In this document: positions 1 through 34,861 of the stretch, piece after piece
Layout of the letters: the number at the start of each line of letters is the position of its first letter
Position numbering within the stretch: the first letter of the stretch is position 1
Assembly (NCBI GenBank): GCA_002774055.1
Contig: PEZL01000005.1
Location: forward strand, 1,101 to 35,961
DNA from: Candidatus Tagabacteria bacterium CG09_land_8_20_14_0_10_41_14
Lineage (GTDB): Bacteria; Patescibacteriota; Minisyncoccia; JAHISW01; Tagabacteraceae
DNA length: 34,861 bases
Direction: 5' to 3'
Notes under the pieces: generated by a model
The model's database searches: none
Told to the model about the DNA's origin: nothing
What the model saw: only the letters and a program-made list of their open reading frames with translations
Made by a program: the position numbers and the translations under genes

Positions 1-289
1 TTATATCTCCATTCACATCCAACTTCGCCCCCGGCGCCGTCGTCCCGATGCCGATGCTGCCGTCAACGATGAGATTGCTGTAGCCGCGCAGGACGCCCTC
101 GACGCCCAAAGCGCCTGATTTATATTGCGTAGACGAAGCAGCATTAATCGGAGCCGAGACGTTGCCGCCGGGCGGGTCCTGGGTAGGCCCTGTCCAATCC
201 AAAGCATAAGCATAAAAAGCCATCGCAAAACAGACAACTAAAACACTAAAAGTTAAAGAAACTATTTTGGGTGATATTTGTTTGTTCAT
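1..289 (-). CDS. Secreted or membrane-anchored Gly-rich repeat protein, N-terminal part (gene runs off the left edge)
   Basis: Absent from the ORF track because it has no stop in the window. ATG at 287..289 (minus) opens a stop-free frame down to base 2: MNKQISPKIVSLTFSVLVVCFAMAFYAYALDWTGPTQDPPGGNVSAPINAASSTQYKSGALGVEGVLRGYSNLIVDGSIGIGTTAPGAKLDVNGDI. It has a hydrophobic signal/anchor followed by tail-fibre-like 'IGIGTTxPxxKLDVxG' sequence. It replaces track ORF 13..237, which is in another frame. Confidence 0.6.
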   Translation of the reverse strand, partial: MNKQISPKIVSLTFSVLVVCFAMAFYAYALDWTGPTQDPPGGNVSAPINAASSTQYKSGALGVEGVLRGYSNLIVDGSIGIGTTAPGAKLDVNGDI

Positions 290-342
290 TTTTTGAAACA
301 TATCTTTTTTATATTACTTATAAATAAATTTATTTTTATTAC

Positions 343-720
343 TTATTGAGATTGAGAACGCAGATTGTCCAATTCTTCTATTTGTTGAGCGGTTATTTCT
401 TCTTGAGAAAGAGGTTGAGAATAGTTTTCTTGACTTTCTTGACTTTCTTGACTTTCTTGATTCTCTTGGCGCAGAATGTTCAATTCTTCTATTTGTTTGT
501 CAGGCGTTTCCTGACTAATCGGCTGGACATCCTCTTTCTGGCGAATCCGGTCTATCTCCTGAAGTTGTTCCTGAATCAATAATTCTTGTTCACTTATTCC
601 CCCGGTTTCCGGAATCTGCTCTCCAGGCTCTTTGATGAACAGAAAATAAACAATCACCGCGGCGATTAAAAAGGCCAAAGAAATAATAATAATAGTAATC
701 GCGGTTTTTCTGTCTTTCAT
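343..720 (-). CDS. Hypothetical single-pass membrane protein with an acidic Q/E/S-rich tail
   Basis: Track ORF 343..756 starts at TTG. The in-frame ATG at 720 gives MKDRKTAITIIIISLAFLIAAVIVYF (one TM helix), then a QE-rich low-complexity tail. The QESQESQESQE stretch is encoded by the 9-nt tandem repeat at 427..462. Confidence 0.5.
   Translation of the reverse strand: MKDRKTAITIIIISLAFLIAAVIVYFLFIKEPGEQIPETGGISEQELLIQEQLQEIDRIRQKEDVQPISQETPDKQIEELNILRQENQESQESQESQENYSQPLSQEEITAQQIEELDNLRSQSQ
427..462. repeat. Tandem 9-nt repeat TTCTTGACT x3 plus one degenerate unit, in frame within the CDS
   Basis: Direct reading: ttcttgact ttcttgact ttcttgact ttcttgatt. Confidence 0.9.
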
Positions 721-775
721 TAGTGCTATTTTATCAAACAAGCTGGTTCTTGGCAAAAAAAGTTATCCACATAGA

Positions 776-850
776 GGTGCGCGATGCTGGATTTGAACCA
801 GCGGCCCCTTGCGTGTCGAGCAAGTACTCTAACCCCTGAGCTAATCGCGC
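776..850 (-). tRNA. tRNA-Val (anticodon GAC)
   Basis: The reverse complement reads GCGCGAT-TA-GCTC-AGGGGTTA-GAGT-A-CTTGC-TCGACAC-GCAAG-GGGCC-GCTGG-TTCAAAT-CCAGC-ATCGCGC-A-CC. The 7-bp acceptor, D, anticodon and T arms all pair. The anticodon loop UCGACAC gives GAC at positions 34-36, with C rather than U at position 33. The 3' CCA is only partly encoded. Confidence 0.75.
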
Positions 851-885
851 TTTAATTATCTTATTATACCTTTATACTATATGTA

Positions 886-2559
886 ATGGCAAAATGGCAA
901 ACAAGAGAACAAGTTTCGGACGATATTGAAACCCAGCTTTTGGCTAGCCGCGGTATAGATGACAAGGACAAGTTTTTCAGCCCCGATTACGAGAAAGATT
1001 TGCGCGACCCTTTCGGCCTTTTAGGAATGGATAAGGCGGTGGATAGAATTTTGTCCGCCATCAAGAAGAGAGAAAAGATAGCCGTTTTCGGAGATTATGA
1101 CGCGGACGGAGTTTGCGCCAGCGCAATTTTTCATGATTTTTTTAAAAAAATTGGGTTTGAAAATTTTGCTGTCCATATACCCGACAGGAACATAGAGGGT
1201 TATGGCCTGAATTTTGAAGCAATTGAACAATTTGAAAAAGAGCAAGTTGATTTGATAATTACAGTTGATTGCGGGATAGCAGATTACGATGAAATTAGAA
1301 AGGCAAATGAAAATGGAATTGATACCGTTGTTTTGGACCATCATCTTCAACCAGAGAAGATTCCTCAGGCGATAGCCATTGTAGATCCAAAGCAAGAAAA
1401 GGACGATTATCCTTTTGAAATGCTTGCCGGCGCCGGCGTGGCTTTTAAGACGATTCAGGCGCTTGTAGACAAGGGTGGATTTGCGGTTACGCCTGGCTGG
1501 GAAAAGTGGCTTTTGGATTTAGTTGCCATTGCCACGGTTGCCGATATGATGCCGCTTGAGGATGAAAATCGCGTCCTGGTTTTTTATGGCCTTCAGGTTT
1601 TGAAGAAAACCCGGCGTCCCGGCCTTTTGAAACTGTTCGAGAAAACAAAAATTCAGCAACAATATATCACTGAAGATGATATTGCTTTTTTGATTGCTCC
1701 TCGTATAAATATTGCCGGCAGGATGGACCATGCAAATGCGAGTTACGCCCTTTTGACCACCGAATCTGTTAGCGAAGCGGAATGGATTGCGGAACATTTG
1801 GATTCGCTTAATGTAGAAAGGAAAGAAACCGTCGCAAAAATTTTGGATGAAATTGATAAAAGGGCGAAGGATTATAAAAAGAAGCCGGAGATAATTGTGG
1901 AGGGAGATTTGTCCTGGCCTGTCGGTGTTTTGGGCCTTACTGCCAATAAAGTTATGGAGAAATATGAATGTCCGGTTTTTTTGTGGGGCGCGGCTGCTGC
2001 GGAAAAAATAAAAGGTTCTTGCAGAAGCAACGGCATGATTAATCTTGTTGATTTGATGAGGCAATTACCGGACGGTTTTCTGAAAGAATTTGGCGGGCAT
2101 GCGGCTGCCGCCGGTTTTTCTCTTGAAGTAGATAAAATAAGTGATTTTAAAGAAGGGGTCGTAAAACTTTTTGGAAAAATTGAAAAAAAAGAAACCGAAG
2201 CTCTTCTTTGGATTGATAAAGAAATTAAGTTGGAGGAGATAGATTGGGATTTTTTGCAAATAGTGGAAAAATTCAGGCCGTTTGGCATGGGTAATTCGCG
2301 TCCCTATTTTCTTTTTAAAAATCTGGAGGTGTCCATGGTTAATAAATTTGGAAATGGCGGCATTCATTTGCGTTTGGATTTTTCCACCCGAGACGGATTG
2401 ATTTCCGCAATTGGTTTTTTTATGTCCAACGGGCATTGGGATATAAAAAGCGGAGATAAGATAGATTTGGCGGCTTCGATAGAAAGAAATTATTTCAACG
2501 GTTATGATGAATTAAGGTTGAGGATTATAGATATTCGCAATTTGCCTGCCTGCCGGTAG
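886..2559 (+). CDS. recJ: Single-stranded-DNA-specific exonuclease RecJ (DHH/DHHA1 family)
   Basis: 557-aa ORF with the DHH-family motifs VFGDYDADGV, ITVDCG, VVLDHH and GGHAAAAG, colinear with bacterial RecJ. The last codons (NLPACR*) are encoded by a GC-rich palindrome. Confidence 0.9.
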   Translation: MAKWQTREQVSDDIETQLLASRGIDDKDKFFSPDYEKDLRDPFGLLGMDKAVDRILSAIKKREKIAVFGDYDADGVCASAIFHDFFKKIGFENFAVHIPDRNIEGYGLNFEAIEQFEKEQVDLIITVDCGIADYDEIRKANENGIDTVVLDHHLQPEKIPQAIAIVDPKQEKDDYPFEMLAGAGVAFKTIQALVDKGGFAVTPGWEKWLLDLVAIATVADMMPLEDENRVLVFYGLQVLKKTRRPGLLKLFEKTKIQQQYITEDDIAFLIAPRINIAGRMDHANASYALLTTESVSEAEWIAEHLDSLNVERKETVAKILDEIDKRAKDYKKKPEIIVEGDLSWPVGVLGLTANKVMEKYECPVFLWGAAAAEKIKGSCRSNGMINLVDLMRQLPDGFLKEFGGHAAAAGFSLEVDKISDFKEGVVKLFGKIEKKETEALLWIDKEIKLEEIDWDFLQIVEKFRPFGMGNSRPYFLFKNLEVSMVNKFGNGGIHLRLDFSTRDGLISAIGFFMSNGHWDIKSGDKIDLAASIERNYFNGYDELRLRIIDIRNLPACR

Positions 2560-2564
2560 GCAGG
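2545..2564. repeat. 20-nt near-perfect GC-rich palindrome CCTGCCTGCCGGTAGGCAGG, covering the recJ stop codon
   Basis: Direct reading. Arms CCTGCC (2545..2550) and GGCAGG (2559..2564). The same arm sequences recur inside argS at 22625..22641. Confidence 0.85.
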
Positions 2565-2571
2565 TAGATTA

Positions 2572-2599
2572 GCATAAAATTCGCATATTGGCATCATGG
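2572..2599 (+). repeat. 28-nt exact repeat GCATAAAATTCGCATATTGGCATCATGG (copy 1), containing the rnhA start codon
   Basis: Identical to 16596..16623. Both copies end in ...TCATGG, where ATG is the start codon of the downstream gene (rnhA here, rplT there). Confidence 0.95.
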
Positions 2600-3042
2600 G
2601 GAAGATTATTATTTATACGGATGGAAGCAGCAGGGGGAATCCCGGACCGGCCGGCGCGGGAGTTGTGATCTGTGATGAAGATGGCCGGCTGATTAAAAAA
2701 TATTCAAAAAAAATTGGTGTTCGCACCAACAATGAGGCCGAATACGAGGCGGTGATTCTAGCGCTCCAAAAAGCCAAGCAAATTTTTGGAAAGGAAAAAG
2801 TGAAAAATTTTGCTTTTGAGATTCGCATGGACAGCGAATTGGTCTGCCGTCAGCTGGGTGGTAGGTATAAAATAAAAGAGGAGAAACTGGTTCCCCTCTT
2901 TATAAAAATTTGGAATATGAAAATGGATTTTGGAAAAATTGATTTTGCGGAAATTCCGCGCGAAAAAAATAAAGAAGCCGATAAACTGGCAAATGAAGTT
3001 TTAGATAAAGGAGAACAACAGGCGGGATTATTTTGTTTTTAA
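2596..3042 (+). CDS. rnhA: Ribonuclease H (RNase HI-type)
   Basis: 148 aa with DEDD-type blocks IYTDGSSRGNPGPAGAGVV, NNEAEYEAVILAL, MDSELV and NKEADKLAN. Confidence 0.85.
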   Translation: MGKIIIYTDGSSRGNPGPAGAGVVICDEDGRLIKKYSKKIGVRTNNEAEYEAVILALQKAKQIFGKEKVKNFAFEIRMDSELVCRQLGGRYKIKEEKLVPLFIKIWNMKMDFGKIDFAEIPREKNKEADKLANEVLDKGEQQAGLFCF

Positions 3043-3732
3043 CAATTCACCGAGTAGATTTTCCACTCGTTGATAATTTTTTAAGGCTCGTTTTAAATAC
3101 TCTAAAATTTTGGGGTCAATTCCAATTTCACCGGAGTTTAGTTTTTCAAAAGCTCTTTTTGCGAAGCCGCCGGCGCTCATTAAGGGATTCCTGATTTCGT
3201 CCGCCAAACTCATCCTTTCTGAAATGATTGTTTTTAATCGCTCGTTTTTTTCTATTATTCGGCCGTGCTGGATACTGGCTATGGCCAGATGGCTGATGGC
3301 CTGCGCAATCAGAATGTCATCCGGATTAAATTCTTTTTTTTCTCCCTTGGCGCCAAAAACCATAACGCCTAAAAATTCTTCGGTTTGCAGGCGGATGTAT
3401 AAAACTTGTTCAACATCTTCTTCCGGCCCTCCTTTCCGCACAAAGACAGCGTTCTGGAATATTGCTTTGTATAAATTAGGATGCGCTGTAAGGGTCAGAT
3501 TAATGCGATGTCCTTTAGGTCGCGCTTTCTGTTCAAAAGCGCATTCTATTACCAGCTCTTCGCTGTTTTTAGGGTTGGCCAGCAGAATGCATCCTTGCTG
3601 TACATCAAGAACTTCGGCCGTCTTTTCTAATAATTTTTCCAGAGTTTTTTGATATGACTCGGTCAGGGTTATTGCTTCAATCAATTCTAAAAAACTTAGT
3701 ATTTGTTCGCGGTCAAATTTCTTTTTAGCCAT
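3028..3732 (-). CDS. GAF-domain protein with a degenerate HisKA (DHp)-like helix and no kinase ATPase domain
   Basis: 234 aa. A GAF-like N-terminal two-thirds is followed by ERMSLADEIRNPLMSAGGF, an H-box-like segment with Asp where the phospho-accepting His normally sits. Nothing resembling an HATPase domain follows. Converges on rnhA with a 15-nt overlap. Confidence 0.55.
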   Translation of the reverse strand: MAKKKFDREQILSFLELIEAITLTESYQKTLEKLLEKTAEVLDVQQGCILLANPKNSEELVIECAFEQKARPKGHRINLTLTAHPNLYKAIFQNAVFVRKGGPEEDVEQVLYIRLQTEEFLGVMVFGAKGEKKEFNPDDILIAQAISHLAIASIQHGRIIEKNERLKTIISERMSLADEIRNPLMSAGGFAKRAFEKLNSGEIGIDPKILEYLKRALKNYQRVENLLGELLKTK

Positions 3733-3761
3733 TTTTTATTGTTTCCTTTCAATGAACTAAC

Positions 3762-3790
3762 TTGCTCTAATGAAAAATAAATCATATTTT
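3762..3790 (+). promoter_or_regulatory. Candidate sigma70-type promoter for comEC (TTGCTC-17-TATTTT), ending 7 nt before the ATG
   Basis: -35 at 3762..3767, a 17-nt spacer, -10 at 3785..3790, ATG at 3798. This implies a leaderless or near-leaderless mRNA. Confidence 0.4.
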
Positions 3791-3797
3791 TAGGCTA

Positions 3798-5219
3798 ATG
3801 GCAAGGAAGTTTTTGTTTTTTATAATATTTTTCGCGGTCGGCATCTTTACCGGTTCTTTCTTTGATTTATCCGTTTATTTCGGCCTGTTATTCGTTTTTC
3901 TCGCTTTAACTCTCAAATTATTGAAGTTGAACTTCAATAACTTGGTATTTTTTGTGGGTATGTTGGCGTTTGGGCTGGGATTTTCATGGTATGCTTATGA
4001 AGTTATCCCGCCGGATTTGTCTGATTTTCAGATTGGCAGGCAGGTTTTACTGGAGGGCGTTGTTGCTGATGAAGCGGATGAAAGAGAAAATTACACGCGT
4101 TTGGTTTTGGAAGTCGGGAGCGGCGCCAAAATTTTAATTTATACCGGTCATTATCCGAAGTTTAATTACGGAGATAAATTAAAAATTTCCGGCGAATTGC
4201 GAAAACCGGAAAAAATAGATGATTTTGACTGGCCGGCTTATTTGGCAAAAGACGATGTTTACCTTGAAATGTTTTATCCGGATATTGAATTGATTTCCGT
4301 CGGTAACGCTTCCCGGATTAAGCGCTATCTGTTTTCTTTGAAGGCAGACCTTCTTTCAAATGTCTCGCGCGTCATTCCCGAACCCCACGCGTCGTTTTTG
4401 GGCGGGCTTACTTTTGGCGCCAAGCAGAGTATGCCGAAAGGTTTGCAGGACGATTTTCGCAAAACCGGAATTATTCATATTGTGGTGCTTTCCGGGTACA
4501 ACGTAACAATTGTGGCGGATGCCATTATGCGTGTTTTTTCTTTTCTGCCTTCTTTTTTTGGCATCGGACTTGGAGCGCTGGGTATCGCCGCTTTTGCCGT
4601 AATGGCCGGCGCGTCGGCCACGGTGGTTCGCGCTTCTATTATGGCGGTTTTCGTTTTACTGGCTCGGGCTACCGGCAGGATTTACGAAATCACCATAGCG
4701 CTTTTCGCCGCCGGCTTTTTAATGATTTTGCACAATCCGAAAATTCTTCGGTTTGATTCTTCTTTTCAGTTGTCTTTTTTGGCGACAATGGCTTTGATTT
4801 GGGTGGCGCCTATTGTGGAACCAAAATTGAAATTTTTTCCAAAAAAATTTCATATTCGCGAGTTTGCCACAGCCACTATTTCCACCCAGATTTTTGTATT
4901 GCCCCTTCTTTTATATAAGATGGGCTTGTTTTCCGCGGTGAGCGTGCCGGTTAATCTTTTGATTTTAATTTTTGTGCCGGCCACCATGCTTTTCGGGTTT
5001 TTGACGGCCGCAGCCGGTTTTGTCTGGTATTATTTAAGTTTGCCTTTTGGCTGGATAACTTACGTCTTACTGCATTACGAGTTAAAAGTTGTTGAAGTGT
5101 TTGCTTCTTTGCCTTTCGCGTCTTTCGCGATTGATAATTTTCCATTGTGGGTTATGTTGTCGGTGTATGCCGGTTATGCTATTTTAATCTTTTATGGTAA
5201 AGATAAAAAAATATTTTAG
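3798..5219 (+). CDS. comEC: ComEC/Rec2 DNA-uptake channel protein (membrane part only)
   Basis: 473-aa multi-pass membrane ORF. The N-terminal OB-like region is followed by the competence-domain signature GLTFGAKQSMPKGLQDDFRKTGIIHIVVLSGYNV. It lacks the C-terminal MBL domain, which is encoded by the next ORF. Confidence 0.85.
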   Translation: MARKFLFFIIFFAVGIFTGSFFDLSVYFGLLFVFLALTLKLLKLNFNNLVFFVGMLAFGLGFSWYAYEVIPPDLSDFQIGRQVLLEGVVADEADERENYTRLVLEVGSGAKILIYTGHYPKFNYGDKLKISGELRKPEKIDDFDWPAYLAKDDVYLEMFYPDIELISVGNASRIKRYLFSLKADLLSNVSRVIPEPHASFLGGLTFGAKQSMPKGLQDDFRKTGIIHIVVLSGYNVTIVADAIMRVFSFLPSFFGIGLGALGIAAFAVMAGASATVVRASIMAVFVLLARATGRIYEITIALFAAGFLMILHNPKILRFDSSFQLSFLATMALIWVAPIVEPKLKFFPKKFHIREFATATISTQIFVLPLLLYKMGLFSAVSVPVNLLILIFVPATMLFGFLTAAAGFVWYYLSLPFGWITYVLLHYELKVVEVFASLPFASFAIDNFPLWVMLSVYAGYAILIFYGKDKKIF

Positions 5220-6051
5220 GTTTTATTTTATATTGTTTCTCTTTGCTTGCGTTGTTTTGGTCTGGTACGCGGTTTTCGCGGAAGGCCGGAGCGGGCTGGA
5301 AGTTTATTTTCTAGATGTTGGCCAGGGCGACGCGATTTTTGTGCAGGCGGAAAACGGGAATCAGATGCTTATTGATGCCGGGCCGAATAAAAACGTTTTG
5401 CGCCAGTTAGCCGGAGCGATGCCTTTTTACGACAGAACAATTGATGTTGTTTTGGCCACGCATCCGGATTTGGACCACATCGGCGGCCTGCCGGAAGTCT
5501 TTGGCAGATATAAGGTTGATTTGGTAATTGAACCGGGCATGGTTGCGGATTCCGGGGAATATCTCGCTTTTGATAAAGCGGTTGAAGAGGCGGGCGCGAA
5601 AAGAATTTTCGCCAGGCGCGGGATGAAAATAAATTTGTCCGATGAAGTTTATCTGTTGATTTTATTTCCCAACGTTGACGTTTCTTCTTGGTCGGCGAAT
5701 GACGCTTCAATAATCGCGAAACTTGTTTACGGTAACACTTCATTTTTACTGATGGGCGATTCTCCCCAAAAGATTGAAAAATATTTAGTTTCTCTTGATA
5801 AAGAAAATTTAGACGTGGACGTGCTGAAAGTGGGGCACCACGGTTCCAAAACATCAAGCTCGGAAATTTTTGTCGGTTATGCAAGTCCTGAATACGCGAT
5901 AATTTCTGTCGGGGCGGACAATCGTTACGGCCATCCGCATCAAGAGGTGTTGGATATTTTAAATAAATTTGGAGTTCAAATTTTAAGGACGGATGAGAAT
6001 GGGACTGTAAAAATAAAAAGCGACGGCCAAAAGGTATTTGTCAATTTCTGA
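5194..6051 (+). CDS. Membrane-anchored metallo-beta-lactamase-fold hydrolase, equivalent to the ComEC C-terminal domain
   Basis: 285 aa. N-terminal TM helix YFRFYFILFLFACVVLVWYAVFA, then YFLDVGQGDAIFV, ATHPDLDHIGG and VGHHGSKTSS. Overlaps the comEC ORF by 26 nt in the +1 frame. Confidence 0.8.
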   Translation: MVKIKKYFRFYFILFLFACVVLVWYAVFAEGRSGLEVYFLDVGQGDAIFVQAENGNQMLIDAGPNKNVLRQLAGAMPFYDRTIDVVLATHPDLDHIGGLPEVFGRYKVDLVIEPGMVADSGEYLAFDKAVEEAGAKRIFARRGMKINLSDEVYLLILFPNVDVSSWSANDASIIAKLVYGNTSFLLMGDSPQKIEKYLVSLDKENLDVDVLKVGHHGSKTSSSEIFVGYASPEYAIISVGADNRYGHPHQEVLDILNKFGVQILRTDENGTVKIKSDGQKVFVNF

Positions 6052-6075
6052 ATAATTTTATAGAATAAAAGCAAC

Positions 6076-6687
6076 ATGGCTGCGGAAAAATTCAAAAACG
6101 AGAGATCACTGATTGTTATCAAGCCCGATGGAGTGCAGAGGTCTTTAATTGGCGAGATTATAAGACGTTTTGAAAGAATAGGATTGAAGCTCTCCGCGAT
6201 TAAAATGCTTGTGCCGCGCAACGAAATGATTGAGAAACATTACACGGTTGATCCGGAGTGGAGAAGAATCACCGGCGAGAAAGCTATCAAGGGCTATAAA
6301 GAAAAAGGCCAAAAGCCGCCGTCAGAGGATCCGTATGAGATTACAGGTTTGATTCTGGAAAGACTTAAGAAGTATATGAGTTCCGGGCCGGTGGTGGCGA
6401 TGGTTTGGCAAGGCGCTCACGCGGTTAAAATTGTCAGAAAATTGGTGGGCGGCACGGAACCTTTTTCTTCGGATGTCGGCACTATCCGCGGAGATTTTGT
6501 GATGGATTCTTATGAAATGTCGGACGGTGATGAAAGGTGCATCAGAAATTTAGTTCATGCCTCCGGTTCGATTGAAGATGCTGAAAAAGAAATCAGCCTT
6601 TGGTTTGCCAAAGAAGAAGTAATAGATTACCGTCTTATTCCGGAACAGATTTTTTATGACGTTAACCTTGACGGTCTTTTAGAATGA
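6076..6687 (+). CDS. ndk: Nucleoside-diphosphate kinase (long form)
   Basis: ERSLIVIKPDGVQRSLIGEIIRRFERIGLKL, GTIRGDF and NLVHASGS (catalytic His). 203 aa, with an internal extra segment compared with typical Ndk. Confidence 0.85.
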   Translation: MAAEKFKNERSLIVIKPDGVQRSLIGEIIRRFERIGLKLSAIKMLVPRNEMIEKHYTVDPEWRRITGEKAIKGYKEKGQKPPSEDPYEITGLILERLKKYMSSGPVVAMVWQGAHAVKIVRKLVGGTEPFSSDVGTIRGDFVMDSYEMSDGDERCIRNLVHASGSIEDAEKEISLWFAKEEVIDYRLIPEQIFYDVNLDGLLE

Positions 6688-8069
6688 ATATGCCTATTAA
6701 ACTTTCATTTTATGGAGGCGCGCAGGAGGTAACCGGCGCGAATTATCTCTTGGAATGTGGCCCTGACGCAAGGTCGGGGCGACCGGCAATAAAATTGCTG
6801 GTGGATTGCGGGCTTTTTCAGGGGGCAAAAACGGCGGAAGACGAAAATCGCAGGCCTTTTCCCTACAATCCTTCGGAGATTGACGCTTTGTTTGTCACCC
6901 ACGCGCATCTTGACCATATTGGCCGTATTCCGAAACTGGTTCGCGATGGTTTTTCCGGAAAAATTTTTTCCACAGGGCCGACCCGTGATTTCGCAGAACT
7001 TTCTCTTATTGATAGTCTGGGGATTTTAACCAAGGAGGCCCGTAGAGAGAACAAGGAAACTTTTTATTCTAAAGAGGATGTGGAAAAGGCGATGAGTTTA
7101 TGGGAAGTGTTGGAATATGATGAGATGTTTTCTTTGAAAGATGCGGAAATAACGCTTCGTGATGCCGGACATATTTTAGGTTCGGCCATGGTCGAAATGA
7201 AGGTTGAGGATAAAAAGATACTTTTTACCGGTGATTTGGGCAATCCGCCCGTTCCTTTGTTGAAAAGACCTTACGAGCCGAAAGATATTGACTATCTCAT
7301 TATAGAAAGCGCGTATGGAGATAAAGAGCATGAACCCGAAGAGAGTCGGAAAATAAAAATTGAACGCGCCATTGAGAAGGCGATTTTGAACAAGGGCGTT
7401 TTAATGGTGCCTGCTTTTTCGCTGGAGCGCACTCAGCAGTTGCTTTATGAGATTAATGATTTGGTGGAAAACAATCATATTCCGGCCGTGCCGATTTTTT
7501 TGGACAGCCCTTTGGCGATTAAGATGACGGATGTTTATAAAAAATACGAAAGTTTTTATAACAAGAAAGCTAAATTTATCATTTCTTCAGGGGATGATGT
7601 ATTTAATTTTCCCGGTTTGAAGATGACTTTAACCACCGAAGAGTCAAAAGCAATTAATGAAGTACCGCCCCCAAAAGTTGTCATTGCCGGCGCGGGAATG
7701 TCTACAGGCGGCAGGATAATTCATCATGAAAAAAGATATTTGCCGGATAAAAACAGTATTTTGCTGATTATTGGTTACCAGGCCGCCGGTTCTTTGGGCC
7801 GCCAATTGGTTGAAGGTGTCAGGGAGGTGAAGATTTTTGGAGAAGAAGTGCCGGTGAACGCGGAGGTTGTGTCAATAAGAGGGTATTCGGCTCACGCGGA
7901 CACGAATGGCCTTTTTGATTTTGTGGATGAGATTTCAGAAAAATTAAAAAAAGTTTTTGTGGTGCAGGGCGAGGCGCGCGCTTCTTTGTTTTTTAGCCAG
8001 CGCGTCCGTGATTATTTGGCAAAAGAAGCCGTGGTGCCAAAACTTGGTGATACCTTTGAATTGGTGTAA
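6684..8069 (+). CDS. MBL-fold beta-CASP family nuclease (CPSF / RNase J-like)
   Basis: 461 aa with VTHAHLDHIGRIP (HxHxDH), DAGHILGS, FTGDLGN and GYSAHAD near the C-terminus. ATGA overlap with the ndk stop. Confidence 0.8.
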   Translation: MNMPIKLSFYGGAQEVTGANYLLECGPDARSGRPAIKLLVDCGLFQGAKTAEDENRRPFPYNPSEIDALFVTHAHLDHIGRIPKLVRDGFSGKIFSTGPTRDFAELSLIDSLGILTKEARRENKETFYSKEDVEKAMSLWEVLEYDEMFSLKDAEITLRDAGHILGSAMVEMKVEDKKILFTGDLGNPPVPLLKRPYEPKDIDYLIIESAYGDKEHEPEESRKIKIERAIEKAILNKGVLMVPAFSLERTQQLLYEINDLVENNHIPAVPIFLDSPLAIKMTDVYKKYESFYNKKAKFIISSGDDVFNFPGLKMTLTTEESKAINEVPPPKVVIAGAGMSTGGRIIHHEKRYLPDKNSILLIIGYQAAGSLGRQLVEGVREVKIFGEEVPVNAEVVSIRGYSAHADTNGLFDFVDEISEKLKKVFVVQGEARASLFFSQRVRDYLAKEAVVPKLGDTFELV

Positions 8070-8078
8070 AATAGGAGT

Positions 8079-8657
8079 ATGGTGAAGCCCGGAGAAAAAA
8101 CTTATCTAAAATATAAAATTTGCGTTTCAGGCGCGGCGGAAACAGGCCATTGCGCGGCCGGTACCTTGGAAAAATCCAAGCAGTTGGGAAAGGAGATAGT
8201 CAAACATAACGCTGTTTTGGTGAACGGCGCGACAACGGGTTTTCCTTTGTGGGCCGCCATGGGCGCCCAGGAAGCCGGCGGTTTTACCATTGGTCTTTCT
8301 CCCGCTTCATCCGAAAAAGAGCATATTAACGATTATAAACTCCCGGTTGATTATATGGATATTATTATTTACACAGGTTTCGGCTATGCGGGCAGGAATC
8401 TTTTGTTAACCCGTTCGTCAGATGCTGTGATTGTTGGCTGCGGCAGAATAGGCACTTTGAACGAGTTTACTGTTGCCTTTGAAGATGATAAGCCGATAGG
8501 TATTTTAATTGATACGGGAGGGACGGCCGATATGGTAAAAAAAATTGTGGATAATTCGCATCGCGGTCCGGGAAAGATTATTTACGAATCCGACCCTAAA
8601 TTGCTGGTGGAAAAAGTTTTAGAAATGATAAAAAAGGAGAAAATTATTGAGTTATAA
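8079..8657 (+). CDS. LOG / TIGR00725-like Rossmann-fold nucleotide-binding protein
   Basis: 192 aa with ICVSGAA..., VNGATTGFPLWAAMGAQEAGGFTIGLSP and DAVIVGCGRIGTLNEF, the pattern of the 'possible lysine decarboxylase'/LOG family. Confidence 0.6.
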   Translation: MVKPGEKTYLKYKICVSGAAETGHCAAGTLEKSKQLGKEIVKHNAVLVNGATTGFPLWAAMGAQEAGGFTIGLSPASSEKEHINDYKLPVDYMDIIIYTGFGYAGRNLLLTRSSDAVIVGCGRIGTLNEFTVAFEDDKPIGILIDTGGTADMVKKIVDNSHRGPGKIIYESDPKLLVEKVLEMIKKEKIIEL

Positions 8658-8671
8658 TTTATCAGTTTGTC

Positions 8672-9121
8672 ATGTTTGATATAATTTTATCTTCGTCTTT
8701 GTTTCAAATCTTTTTGGCCGCGGTTTTAGGCATGGTGATTGGTTTTGAAAGAGAGCGCATGGATAAACCGGCCGGCCTGCGAACTTATGCTTTGGTTTCT
8801 CTTGGCTCTGCCTTGTTTACAATTCTCTCGGCTACCGGTTTTAAGCACTTTGAGGGCAGTGTGGGTTATGATCCGAGCCGTATTGCCAGTCAAATTGTGG
8901 TGGGAATCGGATTTTTAGGCGCGGGCATAATATTTTTCACTAAAGCAAAAGTGAGAGGATTAACCACGGCTGCCGCTGTTTGGGTTTCCGCCGCGATAGG
9001 CATGGCCGTGGGTTTGGAATTTTATTCCGTAGCCGTTTTTACCACCCTTTTGACTGTTTTGATTCTTTGGTTTTTGCGTATCGCTGAAGCAGGGATTGAT
9101 AAAAGAAATGAGATTTCTTAA
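8672..9121 (+). CDS. MgtC/SapB family membrane protein
   Basis: 149 aa, hydrophobic, with the family signature GMVIGFERERMDKPAGLRTYALVSLGSALF. Confidence 0.75.
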   Translation: MFDIILSSSLFQIFLAAVLGMVIGFERERMDKPAGLRTYALVSLGSALFTILSATGFKHFEGSVGYDPSRIASQIVVGIGFLGAGIIFFTKAKVRGLTTAAAVWVSAAIGMAVGLEFYSVAVFTTLLTVLILWFLRIAEAGIDKRNEIS

Positions 9122-10238
9122 GGCGTTTGGAATTATCGTTGGTTTGATGTTCGGGGCGGGTATTTTCGCTCTTCCTTTTGCTATCGCGGCCGCGGGTGTT
9201 TTTTGGGGTCTTGTTCATCTGCTTATTGCTCTTTGTCTTATGATTTTTATGCTTTTTTTGTATGCCGGCGTAATCCATTATACGGAAGGAAAACACCGTT
9301 TTACCGGGTATGTGGAAAGAGTTCTCGGCAGGCAATATAAAAAAATTGCCTTTTTTGTTACTTTGGTTGTTTATTATTTTGTTTTGCTTGCTTATGGCGT
9401 GTTGGGCGGGCTTTTTCTTTCCAATTTTTTTAAAGGCAATTATGCCGTGGTTTTGTCTTTTTTGTTTTTTGGCGTTGGCGCTTTTCTGGTTTTTTTGAAA
9501 TTGGAAAAAATAGCCCTGGCGAATCTTTATTTAAGTTTGCCTTTGTTCGCTTTTGTTCTTTTTCTTTTGTTTTTTTCTTTTAATTTTTTGGATTTGGGAA
9601 ATTTTTCCTGGGGTTTGAGTAATTTTTCTTTTTCTGACGTTTCCTGGTTTTTGCCTTATGGTGTGTGGATTTTTTCTCTTACTGCCTTCGCAGCCATCCC
9701 TGAAGCGCATGATGTTGTCGGGTCTTGTGAATTAAAAAAATTCAAGAAGGTTATATTGGTTAGCGTATTATTGTCCGCTTTATTTTATAGTGTGTTTATC
9801 TTCAATATTATCGGTATTAGCGGAGCGCAGACAAGCGAGGATTCGCTTGGCGGCCTTTCGGGTATTGTGAATCGGGAGATTATTTTGCTCGGTTCAATCA
9901 TAGGCATACTGGCAGTTTTTACTTCTTTTTTGCTTATGGCAGCTGATTTGCGAGATAGTTTTCGTTTTGATTTCGGTTTCCCAAAAACCCTGGCGTGGTT
10001 TTTTACCATTGTGCCTCCGGTTTTGCTTTTTTCTTTTGGCGTGCAGGATTTCACCAGAATTATCGGTTTGTCCGGTTCTTTGGGAATGGGTTTTATCGGT
10101 ACCTTTCTTGTTCTTATGGCATGGAAAATGAAAGAGAAGGTGTTTTTTGTAAATAGCAAGGCGACTGCTGTTTTGAGTGTTTTTGCCGTGGCCGCCATTT
10201 TGCTTGCGGTTGCTTATGAAATTTATAATGTGCTATAA
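9096..10238 (+). CDS. Multi-pass membrane transporter, amino-acid-permease-like
   Basis: 380-aa hydrophobic ORF. The N-terminal GIIVGLMFGAGIFALPFAIAAAG resembles the first TM motif of Aa_trans/Mtr-TnaB type permeases. An alternative ATG at 9108 gives MRFLKAF. Confidence 0.5.
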   Translation: MIKEMRFLKAFGIIVGLMFGAGIFALPFAIAAAGVFWGLVHLLIALCLMIFMLFLYAGVIHYTEGKHRFTGYVERVLGRQYKKIAFFVTLVVYYFVLLAYGVLGGLFLSNFFKGNYAVVLSFLFFGVGAFLVFLKLEKIALANLYLSLPLFAFVLFLLFFSFNFLDLGNFSWGLSNFSFSDVSWFLPYGVWIFSLTAFAAIPEAHDVVGSCELKKFKKVILVSVLLSALFYSVFIFNIIGISGAQTSEDSLGGLSGIVNREIILLGSIIGILAVFTSFLLMAADLRDSFRFDFGFPKTLAWFFTIVPPVLLFSFGVQDFTRIIGLSGSLGMGFIGTFLVLMAWKMKEKVFFVNSKATAVLSVFAVAAILLAVAYEIYNVL

Positions 10239-10303
10239 TTAATAAGGTAATTGGAAAAGAGAAATAAGGTCGTTTTTTAGTTTAAATTAAAATAAAAATA
10301 ATC

Positions 10304-10549
10304 ATGAGTATTTTTGGAGAACTTTGGAATAAGATTTCCGGTTCAGCGGAGGCAGATCAGGGTGTTTCAGCGGATCAGCCGGGTGGTGAACCAATGAAAA
10401 TGCCCCAGCAGCCAATGACCCCTTCCGGAGATGAGGAAAAAGAAGCGCCGGTCATTAATCCACAACCCCAGCCCCAGCCTCAATCTCAGCCCGAAGAGGA
10501 GAAAATAGAAGAAAAAGAGCTGGAAACGCCGGAAACGCCGGAAATGTAA
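10304..10549 (+). CDS. Small acidic Pro/Gln/Glu-rich protein (hypothetical)
   Basis: 81-aa ORF with an ATG start, whose stop abuts the next gene's ATG (TAAATG). It is low-complexity (PQPQPQPQSQPEEE), so coding status is uncertain. Confidence 0.35.
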   Translation: MSIFGELWNKISGSAEADQGVSADQPGGEPMKMPQQPMTPSGDEEKEAPVINPQPQPQPQSQPEEEKIEEKELETPETPEM

Positions 10550-11821
10550 ATGAAGATTATTGCTGATTTGCATATTCATTCTAAATATTCTCGGGCAGTG
10601 TCTGGAGATATGACGCTTGAGAATATAGCTTCGCACGCGCGGAAAAAAGGTATACAGGTGGTGGCTACCGGCGACTTCACGCATCCTGCCTGGTTTGGTG
10701 AAATAAAAAATAAACTACAACCGGCGGAAGAAGGACTTTTCAATCTCAAACCTCAAATCTCAAATCTCAAATCTCCAGACACACGATTCATGCTTACGGT
10801 GGAGATTGCTTGTATTTATTCAAAAGGCGGAAAGGTAAGACGGCTTCATCATGTTGTGTTCGCGCCTACAATTGAGGCGGTTGAAAAAATTAATAAAAAA
10901 CTTGCGTGGATAGGAAATCTGAAATCAGACGGCAGACCCATGCTGGGACTGGATTCGAGAAAACTTTTAGAAATAATTCTGGAGGCGGATTCAAGATGTG
11001 TTTTAGTTCCGGCGCATTGTTGGACTCCGTGGTTTTCTATTTTCGGCTCAATGTCCGGATTTGATTCTATTGAGGAATGTTTTGATGAAATGAGCCCGCA
11101 TATTTTTGCCGTTGAAACAGGCTTGTCTTCCGACCCGCCAATGAACTGGCGGTTATCGAGTTTGGATAATGTTTCTTTGATTTCTAATTCAGACGCGCAT
11201 TCTCTTTCAAAACTTGGCAGAGAGGCAAATGTTTTTGACTGCGGGTTGTCTTACGCTGAAATCGTGTCGGCGATCAAAGAAAGAAATCCTGAAAGATTTT
11301 TGTACACAATAGAATTTTTTCCGGAGGAAGGGAAGTATTATTACGACGGACATCGTAATTGCGGAATTGTTTTTTCTCCGGAACAAACAAAAAAACATAA
11401 TGGATTGTGTCCGAAGTGCGGAAAAAAATTGACGGTGGGAGTTTTGAGCAGAGTAGACGAGCTGGCTGACAGAAAGGACGAACTTGTTCCGGACCGAGCC
11501 AAGAGAGTTCCTTATAAAAGTTTAATTCCCTTGGTTGAAGTGATTGCCGGGGCAAAAGGCGTTGGTCCGCAGACTAAAACCGTAGCAGTGGAATATGATA
11601 AATTGATTAGTAAATTTGGCTCCGAGTTTTTTGTTTTGTTGGACGCGCCCATTGATGAAATTGAACAGATTGTTGATTCTAAAATCGCGGAAGGTATAAA
11701 AAGAATGAGAGAAGGTAATGTAAAAATTGAACCGGGCTATGACGGAGAGTTTGGAAAAATAAAACTGTTTGATGAAGGAGAAAAAATGGAAGAAGAAAAA
11801 AAACAAAAAAGTTTATTTTGA
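10550..11821 (+). CDS. PHP-domain endonuclease, EndoQ-like (TIGR00375-type)
   Basis: 423 aa. The N-terminus MKIIADLHIHSKYSRAVSGDMTLENIA...VATGDFTHPAW is a PHP metal-binding pattern. A CPKCGKKLTVGVLSRVDELAD zinc-finger segment follows. The architecture matches endonuclease Q family proteins. Confidence 0.65.
   Translation: MKIIADLHIHSKYSRAVSGDMTLENIASHARKKGIQVVATGDFTHPAWFGEIKNKLQPAEEGLFNLKPQISNLKSPDTRFMLTVEIACIYSKGGKVRRLHHVVFAPTIEAVEKINKKLAWIGNLKSDGRPMLGLDSRKLLEIILEADSRCVLVPAHCWTPWFSIFGSMSGFDSIEECFDEMSPHIFAVETGLSSDPPMNWRLSSLDNVSLISNSDAHSLSKLGREANVFDCGLSYAEIVSAIKERNPERFLYTIEFFPEEGKYYYDGHRNCGIVFSPEQTKKHNGLCPKCGKKLTVGVLSRVDELADRKDELVPDRAKRVPYKSLIPLVEVIAGAKGVGPQTKTVAVEYDKLISKFGSEFFVLLDAPIDEIEQIVDSKIAEGIKRMREGNVKIEPGYDGEFGKIKLFDEGEKMEEEKKQKSLF
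10744..10778. repeat. Tandem heptanucleotide repeat (T/C)CTCAAA x4 plus a partial unit, inside the EndoQ-like CDS
   Basis: tctcaaa cctcaaa tctcaaa tctcaaa tctccag, encoding ...LKPQISNLKSP... Confidence 0.9.
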
Positions 11822-11842
11822 AAATTGAATTACCCCGCAACC

Positions 11843-11874
11843 AAAAAAAAGAAGCCCCGAGCGTTGCCGAGGCT
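11843..11874 (-). terminator. Rho-independent terminator on the minus strand
   Basis: The minus strand reads AGCCUCG-GCAACGCU-CGGGGCU-UCUUUUUUUU: a 7-bp stem with one G.U pair, followed by a U8 tract. On the plus strand the same position would be a C.A mismatch. Confidence 0.7.
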
Positions 11875-12049
11875 TTTAGGAAGATTGTCTCGCTGTGCGA
11901 GATCCCGCGTAGCGGGAAAAATTGTAAAGGTCCTATATTTATAACGCGGGGAAAGAAGATTAAAACTCTTGAATTATTTTATTTCGTTATACTACCGGAC
12001 TCTTGGAGAAAAAATCTCCTTTCCCTGCATTTTTCAAAACTGTAATTCT
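11843..12049 (-). ncRNA. Candidate structured small RNA of unknown class, about 200 nt
   Basis: Bounded by a TTGACA-16-TAAAAT promoter (12056..12083, minus) and the terminator at 11843..11874. Contains hairpins CCCGC-UAC-GCGGG, UCUCGC-ACA-GCGAGA and GGAGA-U6-UCUCC, and a 13-bp helix GGGAAAGGAGAUU/AAUCUUCUUUCCC. The longest ATG-initiated minus-strand frame is only 12 codons. No minus-strand protein gene lies nearby. Confidence 0.5.
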
Positions 12050-12055
12050 GTTTTA

Positions 12056-12083
12056 ATTTTATTGTTGTTAAAAAAGATGTCAA
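12056..12083 (-). promoter_or_regulatory. Near-consensus sigma70-type promoter (TTGACA-16-TAAAAT) on the minus strand
   Basis: The plus strand shows ATTTTA at 12056..12061 and TGTCAA at 12078..12083. It points towards the candidate sRNA. Confidence 0.5.
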
Positions 12084-12259
12084 TAAAAAAGCTGTGGATA
12101 ACTATTTTTTAGAATTTCTAATTTTGTAATTTTATAATTTTGTAAATAAATCTTAATTTTTAAAAATTGAAACATTAAAAAATTATTTAAAAATTTCAAA
12201 AATTAAAAATTAAAAATTAAGATAACGATTAAGCCGTATATTCAATATATTCAATAAAA

Positions 12260-14005
12260 ATGAATCAAGAAATAGCAAAAATATTTTATGAAATCGCGGA
12301 AATTCTTGAGATGAAAGAAGTGGCTTTTAAGCCGCGGGCTTATCAAAAGGCGGCCCAATCTATCCAAGGTTTAGACGAAAATGTCAAGACTATTTTTGAA
12401 AAAAAAGGTATTAAGGGCTTGGAGGAAATTTCAGGCGTTGGTGAAGGTATTGCCGAGCGGATTGTTGAATATATAAAAAAGGGGAAAATAAAAGGTTATG
12501 AAAAATTAAAAAAAGAAATGCCTGTTAACATTTCCGAACTCGTTTCAATAGAAGGCGTGGGGCCGAAGTTGATAAAACTTTTTTACGAAAAATTAAAAGT
12601 GAGAAATATAAATGATTTGGAAAAGGCGGCGCGTCATGGAAAAATTTCTACTTTGCCTCGTTGCGGAAAAAAACTGGAACAAAAAATTTTACAAGGGATT
12701 GAGTTTTATAAAAAATCACATGAAAGATTTTTGTTGGGCGATGTTTTTGAGTTGGCGGAAAAAATCAAAAGCCGTTTGTCTGAGTTAAAAGAAACGGAGA
12801 AAATTGAAGCGGCCGGCTCTTTTAGAAGAAAAAAAGAAACAATTGGCGATTTGGATATTTTGGTTGTTTCAGAAAAACCAAAAAAGGTGATGGATTTTTT
12901 TGTTTCAATGCCGGAAGTGCGGCATGTATATGGCAAGGGATTGAAAAAAACAATGGTGCGTTTGAGCAACGGATTGGATGTGGATTTAAGGGTGGTGGAT
13001 GAAAAATCTTTCGGCTCGGCTCTGCAGTATTTTACCGGCAATAAGGCGCATAATATTGAATTAAGAAAAATTGCGCTCAAGAAAAAATACAAGCTGAATG
13101 AATACGGATTGTTTAAAGTTGGAAGTAAAAAGTCAGAAGTTAGAATCGCCGGCCAAAACGAAAAGGAAATTTATAAAAAACTTGGCTTGCAATTTATGCC
13201 GCCGGAAACGAGAGAAAATACCGGCGAGATTGAACTGGCTCAAAAAAATAAATTGTCTGAGTTTATTGAAGAGAAAGATATAAAAGGCGACCTGCATATT
13301 CATTCGCATTGGAAAGTGAAAAAGGGATTGATTAAAGAAAGAATCAAAAAAGCCAAAGAACTGGGTTATGAATATTTAGGAATTTCCGACCATACGAAAT
13401 TTTTGGCCATTGAGCATGGATTAAACGAGCAAGATTTATTGAAGCAATCAAAAGAAATTGAACGTTTCAGGCTGCATGTTTCAGGTTTCAAGATTTTGCA
13501 TGGCTGCGAAGCGAATATTTTGACTGACGGCTCTATTGATATTGATGACAAAGTTTTGTCCAAGCTGGATTATGTTATTGCCGGCGTTCATTCCCAAATG
13601 AAAATGTCAAAGGAAAAAATGACCGAAAGAATAATCACGGCCATGAAAAATCCGCATGTTGATATCATTGCTCATCTGACAGGAAGGGTCATACAGCGCA
13701 GGGAAGAATACGAAATTGATTTTGATAAAATTTTGCGGGTTGCCAAAGAAACCGGCACAATTTTGGAAATAAATGCCAACCCGGTTAGGCTGGATTTGAA
13801 TGACGTCAAGATAAGGAAAGCCAAAGAGTTCGGAGTTAAAATGATTATTAGCTCTGACGCGCATCAAAATGAACAGATGGATTTGATGAAATTCGGCGTC
13901 TGGCAAGCCCGTCGCGGCTGGGCCGAGAAAAAGGATATCGTAAACACGATGTCTTTCAAAGAAATCTCCGGTCTTTTCAAAAAGCCCAAAAAGAAGAGGT
14001 TTTAA
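12260..14005 (+). CDS. polX: DNA polymerase X family protein with a C-terminal PHP domain
   Basis: 581 aa. N-terminal HhH repeats (GVGEGIAERI, GVGPKLIK), the Pol-beta nucleotidyltransferase core AAGSFRRKKETIGDLDILV, then the PHP domain GDLHIHS...GISDHT...SSDAH. Confidence 0.9.
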   Translation: MNQEIAKIFYEIAEILEMKEVAFKPRAYQKAAQSIQGLDENVKTIFEKKGIKGLEEISGVGEGIAERIVEYIKKGKIKGYEKLKKEMPVNISELVSIEGVGPKLIKLFYEKLKVRNINDLEKAARHGKISTLPRCGKKLEQKILQGIEFYKKSHERFLLGDVFELAEKIKSRLSELKETEKIEAAGSFRRKKETIGDLDILVVSEKPKKVMDFFVSMPEVRHVYGKGLKKTMVRLSNGLDVDLRVVDEKSFGSALQYFTGNKAHNIELRKIALKKKYKLNEYGLFKVGSKKSEVRIAGQNEKEIYKKLGLQFMPPETRENTGEIELAQKNKLSEFIEEKDIKGDLHIHSHWKVKKGLIKERIKKAKELGYEYLGISDHTKFLAIEHGLNEQDLLKQSKEIERFRLHVSGFKILHGCEANILTDGSIDIDDKVLSKLDYVIAGVHSQMKMSKEKMTERIITAMKNPHVDIIAHLTGRVIQRREEYEIDFDKILRVAKETGTILEINANPVRLDLNDVKIRKAKEFGVKMIISSDAHQNEQMDLMKFGVWQARRGWAEKKDIVNTMSFKEISGLFKKPKKKRF

Positions 14006-14006
14006 G

Positions 14007-14052
14007 ATGAACGTTCATTGAACATTCCATGGTATGTTCAATGGTATGTTCA
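14007..14052. repeat. Cluster of palindromes and direct repeats between the convergent polX and ssrA genes
   Basis: 12-nt palindrome ATGAACGTTCAT (14007..14018). Inverted repeat TGAACAT/ATGTTCA (14019..14025 and 14034..14040). Exact tandem 12-mer ATGGTATGTTCA x2 (14029..14052). Confidence 0.85.
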
Positions 14053-14060
14053 ATTTGTCG

Positions 14061-14405
14061 GGTGGAGATGGCGGGAATCGAACCCGCGTGCAAAAAGTTT
14101 TTCAAAATGAATCTACATGCTTATCCTGATTTGTTTAACTCAAAAAATATAAACCAGGCAAAAATTTTTTGAGGGTGATTCTAGTTTTTAATAATTTCTT
14201 CGAATCAGGAGAAATTATCTATCTCAAAAAATGACACTCGCGATTGTCTATTGAGAATCGGCAGGCGAGCGTGCTTTAAGCGTATGCTAAAGCAGGAGTT
14301 TTGAATAAGTTTGCACTTATTTGATTTCTAAAAGTTTAACGAGGTTTTAGAATACTCGGCATGCACGATTTTGAAAAAGGCTTTTTGTCGATGCCGATCA
14401 TCCCC
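14061..14405 (-). ncRNA. ssrA: tmRNA (transfer-messenger RNA)
   Basis: The minus strand starts GGGGAUGAUCGGCAUCGACA and ends GCGGGUUCGAUUCCCGCCAUCUCCACC. The acceptor stem GGGGAUG/CAUCUCC has the G3:U pair, with a T-arm GCGGG-UUCGAUU-CCCGC. The tag frame GCA AAC TTA TTC AAA ACT CCT GCT TTA GCA TAC GCT TAA encodes ANLFKTPALAYA* (14276..14314). It lies immediately downstream of smpB. Confidence 0.9.
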
Positions 14406-14844
14406 GATTTTTCAACTCTCTTTCAACGTCTCTTTTCATGTCGCGCGCTTTGATTTTTTCTCTTTTGTCGTATTTTTTCAGCCCGCGAGCCACACCGAAA
14501 GAAACTTTGATTACGCCGCCTTTAGTATAAACATATAAAGGTATTAATGTCAATCCTTTTTGCTTGTCTTTTCCTTCTAAATAATCTATTTCTTTTTTAT
14601 TAAGCAATAGTTTTCTGGTGCGCATGGAGTCGTAGTCGGGTATCATGTTTTTGGGCTGATATGGCCCTATTTCCATACCTATTATAAAAGCTTCGCCGCC
14701 TCGTATAATTATATGAGAACCTGCCAAAGAACCTCTTTTTAATTTAAGGGATCTTACTTCAAATCCCTGAAGACGTATGCCGGCCTCAAACTTTTCCATA
14801 ATCTCATAATCAAATCGGGCCTTTTTGTTGTCTAATAAGGTCAT
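14398..14844 (-). CDS. smpB: SsrA-binding protein SmpB
   Basis: 148 aa with NKKARFDYEI, GIRLQGFEVRSLK, LLLNKKEI and a basic C-terminal tail. The 3' end overlaps the first 8 nt of ssrA. Confidence 0.92.
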   Translation of the reverse strand: MTLLDNKKARFDYEIMEKFEAGIRLQGFEVRSLKLKRGSLAGSHIIIRGGEAFIIGMEIGPYQPKNMIPDYDSMRTRKLLLNKKEIDYLEGKDKQKGLTLIPLYVYTKGGVIKVSFGVARGLKKYDKREKIKARDMKRDVERELKNRG

Positions 14845-14845
14845 A

Positions 14846-15091
14846 CTAAAGATTGTGATAGGTTTTCTCGTTTCGCAGTTTTATAGAATCAATGACGGCT
14901 TCATCGTTGATTTCGAAATGAAAGATAATTCTAAAGTCGCCTTTGCGAATTTTATAAAAATCACTGTCTTTTATTTTTTCTGTTCTTAGATTTTGTCTTT
15001 TGTTTTTATCCAGGAGTTCGTTAACAAGCGCTAAGAGTTTAGCTCTGTCCTTTTTGGAAATCTTTCGAAAAAGTTTTTCGATTTTTTCCAT
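14846..15091 (-). CDS. Type II toxin, RelE/ParE superfamily
   Basis: 81 aa. FYKIRKGDFRIIFHFEINDEAVIDSIKLRNEKTY matches the RelE/StbE core pattern (YRxRxGDYRxIY...I..I.hR...Y). It sits 3 nt downstream of a small antitoxin-like ORF. Confidence 0.7.
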   Translation of the reverse strand: MEKIEKLFRKISKKDRAKLLALVNELLDKNKRQNLRTEKIKDSDFYKIRKGDFRIIFHFEINDEAVIDSIKLRNEKTYHNL

Positions 15092-15094
15092 GAA

Positions 15095-15331
15095 TTATTT
15101 TTTATCAATCTTTTTTAATATTTTTACCAAATCTACTGCTTTTAACCCTTTTCCTTTATTGTCTCTGATTGCGTCAAAAACCGTATATTCCTTATAAACA
15201 GGGGAAATTTCTATAAATTCACCGTCCGTTTTTAAGTGAATTGTGTCTGTTTTAACTTCCTTTCTCCATGAAGCCGGTAAGGTAATTTGTCCTCTTTCAG
15301 TTATTTTTTGTGTTTTTTCTATAAAAGTCAT
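15095..15331 (-). CDS. AbrB/MazE/SpoVT-type antitoxin
   Basis: 78 aa. The N-terminal ITERGQITLPASWRKEV is a swapped-hairpin (SpoVT/AbrB) DNA-binding motif. Positioned first in a two-gene TA arrangement. Confidence 0.6.
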   Translation of the reverse strand: MTFIEKTQKITERGQITLPASWRKEVKTDTIHLKTDGEFIEISPVYKEYTVFDAIRDNKGKGLKAVDLVKILKKIDKK

Positions 15332-15339
15332 ATATTCTT

Positions 15340-15367
15340 ATTATATTATTTTCTTATTTTAAGTCAA
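15340..15367 (-). promoter_or_regulatory. Consensus sigma70-type promoter (TTGACT-16-TATAAT) for the antitoxin-toxin-smpB-ssrA string
   Basis: The plus strand shows ATTATA at 15340..15345 and AGTCAA at 15362..15367. Only 8 nt separate the -10 box from the antitoxin ATG at 15331, implying a leaderless-type mRNA. Confidence 0.6.
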
Positions 15368-15485
15368 GAGGTCAGATACAACTCGTACAAGTATCACATA
15401 ACTTGGCGATCGTCATGGTTGTGTGACAGTTGAAAAAGTTGAAAAAGGAGTCGTTACAAAATATGGGGTGGCCTCATACATTTTA

Positions 15486-15513
15486 TTGACTAATTTTGGC
15501 CGATATATATAAT
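15486..15513 (+). promoter_or_regulatory. Consensus sigma70-type promoter (TTGACT-16-TATAAT) for the secE-nusG-ribosomal-protein operon
   Basis: -35 at 15486..15491 and -10 at 15508..15513. Divergent from the TA promoter. Confidence 0.6.
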
Positions 15514-15625
15514 AGTAAATAAGAGGCCCGGAAGGGCTTTTAAAAATGAGTGCACGAATAGCGCGCTACGAATGCGCTCACACTAATAATTTGTGGTATT
15601 CGTGTTCCATTCGCAGATTAGTGTT

Positions 15626-15811
15626 ATGTTGCAAAGACTGATAAATTATTTGAAGGGAACCAGGGTTGAATTAAGTTACGTCAATTGGCCTACCAAAAAA
15701 CAAACCAGGAATTATACATTGCTGGTTGTTGGTATTTCTCTTTTGGTGGCGGCATTTTTAGGATTTTTTGACCGTCTTTTCACTTTTTTATTACAAACCT
15801 TTATTTTATAA
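15626..15811 (+). CDS. secE: Preprotein translocase subunit SecE
   Basis: The track ORF starts at GTG 15593. The in-frame ATG at 15626 gives a 61-aa protein, MLQRLINYLKGTRVELSYVNWPTKKQTRNYTLLVVGISLLVAAFLGFF, which has the SecE pattern (amphipathic N-terminus, 'V.WP...', one TM helix). Located directly upstream of nusG. Confidence 0.8.
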   Translation: MLQRLINYLKGTRVELSYVNWPTKKQTRNYTLLVVGISLLVAAFLGFFDRLFTFLLQTFIL

Positions 15812-15813
15812 AT

Positions 15814-16374
15814 ATGGCGCAGGAAACCGTTAAAAAAGAAGAAAAACAGAAAGACAGAAATTGGTACGCCGTCCATACTTATTCGGGTTATGAAAACGCC
15901 GTGGTGCGTAATTTAAAACAGCGCATTGAGTCTTTGGGAGTAGAGGATAAAATTTTTAATGTAATAGTGCCCACGGAAAAAAGGATACGCATTAAGGGGG
16001 GCAAGCGCAGGGTGGTTGAGGAAAAACTTTATGCGGGTTATGTGTTGGTGGAAATGATAGTAACGCATGATTCTTGGTACGTGGTGAGGAATACTCCGAG
16101 GGTTACCGGTTTTGTCGGTTCGGGCACCACGCCCACACCGCTGAGAAAAGCGGAGGTGGATAATTTGTTTCAGCGAATGGGGGTAAAAGAGCCGAAATAT
16201 AAACTTGACGTTAGCGTGGGAGAACAGGTAAAAATAACTGATGGGCCGTTTAAGGACTACGAGGGCCGCGTGAGCAGTATTGATGAAGAAAGGGGAAAGA
16301 TTAAAGTTTTGGTGTCTATTTTTGGCCGAGAAACACCTGTGGAGTTGGATTTCTTGCAGGTAAAAAAGATTTAA
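15814..16374 (+). CDS. nusG: Transcription termination/antitermination factor NusG
   Basis: 186 aa with WYAVHTYSGYENAV (NGN domain), AGYVLVEM and the C-terminal KOW segment GEQVKITDGPFKDYEGRVSSID. Confidence 0.92.
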   Translation: MAQETVKKEEKQKDRNWYAVHTYSGYENAVVRNLKQRIESLGVEDKIFNVIVPTEKRIRIKGGKRRVVEEKLYAGYVLVEMIVTHDSWYVVRNTPRVTGFVGSGTTPTPLRKAEVDNLFQRMGVKEPKYKLDVSVGEQVKITDGPFKDYEGRVSSIDEERGKIKVLVSIFGRETPVELDFLQVKKI

Positions 16375-16375
16375 T

Positions 16376-16627
16376 ATGACAAAAACCAATAAGTCATACA
16401 GTAAACGTTTGAAGGTTACCAAAAAAGGTAAAATTGTTCAGCGAAAGCCGGGCATGGGGCATTTTAACGCCAAAGAAAGCAGGAAGAAGCAATTAGTAAA
16501 AAAACGCACCAGACATTTTGGAATTGATAATAAAACCCTGGGGCGGTATATGCCGTATAACATTATGTTTGCGTCATTGGCAATTTGCATCATTGGCATA
16601 AAATTCGCATATTGGCATCATGGTTAG
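16376..16627 (+). CDS. rpmI: 50S ribosomal protein L35 with a hydrophobic C-terminal extension of about 20 residues
   Basis: SYSKRLKVTKKGKIVQRKPGMGHFNAKESRKKQLVKKR is the L35 core. The ORF runs on through a repeat element (IMFASLAICIIGIKFAYWHHG*) to a stop that overlaps the rplT start. Confidence 0.85.
   Translation: MTKTNKSYSKRLKVTKKGKIVQRKPGMGHFNAKESRKKQLVKKRTRHFGIDNKTLGRYMPYNIMFASLAICIIGIKFAYWHHG
16596..16623 (+). repeat. 28-nt exact repeat GCATAAAATTCGCATATTGGCATCATGG (copy 2), containing the rplT start codon
   Basis: Identical to 2572..2599. Preceded by further ATT(G/C)GCA units: gtCATTGGCAatttgcatCATTGGCAtaaaATTCGCAtATTGGCAtcATGG. Confidence 0.95.
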
Positions 16628-16970
16628 AGTTAAAAGAGGAACAACTTCATTAAAGAGAAGAAGAAGTGTTTTGAAACAAACCAAAGGTTTCAAGTGGGGA
16701 AGAAAGTCAAAGGAAAGGGCGGCGAAAGAAGCCCTGCTTCACGCGTATACCCACGCTTTTCGTGATAGAAAAAAAAGGAAGGGTGATTTTAGAAAATTAT
16801 GGCAAATAAGGATTAACGCTGCCTCCAGGGAGAGTGGTTTATCTTATAGTAAATTAATTAACCAATTAAAAAAAGCGGACGTTAAAATTAATAGAAAAAT
16901 ATTAGCAACCTTGGCTGAAAAACAGCCCGAGGTATTTAAAAAGATTGTTGAAGAAGCCCAAAATAAATAA
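16620..16970 (+). CDS. rplT: 50S ribosomal protein L20
   Basis: 116 aa with MVRVKRGTTSLKRRRSVLKQTKGF, AYTHAFRDRKKRKGDFRKLWQIRINAA and LSYSKLINQL. Confidence 0.93.
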   Translation: MVRVKRGTTSLKRRRSVLKQTKGFKWGRKSKERAAKEALLHAYTHAFRDRKKRKGDFRKLWQIRINAASRESGLSYSKLINQLKKADVKINRKILATLAEKQPEVFKKIVEEAQNK

Positions 16971-17457
16971 CGAAATAAGAACCGGTCAAGTAAGAGTCAT
17001 AGATGACGAGAAGGGGAATCTTGGAGTTTTGGATACATCCAAAGCATTGGAAATTGCTAAAGAAAAAGGTCTTGATCTTATAGAAATTTCACCGAATGCC
17101 AAGCCGCCCGTTGTTAAGATAATAGAATTAGGGAAGTATCTTTACCAGGAAAACAAGAAGCAAAAAGAAGCGGCCAAGGGCAGTCAAGAAACAGAAATGA
17201 AATATATAAGGATCCATTTGGGCACATCGGAAAATGATCTTGGGTTAAAGGCGAGAAACGCTTCCGCGTTTTTGAAAAAAGGACATAGGGTAAAAGCGGA
17301 ATTATTCTTAAGGGGCAGGGAAAAATATCTTGCTCGGGAATTTTTAAAAGAGAGATTGGAAAGAGTTTTAAATTTGATATCCGAAGATTACAAGGTTTTA
17401 CAGGATGTTAAAAAAGGGCCGCGCGGTATTTTTGTTATTATAGAAAAAAACAGATAG
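16945..17457 (+). CDS. infC: Translation initiation factor IF-3
   Basis: 170 aa with [42 protein letters not shown] and the C-terminal domain. No in-frame ATG at the N-terminus: TTG at 16945 is preceded by GAGGT, and ATA at 16960 is an alternative. Overlaps the rplT 3' end. Confidence 0.88.
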
Positions 17458-17480
17458 CGACACTAATACGCGAATTAATT

Positions 17481-17900
17481 ATGAAAAAAGTAAAAACAAT
17501 TTTAAAATTACAGATTTCCGCGGGCAAGGCCAATCCGGCGCCGCCCGTTGGTCCTGCTTTGGGTCAGCACGGAGTTAATATCGGGGATTTCGTAAATAAA
17601 TTCAATGACGCCACGAAAGAAATGGGCAGCGGCATTATTCCCGTGGAGGTCACCATTTACGGAGATCGTAGCTTTGATTTTAAATTAAAAACTCCGCCCG
17701 CCTCTGATTTGCTTCGCAAGGCAGCCGGCGTGGAAAAGGGTTCCAGCGCGCCGCACAGCAAAAAAGTGGGAAAGGTGTCAAGGCAACAAATTAAGGAAAT
17801 TGCCGAGCGAAAAATGGAAGATTTGAACGCGCATGATGTGGAAGCCGCCGAAAAAATTATAGAAGGAACCGCCCGCAGTATGGGTATAGATGTAAAATAG
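17481..17900 (+). CDS. rplK: 50S ribosomal protein L11
   Basis: 139 aa with [39 protein letters not shown] and [12 protein letters not shown]. Confidence 0.95.
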
Positions 17901-17901
17901 C

Positions 17902-18378
17902 ATGAGGCCAAATTGGGATGATTATTTTTTGTATCATATAGTGCCTGCTGTTGCTCAGCGCGCCACTTGTGACAGGGGCAGGGCCGGCGCCGTTATTATT
18001 CGCGATAACAGAATTTTAGCGACAGGTTATGTGGGTTCTCCTGCCGGGTTTGCCCATTGTGACGAAGTGGGTCATTTGTTGCATAAAGTAATAGATGAAA
18101 ACGGCAAAGAATCCATTCATTGCGTTAGAACTATCCATGCCGAAGAGAATGCCATTCTTCAGGCGGCCATGGATGGTATTCCCTTGAAAGGCGCTACTCT
18201 TTATTGTAAAATGATGCCTTGTTTCAGGTGCGCTATGAAAATTATTCGCGTGGGCATAAAAAGAGTGGTGGTTCAAAAAAGGTATCATGATGATGAGAGA
18301 ACTTTGAAAATGTTTCAACGTGCTGGCGTGGCAGTTGATATCAAAGAAGACGAAACGGAAAAATACGAAAACCAGTAA
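17902..18378 (+). CDS. dCMP deaminase (ComEB/CMP-dCMP deaminase zinc-binding family)
   Basis: 158 aa with WDDYFL..A...A.RATC, HAEENAI (Zn/His-Glu) and PCFRCAMKI (the Cys pair). Confidence 0.88.
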   Translation: MRPNWDDYFLYHIVPAVAQRATCDRGRAGAVIIRDNRILATGYVGSPAGFAHCDEVGHLLHKVIDENGKESIHCVRTIHAEENAILQAAMDGIPLKGATLYCKMMPCFRCAMKIIRVGIKRVVVQKRYHDDERTLKMFQRAGVAVDIKEDETEKYENQ

Positions 18379-18441
18379 AGTGGACATGAAATGCAGTGAA
18401 GAGATATTGGCCAGGCACTTCCAGACCGTGAATCGCGATCT

Positions 18442-18684
18442 TTGTTGGTTTATCCCCCAGTGCGAGATATATGCCTTGCTTACTACATAAAGATTGTTTT
18501 TACGGCTGGCGTTGTTGATGAGTCAATAGAGGCTTATCATGCGAATAAAGAAGTTTGGGTGATTTTTCCCGAGTCTTTTACAAGCCCGTTTTTGAGTTAT
18601 AGGGCTAAGGTTTTTAGAAGCGTGGAAGAATTTTTTGAGTTTTTGAAAAATTGGCAGACCGGAAAGGAAAAAAAAGATGGATAA
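18442..18684 (+). CDS. Hypothetical small protein (paralog of 19095..19385)
   Basis: 80-aa ORF with no ATG start (TTG at 18442/18445 or GTG at 18460). Its C-terminal half KEVWVIFPESFTSPFLSYRAKVFRSVEEFFEFLKN aligns with KNVWVVHLSELNKASPFVKGFKTVPIFKTEESFLKFLEE in the ORF at 19095. The stop overlaps the next ATG (ATGGATAA). Confidence 0.45.
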   Translation: MLVYPPVRDICLAYYIKIVFTAGVVDESIEAYHANKEVWVIFPESFTSPFLSYRAKVFRSVEEFFEFLKNWQTGKEKKDG

Positions 18685-19198
18685 ATTAGTCTGGATTACC
18701 GGCGTGAGTCATTGCGGAGGAAACGAATATTTGAGACATAAATTTTTGCCGCTTTGTGAGAAGCGGAATAAGAAAGTAAAAATTATCTATCCCGGCAAAA
18801 TGATCTTTGATGCGCCCGGTATAAGATTAGATCCTGACAACGTTTTGAACGCGCCGGATGACCATTTAAAAACAAAAATGGAATGGGTCTTTGAGAGAAT
18901 CGCGGAAGAGTTAGAAAAAGGTGCTAATGATTGGGATGCGGTGGTTATCAGAACCCACAGGATGTTTAAGTGGAATAATGTTTATCGTTTGGCGCATGTT
19001 TACGAAAACGTAGCGCGCTTTAATCCTGATTTGATGCTGACTTTTGTTGACGGCGTTGCGCCTATTTTAGAGAGGATGAAAGATTCAAGCCGGTTTGCGT
19101 GTCAGGATGTGCCTGGATTGTTTTGTTCCGCAGGCGAAAAACATTATTGGTTATTATCCGGAGATTGTTCTGCCCACGAGCGAAGGCAAAACTCATGA
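18677..19198 (+). CDS. Hypothetical protein with a degenerate P-loop-like N-terminus
   Basis: 173 aa. KLVWITGVSHCGGNEY has the shape of a Walker-A strand-loop but lacks the GK[ST] residues. I recognise no family. The last 100 nt or so overlap the next ORF in another frame. Confidence 0.5.
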   Translation: MDKLVWITGVSHCGGNEYLRHKFLPLCEKRNKKVKIIYPGKMIFDAPGIRLDPDNVLNAPDDHLKTKMEWVFERIAEELEKGANDWDAVVIRTHRMFKWNNVYRLAHVYENVARFNPDLMLTFVDGVAPILERMKDSSRFACQDVPGLFCSAGEKHYWLLSGDCSAHERRQNS

Positions 19199-19385
19199 AC
19201 TTGGCAAGGCGTTTATATTAACCAAGAATGTGTGGGTGGTGCATCTATCCGAGCTCAATAAAGCTAGTCCTTTTGTGAAGGGTTTTAAGACTGTTCCTAT
19301 TTTTAAAACCGAGGAATCGTTTTTAAAATTTCTTGAAGAAAGAAAGCGCGCCAGAAAAAAGCGTAGTTGGCCCGAAGACGGATAA
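19095..19385 (+). CDS. Hypothetical small protein (paralog of 18442..18684)
   Basis: 96-aa ORF (TTG at 19095, first ATG at 19107). Similar to the 18442 ORF (see that entry). Ends with a basic tail, ERKRARKKRS. Confidence 0.45.
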   Translation: MRVRMCLDCFVPQAKNIIGYYPEIVLPTSEGKTHELGKAFILTKNVWVVHLSELNKASPFVKGFKTVPIFKTEESFLKFLEERKRARKKRSWPEDG

Positions 19386-19392
19386 AAACTCA

Positions 19393-20856
19393 TTAAGGAT
19401 ATTTTAAAACCCCGCAAGAATGCGGGGTTTTAAAATAGGAATTCTTTTTTATAATTTCAATCGTTTCTTCTCCGGATAAATTTTCTTTTTCCAAGAGACT
19501 GGAAACGATGTCATCAAACGCTTTGTTATGCCTTATAATTATCTGTTTGGCCTCTTCATATTTTTTGTTTAAAGTTTCCCGTACTTCTTCATCAATCTCT
19601 CTTGCCGTTTGTTCGCTGCAAACCTTTTGAACTTCGCGGCCTATTCGTTTGCCCAGAAATGGATGTTCGGAAATTTCCTCAATAACCGCCAGGCCGATTT
19701 TTTCGTTCATTCCTAATTCGCAAATCATTTTGCGAATTAGGTTCGTGGCTCTTTTTAAGTCGTTTTGAGCACCGGCACTTTTTTCTTTCAATTTAATTTC
19801 TTCCGCCGCTCTGCCGGCCAGTAAAACAGTAAGTTGATTTAATATATATTTTTCAGAGATACTGTATCTGTCTTCCAGGGGAAGGCTGACCGTTACTCCT
19901 AAAGATTGAGAACGGGGGACGATGGAAATTTTATGCAGTGGGTCGGTATGTTCGGGATCTCTCTGATAAAGTATGGCATTAACCAGCGCGTGTCCGGTTT
20001 CGTGAGTAGCGCTAATTAGTTTGTCGCGTTTACCCACTCTTAAAGTTTTTCTTTCATATCCCATTAATATTACATCTTTAGCTTTTTCAAAATCTTCTAT
20101 TTCTACGGATTTTTTCTTTTTTTTGGCGGCTAGCAACGCGGCTTCATTTGTCAAATTGGCTAAATCTGCCCCGGTAAAACCAATAGTTCCTCTTGCAATT
20201 GTTTTCAAATCTATATTTTTTCCCAAGATAATATTTTGGGTATGGATTTCTAAAATGCGCTCCCTTCCTTTTACGTCAGGCGGTGGAACTAAAATGTTTC
20301 TGTCAAATCTTCCGGGTCTAATTACCGCGCTGTCCAGCATATCCGGCCGGCTGGTAGCGCCAATAACTATTACACTTTGATTAGTTTCCAAACCGTCCAT
20401 TTCTATCAAAAGTTGGTTTAGGGTCTGTTCTCGTTCATCGTGGGTTATGCTGGTTCCTCGGCTTTTGGCCAGCGCCTCAAATTCGTCAATGAATATAATG
20501 GAGGGAGAATTATTATTGGCTTGCTTGAATAGGTTTCTTACCCGGGCTGCACCTACCCCCACAAACATTTCCACAAACTCCGATGCTTCTCCGGCTACTG
20601 CTTTGGCCAAAAGAGTTTTACCGCATCCAGGTGGACCGATAAAAAGTATACCTTTGGGCAGTCTTCCTCCAAGTTTAGAGAATTCTTCGGGATTTTTTAA
20701 AAATTCAATTATTTCCTGTGTGTTTTCTTTGGCTTCTTCTATCCCGGCAATATCGTTGAAAGTAATTTTTGGCCGCTTTTCTATAGATATGTTTTTGTCA
20801 TCGATTTTAGTGAAGTTCTTTCCCGAGAGATTCCTTGCCATTTGGTTTTTACGCAT
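19393..20856 (-). CDS. ftsH: ATP-dependent zinc metalloprotease FtsH (longest uninterrupted ORF; homology continues upstream to 21303 across an in-frame TGA)
   Basis: Walker A [13 protein letters not shown], Walker B IIFIDEF, the second region of homology [15 protein letters not shown] and the protease motif HETGHAL. Upstream, in the same frame: TM2 [16 protein letters not shown], the FtsH extracellular-domain-like IPYSVFLKLLNQKTVEKV, a TGA at 21238..21240, then TM1 MMPENKHLLIVAVLVLLLFWY from the ATG at 21303. Confidence 0.85.
   Translation of the reverse strand: [487 protein letters not shown]
19406..19431. terminator. Bidirectional hairpin terminator between convergent genes
   Basis: AAAACCCCGC-aagaat-GCGGGGTTTT: a 10-bp stem flanked by A/T runs on both sides. 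It lies within the last codons of ftsH ([12 protein letters not shown]) and 21 nt after the stop of the 19095 ORF. Confidence 0.75.
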
Positions 20857-21439
20857 AAAGTAAATTATTACAGATACAATAAAAATCCAAAAAATCCACG
20901 AAGAAATATTTGAACCGCTTTCTTCAAAAGAAAATTCTACGTCTGCTTTTTCTAAATTTTTTATGAGATTTGGGTCTTCCTTGGTAATAACAGCAGTAAA
21001 TATTTTTTCTTGCTTCTTAAATTTGATTGCCAGTTCTTTTTGTTTAATAATTACTTTTTCTACCGTTTTTTGATTCAGTAATTTTAGGAAAACGCTGTAG
21101 GGTATTTTAGCATCGCCTTCTTCCGAATAATACGGACTTAGTTGGCCAAACTCTTGGCCGGCGGGGTATTTTTCTTGTGTTTGTTCTCGGGGCTCTTGAC
21201 CGTAATCATATTTTTTGGAACCGCTTTTTTCCGTATATCAATACCAAAATAGTAAAAGAACTAAAACTGCAACTATTAAAAGATGTTTATTCTCTGGCAT
21301 CATTTTGACTCTCTCTTGGATTGGATTTTCAATTTACTTCTATTTAGAATATTAAACATATGAAGCTAAATATCAAGGGGACTAACTTTGAACTAACTAT
21401 GGGGTTTTTTGTTTGGGTTTTTTGCGATAAGATAAAGTT

Positions 21440-22957
21440 ATGATTAGAAAAATTTTAGAAGAAAAGAGCGGTTATAAAGTATGGTGGAACGGGGACGAAA
21501 GAGGAGATTATAGCGCTAATGTTGGCAGCGCGGAGAAAGCGGGGGATGTTAAGAATGGATTAATAAACGATAAGTATATTTCTAAAATAGAAACTGAAAA
21601 AGGTTTTGTTAATTTTTGGCTGTCTGAAAAAGCGCTGGAAGATGGATTGAGGTTTGCCTTGCAAGAAAAATTTGATTTTTTAAAAAAACAAAAAATCCAG
21701 GTTGAGTTTATTTCGGCCAACCCCACCGGGCCTTTGACTTTGGGCAATGCTAGAGGCGGAGTGTATGGCGATGTCTTGGCTAATGTTTTGGAAAAATGCG
21801 GGGCGAAGGTTGTGAAGGAATATTATGTGAATGACGCCGGCAATCAGATAGAGATTTTGGGCCATTCAATTCTAAAAGACGATAAAGCCGAATACGCGGG
21901 AGACTATATTAATGAGTTGGCCCTTCGACTTCGCTCAGGGCAAGCAGGCGGGCCGAAAGATGTTGGAGAAAAAGCCGCTGAAATAATTTTAGATAACATT
22001 AAGAAAACCGCGAAAGATATGGGGATTGATTTTGATGTGTGGTTTTCAGAGAGAAAGGATTTGCGTGAGAAGGGGAGGATAGATGAAATTGTGAAATGGC
22101 TGAAAGAAAAAGATTTGGCACATGAAAAAGGCGGGGCGCTGTGGTTTAAGGCCTCGCAATTCGGCGATACAGAAGACAGAGTTTTGATAAAAGAAAATGG
22201 CGAACCCACATATTTTTGTGCGGACGCGGCTTATCATAAAAATAAATTTGTAGACAGAAAATTTGATAAAGTTATAAATGTTTGGGGCGCGGATCATCAT
22301 GGAGATGTAGGGCGGATAAAAGGATTTGTGGAAGCGCTTGGTTTTTCCGCCCAACTGGAAATAATTTTAATGCAGTTTGTAAGGCTTTTGGAAAACGGCA
22401 AAGCCGCGAGAATGTCTAAAAGGAAAGGCACATATGTTTTGGTAGAAGATGTTTTAAGGGAAGTCGGCAAAGATGCCTTCAGATATTTTATGCTTACGCG
22501 CTCGGCAAACACGCATATGGATTTTGATATGGATTTGGCAAAAGAACAGAGCAAAAAGAATCCGGTCTACTACATTCAGTATTCGCATGCCAGGGTGTGC
22601 TCTATACTGAATAAATTCGAAATCCCTGCCTCGCTGGCAGGCAGGCGAAATCCGAAATCTGAAACAATACCAAATATCAAATTATTAAATTCAAAACACG
22701 AACGACAACTGATTTTGAAACTAATTCAGATTCCGGAGGTATTGGAAGACATTTCAAAAGATTATCAGGCGCATAAGTTAACTACTTATATATATGAGTT
22801 GGCAAAAACTTTCACGGATTTTTATGAGAATGTAAGAGTGCTGGAGGCGGAAAGTGAGGAATTGAAAAGGGCGCGATTGTCTTTGGTGGCTGCCACTAGA
22901 CAAATTTTAGAAAAGGTTTTGAAATTGATGGGTATTTCCGCTCCGGAGAAAATGTAA
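21440..22957 (+). CDS. argS: Arginine--tRNA ligase
   Basis: 505 aa with VEFISANPTGPLTLGNARGGVYGD, YYVNDAGNQIEILG, VWGADHHG, RMSKRKGTYV and the C-terminal DALR anticodon-binding region (YIQYSHARVCSIL...). Confidence 0.9.
   Translation: MIRKILEEKSGYKVWWNGDERGDYSANVGSAEKAGDVKNGLINDKYISKIETEKGFVNFWLSEKALEDGLRFALQEKFDFLKKQKIQVEFISANPTGPLTLGNARGGVYGDVLANVLEKCGAKVVKEYYVNDAGNQIEILGHSILKDDKAEYAGDYINELALRLRSGQAGGPKDVGEKAAEIILDNIKKTAKDMGIDFDVWFSERKDLREKGRIDEIVKWLKEKDLAHEKGGALWFKASQFGDTEDRVLIKENGEPTYFCADAAYHKNKFVDRKFDKVINVWGADHHGDVGRIKGFVEALGFSAQLEIILMQFVRLLENGKAARMSKRKGTYVLVEDVLREVGKDAFRYFMLTRSANTHMDFDMDLAKEQSKKNPVYYIQYSHARVCSILNKFEIPASLAGRRNPKSETIPNIKLLNSKHERQLILKLIQIPEVLEDISKDYQAHKLTTYIYELAKTFTDFYENVRVLEAESEELKRARLSLVAATRQILEKVLKLMGISAPEKM
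22625..22641. repeat. GC-rich hairpin CCTGCC-TCGCT-GGCAGG inside argS, followed by an A-rich (C/G)AAATC-type repeat
   Basis: Direct reading. It encodes ...IPASLAGRRNPKSETIPN... The arm sequence matches the palindrome at 2545..2564. Confidence 0.8.
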
Positions 22958-22992
22958 AAATTTACGTCTTGCGGTTACGTAAAAATGCTAAA

Positions 22993-23274
22993 TTACTTTC
23001 TGTGTTTCATTGTTTGGTAAACAACAGAACGATTTTGAATTACGAAAATTTTTACTTTTTTTGTTTCAATTCTGAAAATTATCCGATAATTACCCACTCT
23101 TAACTTTCGGTATCCCTTGAGAGATTGCCGTAACGGCTTGCCAAATATTTCAGGATGGCTGACAAGTTTATCTTCAATTGCCTTTTTAATTTTCTTTTTC
23201 CAAACCAAAGACAAATCCGGAATGTCTTCCTTGATTACCTTGTCGTGATAATGGATAGTAAATTTTACTTCCAC
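22993..23274 (-). CDS. Type II toxin, RelE/ParE family
   Basis: 93 aa. LKGYRKLRVGNYRIIFRIETKKVKIFVIQNRSVVY is the RelE/ParE core. Overlaps the upstream antitoxin ORF by 10 nt. Confidence 0.75.
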   Translation of the reverse strand: MEVKFTIHYHDKVIKEDIPDLSLVWKKKIKKAIEDKLVSHPEIFGKPLRQSLKGYRKLRVGNYRIIFRIETKKVKIFVIQNRSVVYQTMKHRK

Positions 23275-23486
23275 GCTTTTTTATGAGGAATAAATTTTGC
23301 TTTCTTGTTGTCTCTTGTGGCGGCAATTTTGTCCCAAATTATTTCTTCTTCGGTTTCAAGGGCGATTTGTAAAAGCTGGCTGGCTTTAGTTGCTTTGGCC
23401 ATTTTGTCTCTTTGGGCTGATCGCCTAACCGCAGATTCAACTTCGGGCAAAAGGGTAATGTTTAATCTTTTTTTGGTTGTAGCCAT
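23265..23486 (-). CDS. Antitoxin (RelB/DinJ or RHH-like)
   Basis: 73 aa. KKRLNITLLPEVESAVRRSAQRD has a beta-strand/helix pattern typical of RHH antitoxins. Located directly upstream of, and overlapping, the toxin ORF. Confidence 0.6.
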   Translation of the reverse strand: MATTKKRLNITLLPEVESAVRRSAQRDKMAKATKASQLLQIALETEEEIIWDKIAATRDNKKAKFIPHKKAWK

Positions 23487-23527
23487 GATAATTTAAGTGT
23501 ATCAAAAGTGTATCACTTGTGTCAAGA

Positions 23528-23577
23528 GGAAAAGAGTGTTTGAAATAATGGGTATTTCTGCGCCTGAAAAAATGTAG
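23528..23577 (+). repeat. Degenerate duplicate of the argS 3' end (remnant)
   Basis: 23548..23577 (ATGGGTATTTCTGCGCCTGAAAAAATGTAG) matches 22928..22957 (ATGGGTATTTCCGCTCCGGAGAAAATGTAA) at 25 of 30 positions. Both read MGISAPEKM*. Weaker similarity with indels extends about 20 nt upstream. Confidence 0.8.
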
Positions 23578-23631
23578 AAAATGTGGGGAAAAGGAGGTTT
23601 TTTGTTTGACTTTTTTGAGAGCTTTTGCTAC

Positions 23632-23650
23632 TGTAATAATATGTATTACA
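23632..23650. promoter_or_regulatory. Inverted repeat TGTAATA-N5-TATTACA, a candidate antitoxin operator
   Basis: Lies 9 nt upstream of the RHH antitoxin ATG, in an AT-rich -10-like region. Confidence 0.35.
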
Positions 23651-23658
23651 ATTAATTT

Positions 23659-23883
23659 ATGTTTAACATGAGAAGTGTTGTAAATATATCATTGCCCAAA
23701 AATATGCTTAAAGAAGTTGAAAAAGAGGTAAAAGCCGGGAATTATGCTAGCAAGAGTGAGTTTTTCCGCCATGTTATGCGTTGGTGGAATACTAACAAGT
23801 TAGCCGAGGAATTAAAAGAAGAACGAGAGAAGTTTGAACAAGGGGACTTTAAGGTTTTACGCTCGTTGCGCGATCTAAGATAA
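23659..23883 (+). CDS. Ribbon-helix-helix (CopG/ParD-like) antitoxin
   Basis: 74 aa. VVNISLPKNMLKEVEKEVKAGNYASKSEFFRHVMRWW is a classic RHH pattern. Confidence 0.7.
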   Translation: MFNMRSVVNISLPKNMLKEVEKEVKAGNYASKSEFFRHVMRWWNTNKLAEELKEEREKFEQGDFKVLRSLRDLR

Positions 23884-23888
23884 TTTTT

Positions 23889-24146
23889 ATGAAAATTTTT
23901 TATCGCTCAAGATTTAAGCGAGAGTTTAAAAAATTGCCAAAGAAAATTCAAGACTTAGCTGAAGAAAAGATTGAGATTTTCAGAAAAAATCCTTTTGATT
24001 CTCGTTTGGATACTCATAAATTACATGGCCTGCTTAAAACTTTCTGGGCCTTTTCTGTAGATTATAAAAACAGAATTATTTTTGATTTTTGCGATAAGTA
24101 TACCATAAGATTTTATTCCATCGGTGACCATGATATTTATTGGTAG
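23889..24146 (+). CDS. Type II toxin, RelE/YafQ-like mRNA interferase family
   Basis: 85 aa. FKREFKKLPKKIQDLAEEKIEIFRKNPFDSRLDTHKLHG...WAFSVDYKNRIIFDF...IRFYSIGDHDIY matches the RelE/YafQ pattern. Starts 5 nt after the antitoxin stop. Confidence 0.7.
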   Translation: MKIFYRSRFKREFKKLPKKIQDLAEEKIEIFRKNPFDSRLDTHKLHGLLKTFWAFSVDYKNRIIFDFCDKYTIRFYSIGDHDIYW

Positions 24147-24158
24147 TTCTGTTTTAAT

Positions 24159-24184
24159 TCGGCCGTTGAAAAACGGCCGATTTC
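24159..24184 (+). terminator. Hairpin terminator after the TA pair
   Basis: TCGGCCGTT-GAAA-AACGGCCGA: a 9-bp stem with a GNRA-type loop, followed by only a short TTT tract. Confidence 0.5.
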
Positions 24185-24252
24185 TATTCTATCTAAAATA
24201 AACGATCGCTGGAAATAGGAAGAATAGAATTGTTGAGGATTGTTGTTGAATG

Positions 24253-24281
24253 TTGAACAATAAGCGGTTTTTTATTATGAT
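24253..24281 (+). promoter_or_regulatory. Candidate promoter for ileS (TTGAAC-17-TATGAT), ending 6 nt before the ATG
   Basis: -35 at 24253..24258, -10 at 24276..24281, ATG at 24288. Confidence 0.45.
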
Positions 24282-24287
24282 AAAGTC

Positions 24288-27200
24288 ATGGATTTTTCTA
24301 AAAATGAGGAAAAAATTTTAAAATTTTGGAAAGATAACGGTATTTTTAAAAAATCTCTTGACAAGGAAGCTCCACGGGGAGATTTTGTTTTTTACGAAGG
24401 CCCGCCTACGGCCAATGGCCGGCCGGGTATTCATCATGTTGAGGCGCGCGCCTTTAAGGACTTAATTCCGCGTTTTAAAACAATGCGGGGGTTTAGGGTT
24501 TTAAGAAAAGCCGGCTGGGACACCCATGGTTTGCCGGTGGAGATAGAGGTGGAAAAGAAACTCGGTTTTAAAGGAAAAAAAGATATTGAAGAGTATGGAA
24601 TAGAGGATTTTAATAAGAAATGCAGAGATAGCGTGTGGGAATATAAAGAAGATTGGGAAAAAATGACTGAGCGTATTGGTTTTTGGATTGATATGGAGAA
24701 TCCTTACATTACTTACAGCACTGATTATATTGAAACACTTTGGTGGATTATAAAAACTGCGCATGAAAAAAAGTTTTTATACAAGGGTTATAAGGTGGTG
24801 CCTCATTGTCCGCGTTGCGGCACCGCGATTTCTTCACACGAGGTGGCTCAAGGCTACAAAACTATTACCGAGGATTCGGTAATAGTTAAATTCCAAATTA
24901 CAAATTCTCCCGCTACGCAGGAACTTGCGAAGCAAGACAAATCACAAATTCCAACTTATATTTTGGTTTGGACCACTACGCCTTGGACTTTGCCGGGCAA
25001 TGTAGCATTGGCAGTTGGTGAAAAACTTGATTATGTAAAGATTAAACAAGGCGAGGAATTTTTTTATATTGCTAAAAATTTATTAAACAAAATTAAGGGG
25101 GAATATAAAATTGTTGAAGAAATTAAAGGTAAAAAGCTTGTTGGTTTGGAATACGAGCCGCTTTTTCCGGAAGCCGTTAAAAAGACTGATGAAAATTTCA
25201 AAAACGCTTTTAAGGTTTATTCGGCTGATTTTGTTTCTGTTGAAGACGGCACCGGTGTGGTGCATACGGCTGTGATGTACGGCGTTGACGATTATGAGTT
25301 AGGAGAAAAAGTTGGTTTACCAAAAGTCCATACCGTAAATCTAGACGGAACTTTTAATGAAAGGATTTTTAAGTGGCAGGGAAAATTTGTTAAAGCCGTT
25401 GAAAAAGAGATTATAAAAGATTTGGAAGAAAGAAAGTTACTTTATAAAACGGAAAAATATTCCCATGATTATCCTTTTTGTTGGAGGTGCGATACACCTC
25501 TTTTGTATTACGCCAAAGACAGCTGGTATTTTAGGATGAGCGAATTGCGTGATGATTTAATAAAAAATAACAAAAAAATAAACTGGATTCCGGAATACAT
25601 TAAAGATGGCCGATTTGGAGAGTGGCTCCGCGACGTGAAAGATTGGGCTATTTCGCGGGAGCGTTATTGGGGAACGCCGCTGCCGGTTTGGCAATGCGAT
25701 AAATGCAATGAGGAAAAAGTAATTGGTTCTGTTGAAGAAATAAGAAAAGAATTAGGCGGAATAAATAAATTATTTTTAATAAGGCACGCGGAGGCGGAAA
25801 ATAACATGGAAGGTATTAACAACTCACTTCCTGAAACAAAAAAATATCCGCTTACAAAAGAAGGAGAAAAGCAGGCGGAGAAAGTGGCCGGGGTTTTGAA
25901 AGAAGCAAAAGTTGATTTTATTTTTAGTTCACCTCTTTTGCGCGCAAGGCAGACTGCCGAAGCGATATCTGAAAAGATTGGTATTGAGATAAAATTTGAC
26001 GACAGGTTGAGAGAAATTGATTTGGGAGAGTTGAATAATCATCCGCACGCCGAATTACAGGAATTTTATCCCACCCAGGAATCGCGCGCGAAAAATACTG
26101 GGCATGGTGTTGAAAGCGGGGTTGATGTCAGGAAAAGAACGGAAGATTTTTTGGAGGAGATAAACGAAAAATATAAAAATAAAAATATCGTTATTGTTTC
26201 CCACGGCGATCCTCTTCAGATTTTATACGGCGCGGCGCAAGGAATTGATTTGTTTGATTCGCTTAAGGGCTGGTATCCGTTAAAAGGTTCTTTAAAACAA
26301 GTTTATTCAAAGCCGCTTGATTTACATCGGCCTTATATTGATGAAGTGGTTTTGGATTGTAAATGCGGCGGGAAAATGAAAAGAGTGCCGGAAGTGGCGG
26401 ATTGTTGGTTTGATTCCGGCTCTATGCCGTTCGCGCAGTTTCATTATCCTTTTGAAAATAAAAAATTAATTGACGAAGAAAAATTATTTCCGGCCGATTT
26501 TATTTCCGAGGCCGTTGATCAAACTCGAGGTTGGTTTTACACTCTTTTGTCCGTGTCTACTTTGCTCGGCAGGGGGCCGTCGTTTAAAAATGTGATTTGT
26601 TTGGGGCATGTTTTGGATAAAAATGGGCAGAAAATGAGCAAGAGCCGTGGTAATGTCGTAGATCCGATGGAAATGATTAAAAAGTACGGGGCTGATACGG
26701 TGCGCTGGTATATGTATATTATAAATCAGCCGGGTGACCCCAAGCGCTTTGATGAAAAAGATTTAAAAGAGGCCAGAAAAATTTTTGTGACCCTGGCTAA
26801 TGTTTTGGTTTTTTATAAAATGTTTACCCCGTTAGAAGTAGTTTCGCGGAGCGAAACGCAAGTTCTAACGGGGTTTGCCCTAGACAATGTTTTAGATAAA
26901 TGGATTTTGGCTAATTTAAATTTGTTAATTAAAGAAATAACGGAAGGTTTAGAGAAATACGATGTTACCACGAGCGCTAGAAAAATTGGAGCTTTCATTT
27001 TAGATTTATCGCAGTGGTATCTGAGGAGGTCTAGGGAAAGATTCAAGGGAGATGACGGCGGGGCGCGAAAAACTTTGCGTAAGGTTTTGGTTGATTTAAG
27101 CAAGCTAATGGCGCCCTTCGCGCCGTTTATTGCCGAACATATTTATCAAGAATTAGGCGGGAGAGAACAATCGGTTCATTTGGAGCGTTGGCCGGAAGTT

Positions 27201-27686
27201 AGAAAAGAATTCATTGATGAAAAAATTTTGGAAGATATGAAAAAAGCAAGGCAGGATGTGTCGGTTGGTTTGGATTTAAGATTAAAAGCCGGCATCAATG
27301 TCCGCCAGCCGCTTGTTTTTTTTGAAACGCCGAATAAGTTTGGCGGAGATTTGCTGGAAGTGATAAAAGACGAACTCAATGTGAAAGAAGTAAAGGCGGG
27401 GAAGGAATACAAACTTGCCACTGATTTGACTCCCGAATTAGTTCAGGAGGGGCAGGCGCGCGAATTAATCCGCACCATTCAGGATTTGCGAAAGAGAAAA
27501 GGATTGGTACCAAAGGATGAAATTGATTTGTCGGTTGAAACAGATGAAGAGGGTGAAAAATTCATCAAAAAAGTTGAAAGCGAGCTCAAAAAAGCCGCCA
27601 ATATAAAATCCATAAAATTTTCAGAAAATAACGGAGAAGAAATTAAAATTAACGAATTGCTTTTGAAATTGAAAATTGATAATTGA
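24288..27686 (+). CDS. ileS: Isoleucine--tRNA ligase with an embedded histidine-phosphatase (PGAM-like) domain
   Basis: 1132 aa with the HIGH region PPTANGRPGIHHVEAR, the CP1 editing region (TTTPWTLPGN, GTGVVHTA), KMSKS (QKMSKSRGN) and the anticodon-binding region. About 185 extra residues (nt ~25761..26312) carry the motifs RHAEAENN / SSPLLRARQTAE / SHGD. Confidence 0.93.
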   Translation: MDFSKNEEKILKFWKDNGIFKKSLDKEAPRGDFVFYEGPPTANGRPGIHHVEARAFKDLIPRFKTMRGFRVLRKAGWDTHGLPVEIEVEKKLGFKGKKDIEEYGIEDFNKKCRDSVWEYKEDWEKMTERIGFWIDMENPYITYSTDYIETLWWIIKTAHEKKFLYKGYKVVPHCPRCGTAISSHEVAQGYKTITEDSVIVKFQITNSPATQELAKQDKSQIPTYILVWTTTPWTLPGNVALAVGEKLDYVKIKQGEEFFYIAKNLLNKIKGEYKIVEEIKGKKLVGLEYEPLFPEAVKKTDENFKNAFKVYSADFVSVEDGTGVVHTAVMYGVDDYELGEKVGLPKVHTVNLDGTFNERIFKWQGKFVKAVEKEIIKDLEERKLLYKTEKYSHDYPFCWRCDTPLLYYAKDSWYFRMSELRDDLIKNNKKINWIPEYIKDGRFGEWLRDVKDWAISRERYWGTPLPVWQCDKCNEEKVIGSVEEIRKELGGINKLFLIRHAEAENNMEGINNSLPETKKYPLTKEGEKQAEKVAGVLKEAKVDFIFSSPLLRARQTAEAISEKIGIEIKFDDRLREIDLGELNNHPHAELQEFYPTQESRAKNTGHGVESGVDVRKRTEDFLEEINEKYKNKNIVIVSHGDPLQILYGAAQGIDLFDSLKGWYPLKGSLKQVYSKPLDLHRPYIDEVVLDCKCGGKMKRVPEVADCWFDSGSMPFAQFHYPFENKKLIDEEKLFPADFISEAVDQTRGWFYTLLSVSTLLGRGPSFKNVICLGHVLDKNGQKMSKSRGNVVDPMEMIKKYGADTVRWYMYIINQPGDPKRFDEKDLKEARKIFVTLANVLVFYKMFTPLEVVSRSETQVLTGFALDNVLDKWILANLNLLIKEITEGLEKYDVTTSARKIGAFILDLSQWYLRRSRERFKGDDGGARKTLRKVLVDLSKLMAPFAPFIAEHIYQELGGREQSVHLERWPEVRKEFIDEKILEDMKKARQDVSVGLDLRLKAGINVRQPLVFFETPNKFGGDLLEVIKDELNVKEVKAGKEYKLATDLTPELVQEGQARELIRTIQDLRKRKGLVPKDEIDLSVETDEEGEKFIKKVESELKKAANIKSIKFSENNGEEIKINELLLKLKIDN
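26827..26873. repeat. 47-nt nested hairpin inside the ileS coding sequence
   Basis: CCCCGTTAGAA-gta-GTTTCGC-gga-GCGAAAC-gcaag-TTCTAACGGGG: outer 11-bp and inner 7-bp perfect stems, encoding ...PLEVVSRSETQVLTG... Confidence 0.9.
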
Positions 27687-27703
27687 GCATTGAAAATTGT
27701 TGT

Positions 27704-28207
27704 ATGTCTTATCGTGTCTACACAACCGAAGCTGTTATTTTGAAAAAAGCCGATATTGGCGAGGCGGATAAACTTTTTTCTTTTTTCACTAAAGATTTCG
27801 GCCGTCTTGAGATTAAGGCGCAAGGCGCGCGGTATCTTAAATCTAAATTAAGGTATCATTTATCAGGGCGGGCTATTTTGAAAATTTCTTTTGTCGGAAG
27901 CAACGGTGAATATTGGCGTTTGGTTGGCTGTAATGAGCAGATTGTTTTTGATAATATCAAGAATGATTTTTTAAAGACAAAATCCACGGAGAGGGTTTTG
28001 TCTTTTGTCGAAAGATTAATTCAGGGTCAGCAAAAAGATGAAAAATTATGGAACGCTCTGGTTGAGTCTTTTGTCCTTATTAATACAAGGAGTTTTGCCT
28101 GTTTTGACCTTAAAAAATTTGAACAAGAGATGTTCGCGAAATTTTTAGCTGAGCTTGGTTATGGCGGCGCAGACATAGAGAGTGCTCTTGAGAAAAGTAT
28201 GTTATAA
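27704..28207 (+). CDS. recO: DNA repair protein RecO (short form)
   Basis: The track ORF starts at TTG 27683, overlapping the ileS stop. The ATG at 27704 gives MSYRVYTTEAVILKKADIGEADKLFSFFTKDFGRLEIKAQGARYLKSKLRYHL, the RecO N-terminal OB-fold pattern. Confidence 0.75.
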   Translation: MSYRVYTTEAVILKKADIGEADKLFSFFTKDFGRLEIKAQGARYLKSKLRYHLSGRAILKISFVGSNGEYWRLVGCNEQIVFDNIKNDFLKTKSTERVLSFVERLIQGQQKDEKLWNALVESFVLINTRSFACFDLKKFEQEMFAKFLAELGYGGADIESALEKSML

Positions 28208-28216
28208 TATGTAATC

Positions 28217-30139
28217 ATGGAAGACAACAGCAGTTTAGAAAAACTAAAAAAGCGATTATATAAGGAAGGAGATAATGAATTGGAGAAAAGGACGGAAAGG
28301 CGGGAGACTTTTTCAGAAGGGGAAGGCATAAAATCTTATTGGAATAAACCAACTCGTCTTCGTGAAGATTTTAAGCAGACAATTAAATCTATGAAAAAGA
28401 AAACTAAATTTCCTTATTTTTGGCTCTTTTTATTGATTGGCGCCATAGCGCTCTTTTCTTTTGGCGGTCTTTATTTGTTGGGAGCGGGTATTTTCCCGGG
28501 CGCGAATGTTGTTTCCTCTCGTAATATTGATTTGGGTCTGGAGGGGCCTTCGTTGGTTAACGCCGGAGAATACAACAGGTGGTTTGTCAGTCTTACCAAT
28601 AATAACGCCGCGACGCTGGAATTGTCCGACGTAATTTTAAAATACCCCGCCGGTTCTTTGGACGCGGATGGAGAAATTATAAAGGAACAGCGTTTTCCAC
28701 TTGGCAAGGTTCGCTCCGGAGAGAACATCAGGCAAGGAGTCGGCTTTTTTGCGATGGGAGAGGAAGAAGAACTAAAAGAGATTGAAATAATTCTTGAGTA
28801 TAGATTAGAAGGCTCAAACGCTATTTTTGCCAAATCCGAGCTAAGAGTAATAAAACTGTCCCGTTCTCCCGTCGGCATCTCTTTGCATTTTCCCAAAGAA
28901 ACAGAAGCGGGCCAGGAATTATCTCTGGGTATTGAATATGTTTCAAACAGTGAAGTTGTTTTGAAAAATCTTTATCTTAAAATAGAGTATCCGCCGGGTT
29001 TTCGTTTTGTGGATTCTTCCTTGCCAGCCGTAGGGGGGAAAAACGAATGGGAGATCGGCGATTTAGCTCCGCGGGAACAGCACAGCCTGGAGGTCAAGGG
29101 AATATTGGAGGGGCAGGATCTTACGGAATTGGTTTTTCATGTTTCAATTGGCCGTAAAGACGAGAATAATGATTTTAATAATTTTAATTCGCAAACTGCC
29201 TCCGTTGTTTTGAAAAGATCGTTTCTTAATTTGAGTGTGTTGGTAAACGGTAAAGACGTTGATGTTATTTCAAGCGGTAAATCTTTGACGATTACTATCC
29301 CGTGGGAAAATGATTTACCTACGGAGGTGCGCAATGCGGTTATTAACGTAAAATTAACCGGTGAGGTGGTGGATTTTTATACCTTGAACGTTTCCCGGGG
29401 TTTTTATAGATCTTCTGATAACAGTATAATCTGGAATTTTTCCAGTTTTTCGGATTTGTCCTCGCTTAGCCCCGGAGAAACGGGGGAAGCGAAGTTTTCT
29501 TTTTCCTTGAAAGATGTTTTTTCAGTAGAGCAGCCGGAGGATAAAAATTTTTCTTTCGTGATTGAGGGTGAAATGACGGGAATAAGAATAAGCGAACAGG
29601 GAGACACTTCGGATATCAGAAGCACCTTTTCTAAAGAAGTGAAGATTGCCTCCCATGTTCAGTTGGTTTCAAGCGTTTTGCATTATTCCGGCCCTTTTTC
29701 AAACCAGGGCGCTGTGCCTCCCAAGGTGGGCGAACAAACCACCTATACTATTTCTTGGTCTGTTTCCAATTTTTATAATGACGTTTCGGCCGTGATTGTG
29801 CGGGCATCATTGCCGTCTTATATTTCTTGGCTGGATAAGGTTGATCCTGCGGGTGAAGATGTAACTTACAATGCTTCAACGGGCGAAGTTGTTTGGACTC
29901 CCGGATTGGTGGAGGCGGGTACCGGAATTTTAAGACCTGTTAAAACTTTTTCTTTTCAGGTTGCGCTGACGCCGGCTCTTAATCAGGTTGGCGATTCCCC
30001 TGTCTTATCTGATCGGCCTTCTTTTGAGGGGAAGGATTTGTTTACCGGCGTGGTTTTAAGAACAACCGGCGTTTTATTAAAAACCAATTCTATCCCGGAG
30101 GCACAATTCAATAATTATCTGGGAAAGGTGATAGAATAA
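28217..30139 (+). CDS. Hypothetical membrane-anchored protein with a large extracytoplasmic beta-rich region
   Basis: 640 aa. A charged N-terminus and one TM helix ([29 protein letters not shown]) are followed by several segments with a recurring 'L.PGE....(F/L)' type pattern ([44 protein letters not shown]), suggesting repeated Ig-like/CARDB-like domains. Confidence 0.55.
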
Positions 30140-30351
30140 TGAATTATGAAATAAACAATTTAATGGACAAAATCGTGAGTCTGGCGAAAAGACGGGGTTT
30201 TGTGTATCCGGGTTCGGAGATTTACGGCGGTTTTGCCGGCGCTTGGGATTACGGCCCGCTTGGGGCGGAAATGCTTTACAACATAAAAGAGGCTTGGTGG
30301 AAAAATTTGTCAGCAGCAGAGAAGATATGTATGGCTTGGCAAGCACTATAA
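30139..30351 (+). CDS. glyQS: Glycine--tRNA ligase, N-terminal fragment ORF (frame A)
   Basis: [55 protein letters not shown] is the conserved class-II GlyRS N-terminus. After the A5 run at 30301..30305 the frame stops resembling GlyRS. Confidence 0.75.
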
Positions 30352-31349
30352 TTATGCCGGAGTCTGTTTGGGCGGCATCAGGGCATTTGGAGAATTTTAC
30401 CGACCCTTTGGATGGTAAAAAATTTAACACTATGTTTAAGTCGGAGGCCGGCGCGCGAAAGGGCGAAACAACGAACGTTTATCTGCGGCCGGAATTGGCT
30501 CAGGGGATGTTTGTGAATTTTAAAAACATTGTTGATTCTTTTCATCCCAATCTGCCGTTTGGTATTGCTCAAATCGGAAAATGTTTCAGAAACGAAATTT
30601 CTCCGCGCGATTTTCTTTTTAGGGTGAGAGAGTTTAATCTTATGGAATTTGAATATTTTATTTTAGAAAAGGAATGGGAAAAGCATTTTGAATATTGGAG
30701 AAAAGAAATGTGGGATTGGATTAAGGAAATAGGCATTAATAAAGATAAAGTTCATGAATCGGAAGTATCAAAAGAAGAATTGGCGCATTATTCAAAAAGA
30801 ACGATTGATTTTGAGTTTGATTTTCCTTTTGGCAAAAAAGAACTTTACGGCCTTGCCTACCGCACTGATTATGATTTAGCAAATCATAAACTGAATTATT
30901 ATGATGAAGAAACCAAGAAAACTTTTATCCCTCATGTGATTGAGCCAACCTTTGGGGCCGATAGAACAATGCTGGCTATTTTGACCGGCGCTTACGCCGA
31001 AGATGAACTTGGTGGAGAGAAAAGAGTTTTTTTGAAACTGAAACCGCGCATTGCGCCGGTAAAGGTTGCGGTGTTTCCGTTGTTAAAAAATAAAGCGAAG
31101 TTGGTGGAAAAGGCGAGAGAGGTTTATAAGATGATTAAAGTTGCGATTCCGCAATTAATGTTTGACGATAACGGCAATATCGGCAAGCGCTACAGAAGGC
31201 AGGATGAAATCGGCACTCCTTTTTGCGTTACCGTAGATTTTGAAACTCTGGAAAATGATACCGTTACCGTCCGCGGCCGCGACACCGGTGAACAGCAAAG
31301 AGTTGGCGCAAAAGAACTTTTGGAATATATTCGGGAGAGATTGAAATAA
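30243..31349 (+). CDS. glyQS: Glycine--tRNA ligase, main ORF (frame B; GlyRS-like only from about 30303 onward)
   Basis: (K)[66 protein letters not shown] (motif 2), [14 protein letters not shown] (motif 3) and a C-terminal anticodon-binding domain. Confidence 0.88.
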
Positions 31350-31375
31350 ATTGAAATAAAACTCTTAAAATAAAA

Positions 31376-31401
31376 ACAGACCGTACGCGGTCTGTTTTTT
31401 G
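31376..31401 (+). terminator. Rho-independent terminator after glyQS
   Basis: ACAGACCG-TACG-CGGTCTGT: an 8-bp stem and a 4-nt loop, followed by a T-run. Confidence 0.85.
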
Positions 31402-31434
31402 ATTTTTGTATAATTTCGTGTTAATTTTAGAATA

Positions 31435-32721
31435 ATGATAAAGTTTCAGAAAAAGGTTTTGTCGAATGGGCTTCGGGTGATTGTCGCGCCCATGGAAAAC
31501 ACACAGGCGGTTACTTTGCTTGTGCTTGTCGGCGTTGGCTCCAGATATGAGACTAAAAAAATCAGCGGCATTTCTCATTTTTTGGAACACTTATTTTTTA
31601 AGGGTACTAAAAGTCGGCCTAAGTCCGGCCATGTTCATCGCGATTTGGATAAAATCGGAGCTATTCATAATGCTTTTACTTCAAAAGAAACCACGGGATT
31701 TTGGGTAAAATCTTCGGCCAAGGATTTTGATACGAGTTTAGACATAGTGTCCGATATTTTACTGGAGTCTCTTTTTAAAAAAGAAGAAATAGAAAAAGAA
31801 CGAGGGGTAATTATTCAGGAAATCAGCATGTATGAGGACGAACCCATGAGAAAAGTGTGGGACGTGTTGGAAAGTTTAACTTACGGCGATCATCCTATCG
31901 GTTGGAGTATTGTCGGAGAAAAGGAAACAGTTTCTTCAATAAGACGCAGTGATATTATTGCGTATAAAAATAAAAATTATTTGTCTCAAAATATGGTGGT
32001 GGTTGTCGCGGGCGCCGTTGATTCTTTTGTCGCTTTTGAAAAAATCGGTAATGTTTTTAAGAAAATAAAAAAGGGTAAAAATAAGCGGGCGCTGAAGGCG
32101 AGAATCAGTCAAAAAAATCCTCGTGTAAAAATAATAAATAAACCGTCGGATCAGACTCATTTGGCTATGGCTGTGAGGGGTTATGATATGTATGACAAGA
32201 AAAGACACGCCTTGAATTTACTCGCGGTTATCCTTGGCGGGAACGCTTCTTCAAAACTTTTTGATGAAATAAGAGAAAAACTCGGTCTGGCTTATTATGT
32301 TTTCGCGAACTCCGACCAGTCCACGGATTGTGGCTATTTGGGTATTGGAATAGGCGTTTCTCATGATAATTCCGAGCGGGCCGTCAAAAAAACTTTTGAA
32401 ATCCTGCGCGCCTTAAAGAAGGAGGTTCTTTCTCAAAACGAATTGAAGTTTGCCAAAAGTTTTTTGCGCGGGCAGATGGCTTTAAAAATGGAAACTACAG
32501 ATGAGGTCGCCGCCTTTTGCGCTTCAAGAGAATTATTTTATAAAAAAATAGAACAACCGGAGGACATGCTGAAAAAGATTGAAAAAGTGACGGGAAGTGA
32601 TATTCTAAAAATAACGAGGGAGCTCTTTGTTCCTTCAAGGATAAATATCAGCGCTATAGGTTTTGAGGAAAAAGTTCCTTCAAAGGAGTCTTTTTATAAG
32701 AAATTATTTTCCCGTTTGTAA
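31435..32721 (+). CDS. M16 family (pitrilysin/insulinase-like) zinc peptidase
   Basis: 428 aa with the inverted zinc motif HFLEHLFFKGT (HxxEH), a downstream E (ERGVIIQEI) and two M16-type halves. Confidence 0.85.
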   Translation: MIKFQKKVLSNGLRVIVAPMENTQAVTLLVLVGVGSRYETKKISGISHFLEHLFFKGTKSRPKSGHVHRDLDKIGAIHNAFTSKETTGFWVKSSAKDFDTSLDIVSDILLESLFKKEEIEKERGVIIQEISMYEDEPMRKVWDVLESLTYGDHPIGWSIVGEKETVSSIRRSDIIAYKNKNYLSQNMVVVVAGAVDSFVAFEKIGNVFKKIKKGKNKRALKARISQKNPRVKIINKPSDQTHLAMAVRGYDMYDKKRHALNLLAVILGGNASSKLFDEIREKLGLAYYVFANSDQSTDCGYLGIGIGVSHDNSERAVKKTFEILRALKKEVLSQNELKFAKSFLRGQMALKMETTDEVAAFCASRELFYKKIEQPEDMLKKIEKVTGSDILKITRELFVPSRINISAIGFEEKVPSKESFYKKLFSRL

Positions 32722-32734
32722 TTTTGTTTAATCA

Positions 32735-33796
32735 ATGGCTGATTTATTGAAGAAAAAAATATTGGTGGAAATAACCGCGGGTACCATTGTGAAGGCGGTG
32801 CTTTTGCTTTTGCTTTTGGTTGTGCTTTATTATATTAAAGATGTTGTCGCGGTTGTTCTTTTTTCCATCGTTATTGCCTCCGCGATTGAACCTGCCGCCG
32901 TCTGGCTGGAAAAGAGAAAGATTCCCCGCGCCTTGGCGGTATTGTCTATTTATTTAATTGTTTTTTTTATTTTCGGTTCCCTCTTTTATCTGGTTTTACC
33001 CACTTTTCTTTCAGATTTGTCTCAATTCGTCAACGATTTTCCGACATATCTTAAAAACTCGGAAAGTCTGCGCTCTTTATACGGCATTTTGCCTTTTACT
33101 GGAGATGGTTCTTTTTCTTCTGTGGCGGAGGAAGTTTTATCCCGTCTGCAAAATCAACTAAGCAGTATTACTGTTGGTTTTTTCGCGGCCGCGACCAAGG
33201 TTTTTGGCGGAGTTTTATCTTTTTTTCTGATGATTGTTTTGTCTTTTTATCTTGCGGTTCAGAAAAACGGATTGGAAAACTTTCTAAGGATTGTTACTCC
33301 TGTTGAATATGAAAATTATATTCTCGGACTTTGGGAAAGGTCTCGCAAAAAGATAGGAAATTGGATGAAGGGTCAGGTGGTTTTGGGTATAGTGGTTGGA
33401 GTTTTGGTTTTTTTGGGTTTGAGTATTTTAAGAATAGAATACGCGCTTACTTTCGCGCTTCTTGCCGCGGTTTTTGAACTTATTCCTATCTTTGGTCCTA
33501 TCTTGGCTTCTATTCCGGCTATTATCGTGGCGTTTTTCCAAAGTCCGACTTTGGCTTTGGCGGCCATCGGTCTTTACGTGATTATTCAGCAATTTGAGAA
33601 TCATTTAATTTATCCTCTGGTTGTCAGAAAGATAATCGGTCTCCCGCCGATAATGGTGATTTTGGCGATTATAATCGGGGCGAAATTGGGGGGTTTTTTC
33701 GGGGTTCTTCTGGCGGTTCCCATGGCCACTGTTCTTCGGGAATTTTTGAATGATGCGGCGGCCAAAAAACACACGCTTTCTCAAAAATCCCGTTAG
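32735..33796 (+). CDS. AI-2E family transporter (PerM/UPF0118)
   Basis: 353-aa multi-pass membrane protein with FELIPIFGPILASIPAIIVAF and QQFENHLIYPLVVRKIIGLPPIMVILAIIIGAKLGGFFGVLLAVPMA. Confidence 0.8.
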   Translation: MADLLKKKILVEITAGTIVKAVLLLLLLVVLYYIKDVVAVVLFSIVIASAIEPAAVWLEKRKIPRALAVLSIYLIVFFIFGSLFYLVLPTFLSDLSQFVNDFPTYLKNSESLRSLYGILPFTGDGSFSSVAEEVLSRLQNQLSSITVGFFAAATKVFGGVLSFFLMIVLSFYLAVQKNGLENFLRIVTPVEYENYILGLWERSRKKIGNWMKGQVVLGIVVGVLVFLGLSILRIEYALTFALLAAVFELIPIFGPILASIPAIIVAFFQSPTLALAAIGLYVIIQQFENHLIYPLVVRKIIGLPPIMVILAIIIGAKLGGFFGVLLAVPMATVLREFLNDAAAKKHTLSQKSR

Positions 33797-33907
33797 TGAT
33801 CTAATCCTTGGGATTTTGCAACGGGTTAAAAAAAGAAAAAATAAGATTTATTCAAAGTTTATTAAATAACTTACGGAAATGTTAAAACATTTCCTATCAC
33901 TAACGGG
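33789..33907. mobile_element. 119-nt element bounded by perfect 12-bp inverted repeats (MITE-like or a long-range RNA stem)
   Basis: CCCGTTAGTGAT (33789..33800) and ATCACTAACGGG (33896..33907). The left arm contains the TAG stop of the transporter gene, and the right arm ends at the base before the metG ATG. Internal hairpin GGAAATG-ttaaaa-CATTTCC. Confidence 0.5.
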
Positions 33908-34861
33908 ATGGAAAAATTTTACGTTACAACTGCCATTGATTACGTCAATGGCGCGCCTCATTTAGGCCATGCTTTGGAAAAGATTCAGGCCGATGTCATT
34001 GCCCGCTATCAGCGTATGTTTGGTGAAAAAGACGTCTATTTTTTGACCGGCACCGACGAGCATGGAATAAAAATCGTTCAGTCGGCCGAGGAAGCCGGCC
34101 GAAAAGTTGAAGACTTTGTCGATTTGAATGTTGAAAAGTTTAAAAAACTTTGCGCGGATTTGAATATTTCTTATAGCGATTTTATTCGCACTTCCGACAA
34201 AAAAAGGCATTGGCCCGTGGCGCGGAGTATCTGGAAAAAAATGGAAGAGGAGGGGGATATTTATAAATCAAAATATAAGGGATTTTATTGCGTCGGTTGC
34301 GAGGCCTTTATAACGGAGAAAGATTTGATTAACGGAAAATGCCCGTATCACGAATCTTTGGAGCCGGAGTTGATAGAGGAAGAAAATTATTTTTTTAAAC
34401 TTTCAAAGTATGCCGCCGAGATTCGTAAAAAAATTGAGACGGATGAATTGTTAATTTTGCCGGAAGCCAGAAAAAACGAAGTTTTGGAAATACTTAAAGA
34501 CGTGAAAGACATCAGTTGTTCCAGGCCGGCCGAGAAAGTGTGTAATTGGGGCGTGCCGGTGCCGGGCGATGAATCGCAAATTATGTACGTTTGGATAGAG
34601 GCCCTTACGAACTATTTACAGCCAAAAGATTTTTGGCCCGCTGATACGCATGTGATAGGAAAAGATATTCTCCGTTTTCACGCCGTTGTGTGGCCGGCGA
34701 TGCTTTTGTCCGTCGGATTGGAATTGCCGAAAAAAATTTTTGCGCACGGATTTGTTTTATCGGGCGGTAAAAGAATGTCTAAAAGTTCGGGAAATGTTAT
34801 TGACCCGTTTGAATTGATAGAAGAATATGGCGCTGACGCCCTGCGTTATTACCTGCTTCGG
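33908..34861 (+). CDS. metG: Methionine--tRNA ligase (5' part; runs off the right edge)
   Basis: Absent from the track because it has no stop in the window. MEKFYVTTAIDYVNGAPHLGHALEKIQADVIARY (HIGH), the CVGCEAF...CPYH zinc knuckle and GKRMSKSSGNVI (KMSKS). The frame is open for 318 codons to the window end. Confidence 0.92.
   Translation, partial: MEKFYVTTAIDYVNGAPHLGHALEKIQADVIARYQRMFGEKDVYFLTGTDEHGIKIVQSAEEAGRKVEDFVDLNVEKFKKLCADLNISYSDFIRTSDKKRHWPVARSIWKKMEEEGDIYKSKYKGFYCVGCEAFITEKDLINGKCPYHESLEPELIEEENYFFKLSKYAAEIRKKIETDELLILPEARKNEVLEILKDVKDISCSRPAEKVCNWGVPVPGDESQIMYVWIEALTNYLQPKDFWPADTHVIGKDILRFHAVVWPAMLLSVGLELPKKIFAHGFVLSGGKRMSKSSGNVIDPFELIEEYGADALRYYLLR

Follow-up and report, generated by a model that had tools for sequence, protein, structure and literature searches.

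The window analysed here, the whole stretch of 34,861 nucleotides, contains a gap of 438 nt between an EndoQ-like gene (10550..11821, plus strand) and polX (12260..14005, plus strand), of which both strands were read. An earlier note had placed in this gap, on the minus strand, a promoter-to-terminator unit encoding a structured RNA of about 200 nt. The question raised by the locus is whether the gap indeed holds an RNA gene and, if so, to which family that RNA belongs and what it might do. The Patescibacteria (CPR) represent a large fraction of bacterial diversity. To our knowledge, almost nothing is known about gene regulation in this group and no sRNA regulators have been described for it. 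In the literature, no account was found of such an RNA, nor of sRNA promoters with a DnaA box, in Patescibacteria.

A sigma-70-type promoter, TTGACA-16-TAAAAT, is present on the minus strand at 12083..12056, with 11 of the 12 positions matching the consensus, as had been claimed. Transcription would be expected to start at approximately 12052-12048. The proposed intrinsic terminator was confirmed on the same strand, with a GC-rich stem of 9 bp closing a 6-nt loop (11875..11852), followed by a C and a run of eight U (U8, 11850..11843). It probably doubles as a weak plus-strand terminator, with 3-4 U, for the convergent EndoQ-like gene. A perfect DnaA-box 9-mer, TTATCCACA, lies within AGTTATCCACAG at 12093..12101 on the minus strand, 9 nt upstream of the −35 box. 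All sequence features listed in the earlier note were recovered, in place or displaced by 1-2 nt. The promoter and terminator sites alone prove nothing, since their numbers do not exceed the expectation from shuffled sequence in this AT-rich DNA (four promoter-like matches found versus 5.3 expected, two terminator-like matches versus 1.9). The real support for the predicted promoter and terminator is their conservation in relatives.

In a BLAST comparison with 40 relatives, part of the region was matched in G004 and G005, two members of the same family (f1), in both cases between an EndoQ-like gene and polX. These two sequences can be aligned with that of the present genome over the entire unit, beginning at a common AGTTATCCACA and including the promoter, the RNA and the terminator. 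Successive covariance models (R1 to R3), built from three, then five and then seven sequences, identified one copy in seven of the eight genera that make up f1; the genome representing the remaining genus is only 80% complete. The RNA is single-copy in all seven near-complete genomes of f1. The order has one other family, in which the covariance models found nothing. A class-wide search of 400 genomes yielded two further convincing matches, in G158 (33.9 bits) and G298 (32.4 bits). Both carry TTATCCACA, the −35 and −10 boxes, an AAUAGA start, the long helix, a CUUUxACAAUUU-like strand and the terminator. No match to the covariance model was obtained in the closest relatives of these two genomes. 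Outside f1, the RNA either evolves too fast for the reach of the model, or is patchily distributed, or is located on mis-binned contigs.

Other searches for homologues added no sequences. A metagenome scan with the pattern GTTATCCACA-N155-183-TTTACAATTT listed 80 loci (119 matching stretches), all of them false positives and none with a model match. Seven loci on contigs anchored by polX had no RNA upstream of this gene, and BLAST against a phage collection gave no match. Five weak model matches (L033, L034, L154, L155 and L156) were dropped, as they are without the layout of box, promoter and terminator. Variants of the strain in further samples did not differ in the RNA region and showed no insertion polymorphism. 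A distinct sRNA-like unit at C22:~3760-3950, upstream of a LOG-like paralogue, was judged not to belong to the same family as the RNA.

In the relatives, a TTGNNN −35 box and a TAAAAT or TATAAT −10 box recur at the equivalent position, and the conserved 5′ end of the RNA, AA(U/C)AGA, begins at 12052. Each of the nine homologues ends, on the RNA strand, in a hairpin and a run of 5 to 8 U. The predicted size is approximately 205 nt in this genome and about 165-195 nt in the relatives. The DnaA box is likewise found upstream of the −35 box in nine out of nine homologues, with 8-9 nt between the two in seven cases and roughly one helical turn more (approximately 19-20 nt) in G005 and G158.

The longest AUG-initiated frame on the minus strand was confirmed to be 12 codons. 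A small protein encoded by this frame was rejected, for the frame is not conserved: the AUG is missing in G004 and the frame is reduced to M-stop in G001. The gap could also contain no RNA gene at all, in which case it would hold a plus-strand gene for a protein of 75 aa (11818..12045), or be an intergenic spacer whose terminator works in both directions and whose promoter arose by chance. The 75-aa ORF is indeed called in public assemblies, and the chance-level numbers of promoter-like and terminator-like matches would suit a spacer. Against this, every frame on either strand is interrupted across the homologues, none being open in all nine and three homologues having stops in all six frames, and the 75-aa ORF begins with a TTG inside the stop region of the EndoQ-like gene. 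Moreover, the helices described below change in a compensatory fashion, with G-U pairs on the minus strand only, and the box, promoter and terminator travel with the RNA to other loci. The absence of an RNA gene is therefore considered extremely improbable. This would correct the public annotation, in which a 75-aa ‘hypothetical protein’ is called on the strand opposite the RNA.

Folding of the minus-strand RNA (12050-11843) gave a minimum free energy (MFE) of −61.1 kcal/mol with z = −4.2, a value not equalled by any of 200 shuffles; the plus-strand fold is weaker (z = −2.9). The 13-bp helix proposed in the earlier note between GGGAAAGGAGAUU (12025..12013) and AAUCUUCUUUCCC (11961..11949) is present in the MFE fold with one G.U pair, and extends to 18 bp. 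This helix was designated P2. Its 5′ strand, AAUGC-A-GGGAAAGGAGAUU (12013..12031, minus strand), is purine-rich and Shine-Dalgarno-like, and its 3′ strand, AAUCUUCUUUCCC-C-GCGUU (11943..11961, minus strand), is pyrimidine-rich, the sequence AAAGGAG being paired with the CU-rich strand. A small 5′ hairpin, P1 (12029..12050, minus strand), consists of five pairs, of which two have changed on both sides, with 89% of the cells paired.

Compensatory changes were observed in 11 of the 18 pairs of P2 in the alignment of seven sequences, which was fitted by the model and thus leans towards it. In an independent check, MAFFT alignment of nine sequences with free RNAalifold prediction, P2 was found again with compensatory changes in 15 of its 18 pairs. 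Over the whole consensus, pairing holds in 89% of the cells, and changes on both sides were seen in 14 of 26 pairs (seven sequences, model-fitted). None of 500 shuffles matched the observed percentage paired, the number of pairs changed on both sides or the covariation score, and pairing fell to 43-56% when the partners were slid by 1-3 columns. The compensatory changes in P2 therefore exceed both the shuffled and the slid controls, in a structure based on nine sequences, seven of which come from one family. The strand assignment of the earlier note also held: the single G.U of the 13-bp helix and a U.G in the terminator are as described, and several P2 pairs are G-U in some of the genomes, which argues for the minus strand as the RNA since these would be A.C mismatches on the other strand.

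The other helices proposed earlier fared less well. CCCGC-UAC-GCGGG and UCUCGC-ACA-GCGAGA are present but fall outside the conserved RNA. Most genomes could form the GGAGA-U6-UCUCC hairpin, but it is not supported by covariation and performs no better than the shuffled and slid controls. A long-range pairing of CCCCGC with GCGGGG, thought to compete with the 13-bp helix, was discarded, as GCGGGG (11839..11834) is located beyond the U8 run, outside the expected transcript, and is not conserved in the relatives.

Two blocks outside the helix are conserved. The apical motif UCUCCAAGAGUCC (11997..12009, minus strand) contains CCAAGAG, which is identical in four of the seven family members. The CUC of this motif (12008..12006) is paired with GAG (11968..11966) on the minus strand in P2a, a helix of 3 bp which has covariation support (helix 3). 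CAAGAG makes up the 5′ side of an internal loop that is large and asymmetric (6 versus 12-18 nt), as the conserved unpaired element UCUCCAAGAG(U/C)C does in the consensus. The variable apical region (11969..11996, minus strand) corresponds in the relatives to a short covarying hairpin, P2b, and then an A/U-rich strand of 12-18 nt. P2b is weak in the present genome. In per-genome folds, its sequence differs per genus (UCCC/GGGA, CCGAC/GUCGG, GGGUC/GACCC, GCCGA/UCGGC and others), and a small variable hairpin, P3, precedes the second conserved block. This single-stranded motif, CCUUUACAAUUU (11919..11930, minus strand), is the best-conserved block besides the promoter and lies just upstream of the linker and the terminator. 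It is a candidate for a functional contact or seed.

The linker between this motif and the terminator is variable and is occupied, in this genome only, by a dispersed repeat of 30 nt forming a double hairpin (TCTCGCTGTGCGAGA TCCCGCGTAGCGGGA on the plus strand, 11888..11917). The insert is flanked by AAGATTG (11881-11887) and AAAATTG (11918-11924), and the orthologous site is empty in G004 and G005, where the alignment runs across without the 30-nt core. A total of nine perfect and about three imperfect copies are present in the 520-kb genome, in both orientations, and further copies, 84-92% identical, were found elsewhere in the class, in other families. A variant repeat family (TCCCGCCACAGCGGGA TCCCGCATTTGGCGGGA) keeps its hairpins by compensatory changes. 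Seven copies are located in frame within ORFs of 325-1140 aa, including those of a ValRS-like protein, GatA and IleRS. The site at which the repeat was inserted coincides with ACAAUUU, the 3′ end of CCUUUACAAUUU. The similar flanks, which are also seen at C40 (GATTTG/GATTTG), hint at a target-site duplication at ACAATTT-like sites, but the elements lie in low-complexity DNA rich in AATTG, which weakens this reading. The conserved parts of the RNA are intact and the insertion apparently did them no damage, so that a tiny mobile double hairpin can be recorded inside an RNA gene with its conserved parts spared.

The RNA was compared with the known families. An Rfam search gave no match at E≤10 in this region (11700-12350), nor at E≤1 in the eight homologues, and no family matches any of the nine sequences. 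Whether run at gathering cut-offs or at permissive E-values, the searches of the window and of the eight homologous loci returned only noise for this RNA, in the form of rimP leader, snoRNA, miRNA and Phe_leader fragments matching terminators. Within the window, Rfam detected only tmRNA (14060-14405) and a tRNA. This agrees with the earlier observation that the RNA does not resemble the cores of SRP RNA, RNase P RNA or tmRNA. RNase P RNA was also dismissed as a candidate, the genome's copy being already present at C26:2030-2377.

SRP RNA was considered because it could explain a single-copy ‘housekeeping’ RNA. Neither RF00169 nor RF01854 matched in the region or in the genome, and searches of 41 class relatives with RF00169 and of 13 with RF01854 were negative too. 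Ffh and FtsY were not detected. For PF00448, the SRP54-type GTPase domain of both proteins, no match over the cut-off was obtained in the genome of the window or in its family. Among 13 genomes, matches were at the level of the P-loop, with one borderline match covering the first 40 model positions only, and the same model scored in 14 out of 14 control genomes. A six-frame ORF search for an SRP GTPase with DT[AS]GR or GxxGxGKT was negative, and the best weak match proved to be a PilB/GspE ATPase. Since the genomes lack Ffh and FtsY, SRP RNA was excluded. A further candidate picked by motif at C19:11624 was found not to be SRP RNA.

The earlier note had left room for a 6S-like RNA, which would bind the RNA polymerase holoenzyme by mimicry of an open promoter. 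The present RNA shares with 6S RNA (RF00013) its length of about 170-200 nt, its occurrence as a single copy throughout the family, a strong promoter and a long helix that includes an internal loop; P2, the large loop and the apical hairpin loosely resemble a stem-bubble-stem arrangement, and a genome-wide search at E≤1 found no 6S RNA anywhere in the genome. The RF00013 model, however, gave no signal at E≤10 here or at E≤1 in the eight homologues, and the architecture differs as well. There is no closing stem, the 5′ end forming its own hairpin and the 3′ third consisting of a single-stranded tail and the terminator. Nor is there a symmetric central bubble between two long arms: the ‘upstream’ arm is a hairpin of merely 4-5 bp and the loop is strongly asymmetric, with 6 versus 12-18 nt. 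Membership of the 6S family is thus very improbable, failing on both model and architecture.

The alternative in the earlier note, a novel sRNA, was upheld by the homologues, the covariation and the lack of Rfam matches. The core reading of a minus-strand RNA unit is supported by conservation, covariation, the strand asymmetry of the G-U pairs, the lack of a conserved frame and the lack of an Rfam match. It is very likely that the locus represents a real non-coding RNA gene belonging to a new family. Judged from the sequence, 12052..11843 on the minus strand is probably a gene with its own promoter for a structured non-coding RNA whose family has no Rfam entry.

The position of the gene on the strand opposite to its neighbours had led to its description as antisense. 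In five of the nine homologues (G000, G003, G004, G005 and G158) the EndoQ-like gene and polX flank the RNA on the opposite strand. In G001, G006, G007 and G298 the neighbourhoods are unrelated, with a histidine kinase and a LOG-like gene beside the RNA in G001 and RelE-like and GIY-YIG genes in G007, and yet the same promoter and terminator are present. The RNA thus occurs in three or more different gene neighbourhoods. With the same promoter and terminator at unrelated loci, and both elements retained by each of the nine homologues, the gene is a self-contained unit, as proposed. ‘Antisense’ is correct by position at this locus, but not as a general feature of the family, four of the nine homologues being located away from the EndoQ-like gene and polX.

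These neighbourhoods also bear on a possible function in cis, in which the RNA would regulate the EndoQ-like/polX repair operon through duplex formation or transcriptional interference on polX. In G003 and G004, the start codon of polX is located 3 nt from the DnaA box, too close for polX to have a promoter of its own outside the RNA gene, so the polX mRNA must cross the RNA gene in antisense there. The terminator is weak in the plus direction, with 3-4 U, and a plus-strand transcript running on from the EndoQ-like gene into polX, or the polX 5′ UTR, would overlap the minus-strand RNA. G000 differs in having an AT-rich spacer of 150 nt with its own promoter-like site preceding polX. In addition, the compensatory changes preserve a structure that a purely antisense function would not need, and the RNA persists with its promoter and terminator amid unrelated genes. 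A cis-antisense function was accordingly judged improbable. An effect on polX is possible in the five polX-linked genomes, above all in G003 and G004, but it cannot be the function of the family as a whole.

The presence of its own promoter and terminator, the mobility among neighbourhoods and the single-copy conservation argue for an RNA acting in trans, whose two conserved unpaired motifs would contact mRNAs or a protein partner. Contact with mRNAs might occur by pairing of the anti-Shine-Dalgarno-like CUCC and CCUUU sequences, as in the sRNAs of Gram-positive bacteria with a C-rich seed. Because the unpaired motifs are pyrimidine-rich and anti-Shine-Dalgarno-like, and because in P2 itself AAAGGAG is paired with CU-rich sequence, the RNA is tentatively put forward, as a first guess, as a regulator of translation initiation acting by base pairing, though the chances are somewhat against it. 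The complement of CCUUUACAAUUU is not enriched in this genome, with one exact site (the gene itself) and six sites with one mismatch. A duplex scan of approximately 980 start regions of one genome showed no outlier beyond z ~ −4, and target searches with both conserved motifs, again in one genome, gave no convincing target.

This lack of a target signal in the motif and duplex scans would rather suit a protein-binding scaffold or partner in a ribonucleoprotein, with the CAAGAG loop and the CCUUUACAAUUU strand as protein sites instead of seeds. Such a role would also agree with the covariation, which keeps the shape over about 110 nt, beyond the need of most base-pairing sRNAs, and with the placement of the conserved motifs in a defined loop geometry. 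On the other hand, no protein gene consistently neighbours the RNA, and none of the known protein-binding RNA motifs could be recognised; inspection by eye showed no fit to the k-turn consensus. A protein-binding role is rather unlikely. As a guess, the base-pairing role is ranked first and the protein-binding role second.

The conserved DnaA box suggests how synthesis of the RNA may be controlled. A dnaA gene with the C-terminal DNA-binding domain is encoded in the genome, split across two contig ends. Of the 21 genomic occurrences of the 9-mer TTATCCACA, only four are followed by a promoter in the layout box-N7-9-TTG: those at the RNA gene, C6:537, C36:13577 and mraZ. On these grounds it is an evenly balanced matter whether the promoter of the RNA gene is gated by DnaA. 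If so, DnaA bound beside the −35 box would set RNA synthesis and couple the level of the RNA to the state of replication initiation. The units at C6:537 and C36:13577 are short combinations of a hairpin and a terminator, neither of which is in Rfam, with a AGTTATCCACAG-N7-9-TTGACA-type layout. One could speculate that unrelated, uncatalogued sRNA genes have AGTTATCCACAG-N7-9-(−35) as a common module in a DnaA-gated network peculiar to Patescibacteria, with the replication initiator as a master post-transcriptional switch in these bacteria of tiny genomes and few regulators, but this is a doubtful proposition. The members in this genome would then be the RNA gene and the two units at C6:537 and C36:13577, and the RNA, often located between the EndoQ-like gene and polX, would join the status of replication initiation to DNA repair or translation.

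A covariation-supported RNA family, found once in each of the well-assembled genomes of a bacterial family, offers a testable way into RNA regulation in the CPR, and the conserved DnaA box in front of the gene possibly ties it to replication control.

Upon comparison with known systems, the closest in layout and proposed function are RsaE and RoxS, sRNA regulators of Bacillota with C-rich seeds. These are likewise RNAs of approximately 100-200 nt with their own promoter, a Rho-independent terminator and no ORF, and have unpaired conserved pyrimidine-rich motifs (CUCC, CCUUU) able to pair with Shine-Dalgarno regions. They show no sequence or model similarity to the RNA described here, which has a much longer covarying helix, whose motifs are not repeated C-rich loops as in RsaE and for which the target searches came out empty. 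The inserted repeat is comparable to the Rickettsia palindromic elements (RPE), REP elements and MITEs, which are also short palindromic repeats dispersed in either orientation between genes and in frame in essential genes. Its core of only 30 nt, two hairpins of 15 nt, is small against the 100-150 bp or so of RPE, and here one copy is located inside an RNA gene. As for the promoter, DnaA-regulated examples are those of dnaA, nrdAB and mioC in E. coli and of the DnaA regulon of B. subtilis. The perfect TTATCCACA, placed upstream of the −35 box at a distance that is fixed and in helical phase, would resemble these. The DnaA regulons known to us control protein genes, whereas the gene predicted here, from its sequence, would encode an RNA.

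A gene of 75 aa is called in public assemblies on the plus strand of the window (11818-12045), with a TTG start and an overlap with the stop of the EndoQ-like gene. Its frame is not conserved and it runs antisense to the RNA under study, so the call is probably spurious. On the other side, the RNA promoter is separated from polX by a very AT-rich spacer of 150 nt with AAATT/AAAAATT tandem repeats (window 12100-12255). G003 and G004, two relatives of the same family, are without this spacer, and in both of them 3 nt lie between the DnaA box and the start of polX. Strains differ in the spacer by seven changes, all located at 12219-12227, which are the sole variation among them across the entire gap between the EndoQ-like gene and polX.

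The promoter module of the RNA, AGTTATCCACA-N7-8-TTGACA, was also found in front of two short hairpin-plus-terminator units on the plus strand elsewhere in the genome (G000), C6:537-~640 (L164) and C36:13577-~13690 (L165), neither of which matched Rfam. An NYN/LabA-like gene lies directly downstream of the C6 unit. At C29:8697-~9080 (plus strand), a DnaA-box promoter precedes a structured leader and a Lys/Ala-rich basic protein of 43 aa; its start region, TAAAATTAAAATAGAA, is common to this promoter and the RNA. Three perfect DnaA boxes are present within 90 nt (C17:4874-4959) immediately upstream of mraZ, where the division/cell-wall cluster begins. One of these boxes shows the box-N9-(-35) arrangement found at the RNA.

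A further RNA-like unit, not catalogued and distinct from the RNA studied here, runs from a promoter to a terminator at C22:~3760-3950 (L166, plus strand). It contains GGACA...UGUCC elements and is immediately followed by a LOG/TIGR00725-like paralogue. Another LOG/TIGR00725-like gene is located 3.3 kb upstream in the same gene string (window 8079-8657, plus strand); in the relative G001, the orthologous gene lies about 360 nt downstream of the RNA homologue.

The double-hairpin repeat that is inserted in the RNA gene also occurs in reading frames. In-frame copies of 30-33 nt, in both orientations, were located in seven long ORFs (325-1140 aa) of G000: the IleRS ORF (window 24905-24938) and those at C16:5901-5930, C27:4493-4522, C7:3933-3962, C17:4204-4236, C35:13948-13980 and C40:5243-5272. 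Once translated, a copy adds about 10-11 residues, for example FPATRDLAQRD or VSLCEIPRSGK.

No SRP system was detectable in the whole genome or in 12-40 relatives of its class. The SRP RNA models RF00169 and RF01854 gave 0 matches in this set, and PF00448 (the SRP54-type GTPase domain of Ffh/FtsY) gave P-loop-level matches only, while all 14 control genomes scored. If this absence holds, the loss throughout a class of a pathway that is otherwise near-universal would be remarkable.

What the first reader, a model, noticed from the sequence alone, without database searches (positions are those of the whole stretch)
25761..26312. Histidine-phosphatase (PGAM-like) domain nested inside isoleucyl-tRNA synthetase
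The 1132-aa IleRS ORF is colinear with class-I IleRS except for about 185 residues (roughly aa 492-675). These lie between VWQCDKCNEEKVIGSVEEIRKELGG and [25 protein letters not shown], two segments that are normally near-contiguous and carry the CxxC / CxC pairs. The insert reads LFLIRHAEAENN ... PLTKEGEKQAEKVA ... FSSPLLRARQTAEAI ... DDRLREIDLGEL ... IVIVSHGDPL. These blocks line up one for one with E. coli GpmB-type histidine phosphatases (VYLVRHGETQWN / PLTAKGEQQAMQVA / ISSDLGRTRRTAEII / DSRLRELNMGVL / LLVSHGIAL). Both catalytic His residues and the Arg residues are present. There is no stop, frameshift or obvious composition break at either junction. It therefore looks like an intact second catalytic domain embedded in an essential aaRS, not a neighbouring gene. 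I do not know of a described IleRS with this architecture. Any function, such as acting on a phosphorylated nucleotide or tRNA end or on an aaRS by-product, is speculation.
Basis: partly seen in the sequence, partly recalled or inferred. Interest (0 to 1): 0.8.

Follow-up and report, generated by a model that had tools for sequence, protein, structure and literature searches.

The report
Phosphatase domain nested inside isoleucyl-tRNA synthetase
A complete, apparently active histidine-phosphatase enzyme is built into a surface loop of the essential isoleucyl-tRNA synthetase of a Patescibacteria (CPR) bacterium, and the same pairing recurs so widely (as a neighbouring gene, or nested in IleRS and ValRS) that it points to an undescribed partnership between this phosphatase and tRNA-charging enzymes.

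Summary
ORF 24288-27686 (+) is a type-2 IleRS (TIGR00392, 915 bits). It carries a complete His_Phos_1 domain (PF00300, E=1.7e-41, aa 495-655) between the two Cys pairs of its Zn-binding CP3 subdomain. It is not an assembly artefact: 74 of the 120 closest protein clusters and at least 44 GTDB species share the architecture.

The catalytic residues (R499, H500, N506, R552, E576, H639) are invariant or nearly so. The fold is closest to small phosphatases (PspA, PhoE, CobC), not to true mutases.

Three further findings:
- In related Paceibacteria the same protein is a separate gene wedged between argS and an insert-less ileS, in otherwise identical synteny.
- In Gracilibacteria/Peregrinibacteria the domain sits at three IleRS positions and two ValRS positions, often in both enzymes on one contig, in one to four copies.
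- An unrelated HAD phosphatase, GNATs and P-loop kinases occupy the same positions in some IleRSs.

Best reading: an accessory phosphatase that works together with class Ia synthetases. Its substrate is unknown. I found no description in the searchable literature.

Verdict: real, widespread and undescribed; a new variant of a known kind. Interest 0.7.

The parts
24288..27686 (+). Isoleucyl-tRNA synthetase gene, type 2 (IleRS2), 1132 aa, hosting the nested domain
   Evidence: ORF. TIGR00392 915 bits, above the 621 cut-off. Foldseek best match P. megaterium IleRS2 8C9D, TM 0.82.
24426..24437 (+). HIGH signature motif in its swapped form G47-I48-H49-H50 (GXHH)
   Evidence: Sequence. Conserved in alignment A1. 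GXHH is described as the mupirocin hyper-resistance motif of IleRS2 in PMC10485003.
25695..25706 (+). First Cys pair (C470-x2-C473) of the CP3 Zn knuckle, just upstream of the insert
   Evidence: Invariant in A1. CP3 is Zn-binding in T. thermophilus IleRS (PMC7191050).
25752..26309 (+). Nested segment absent from insert-less relatives (about aa 489-674): a whole histidine-phosphatase protein plus short linkers
   Evidence: Alignment with 46 insert-less clusters. Covers residues 3-181 of the 185-aa free-standing homologue.
25770..26252 (+). His_Phos_1 (PF00300) domain match, aa 495-655
   Evidence: E=1.7e-41 in the full protein, 6.7e-43 alone; domain model pLDDT 91.7. TM about 0.76 to PspA 4IJ5/4IJ6, then PhoE, GpgP and CobC.
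25782..25787 (+). R499-H500 of the RHG motif (phosphate-binding Arg and nucleophilic His)
   Evidence: 100% conserved in 74 clusters.
25941..25943 (+). R552, second phosphate-binding Arg
   Evidence: 100% conserved.
26013..26015 (+). E576, general acid/base
   Evidence: 100% conserved.
26202..26204 (+). H639, second catalytic His
   Evidence: 100% conserved.
26358..26366 (+). Second Cys pair (C691-x-C693) of the CP3 Zn knuckle, just downstream of the insert
   Evidence: Invariant in A1.
26631..26645 (+). KMSKS motif (aa 782-786)
21440..22957 (+). argS (ArgRS), conserved upstream neighbour. In related genomes the free-standing phosphatase gene lies between argS and ileS.
   Evidence: Pfam. (synteny).
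27683..28207 (+). recO, conserved downstream neighbour that anchors the synteny

Best explanation
**What it is.** A type-2 (GXHH) IleRS carries, inside its Zn-binding CP3 subdomain, a complete and catalytically competent histidine phosphatase of the small PhoE/PspA/CobC type.

**Origin (inferred).** The insert is an internalised operon partner. In related Paceibacteria the same protein is a separate gene between argS and ileS. Here a copy has been built into a permissive loop, with the Zn knuckle holding the base of the insert together.

**How it works.**
- Catalytic chemistry, inferred from the family and supported by invariant residues: H500 attacks a terminal phosphate. R499, R552, N506 and H639 bind the phosphate. 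E576 protonates the leaving group. The phospho-His intermediate is then hydrolysed.
- Biological role, inferred: the phosphatase acts as an accessory hydrolase for class Ia synthetases (IleRS, and ValRS elsewhere). It can act in trans as a separate protein or in cis when nested. This is the same alternation seen with trans-editing factors and nested editing domains.

**Substrate (not shown).** My ranking:
1. A phosphorylated nucleotide-type ligand at the acceptor or adenylate site. This could be a tRNA 3' end blocked by a 2'/3'-(pyro)phosphate, or an AMP/PPi-type by-product. About 0.25-0.3.
2. A phosphorylated residue of the synthetase itself, such as the KMSKS loop targeted by HipA-like kinases. 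About 0.1.
3. A phosphorylated inhibitor or metabolite. About 0.1.

The domain is accessory, not required for aminoacylation as such: close relatives lack it.
For: **The domain is real and conserved.**
- significant domain calls.
- catalytic core 96-100% conserved in 74 clusters.
- confident models (pLDDT 89.4 and 91.7).
- nearest solved relatives are the phosphatases PspA, PhoE, GpgP and CobC.

**Operon partner versus nested copy.**
- Five of five free-standing closest-homologue clusters sit directly after argS. An insert-less ileS follows wherever the contig extends far enough.
- L059 is fully syntenic with the window, but the phosphatase is a separate 181-aa gene 9 nt upstream of ileS.
- Of 47 GTDB loci, 44 are nested with no free copy between argS and ileS, and 2 (L027, L045) are free-standing with an insert-less ileS.
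- Free copies are 39-43% identical to the insert over their whole length.

**Recurrence beyond simple adjacency.**
- At least three insertion sites in IleRS: 42 copies at site A, 16 at site B and 58 at site C among 120 Gracilibacteria-type clusters. 121 of 126 copies are catalytically intact.
- 70 of 120 ValRS clusters carry the domain. 72 of 85 copies lie in the loop homologous to the query's site.
- IleRS and ValRS both carry it on seven contigs, judged by equal contig lengths.
- There are tandem arrays of two to four copies.
- A non-homologous HAD phosphatase occupies the same CP3 position in P0461.
- Some ValRS lineages keep the domain even though its catalytic residues have decayed. That would not be expected of a passenger metabolic enzyme.
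Against: - No substrate evidence of any kind.
- Close relatives lack the domain, with no copy within 7 kb (L060, L061). Any coupled function is therefore dispensable.
- The insert evolves faster than the host: 40% mean pairwise identity against 65%.
- CPR IleRSs also carry obviously selfish in-frame passengers, such as an IS200-type transposase and a DUF559 endonuclease. These loops accept foreign genes readily.
- His_Phos, HAD, GNAT and P-loop kinases are simply abundant small families.
- The one insert-less ValRS locus I inspected has no adjacent phosphatase gene.
Confidence: 0.5

Rival explanations
1. Hitch-hiking metabolic enzyme. The domain is an ordinary metabolic phosphatase or mutase, for example the 'missing' phosphoglycerate mutase of some Parcubacteria, or a phosphoserine phosphatase. 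It happened to lie next to ileS and was fused into a permissive loop during genome streamlining. It works independently of IleRS, and the only gain is co-expression.
For: - The best NCBIfam hit is the archaeal-type dPGM (118-122 bits), then PspA and CobC.
- Jaffe et al. 2020 report PGM absent from several shallow Parcubacteria clades, 'possibly too divergent' (PMC7304191).
- The free-standing gene is adjacent to ileS, which supplies a trivial route to fusion.
- The insert evolves faster than the host and is lost in close relatives.
Against: - It scores below every family cut-off: dPGM_arch 225, PspA 350, CobC 163. Its structural neighbours are phosphatases rather than mutases.
- Adjacency should give an end-to-end fusion. 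What is seen is nesting at at least three internal IleRS sites and two ValRS sites.
- Several copies per roughly 1-Mb genome, in both IleRS and ValRS, plus two- to four-copy tandems, are hard to explain for one metabolic step.
- A curated complete Gracilibacteria genome is reported to lack glycolysis entirely, yet proteins labelled Gracilibacteria carry the domain. This is an inference across lineages.
- A HAD phosphatase sits at the same position.
- Degenerate copies are retained in ValRS.
Confidence: 0.25
2. Neutral or selfish in-frame passenger. CP3 and the junction between the catalytic core and the anticodon-binding domain are structurally tolerant loops. CPR IleRS and ValRS accumulate whatever small genes land there. 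His_Phos is just the commonest cargo and has no role tied to the synthetase.
For: - The same proteins carry IS200-type or REP-type transposase and DUF559 endonuclease segments in CP1, plus GNATs, kinases and a Ser-hydrolase.
- Low-complexity inserts also occur in the Zn knuckle (P0016, P0020, P0074).
- CP3 topology is known to vary between IleRSs.
Against: - The catalytic residues are invariant over long divergence in IleRS. A neutral passenger should decay.
- The same family recurs at the homologous loop of two paralogous enzymes.
- The distribution is complementary: nested copies and adjacent free copies replace each other.
Confidence: 0.1
3. Phospho-sensor or regulatory module. The domain binds a phosphorylated metabolite, or is phosphorylated on H500 by one, and so tunes IleRS activity to metabolic state rather than turning over a substrate.
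For: - Some ValRS copies keep the R-H...R phosphate pocket but lose the Glu and the second His. This is consistent with binding without turnover.
- The linkers are short and the Zn knuckle clamps the base, which suggests rigid coupling.
Against: In IleRS the full hydrolytic set, including E576 and H639, is invariant. There is no direct evidence for allostery.
Confidence: 0.1
4. Assembly chimera or mis-joined contig.
For: None.
Against: - The same architecture is found in 74 of the 120 nearest clusters, from NCBI, JGI, ENA and Logan.
- It is present in at least 44 GTDB species.
- A near-identical protein appears in an independent JGI contig.
- There is no composition break.
Confidence: 0.01

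Closest known systems
Type-2 IleRS (P. megaterium IleRS2, PDB 8C8U/8C9D; T. thermophilus IleRS, 1ILE)
   Same: The whole host is the same: HUP catalytic core, CP1 editing domain with the WTTTPWT and GTGxVH motifs, a Zn-binding CP3 as in T. thermophilus, KMSKS, an anticodon-binding domain and the DUF5915 C-terminal domain. TM is 0.82 at 35% identity. The GXHH variant of HIGH is the one described for hyper-resistant IleRS2.
   Different: No solved or described IleRS has a roughly 185-aa enzyme domain inside CP3. Neither the 2023 structure paper nor the 2026 IleRS-evolution preprint mentions one.
Small histidine phosphatases of branch 1: H. thermophilus PspA (4IJ5), B. stearothermophilus PhoE (1H2E), CobC, M. 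tuberculosis GpgP
   Same: About 190 aa, with the RHG...R...E...H catalytic set and the same fold. TM is about 0.73-0.76 at 23-34% identity, and phmmer to 4IJ5 gives E=9e-21.
   Different: Those are free-standing enzymes with defined small-molecule substrates. This one is nested in, or operonic with, an aaRS, and it scores below every equivalog cut-off.
NCBIfam NF040702 'isoleucine--tRNA ligase, N-acetyltransferase domain-containing' (ileS_w_GNAT)
   Same: An IleRS with an extra enzyme domain. In Gracilibacteria-type IleRS, GNAT and His_Phos often coexist in one protein.
   Different: The query has no GNAT and scores 314 bits against a cut-off of 1999. There is no curated model for the His_Phos variant.
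Editing modules that alternate between free-standing and nested forms (ProRS INS domain versus YbaK/ProXp; AlaRS editing domain versus AlaX). From my own knowledge.
   Same: The same evolutionary pattern: an accessory hydrolase found either as a separate, often adjacent gene or inserted into the synthetase, with a patchy distribution.
   Different: Those are aminoacyl-ester deacylases with a known proofreading role. This is a phosphomonoesterase fold with no known aaRS-related substrate.
Other His_Phos fusions to nucleic-acid or nucleotide enzymes: bifunctional RNase H/acid phosphatase (NF005567) and MutT1 Nudix-His_Phos (NF052459)
   Same: A PhoE/CobC-like domain is physically coupled to an enzyme that handles nucleic acids or nucleotides. 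The insert hits both models weakly.
   Different: Those are end-to-end fusions, not nested ones, in Actinobacteria. They have different partners, and all scores are below cut-off.

Membership tests
Isoleucyl-tRNA synthetase, type 2 (TIGR00392 / IleRS2) | Whole-protein HMM score above the curated cut-off | tested here: met
   915 bits against 621.
Isoleucyl-tRNA synthetase, type 2 (TIGR00392 / IleRS2) | Class I signature motifs (HIGH or its GXHH variant, and KMSKS), an intact CP1 editing site and a type-2 C-terminal domain | tested here: met
   GIHH at aa 47-50, KMSKS at 782, WTTTPWT at 228, GTGVVHTA at 321. DUF5915 present. Fold TM 0.82 to PmIleRS2.
Histidine phosphatase superfamily, branch 1 (PF00300) | HMM score above the gathering threshold | tested here: met
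   142-147 bits against 21.7.
Histidine phosphatase superfamily, branch 1 (PF00300) | Catalytic core: RHG nucleophile His, two Arg residues, a second His and an acidic proton donor | tested here: met
   R499, H500, R552, E576 and H639 are 100% conserved in 74 clusters.
Histidine phosphatase superfamily, branch 1 (PF00300) | Alpha/beta fold of the family | tested here: met
   AF2 domain model pLDDT 91.7. Foldseek TM 0.73-0.76 to PspA, PhoE and CobC.
Histidine phosphatase superfamily, branch 1 (PF00300) | Phosphatase activity | not testable with these tools
   Needs an enzyme assay.
Cofactor-dependent phosphoglycerate mutase (dPGM: TIGR01258, NF038349 and others) | Equivalog-level HMM score | tested here: not met
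   NF038349 118-122 bits against 225. TIGR01258 32 bits against 82. dPGM structures rank below the phosphatases.
   62-67 bits against 261.
Phosphoserine phosphatase PspA (NF045917) | Equivalog-level HMM score | tested here: not met
   95-100 bits against 350, although 4IJ5 is the closest solved structure.
Alpha-ribazole phosphatase CobC (TIGR03162) | Equivalog-level HMM score | tested here: not met
   95-99 bits against 163.
Phosphohistidine phosphatase SixA (TIGR00249), IMG's automatic name for a relative | Equivalog-level HMM score | tested here: not met
   40-46 bits against 74.5, covering the N-terminal third only.
ileS_w_GNAT (NF040702) | GNAT domain present and score above the cut-off | tested here: not met
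   314 bits against 1999. No GNAT Pfam hit.
Mupirocin-resistance IleRS MupA/MupB (NF000257/NF000258) | Exception-level HMM score | tested here: not met
   849 and 837 bits against 1900. The enzyme shares the type-2 fold and carries the GXHH motif, but it is not MupA or MupB.

The most novel reading that the evidence does not exclude
This phosphatase family may be a previously unrecognised accessory factor of class Ia synthetases: a repair, proofreading or regulatory layer. For example, it could remove a blocking 2'/3'-(pyro)phosphate from the tRNA acceptor end, or remove a toxin-installed phosphate from the synthetase. On this reading, CPR IleRS and ValRS are modular platforms with defined insertion positions (CP3, and the junction between the catalytic core and the anticodon-binding domain). 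These positions dock phosphatases of two unrelated folds, P-loop kinases, acetyltransferases and esterases that act on the same substrate.
Probability: 0.3. Interest if true: 0.9.

Novelty: new variant of a known kind. Interest (0 to 1): 0.7.

Why it matters
Bacterial aminoacyl-tRNA synthetases are usually thought of as minimal enzymes. Accretion of extra domains is considered a eukaryotic trait.

Here an essential bacterial synthetase carries a second active site. The association is kept in three forms across a very large radiation: an operon neighbour, a domain nested in IleRS, and a domain nested in ValRS. If the phosphatase acts on tRNA ends, on reaction by-products or on the synthetase itself, it would define a new type of quality control or damage repair in translation. 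It would also explain part of the unusual biology of CPR bacteria.

Even under the mundane reading there is practical value. It would locate a 'hidden' metabolic enzyme that gene-by-gene annotation misses, because these proteins are named only 'class I tRNA ligase family protein'. That bears on metabolic reconstructions which report missing steps in Parcubacteria.

The defined permissive insertion positions are also useful for engineering domain insertions into IleRS and ValRS.

Tried and rejected
1. **Chimeric assembly.** Rejected by independent recurrence and the lack of a composition break.
2. **GpmB or dPGM identity.** Rejected: all equivalog scores are below cut-off, and the structural neighbours are phosphatases.
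3. **Remnants of a decayed free-standing His_Phos.** I searched the argS-ileS spacer of the window and the 'absent' loci L050, L060 and L061. Nothing was found (hmmsearch --max).
4. **A second His_Phos copy elsewhere in the 34.8-kb window.** None (tblastn).
5. **Defence-system profiles.** PADLOC scans of the insert, the host and the neighbouring toxin-like ORFs gave no hits.
6. **A T-box or other leader RNA upstream of ileS.** Rfam found only tmRNA and tRNA-Val in the window.
7. **Genome scan with the diverse insert alignment A2.** It failed because no stretch was conserved enough. I repeated it with the query's subclade, A3.
8. **Distance from the phosphatase pocket to the IleRS active site.** Not possible: model coordinates are not exposed.
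9. **Whether ValRS nesting also derives from an adjacent gene.** The single insert-less ValRS locus inspected has no His_Phos nearby. This is inconclusive (n=1).
10. **A single origin of the insert within the query's IleRS clade.** A rough neighbour-joining tree needs about 7 gains or losses, and the nearest flank relative (P0012, 77% identity) lacks the insert. The direction of change is unresolved.
11. **Whether insert-bearing genomes lack a conventional PGM or pyrophosphatase.** Not testable here, because whole genomes could not be fetched.
Full report
**1. The observation**

The window contains an uninterrupted ORF at 24288..27686 (+) of 1132 aa.
- Pfam finds the class I synthetase core, Anticodon_1 and DUF5915. 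Between the two halves of the core it finds His_Phos_1 at aa 495-655 (E=1.7e-41, 142 bits, cut-off 21.7).
- NCBIfam identifies the host as IleRS (TIGR00392, 915 bits against 621).
- In an alignment with the 120 nearest protein clusters, 46 clusters lack the segment. They read C-x2-C...VIGSxEELG-(4-8 aa)-DLHRPYIDE...CxC. The other 74 carry 226-272 residues in that interval.
- The extra segment in the query is aa ~489-674 (nt ~25752-26309).
- GC and GC3 do not differ between the insert and the flanks (0.394/0.392 and 0.371/0.384).

**2. It is not an artefact**

- A protein differing by one residue is present in an independent JGI assembly (P0001).
- The 74 insert-bearing clusters come from NCBI, JGI, ENA and Logan assemblies and are 50-66% identical to the query.
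44 of them have the domain nested in ileS.
- Record titles name Paceibacterota/Parcubacteria lineages: Nomura-, Colwell-, Adler-, Wolfe-, Zambryski- and Nealsonbacteria. A few labels (Acidobacteriaceae, Marinimicrobia, 'Saccharibacteria' in TPA assemblies) probably reflect mis-binning or default naming.

**3. What the insert is**

- R499, H500, T523, G526, S548, R552, T556, E576, E609, R617 and H639 are invariant in the 74 clusters, and N506 is 96% conserved. This is the full catalytic core of branch-1 histidine phosphatases.
- By sequence, the closest solved proteins are Hydrogenobacter PspA phosphoserine phosphatase (4IJ5, E=9e-21), PhoE, CobC and GpgP. True dPGMs appear only at about 1e-5.
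- An AF2 model of the domain is confident (pLDDT 91.7). Foldseek ranks the same small phosphatases first (TM 0.73-0.76).
- No NCBIfam equivalog cut-off is reached: dPGM_arch 118-122 against 225, PspA 95-100 against 350, CobC 95-99 against 163, GpmB 62-67 against 261, SixA 40-46 against 74.5.
- It is therefore a member of the superfamily, in the broad-specificity phosphatase subgroup, and cannot be assigned to any characterised orthologous group.

**4. What the host is, and where the insert sits**

- The full-length AF2 model is confident (pLDDT 89.4, pTM 0.81; insert blocks 81-95). It matches P. megaterium IleRS2 best (8C9D, TM 0.82).
- The editing motifs, KMSKS and DQTRGWF are intact.
- The HIGH motif reads GIHH. 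This is the GXHH swap shown to confer mupirocin hyper-resistance on IleRS2 (PMC10485003).
- The insert lies between the two invariant Cys pairs C470/C473 and C691/C693. That places it inside the CP3 subdomain, which is Zn-binding in T. thermophilus IleRS and whose topology differs between IleRSs (PMC7191050).
- Because coordinates are not exposed, I could not measure how the phosphatase pocket is oriented relative to the synthetic site.

**5. The free-standing counterpart**

- A search of 1.84 billion representatives with the insert gave 2311 hits at E<=1e-10. Among the best 150, 81 are hosted in class Ia synthetases, 60 are free-standing (about 185-200 aa, about 40% identical) and 5 are free tandem di-domains.
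- All five free-standing clusters I looked up are encoded directly after argS. Wherever the contig is long enough, an insert-less ileS follows.
- In L056 the three genes are packed end to end: argS ends at 5999, His_Phos spans 6001-6573, and ileS starts at 6583.
- L059 carries the insert-less IleRS P0021. Its gene order is argS, His_Phos (181 aa), a 9-nt gap, ileS, recO, a 614-aa ORF, a class II aaRS, M16 and AI-2E. This is gene for gene the order in the window, except that there the phosphatase is separate.
- Conversely, in the nested loci argS is followed by ileS with no free copy between them. L027 and L045 show the free-standing arrangement.
- A third state also exists, with neither form within 7 kb (L060, L061), and no remnants are detectable.
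- The free proteins align with the insert over their whole length (residues 3-181 of 185) at 39-43% identity. Nested copies from IleRSs of similar divergence are equally similar.
- I infer one orthologous family that has moved between 'operon partner' and 'nested domain'. The direction and the number of events are not resolved.

**6. The association goes beyond adjacency**

- Other CPR IleRSs (source names Gracilibacteria, Peregrinibacteria, Peribacteria) carry the domain in 107 of 120 clusters.
- It occupies three positions there: CP3 between WGxPxP and WFxSG (42 copies), between WFxSG and DQTRGWF (16 copies), and after KMSKS between the catalytic core and the anticodon-binding domain (58 copies). 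121 of 126 copies are catalytically intact.
- ValRS from the same lineages carries it in 70 of 120 clusters, with one to three or more copies. 72 of 85 copies lie between WGHRIPVWY and DTLDTWFSS, the loop homologous to the query's site. 8 copies lie at the end of CP1.
- Matching contig lengths between the two result tables indicate that seven contigs encode both an IleRS and a ValRS with the domain. Four have it in IleRS only, one in ValRS only and one in neither (this is an inference).
- One IleRS (P0461) has an unrelated HAD-fold phosphatase at the same CP3 position and no His_Phos.
- Others add GNAT acetyltransferases (16 of 120), P-loop or Zeta-toxin-like kinases, or a Ser-hydrolase at the same two positions.
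- In ValRS, 18 of 57 single-copy clusters lack the Glu and/or the second His while keeping the R-H...R pocket. Nine clusters read VTNRS in place of VSHG. The domain can therefore be retained without full catalysis.

**7. Interpretation**

*Shown:*
- an intact, conserved phosphatase domain nested in CP3 of an otherwise normal IleRS2;
- a complementary distribution with an adjacent free-standing orthologue;
- repeated nesting at several sites in two paralogous synthetases;
- several copies per small genome.

*Inferred:* the phosphatase is selected for working together with class Ia synthetases. I put this at about 0.5.

The main alternative, at about 0.25, is a metabolic enzyme that was fused because it was next door. 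One version is that it is the PGM reported missing from some Parcubacteria (PMC7304191).
- Against the alternative: internal rather than end-to-end fusion, the multiplicity of copies and hosts, the HAD substitute at the same position, and the degenerate but retained ValRS copies.
- For the alternative: the insert is dispensable in close relatives, it evolves faster than the host (40% against 65% mean identity), and CPR IleRSs clearly tolerate selfish in-frame cargo such as a transposase and an endonuclease.

The substrate is unknown. From general knowledge of the family (phosphomonoesters, including nucleotide-like ones such as alpha-ribazole-5'-phosphate, and nucleoside diphosphates in MutT1) and of aaRS biology, I rank three possibilities:
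1. a tRNA end blocked by a phosphate, or nucleotide by-products;
2. a phosphorylated KMSKS-type loop, as HipA-family toxin kinases phosphorylate GltX and TrpS (my own knowledge);
3. phosphorylated inhibitors or metabolites.

None of these is tested here.

**8. Novelty**

- Full-text searches combining IleRS or aaRS with histidine phosphatase, PGM, Patescibacteria/CPR and domain insertion found no description.
- The two most relevant IleRS papers do not mention it.
- Databases hold many such sequences, mostly named 'class I tRNA ligase family protein'. IMG auto-names one relative with 'phosphohistidine phosphatase SixA'. NCBIfam curates the GNAT-bearing IleRS but not this variant.

It is therefore common in sequence space but uncurated and, as far as I could search, unpublished. 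I class it as a new variant of a known kind: a synthetase with an accessory domain.

**9. Verdict**

It is also the visible tip of a larger, undescribed pattern. Interest 0.7. The most novel reading not excluded is a new accessory repair or regulatory layer for class Ia synthetases, with probability about 0.3.

Noticed in passing
window 24426-24437 (aa 47-50 of IleRS): The HIGH signature motif is the swapped form GIHH (GXHH), conserved across the family. This variant was shown to give mupirocin hyper-resistance in IleRS2 (PMC10485003).
   Followed up: partly
window 22993-23274 (-) and 23889-24146 (+): A ParE-like ORF and a weak YafQ-like toxin ORF occupy the argS-ileS spacer. Related genomes hold the free-standing phosphatase gene in this spacer. 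L060 has an RHH/HigB pair in the same place, so the spacer looks like a landing pad for small cassettes.
   Followed up: partly
window 14060-14405 (-) and 14398-14844 (-): A tmRNA gene (tag peptide ANLFKTPALAYA) lies directly next to smpB. This is part of the conserved smpB-argS-ileS-recO backbone.
   Followed up: yes
window 21440-22957, 30243-31349, 34490-34861: The window is rich in synthetase genes. Besides IleRS it has ArgRS, a short class II aaRS (368 aa, tRNA-synt_2b plus HGTP_anticodon) and a MetRS fragment that runs off the 3' end.
   Followed up: partly
window 6076-6687 (+): The nucleoside diphosphate kinase ORF (203 aa) matches the 135-position NDK profile in two stretches. This suggests an insertion in this small enzyme as well.
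   Followed up: no
window 19393-20856 (-): The FtsH-like ORF (AAA plus Peptidase_M41) is only 487 aa and apparently lacks the usual N-terminal membrane part.
   Followed up: no
L048 2741-2896; L051 1737-1892; L052 7833-7988; L055 2818-2973: A conserved 51-aa ORF (M..R.PKKYR.KY...VGS.AL..., probably membrane-spanning) lies between argS and the free-standing phosphatase gene in several lineages.
   Followed up: no
P0255 aa 326-472; P0483 aa 346-470; P0477 aa 294-399: Some CPR IleRSs carry in-frame REP/IS200-type tyrosine-transposase or DUF559 endonuclease segments inside the CP1 editing region. These look like mobile-element proteins nested in an essential gene.
   Followed up: partly
P0461 aa 567-733; P0451 aa 562-734; P0462 aa 784-889; P0477 aa 1188-1320; P0401 aa 784-894: HAD phosphatase, Ser-hydrolase, P-loop/Zeta-toxin-like kinase and GNAT domains occupy the same two insertion positions of Gracilibacteria-type IleRS as His_Phos. 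The result is proteins of up to about 1860 aa.
   Followed up: partly
P0306, P0307, P0308, P0310, P0320, P0322, P0325, P0333 (ValRS): One ValRS subclade keeps a single nested His_Phos copy. Its second catalytic His is Asn (VTNRS) and the acid Glu is missing, but the R-H...R phosphate pocket is retained.
   Followed up: partly
P0016, P0020, P0074 (insert-less IleRS relatives): Low-complexity inserts of 20-35 residues lie between or next to the first Cys pair of the same CP3 Zn knuckle. This shows that the knuckle tolerates insertions.
   Followed up: no
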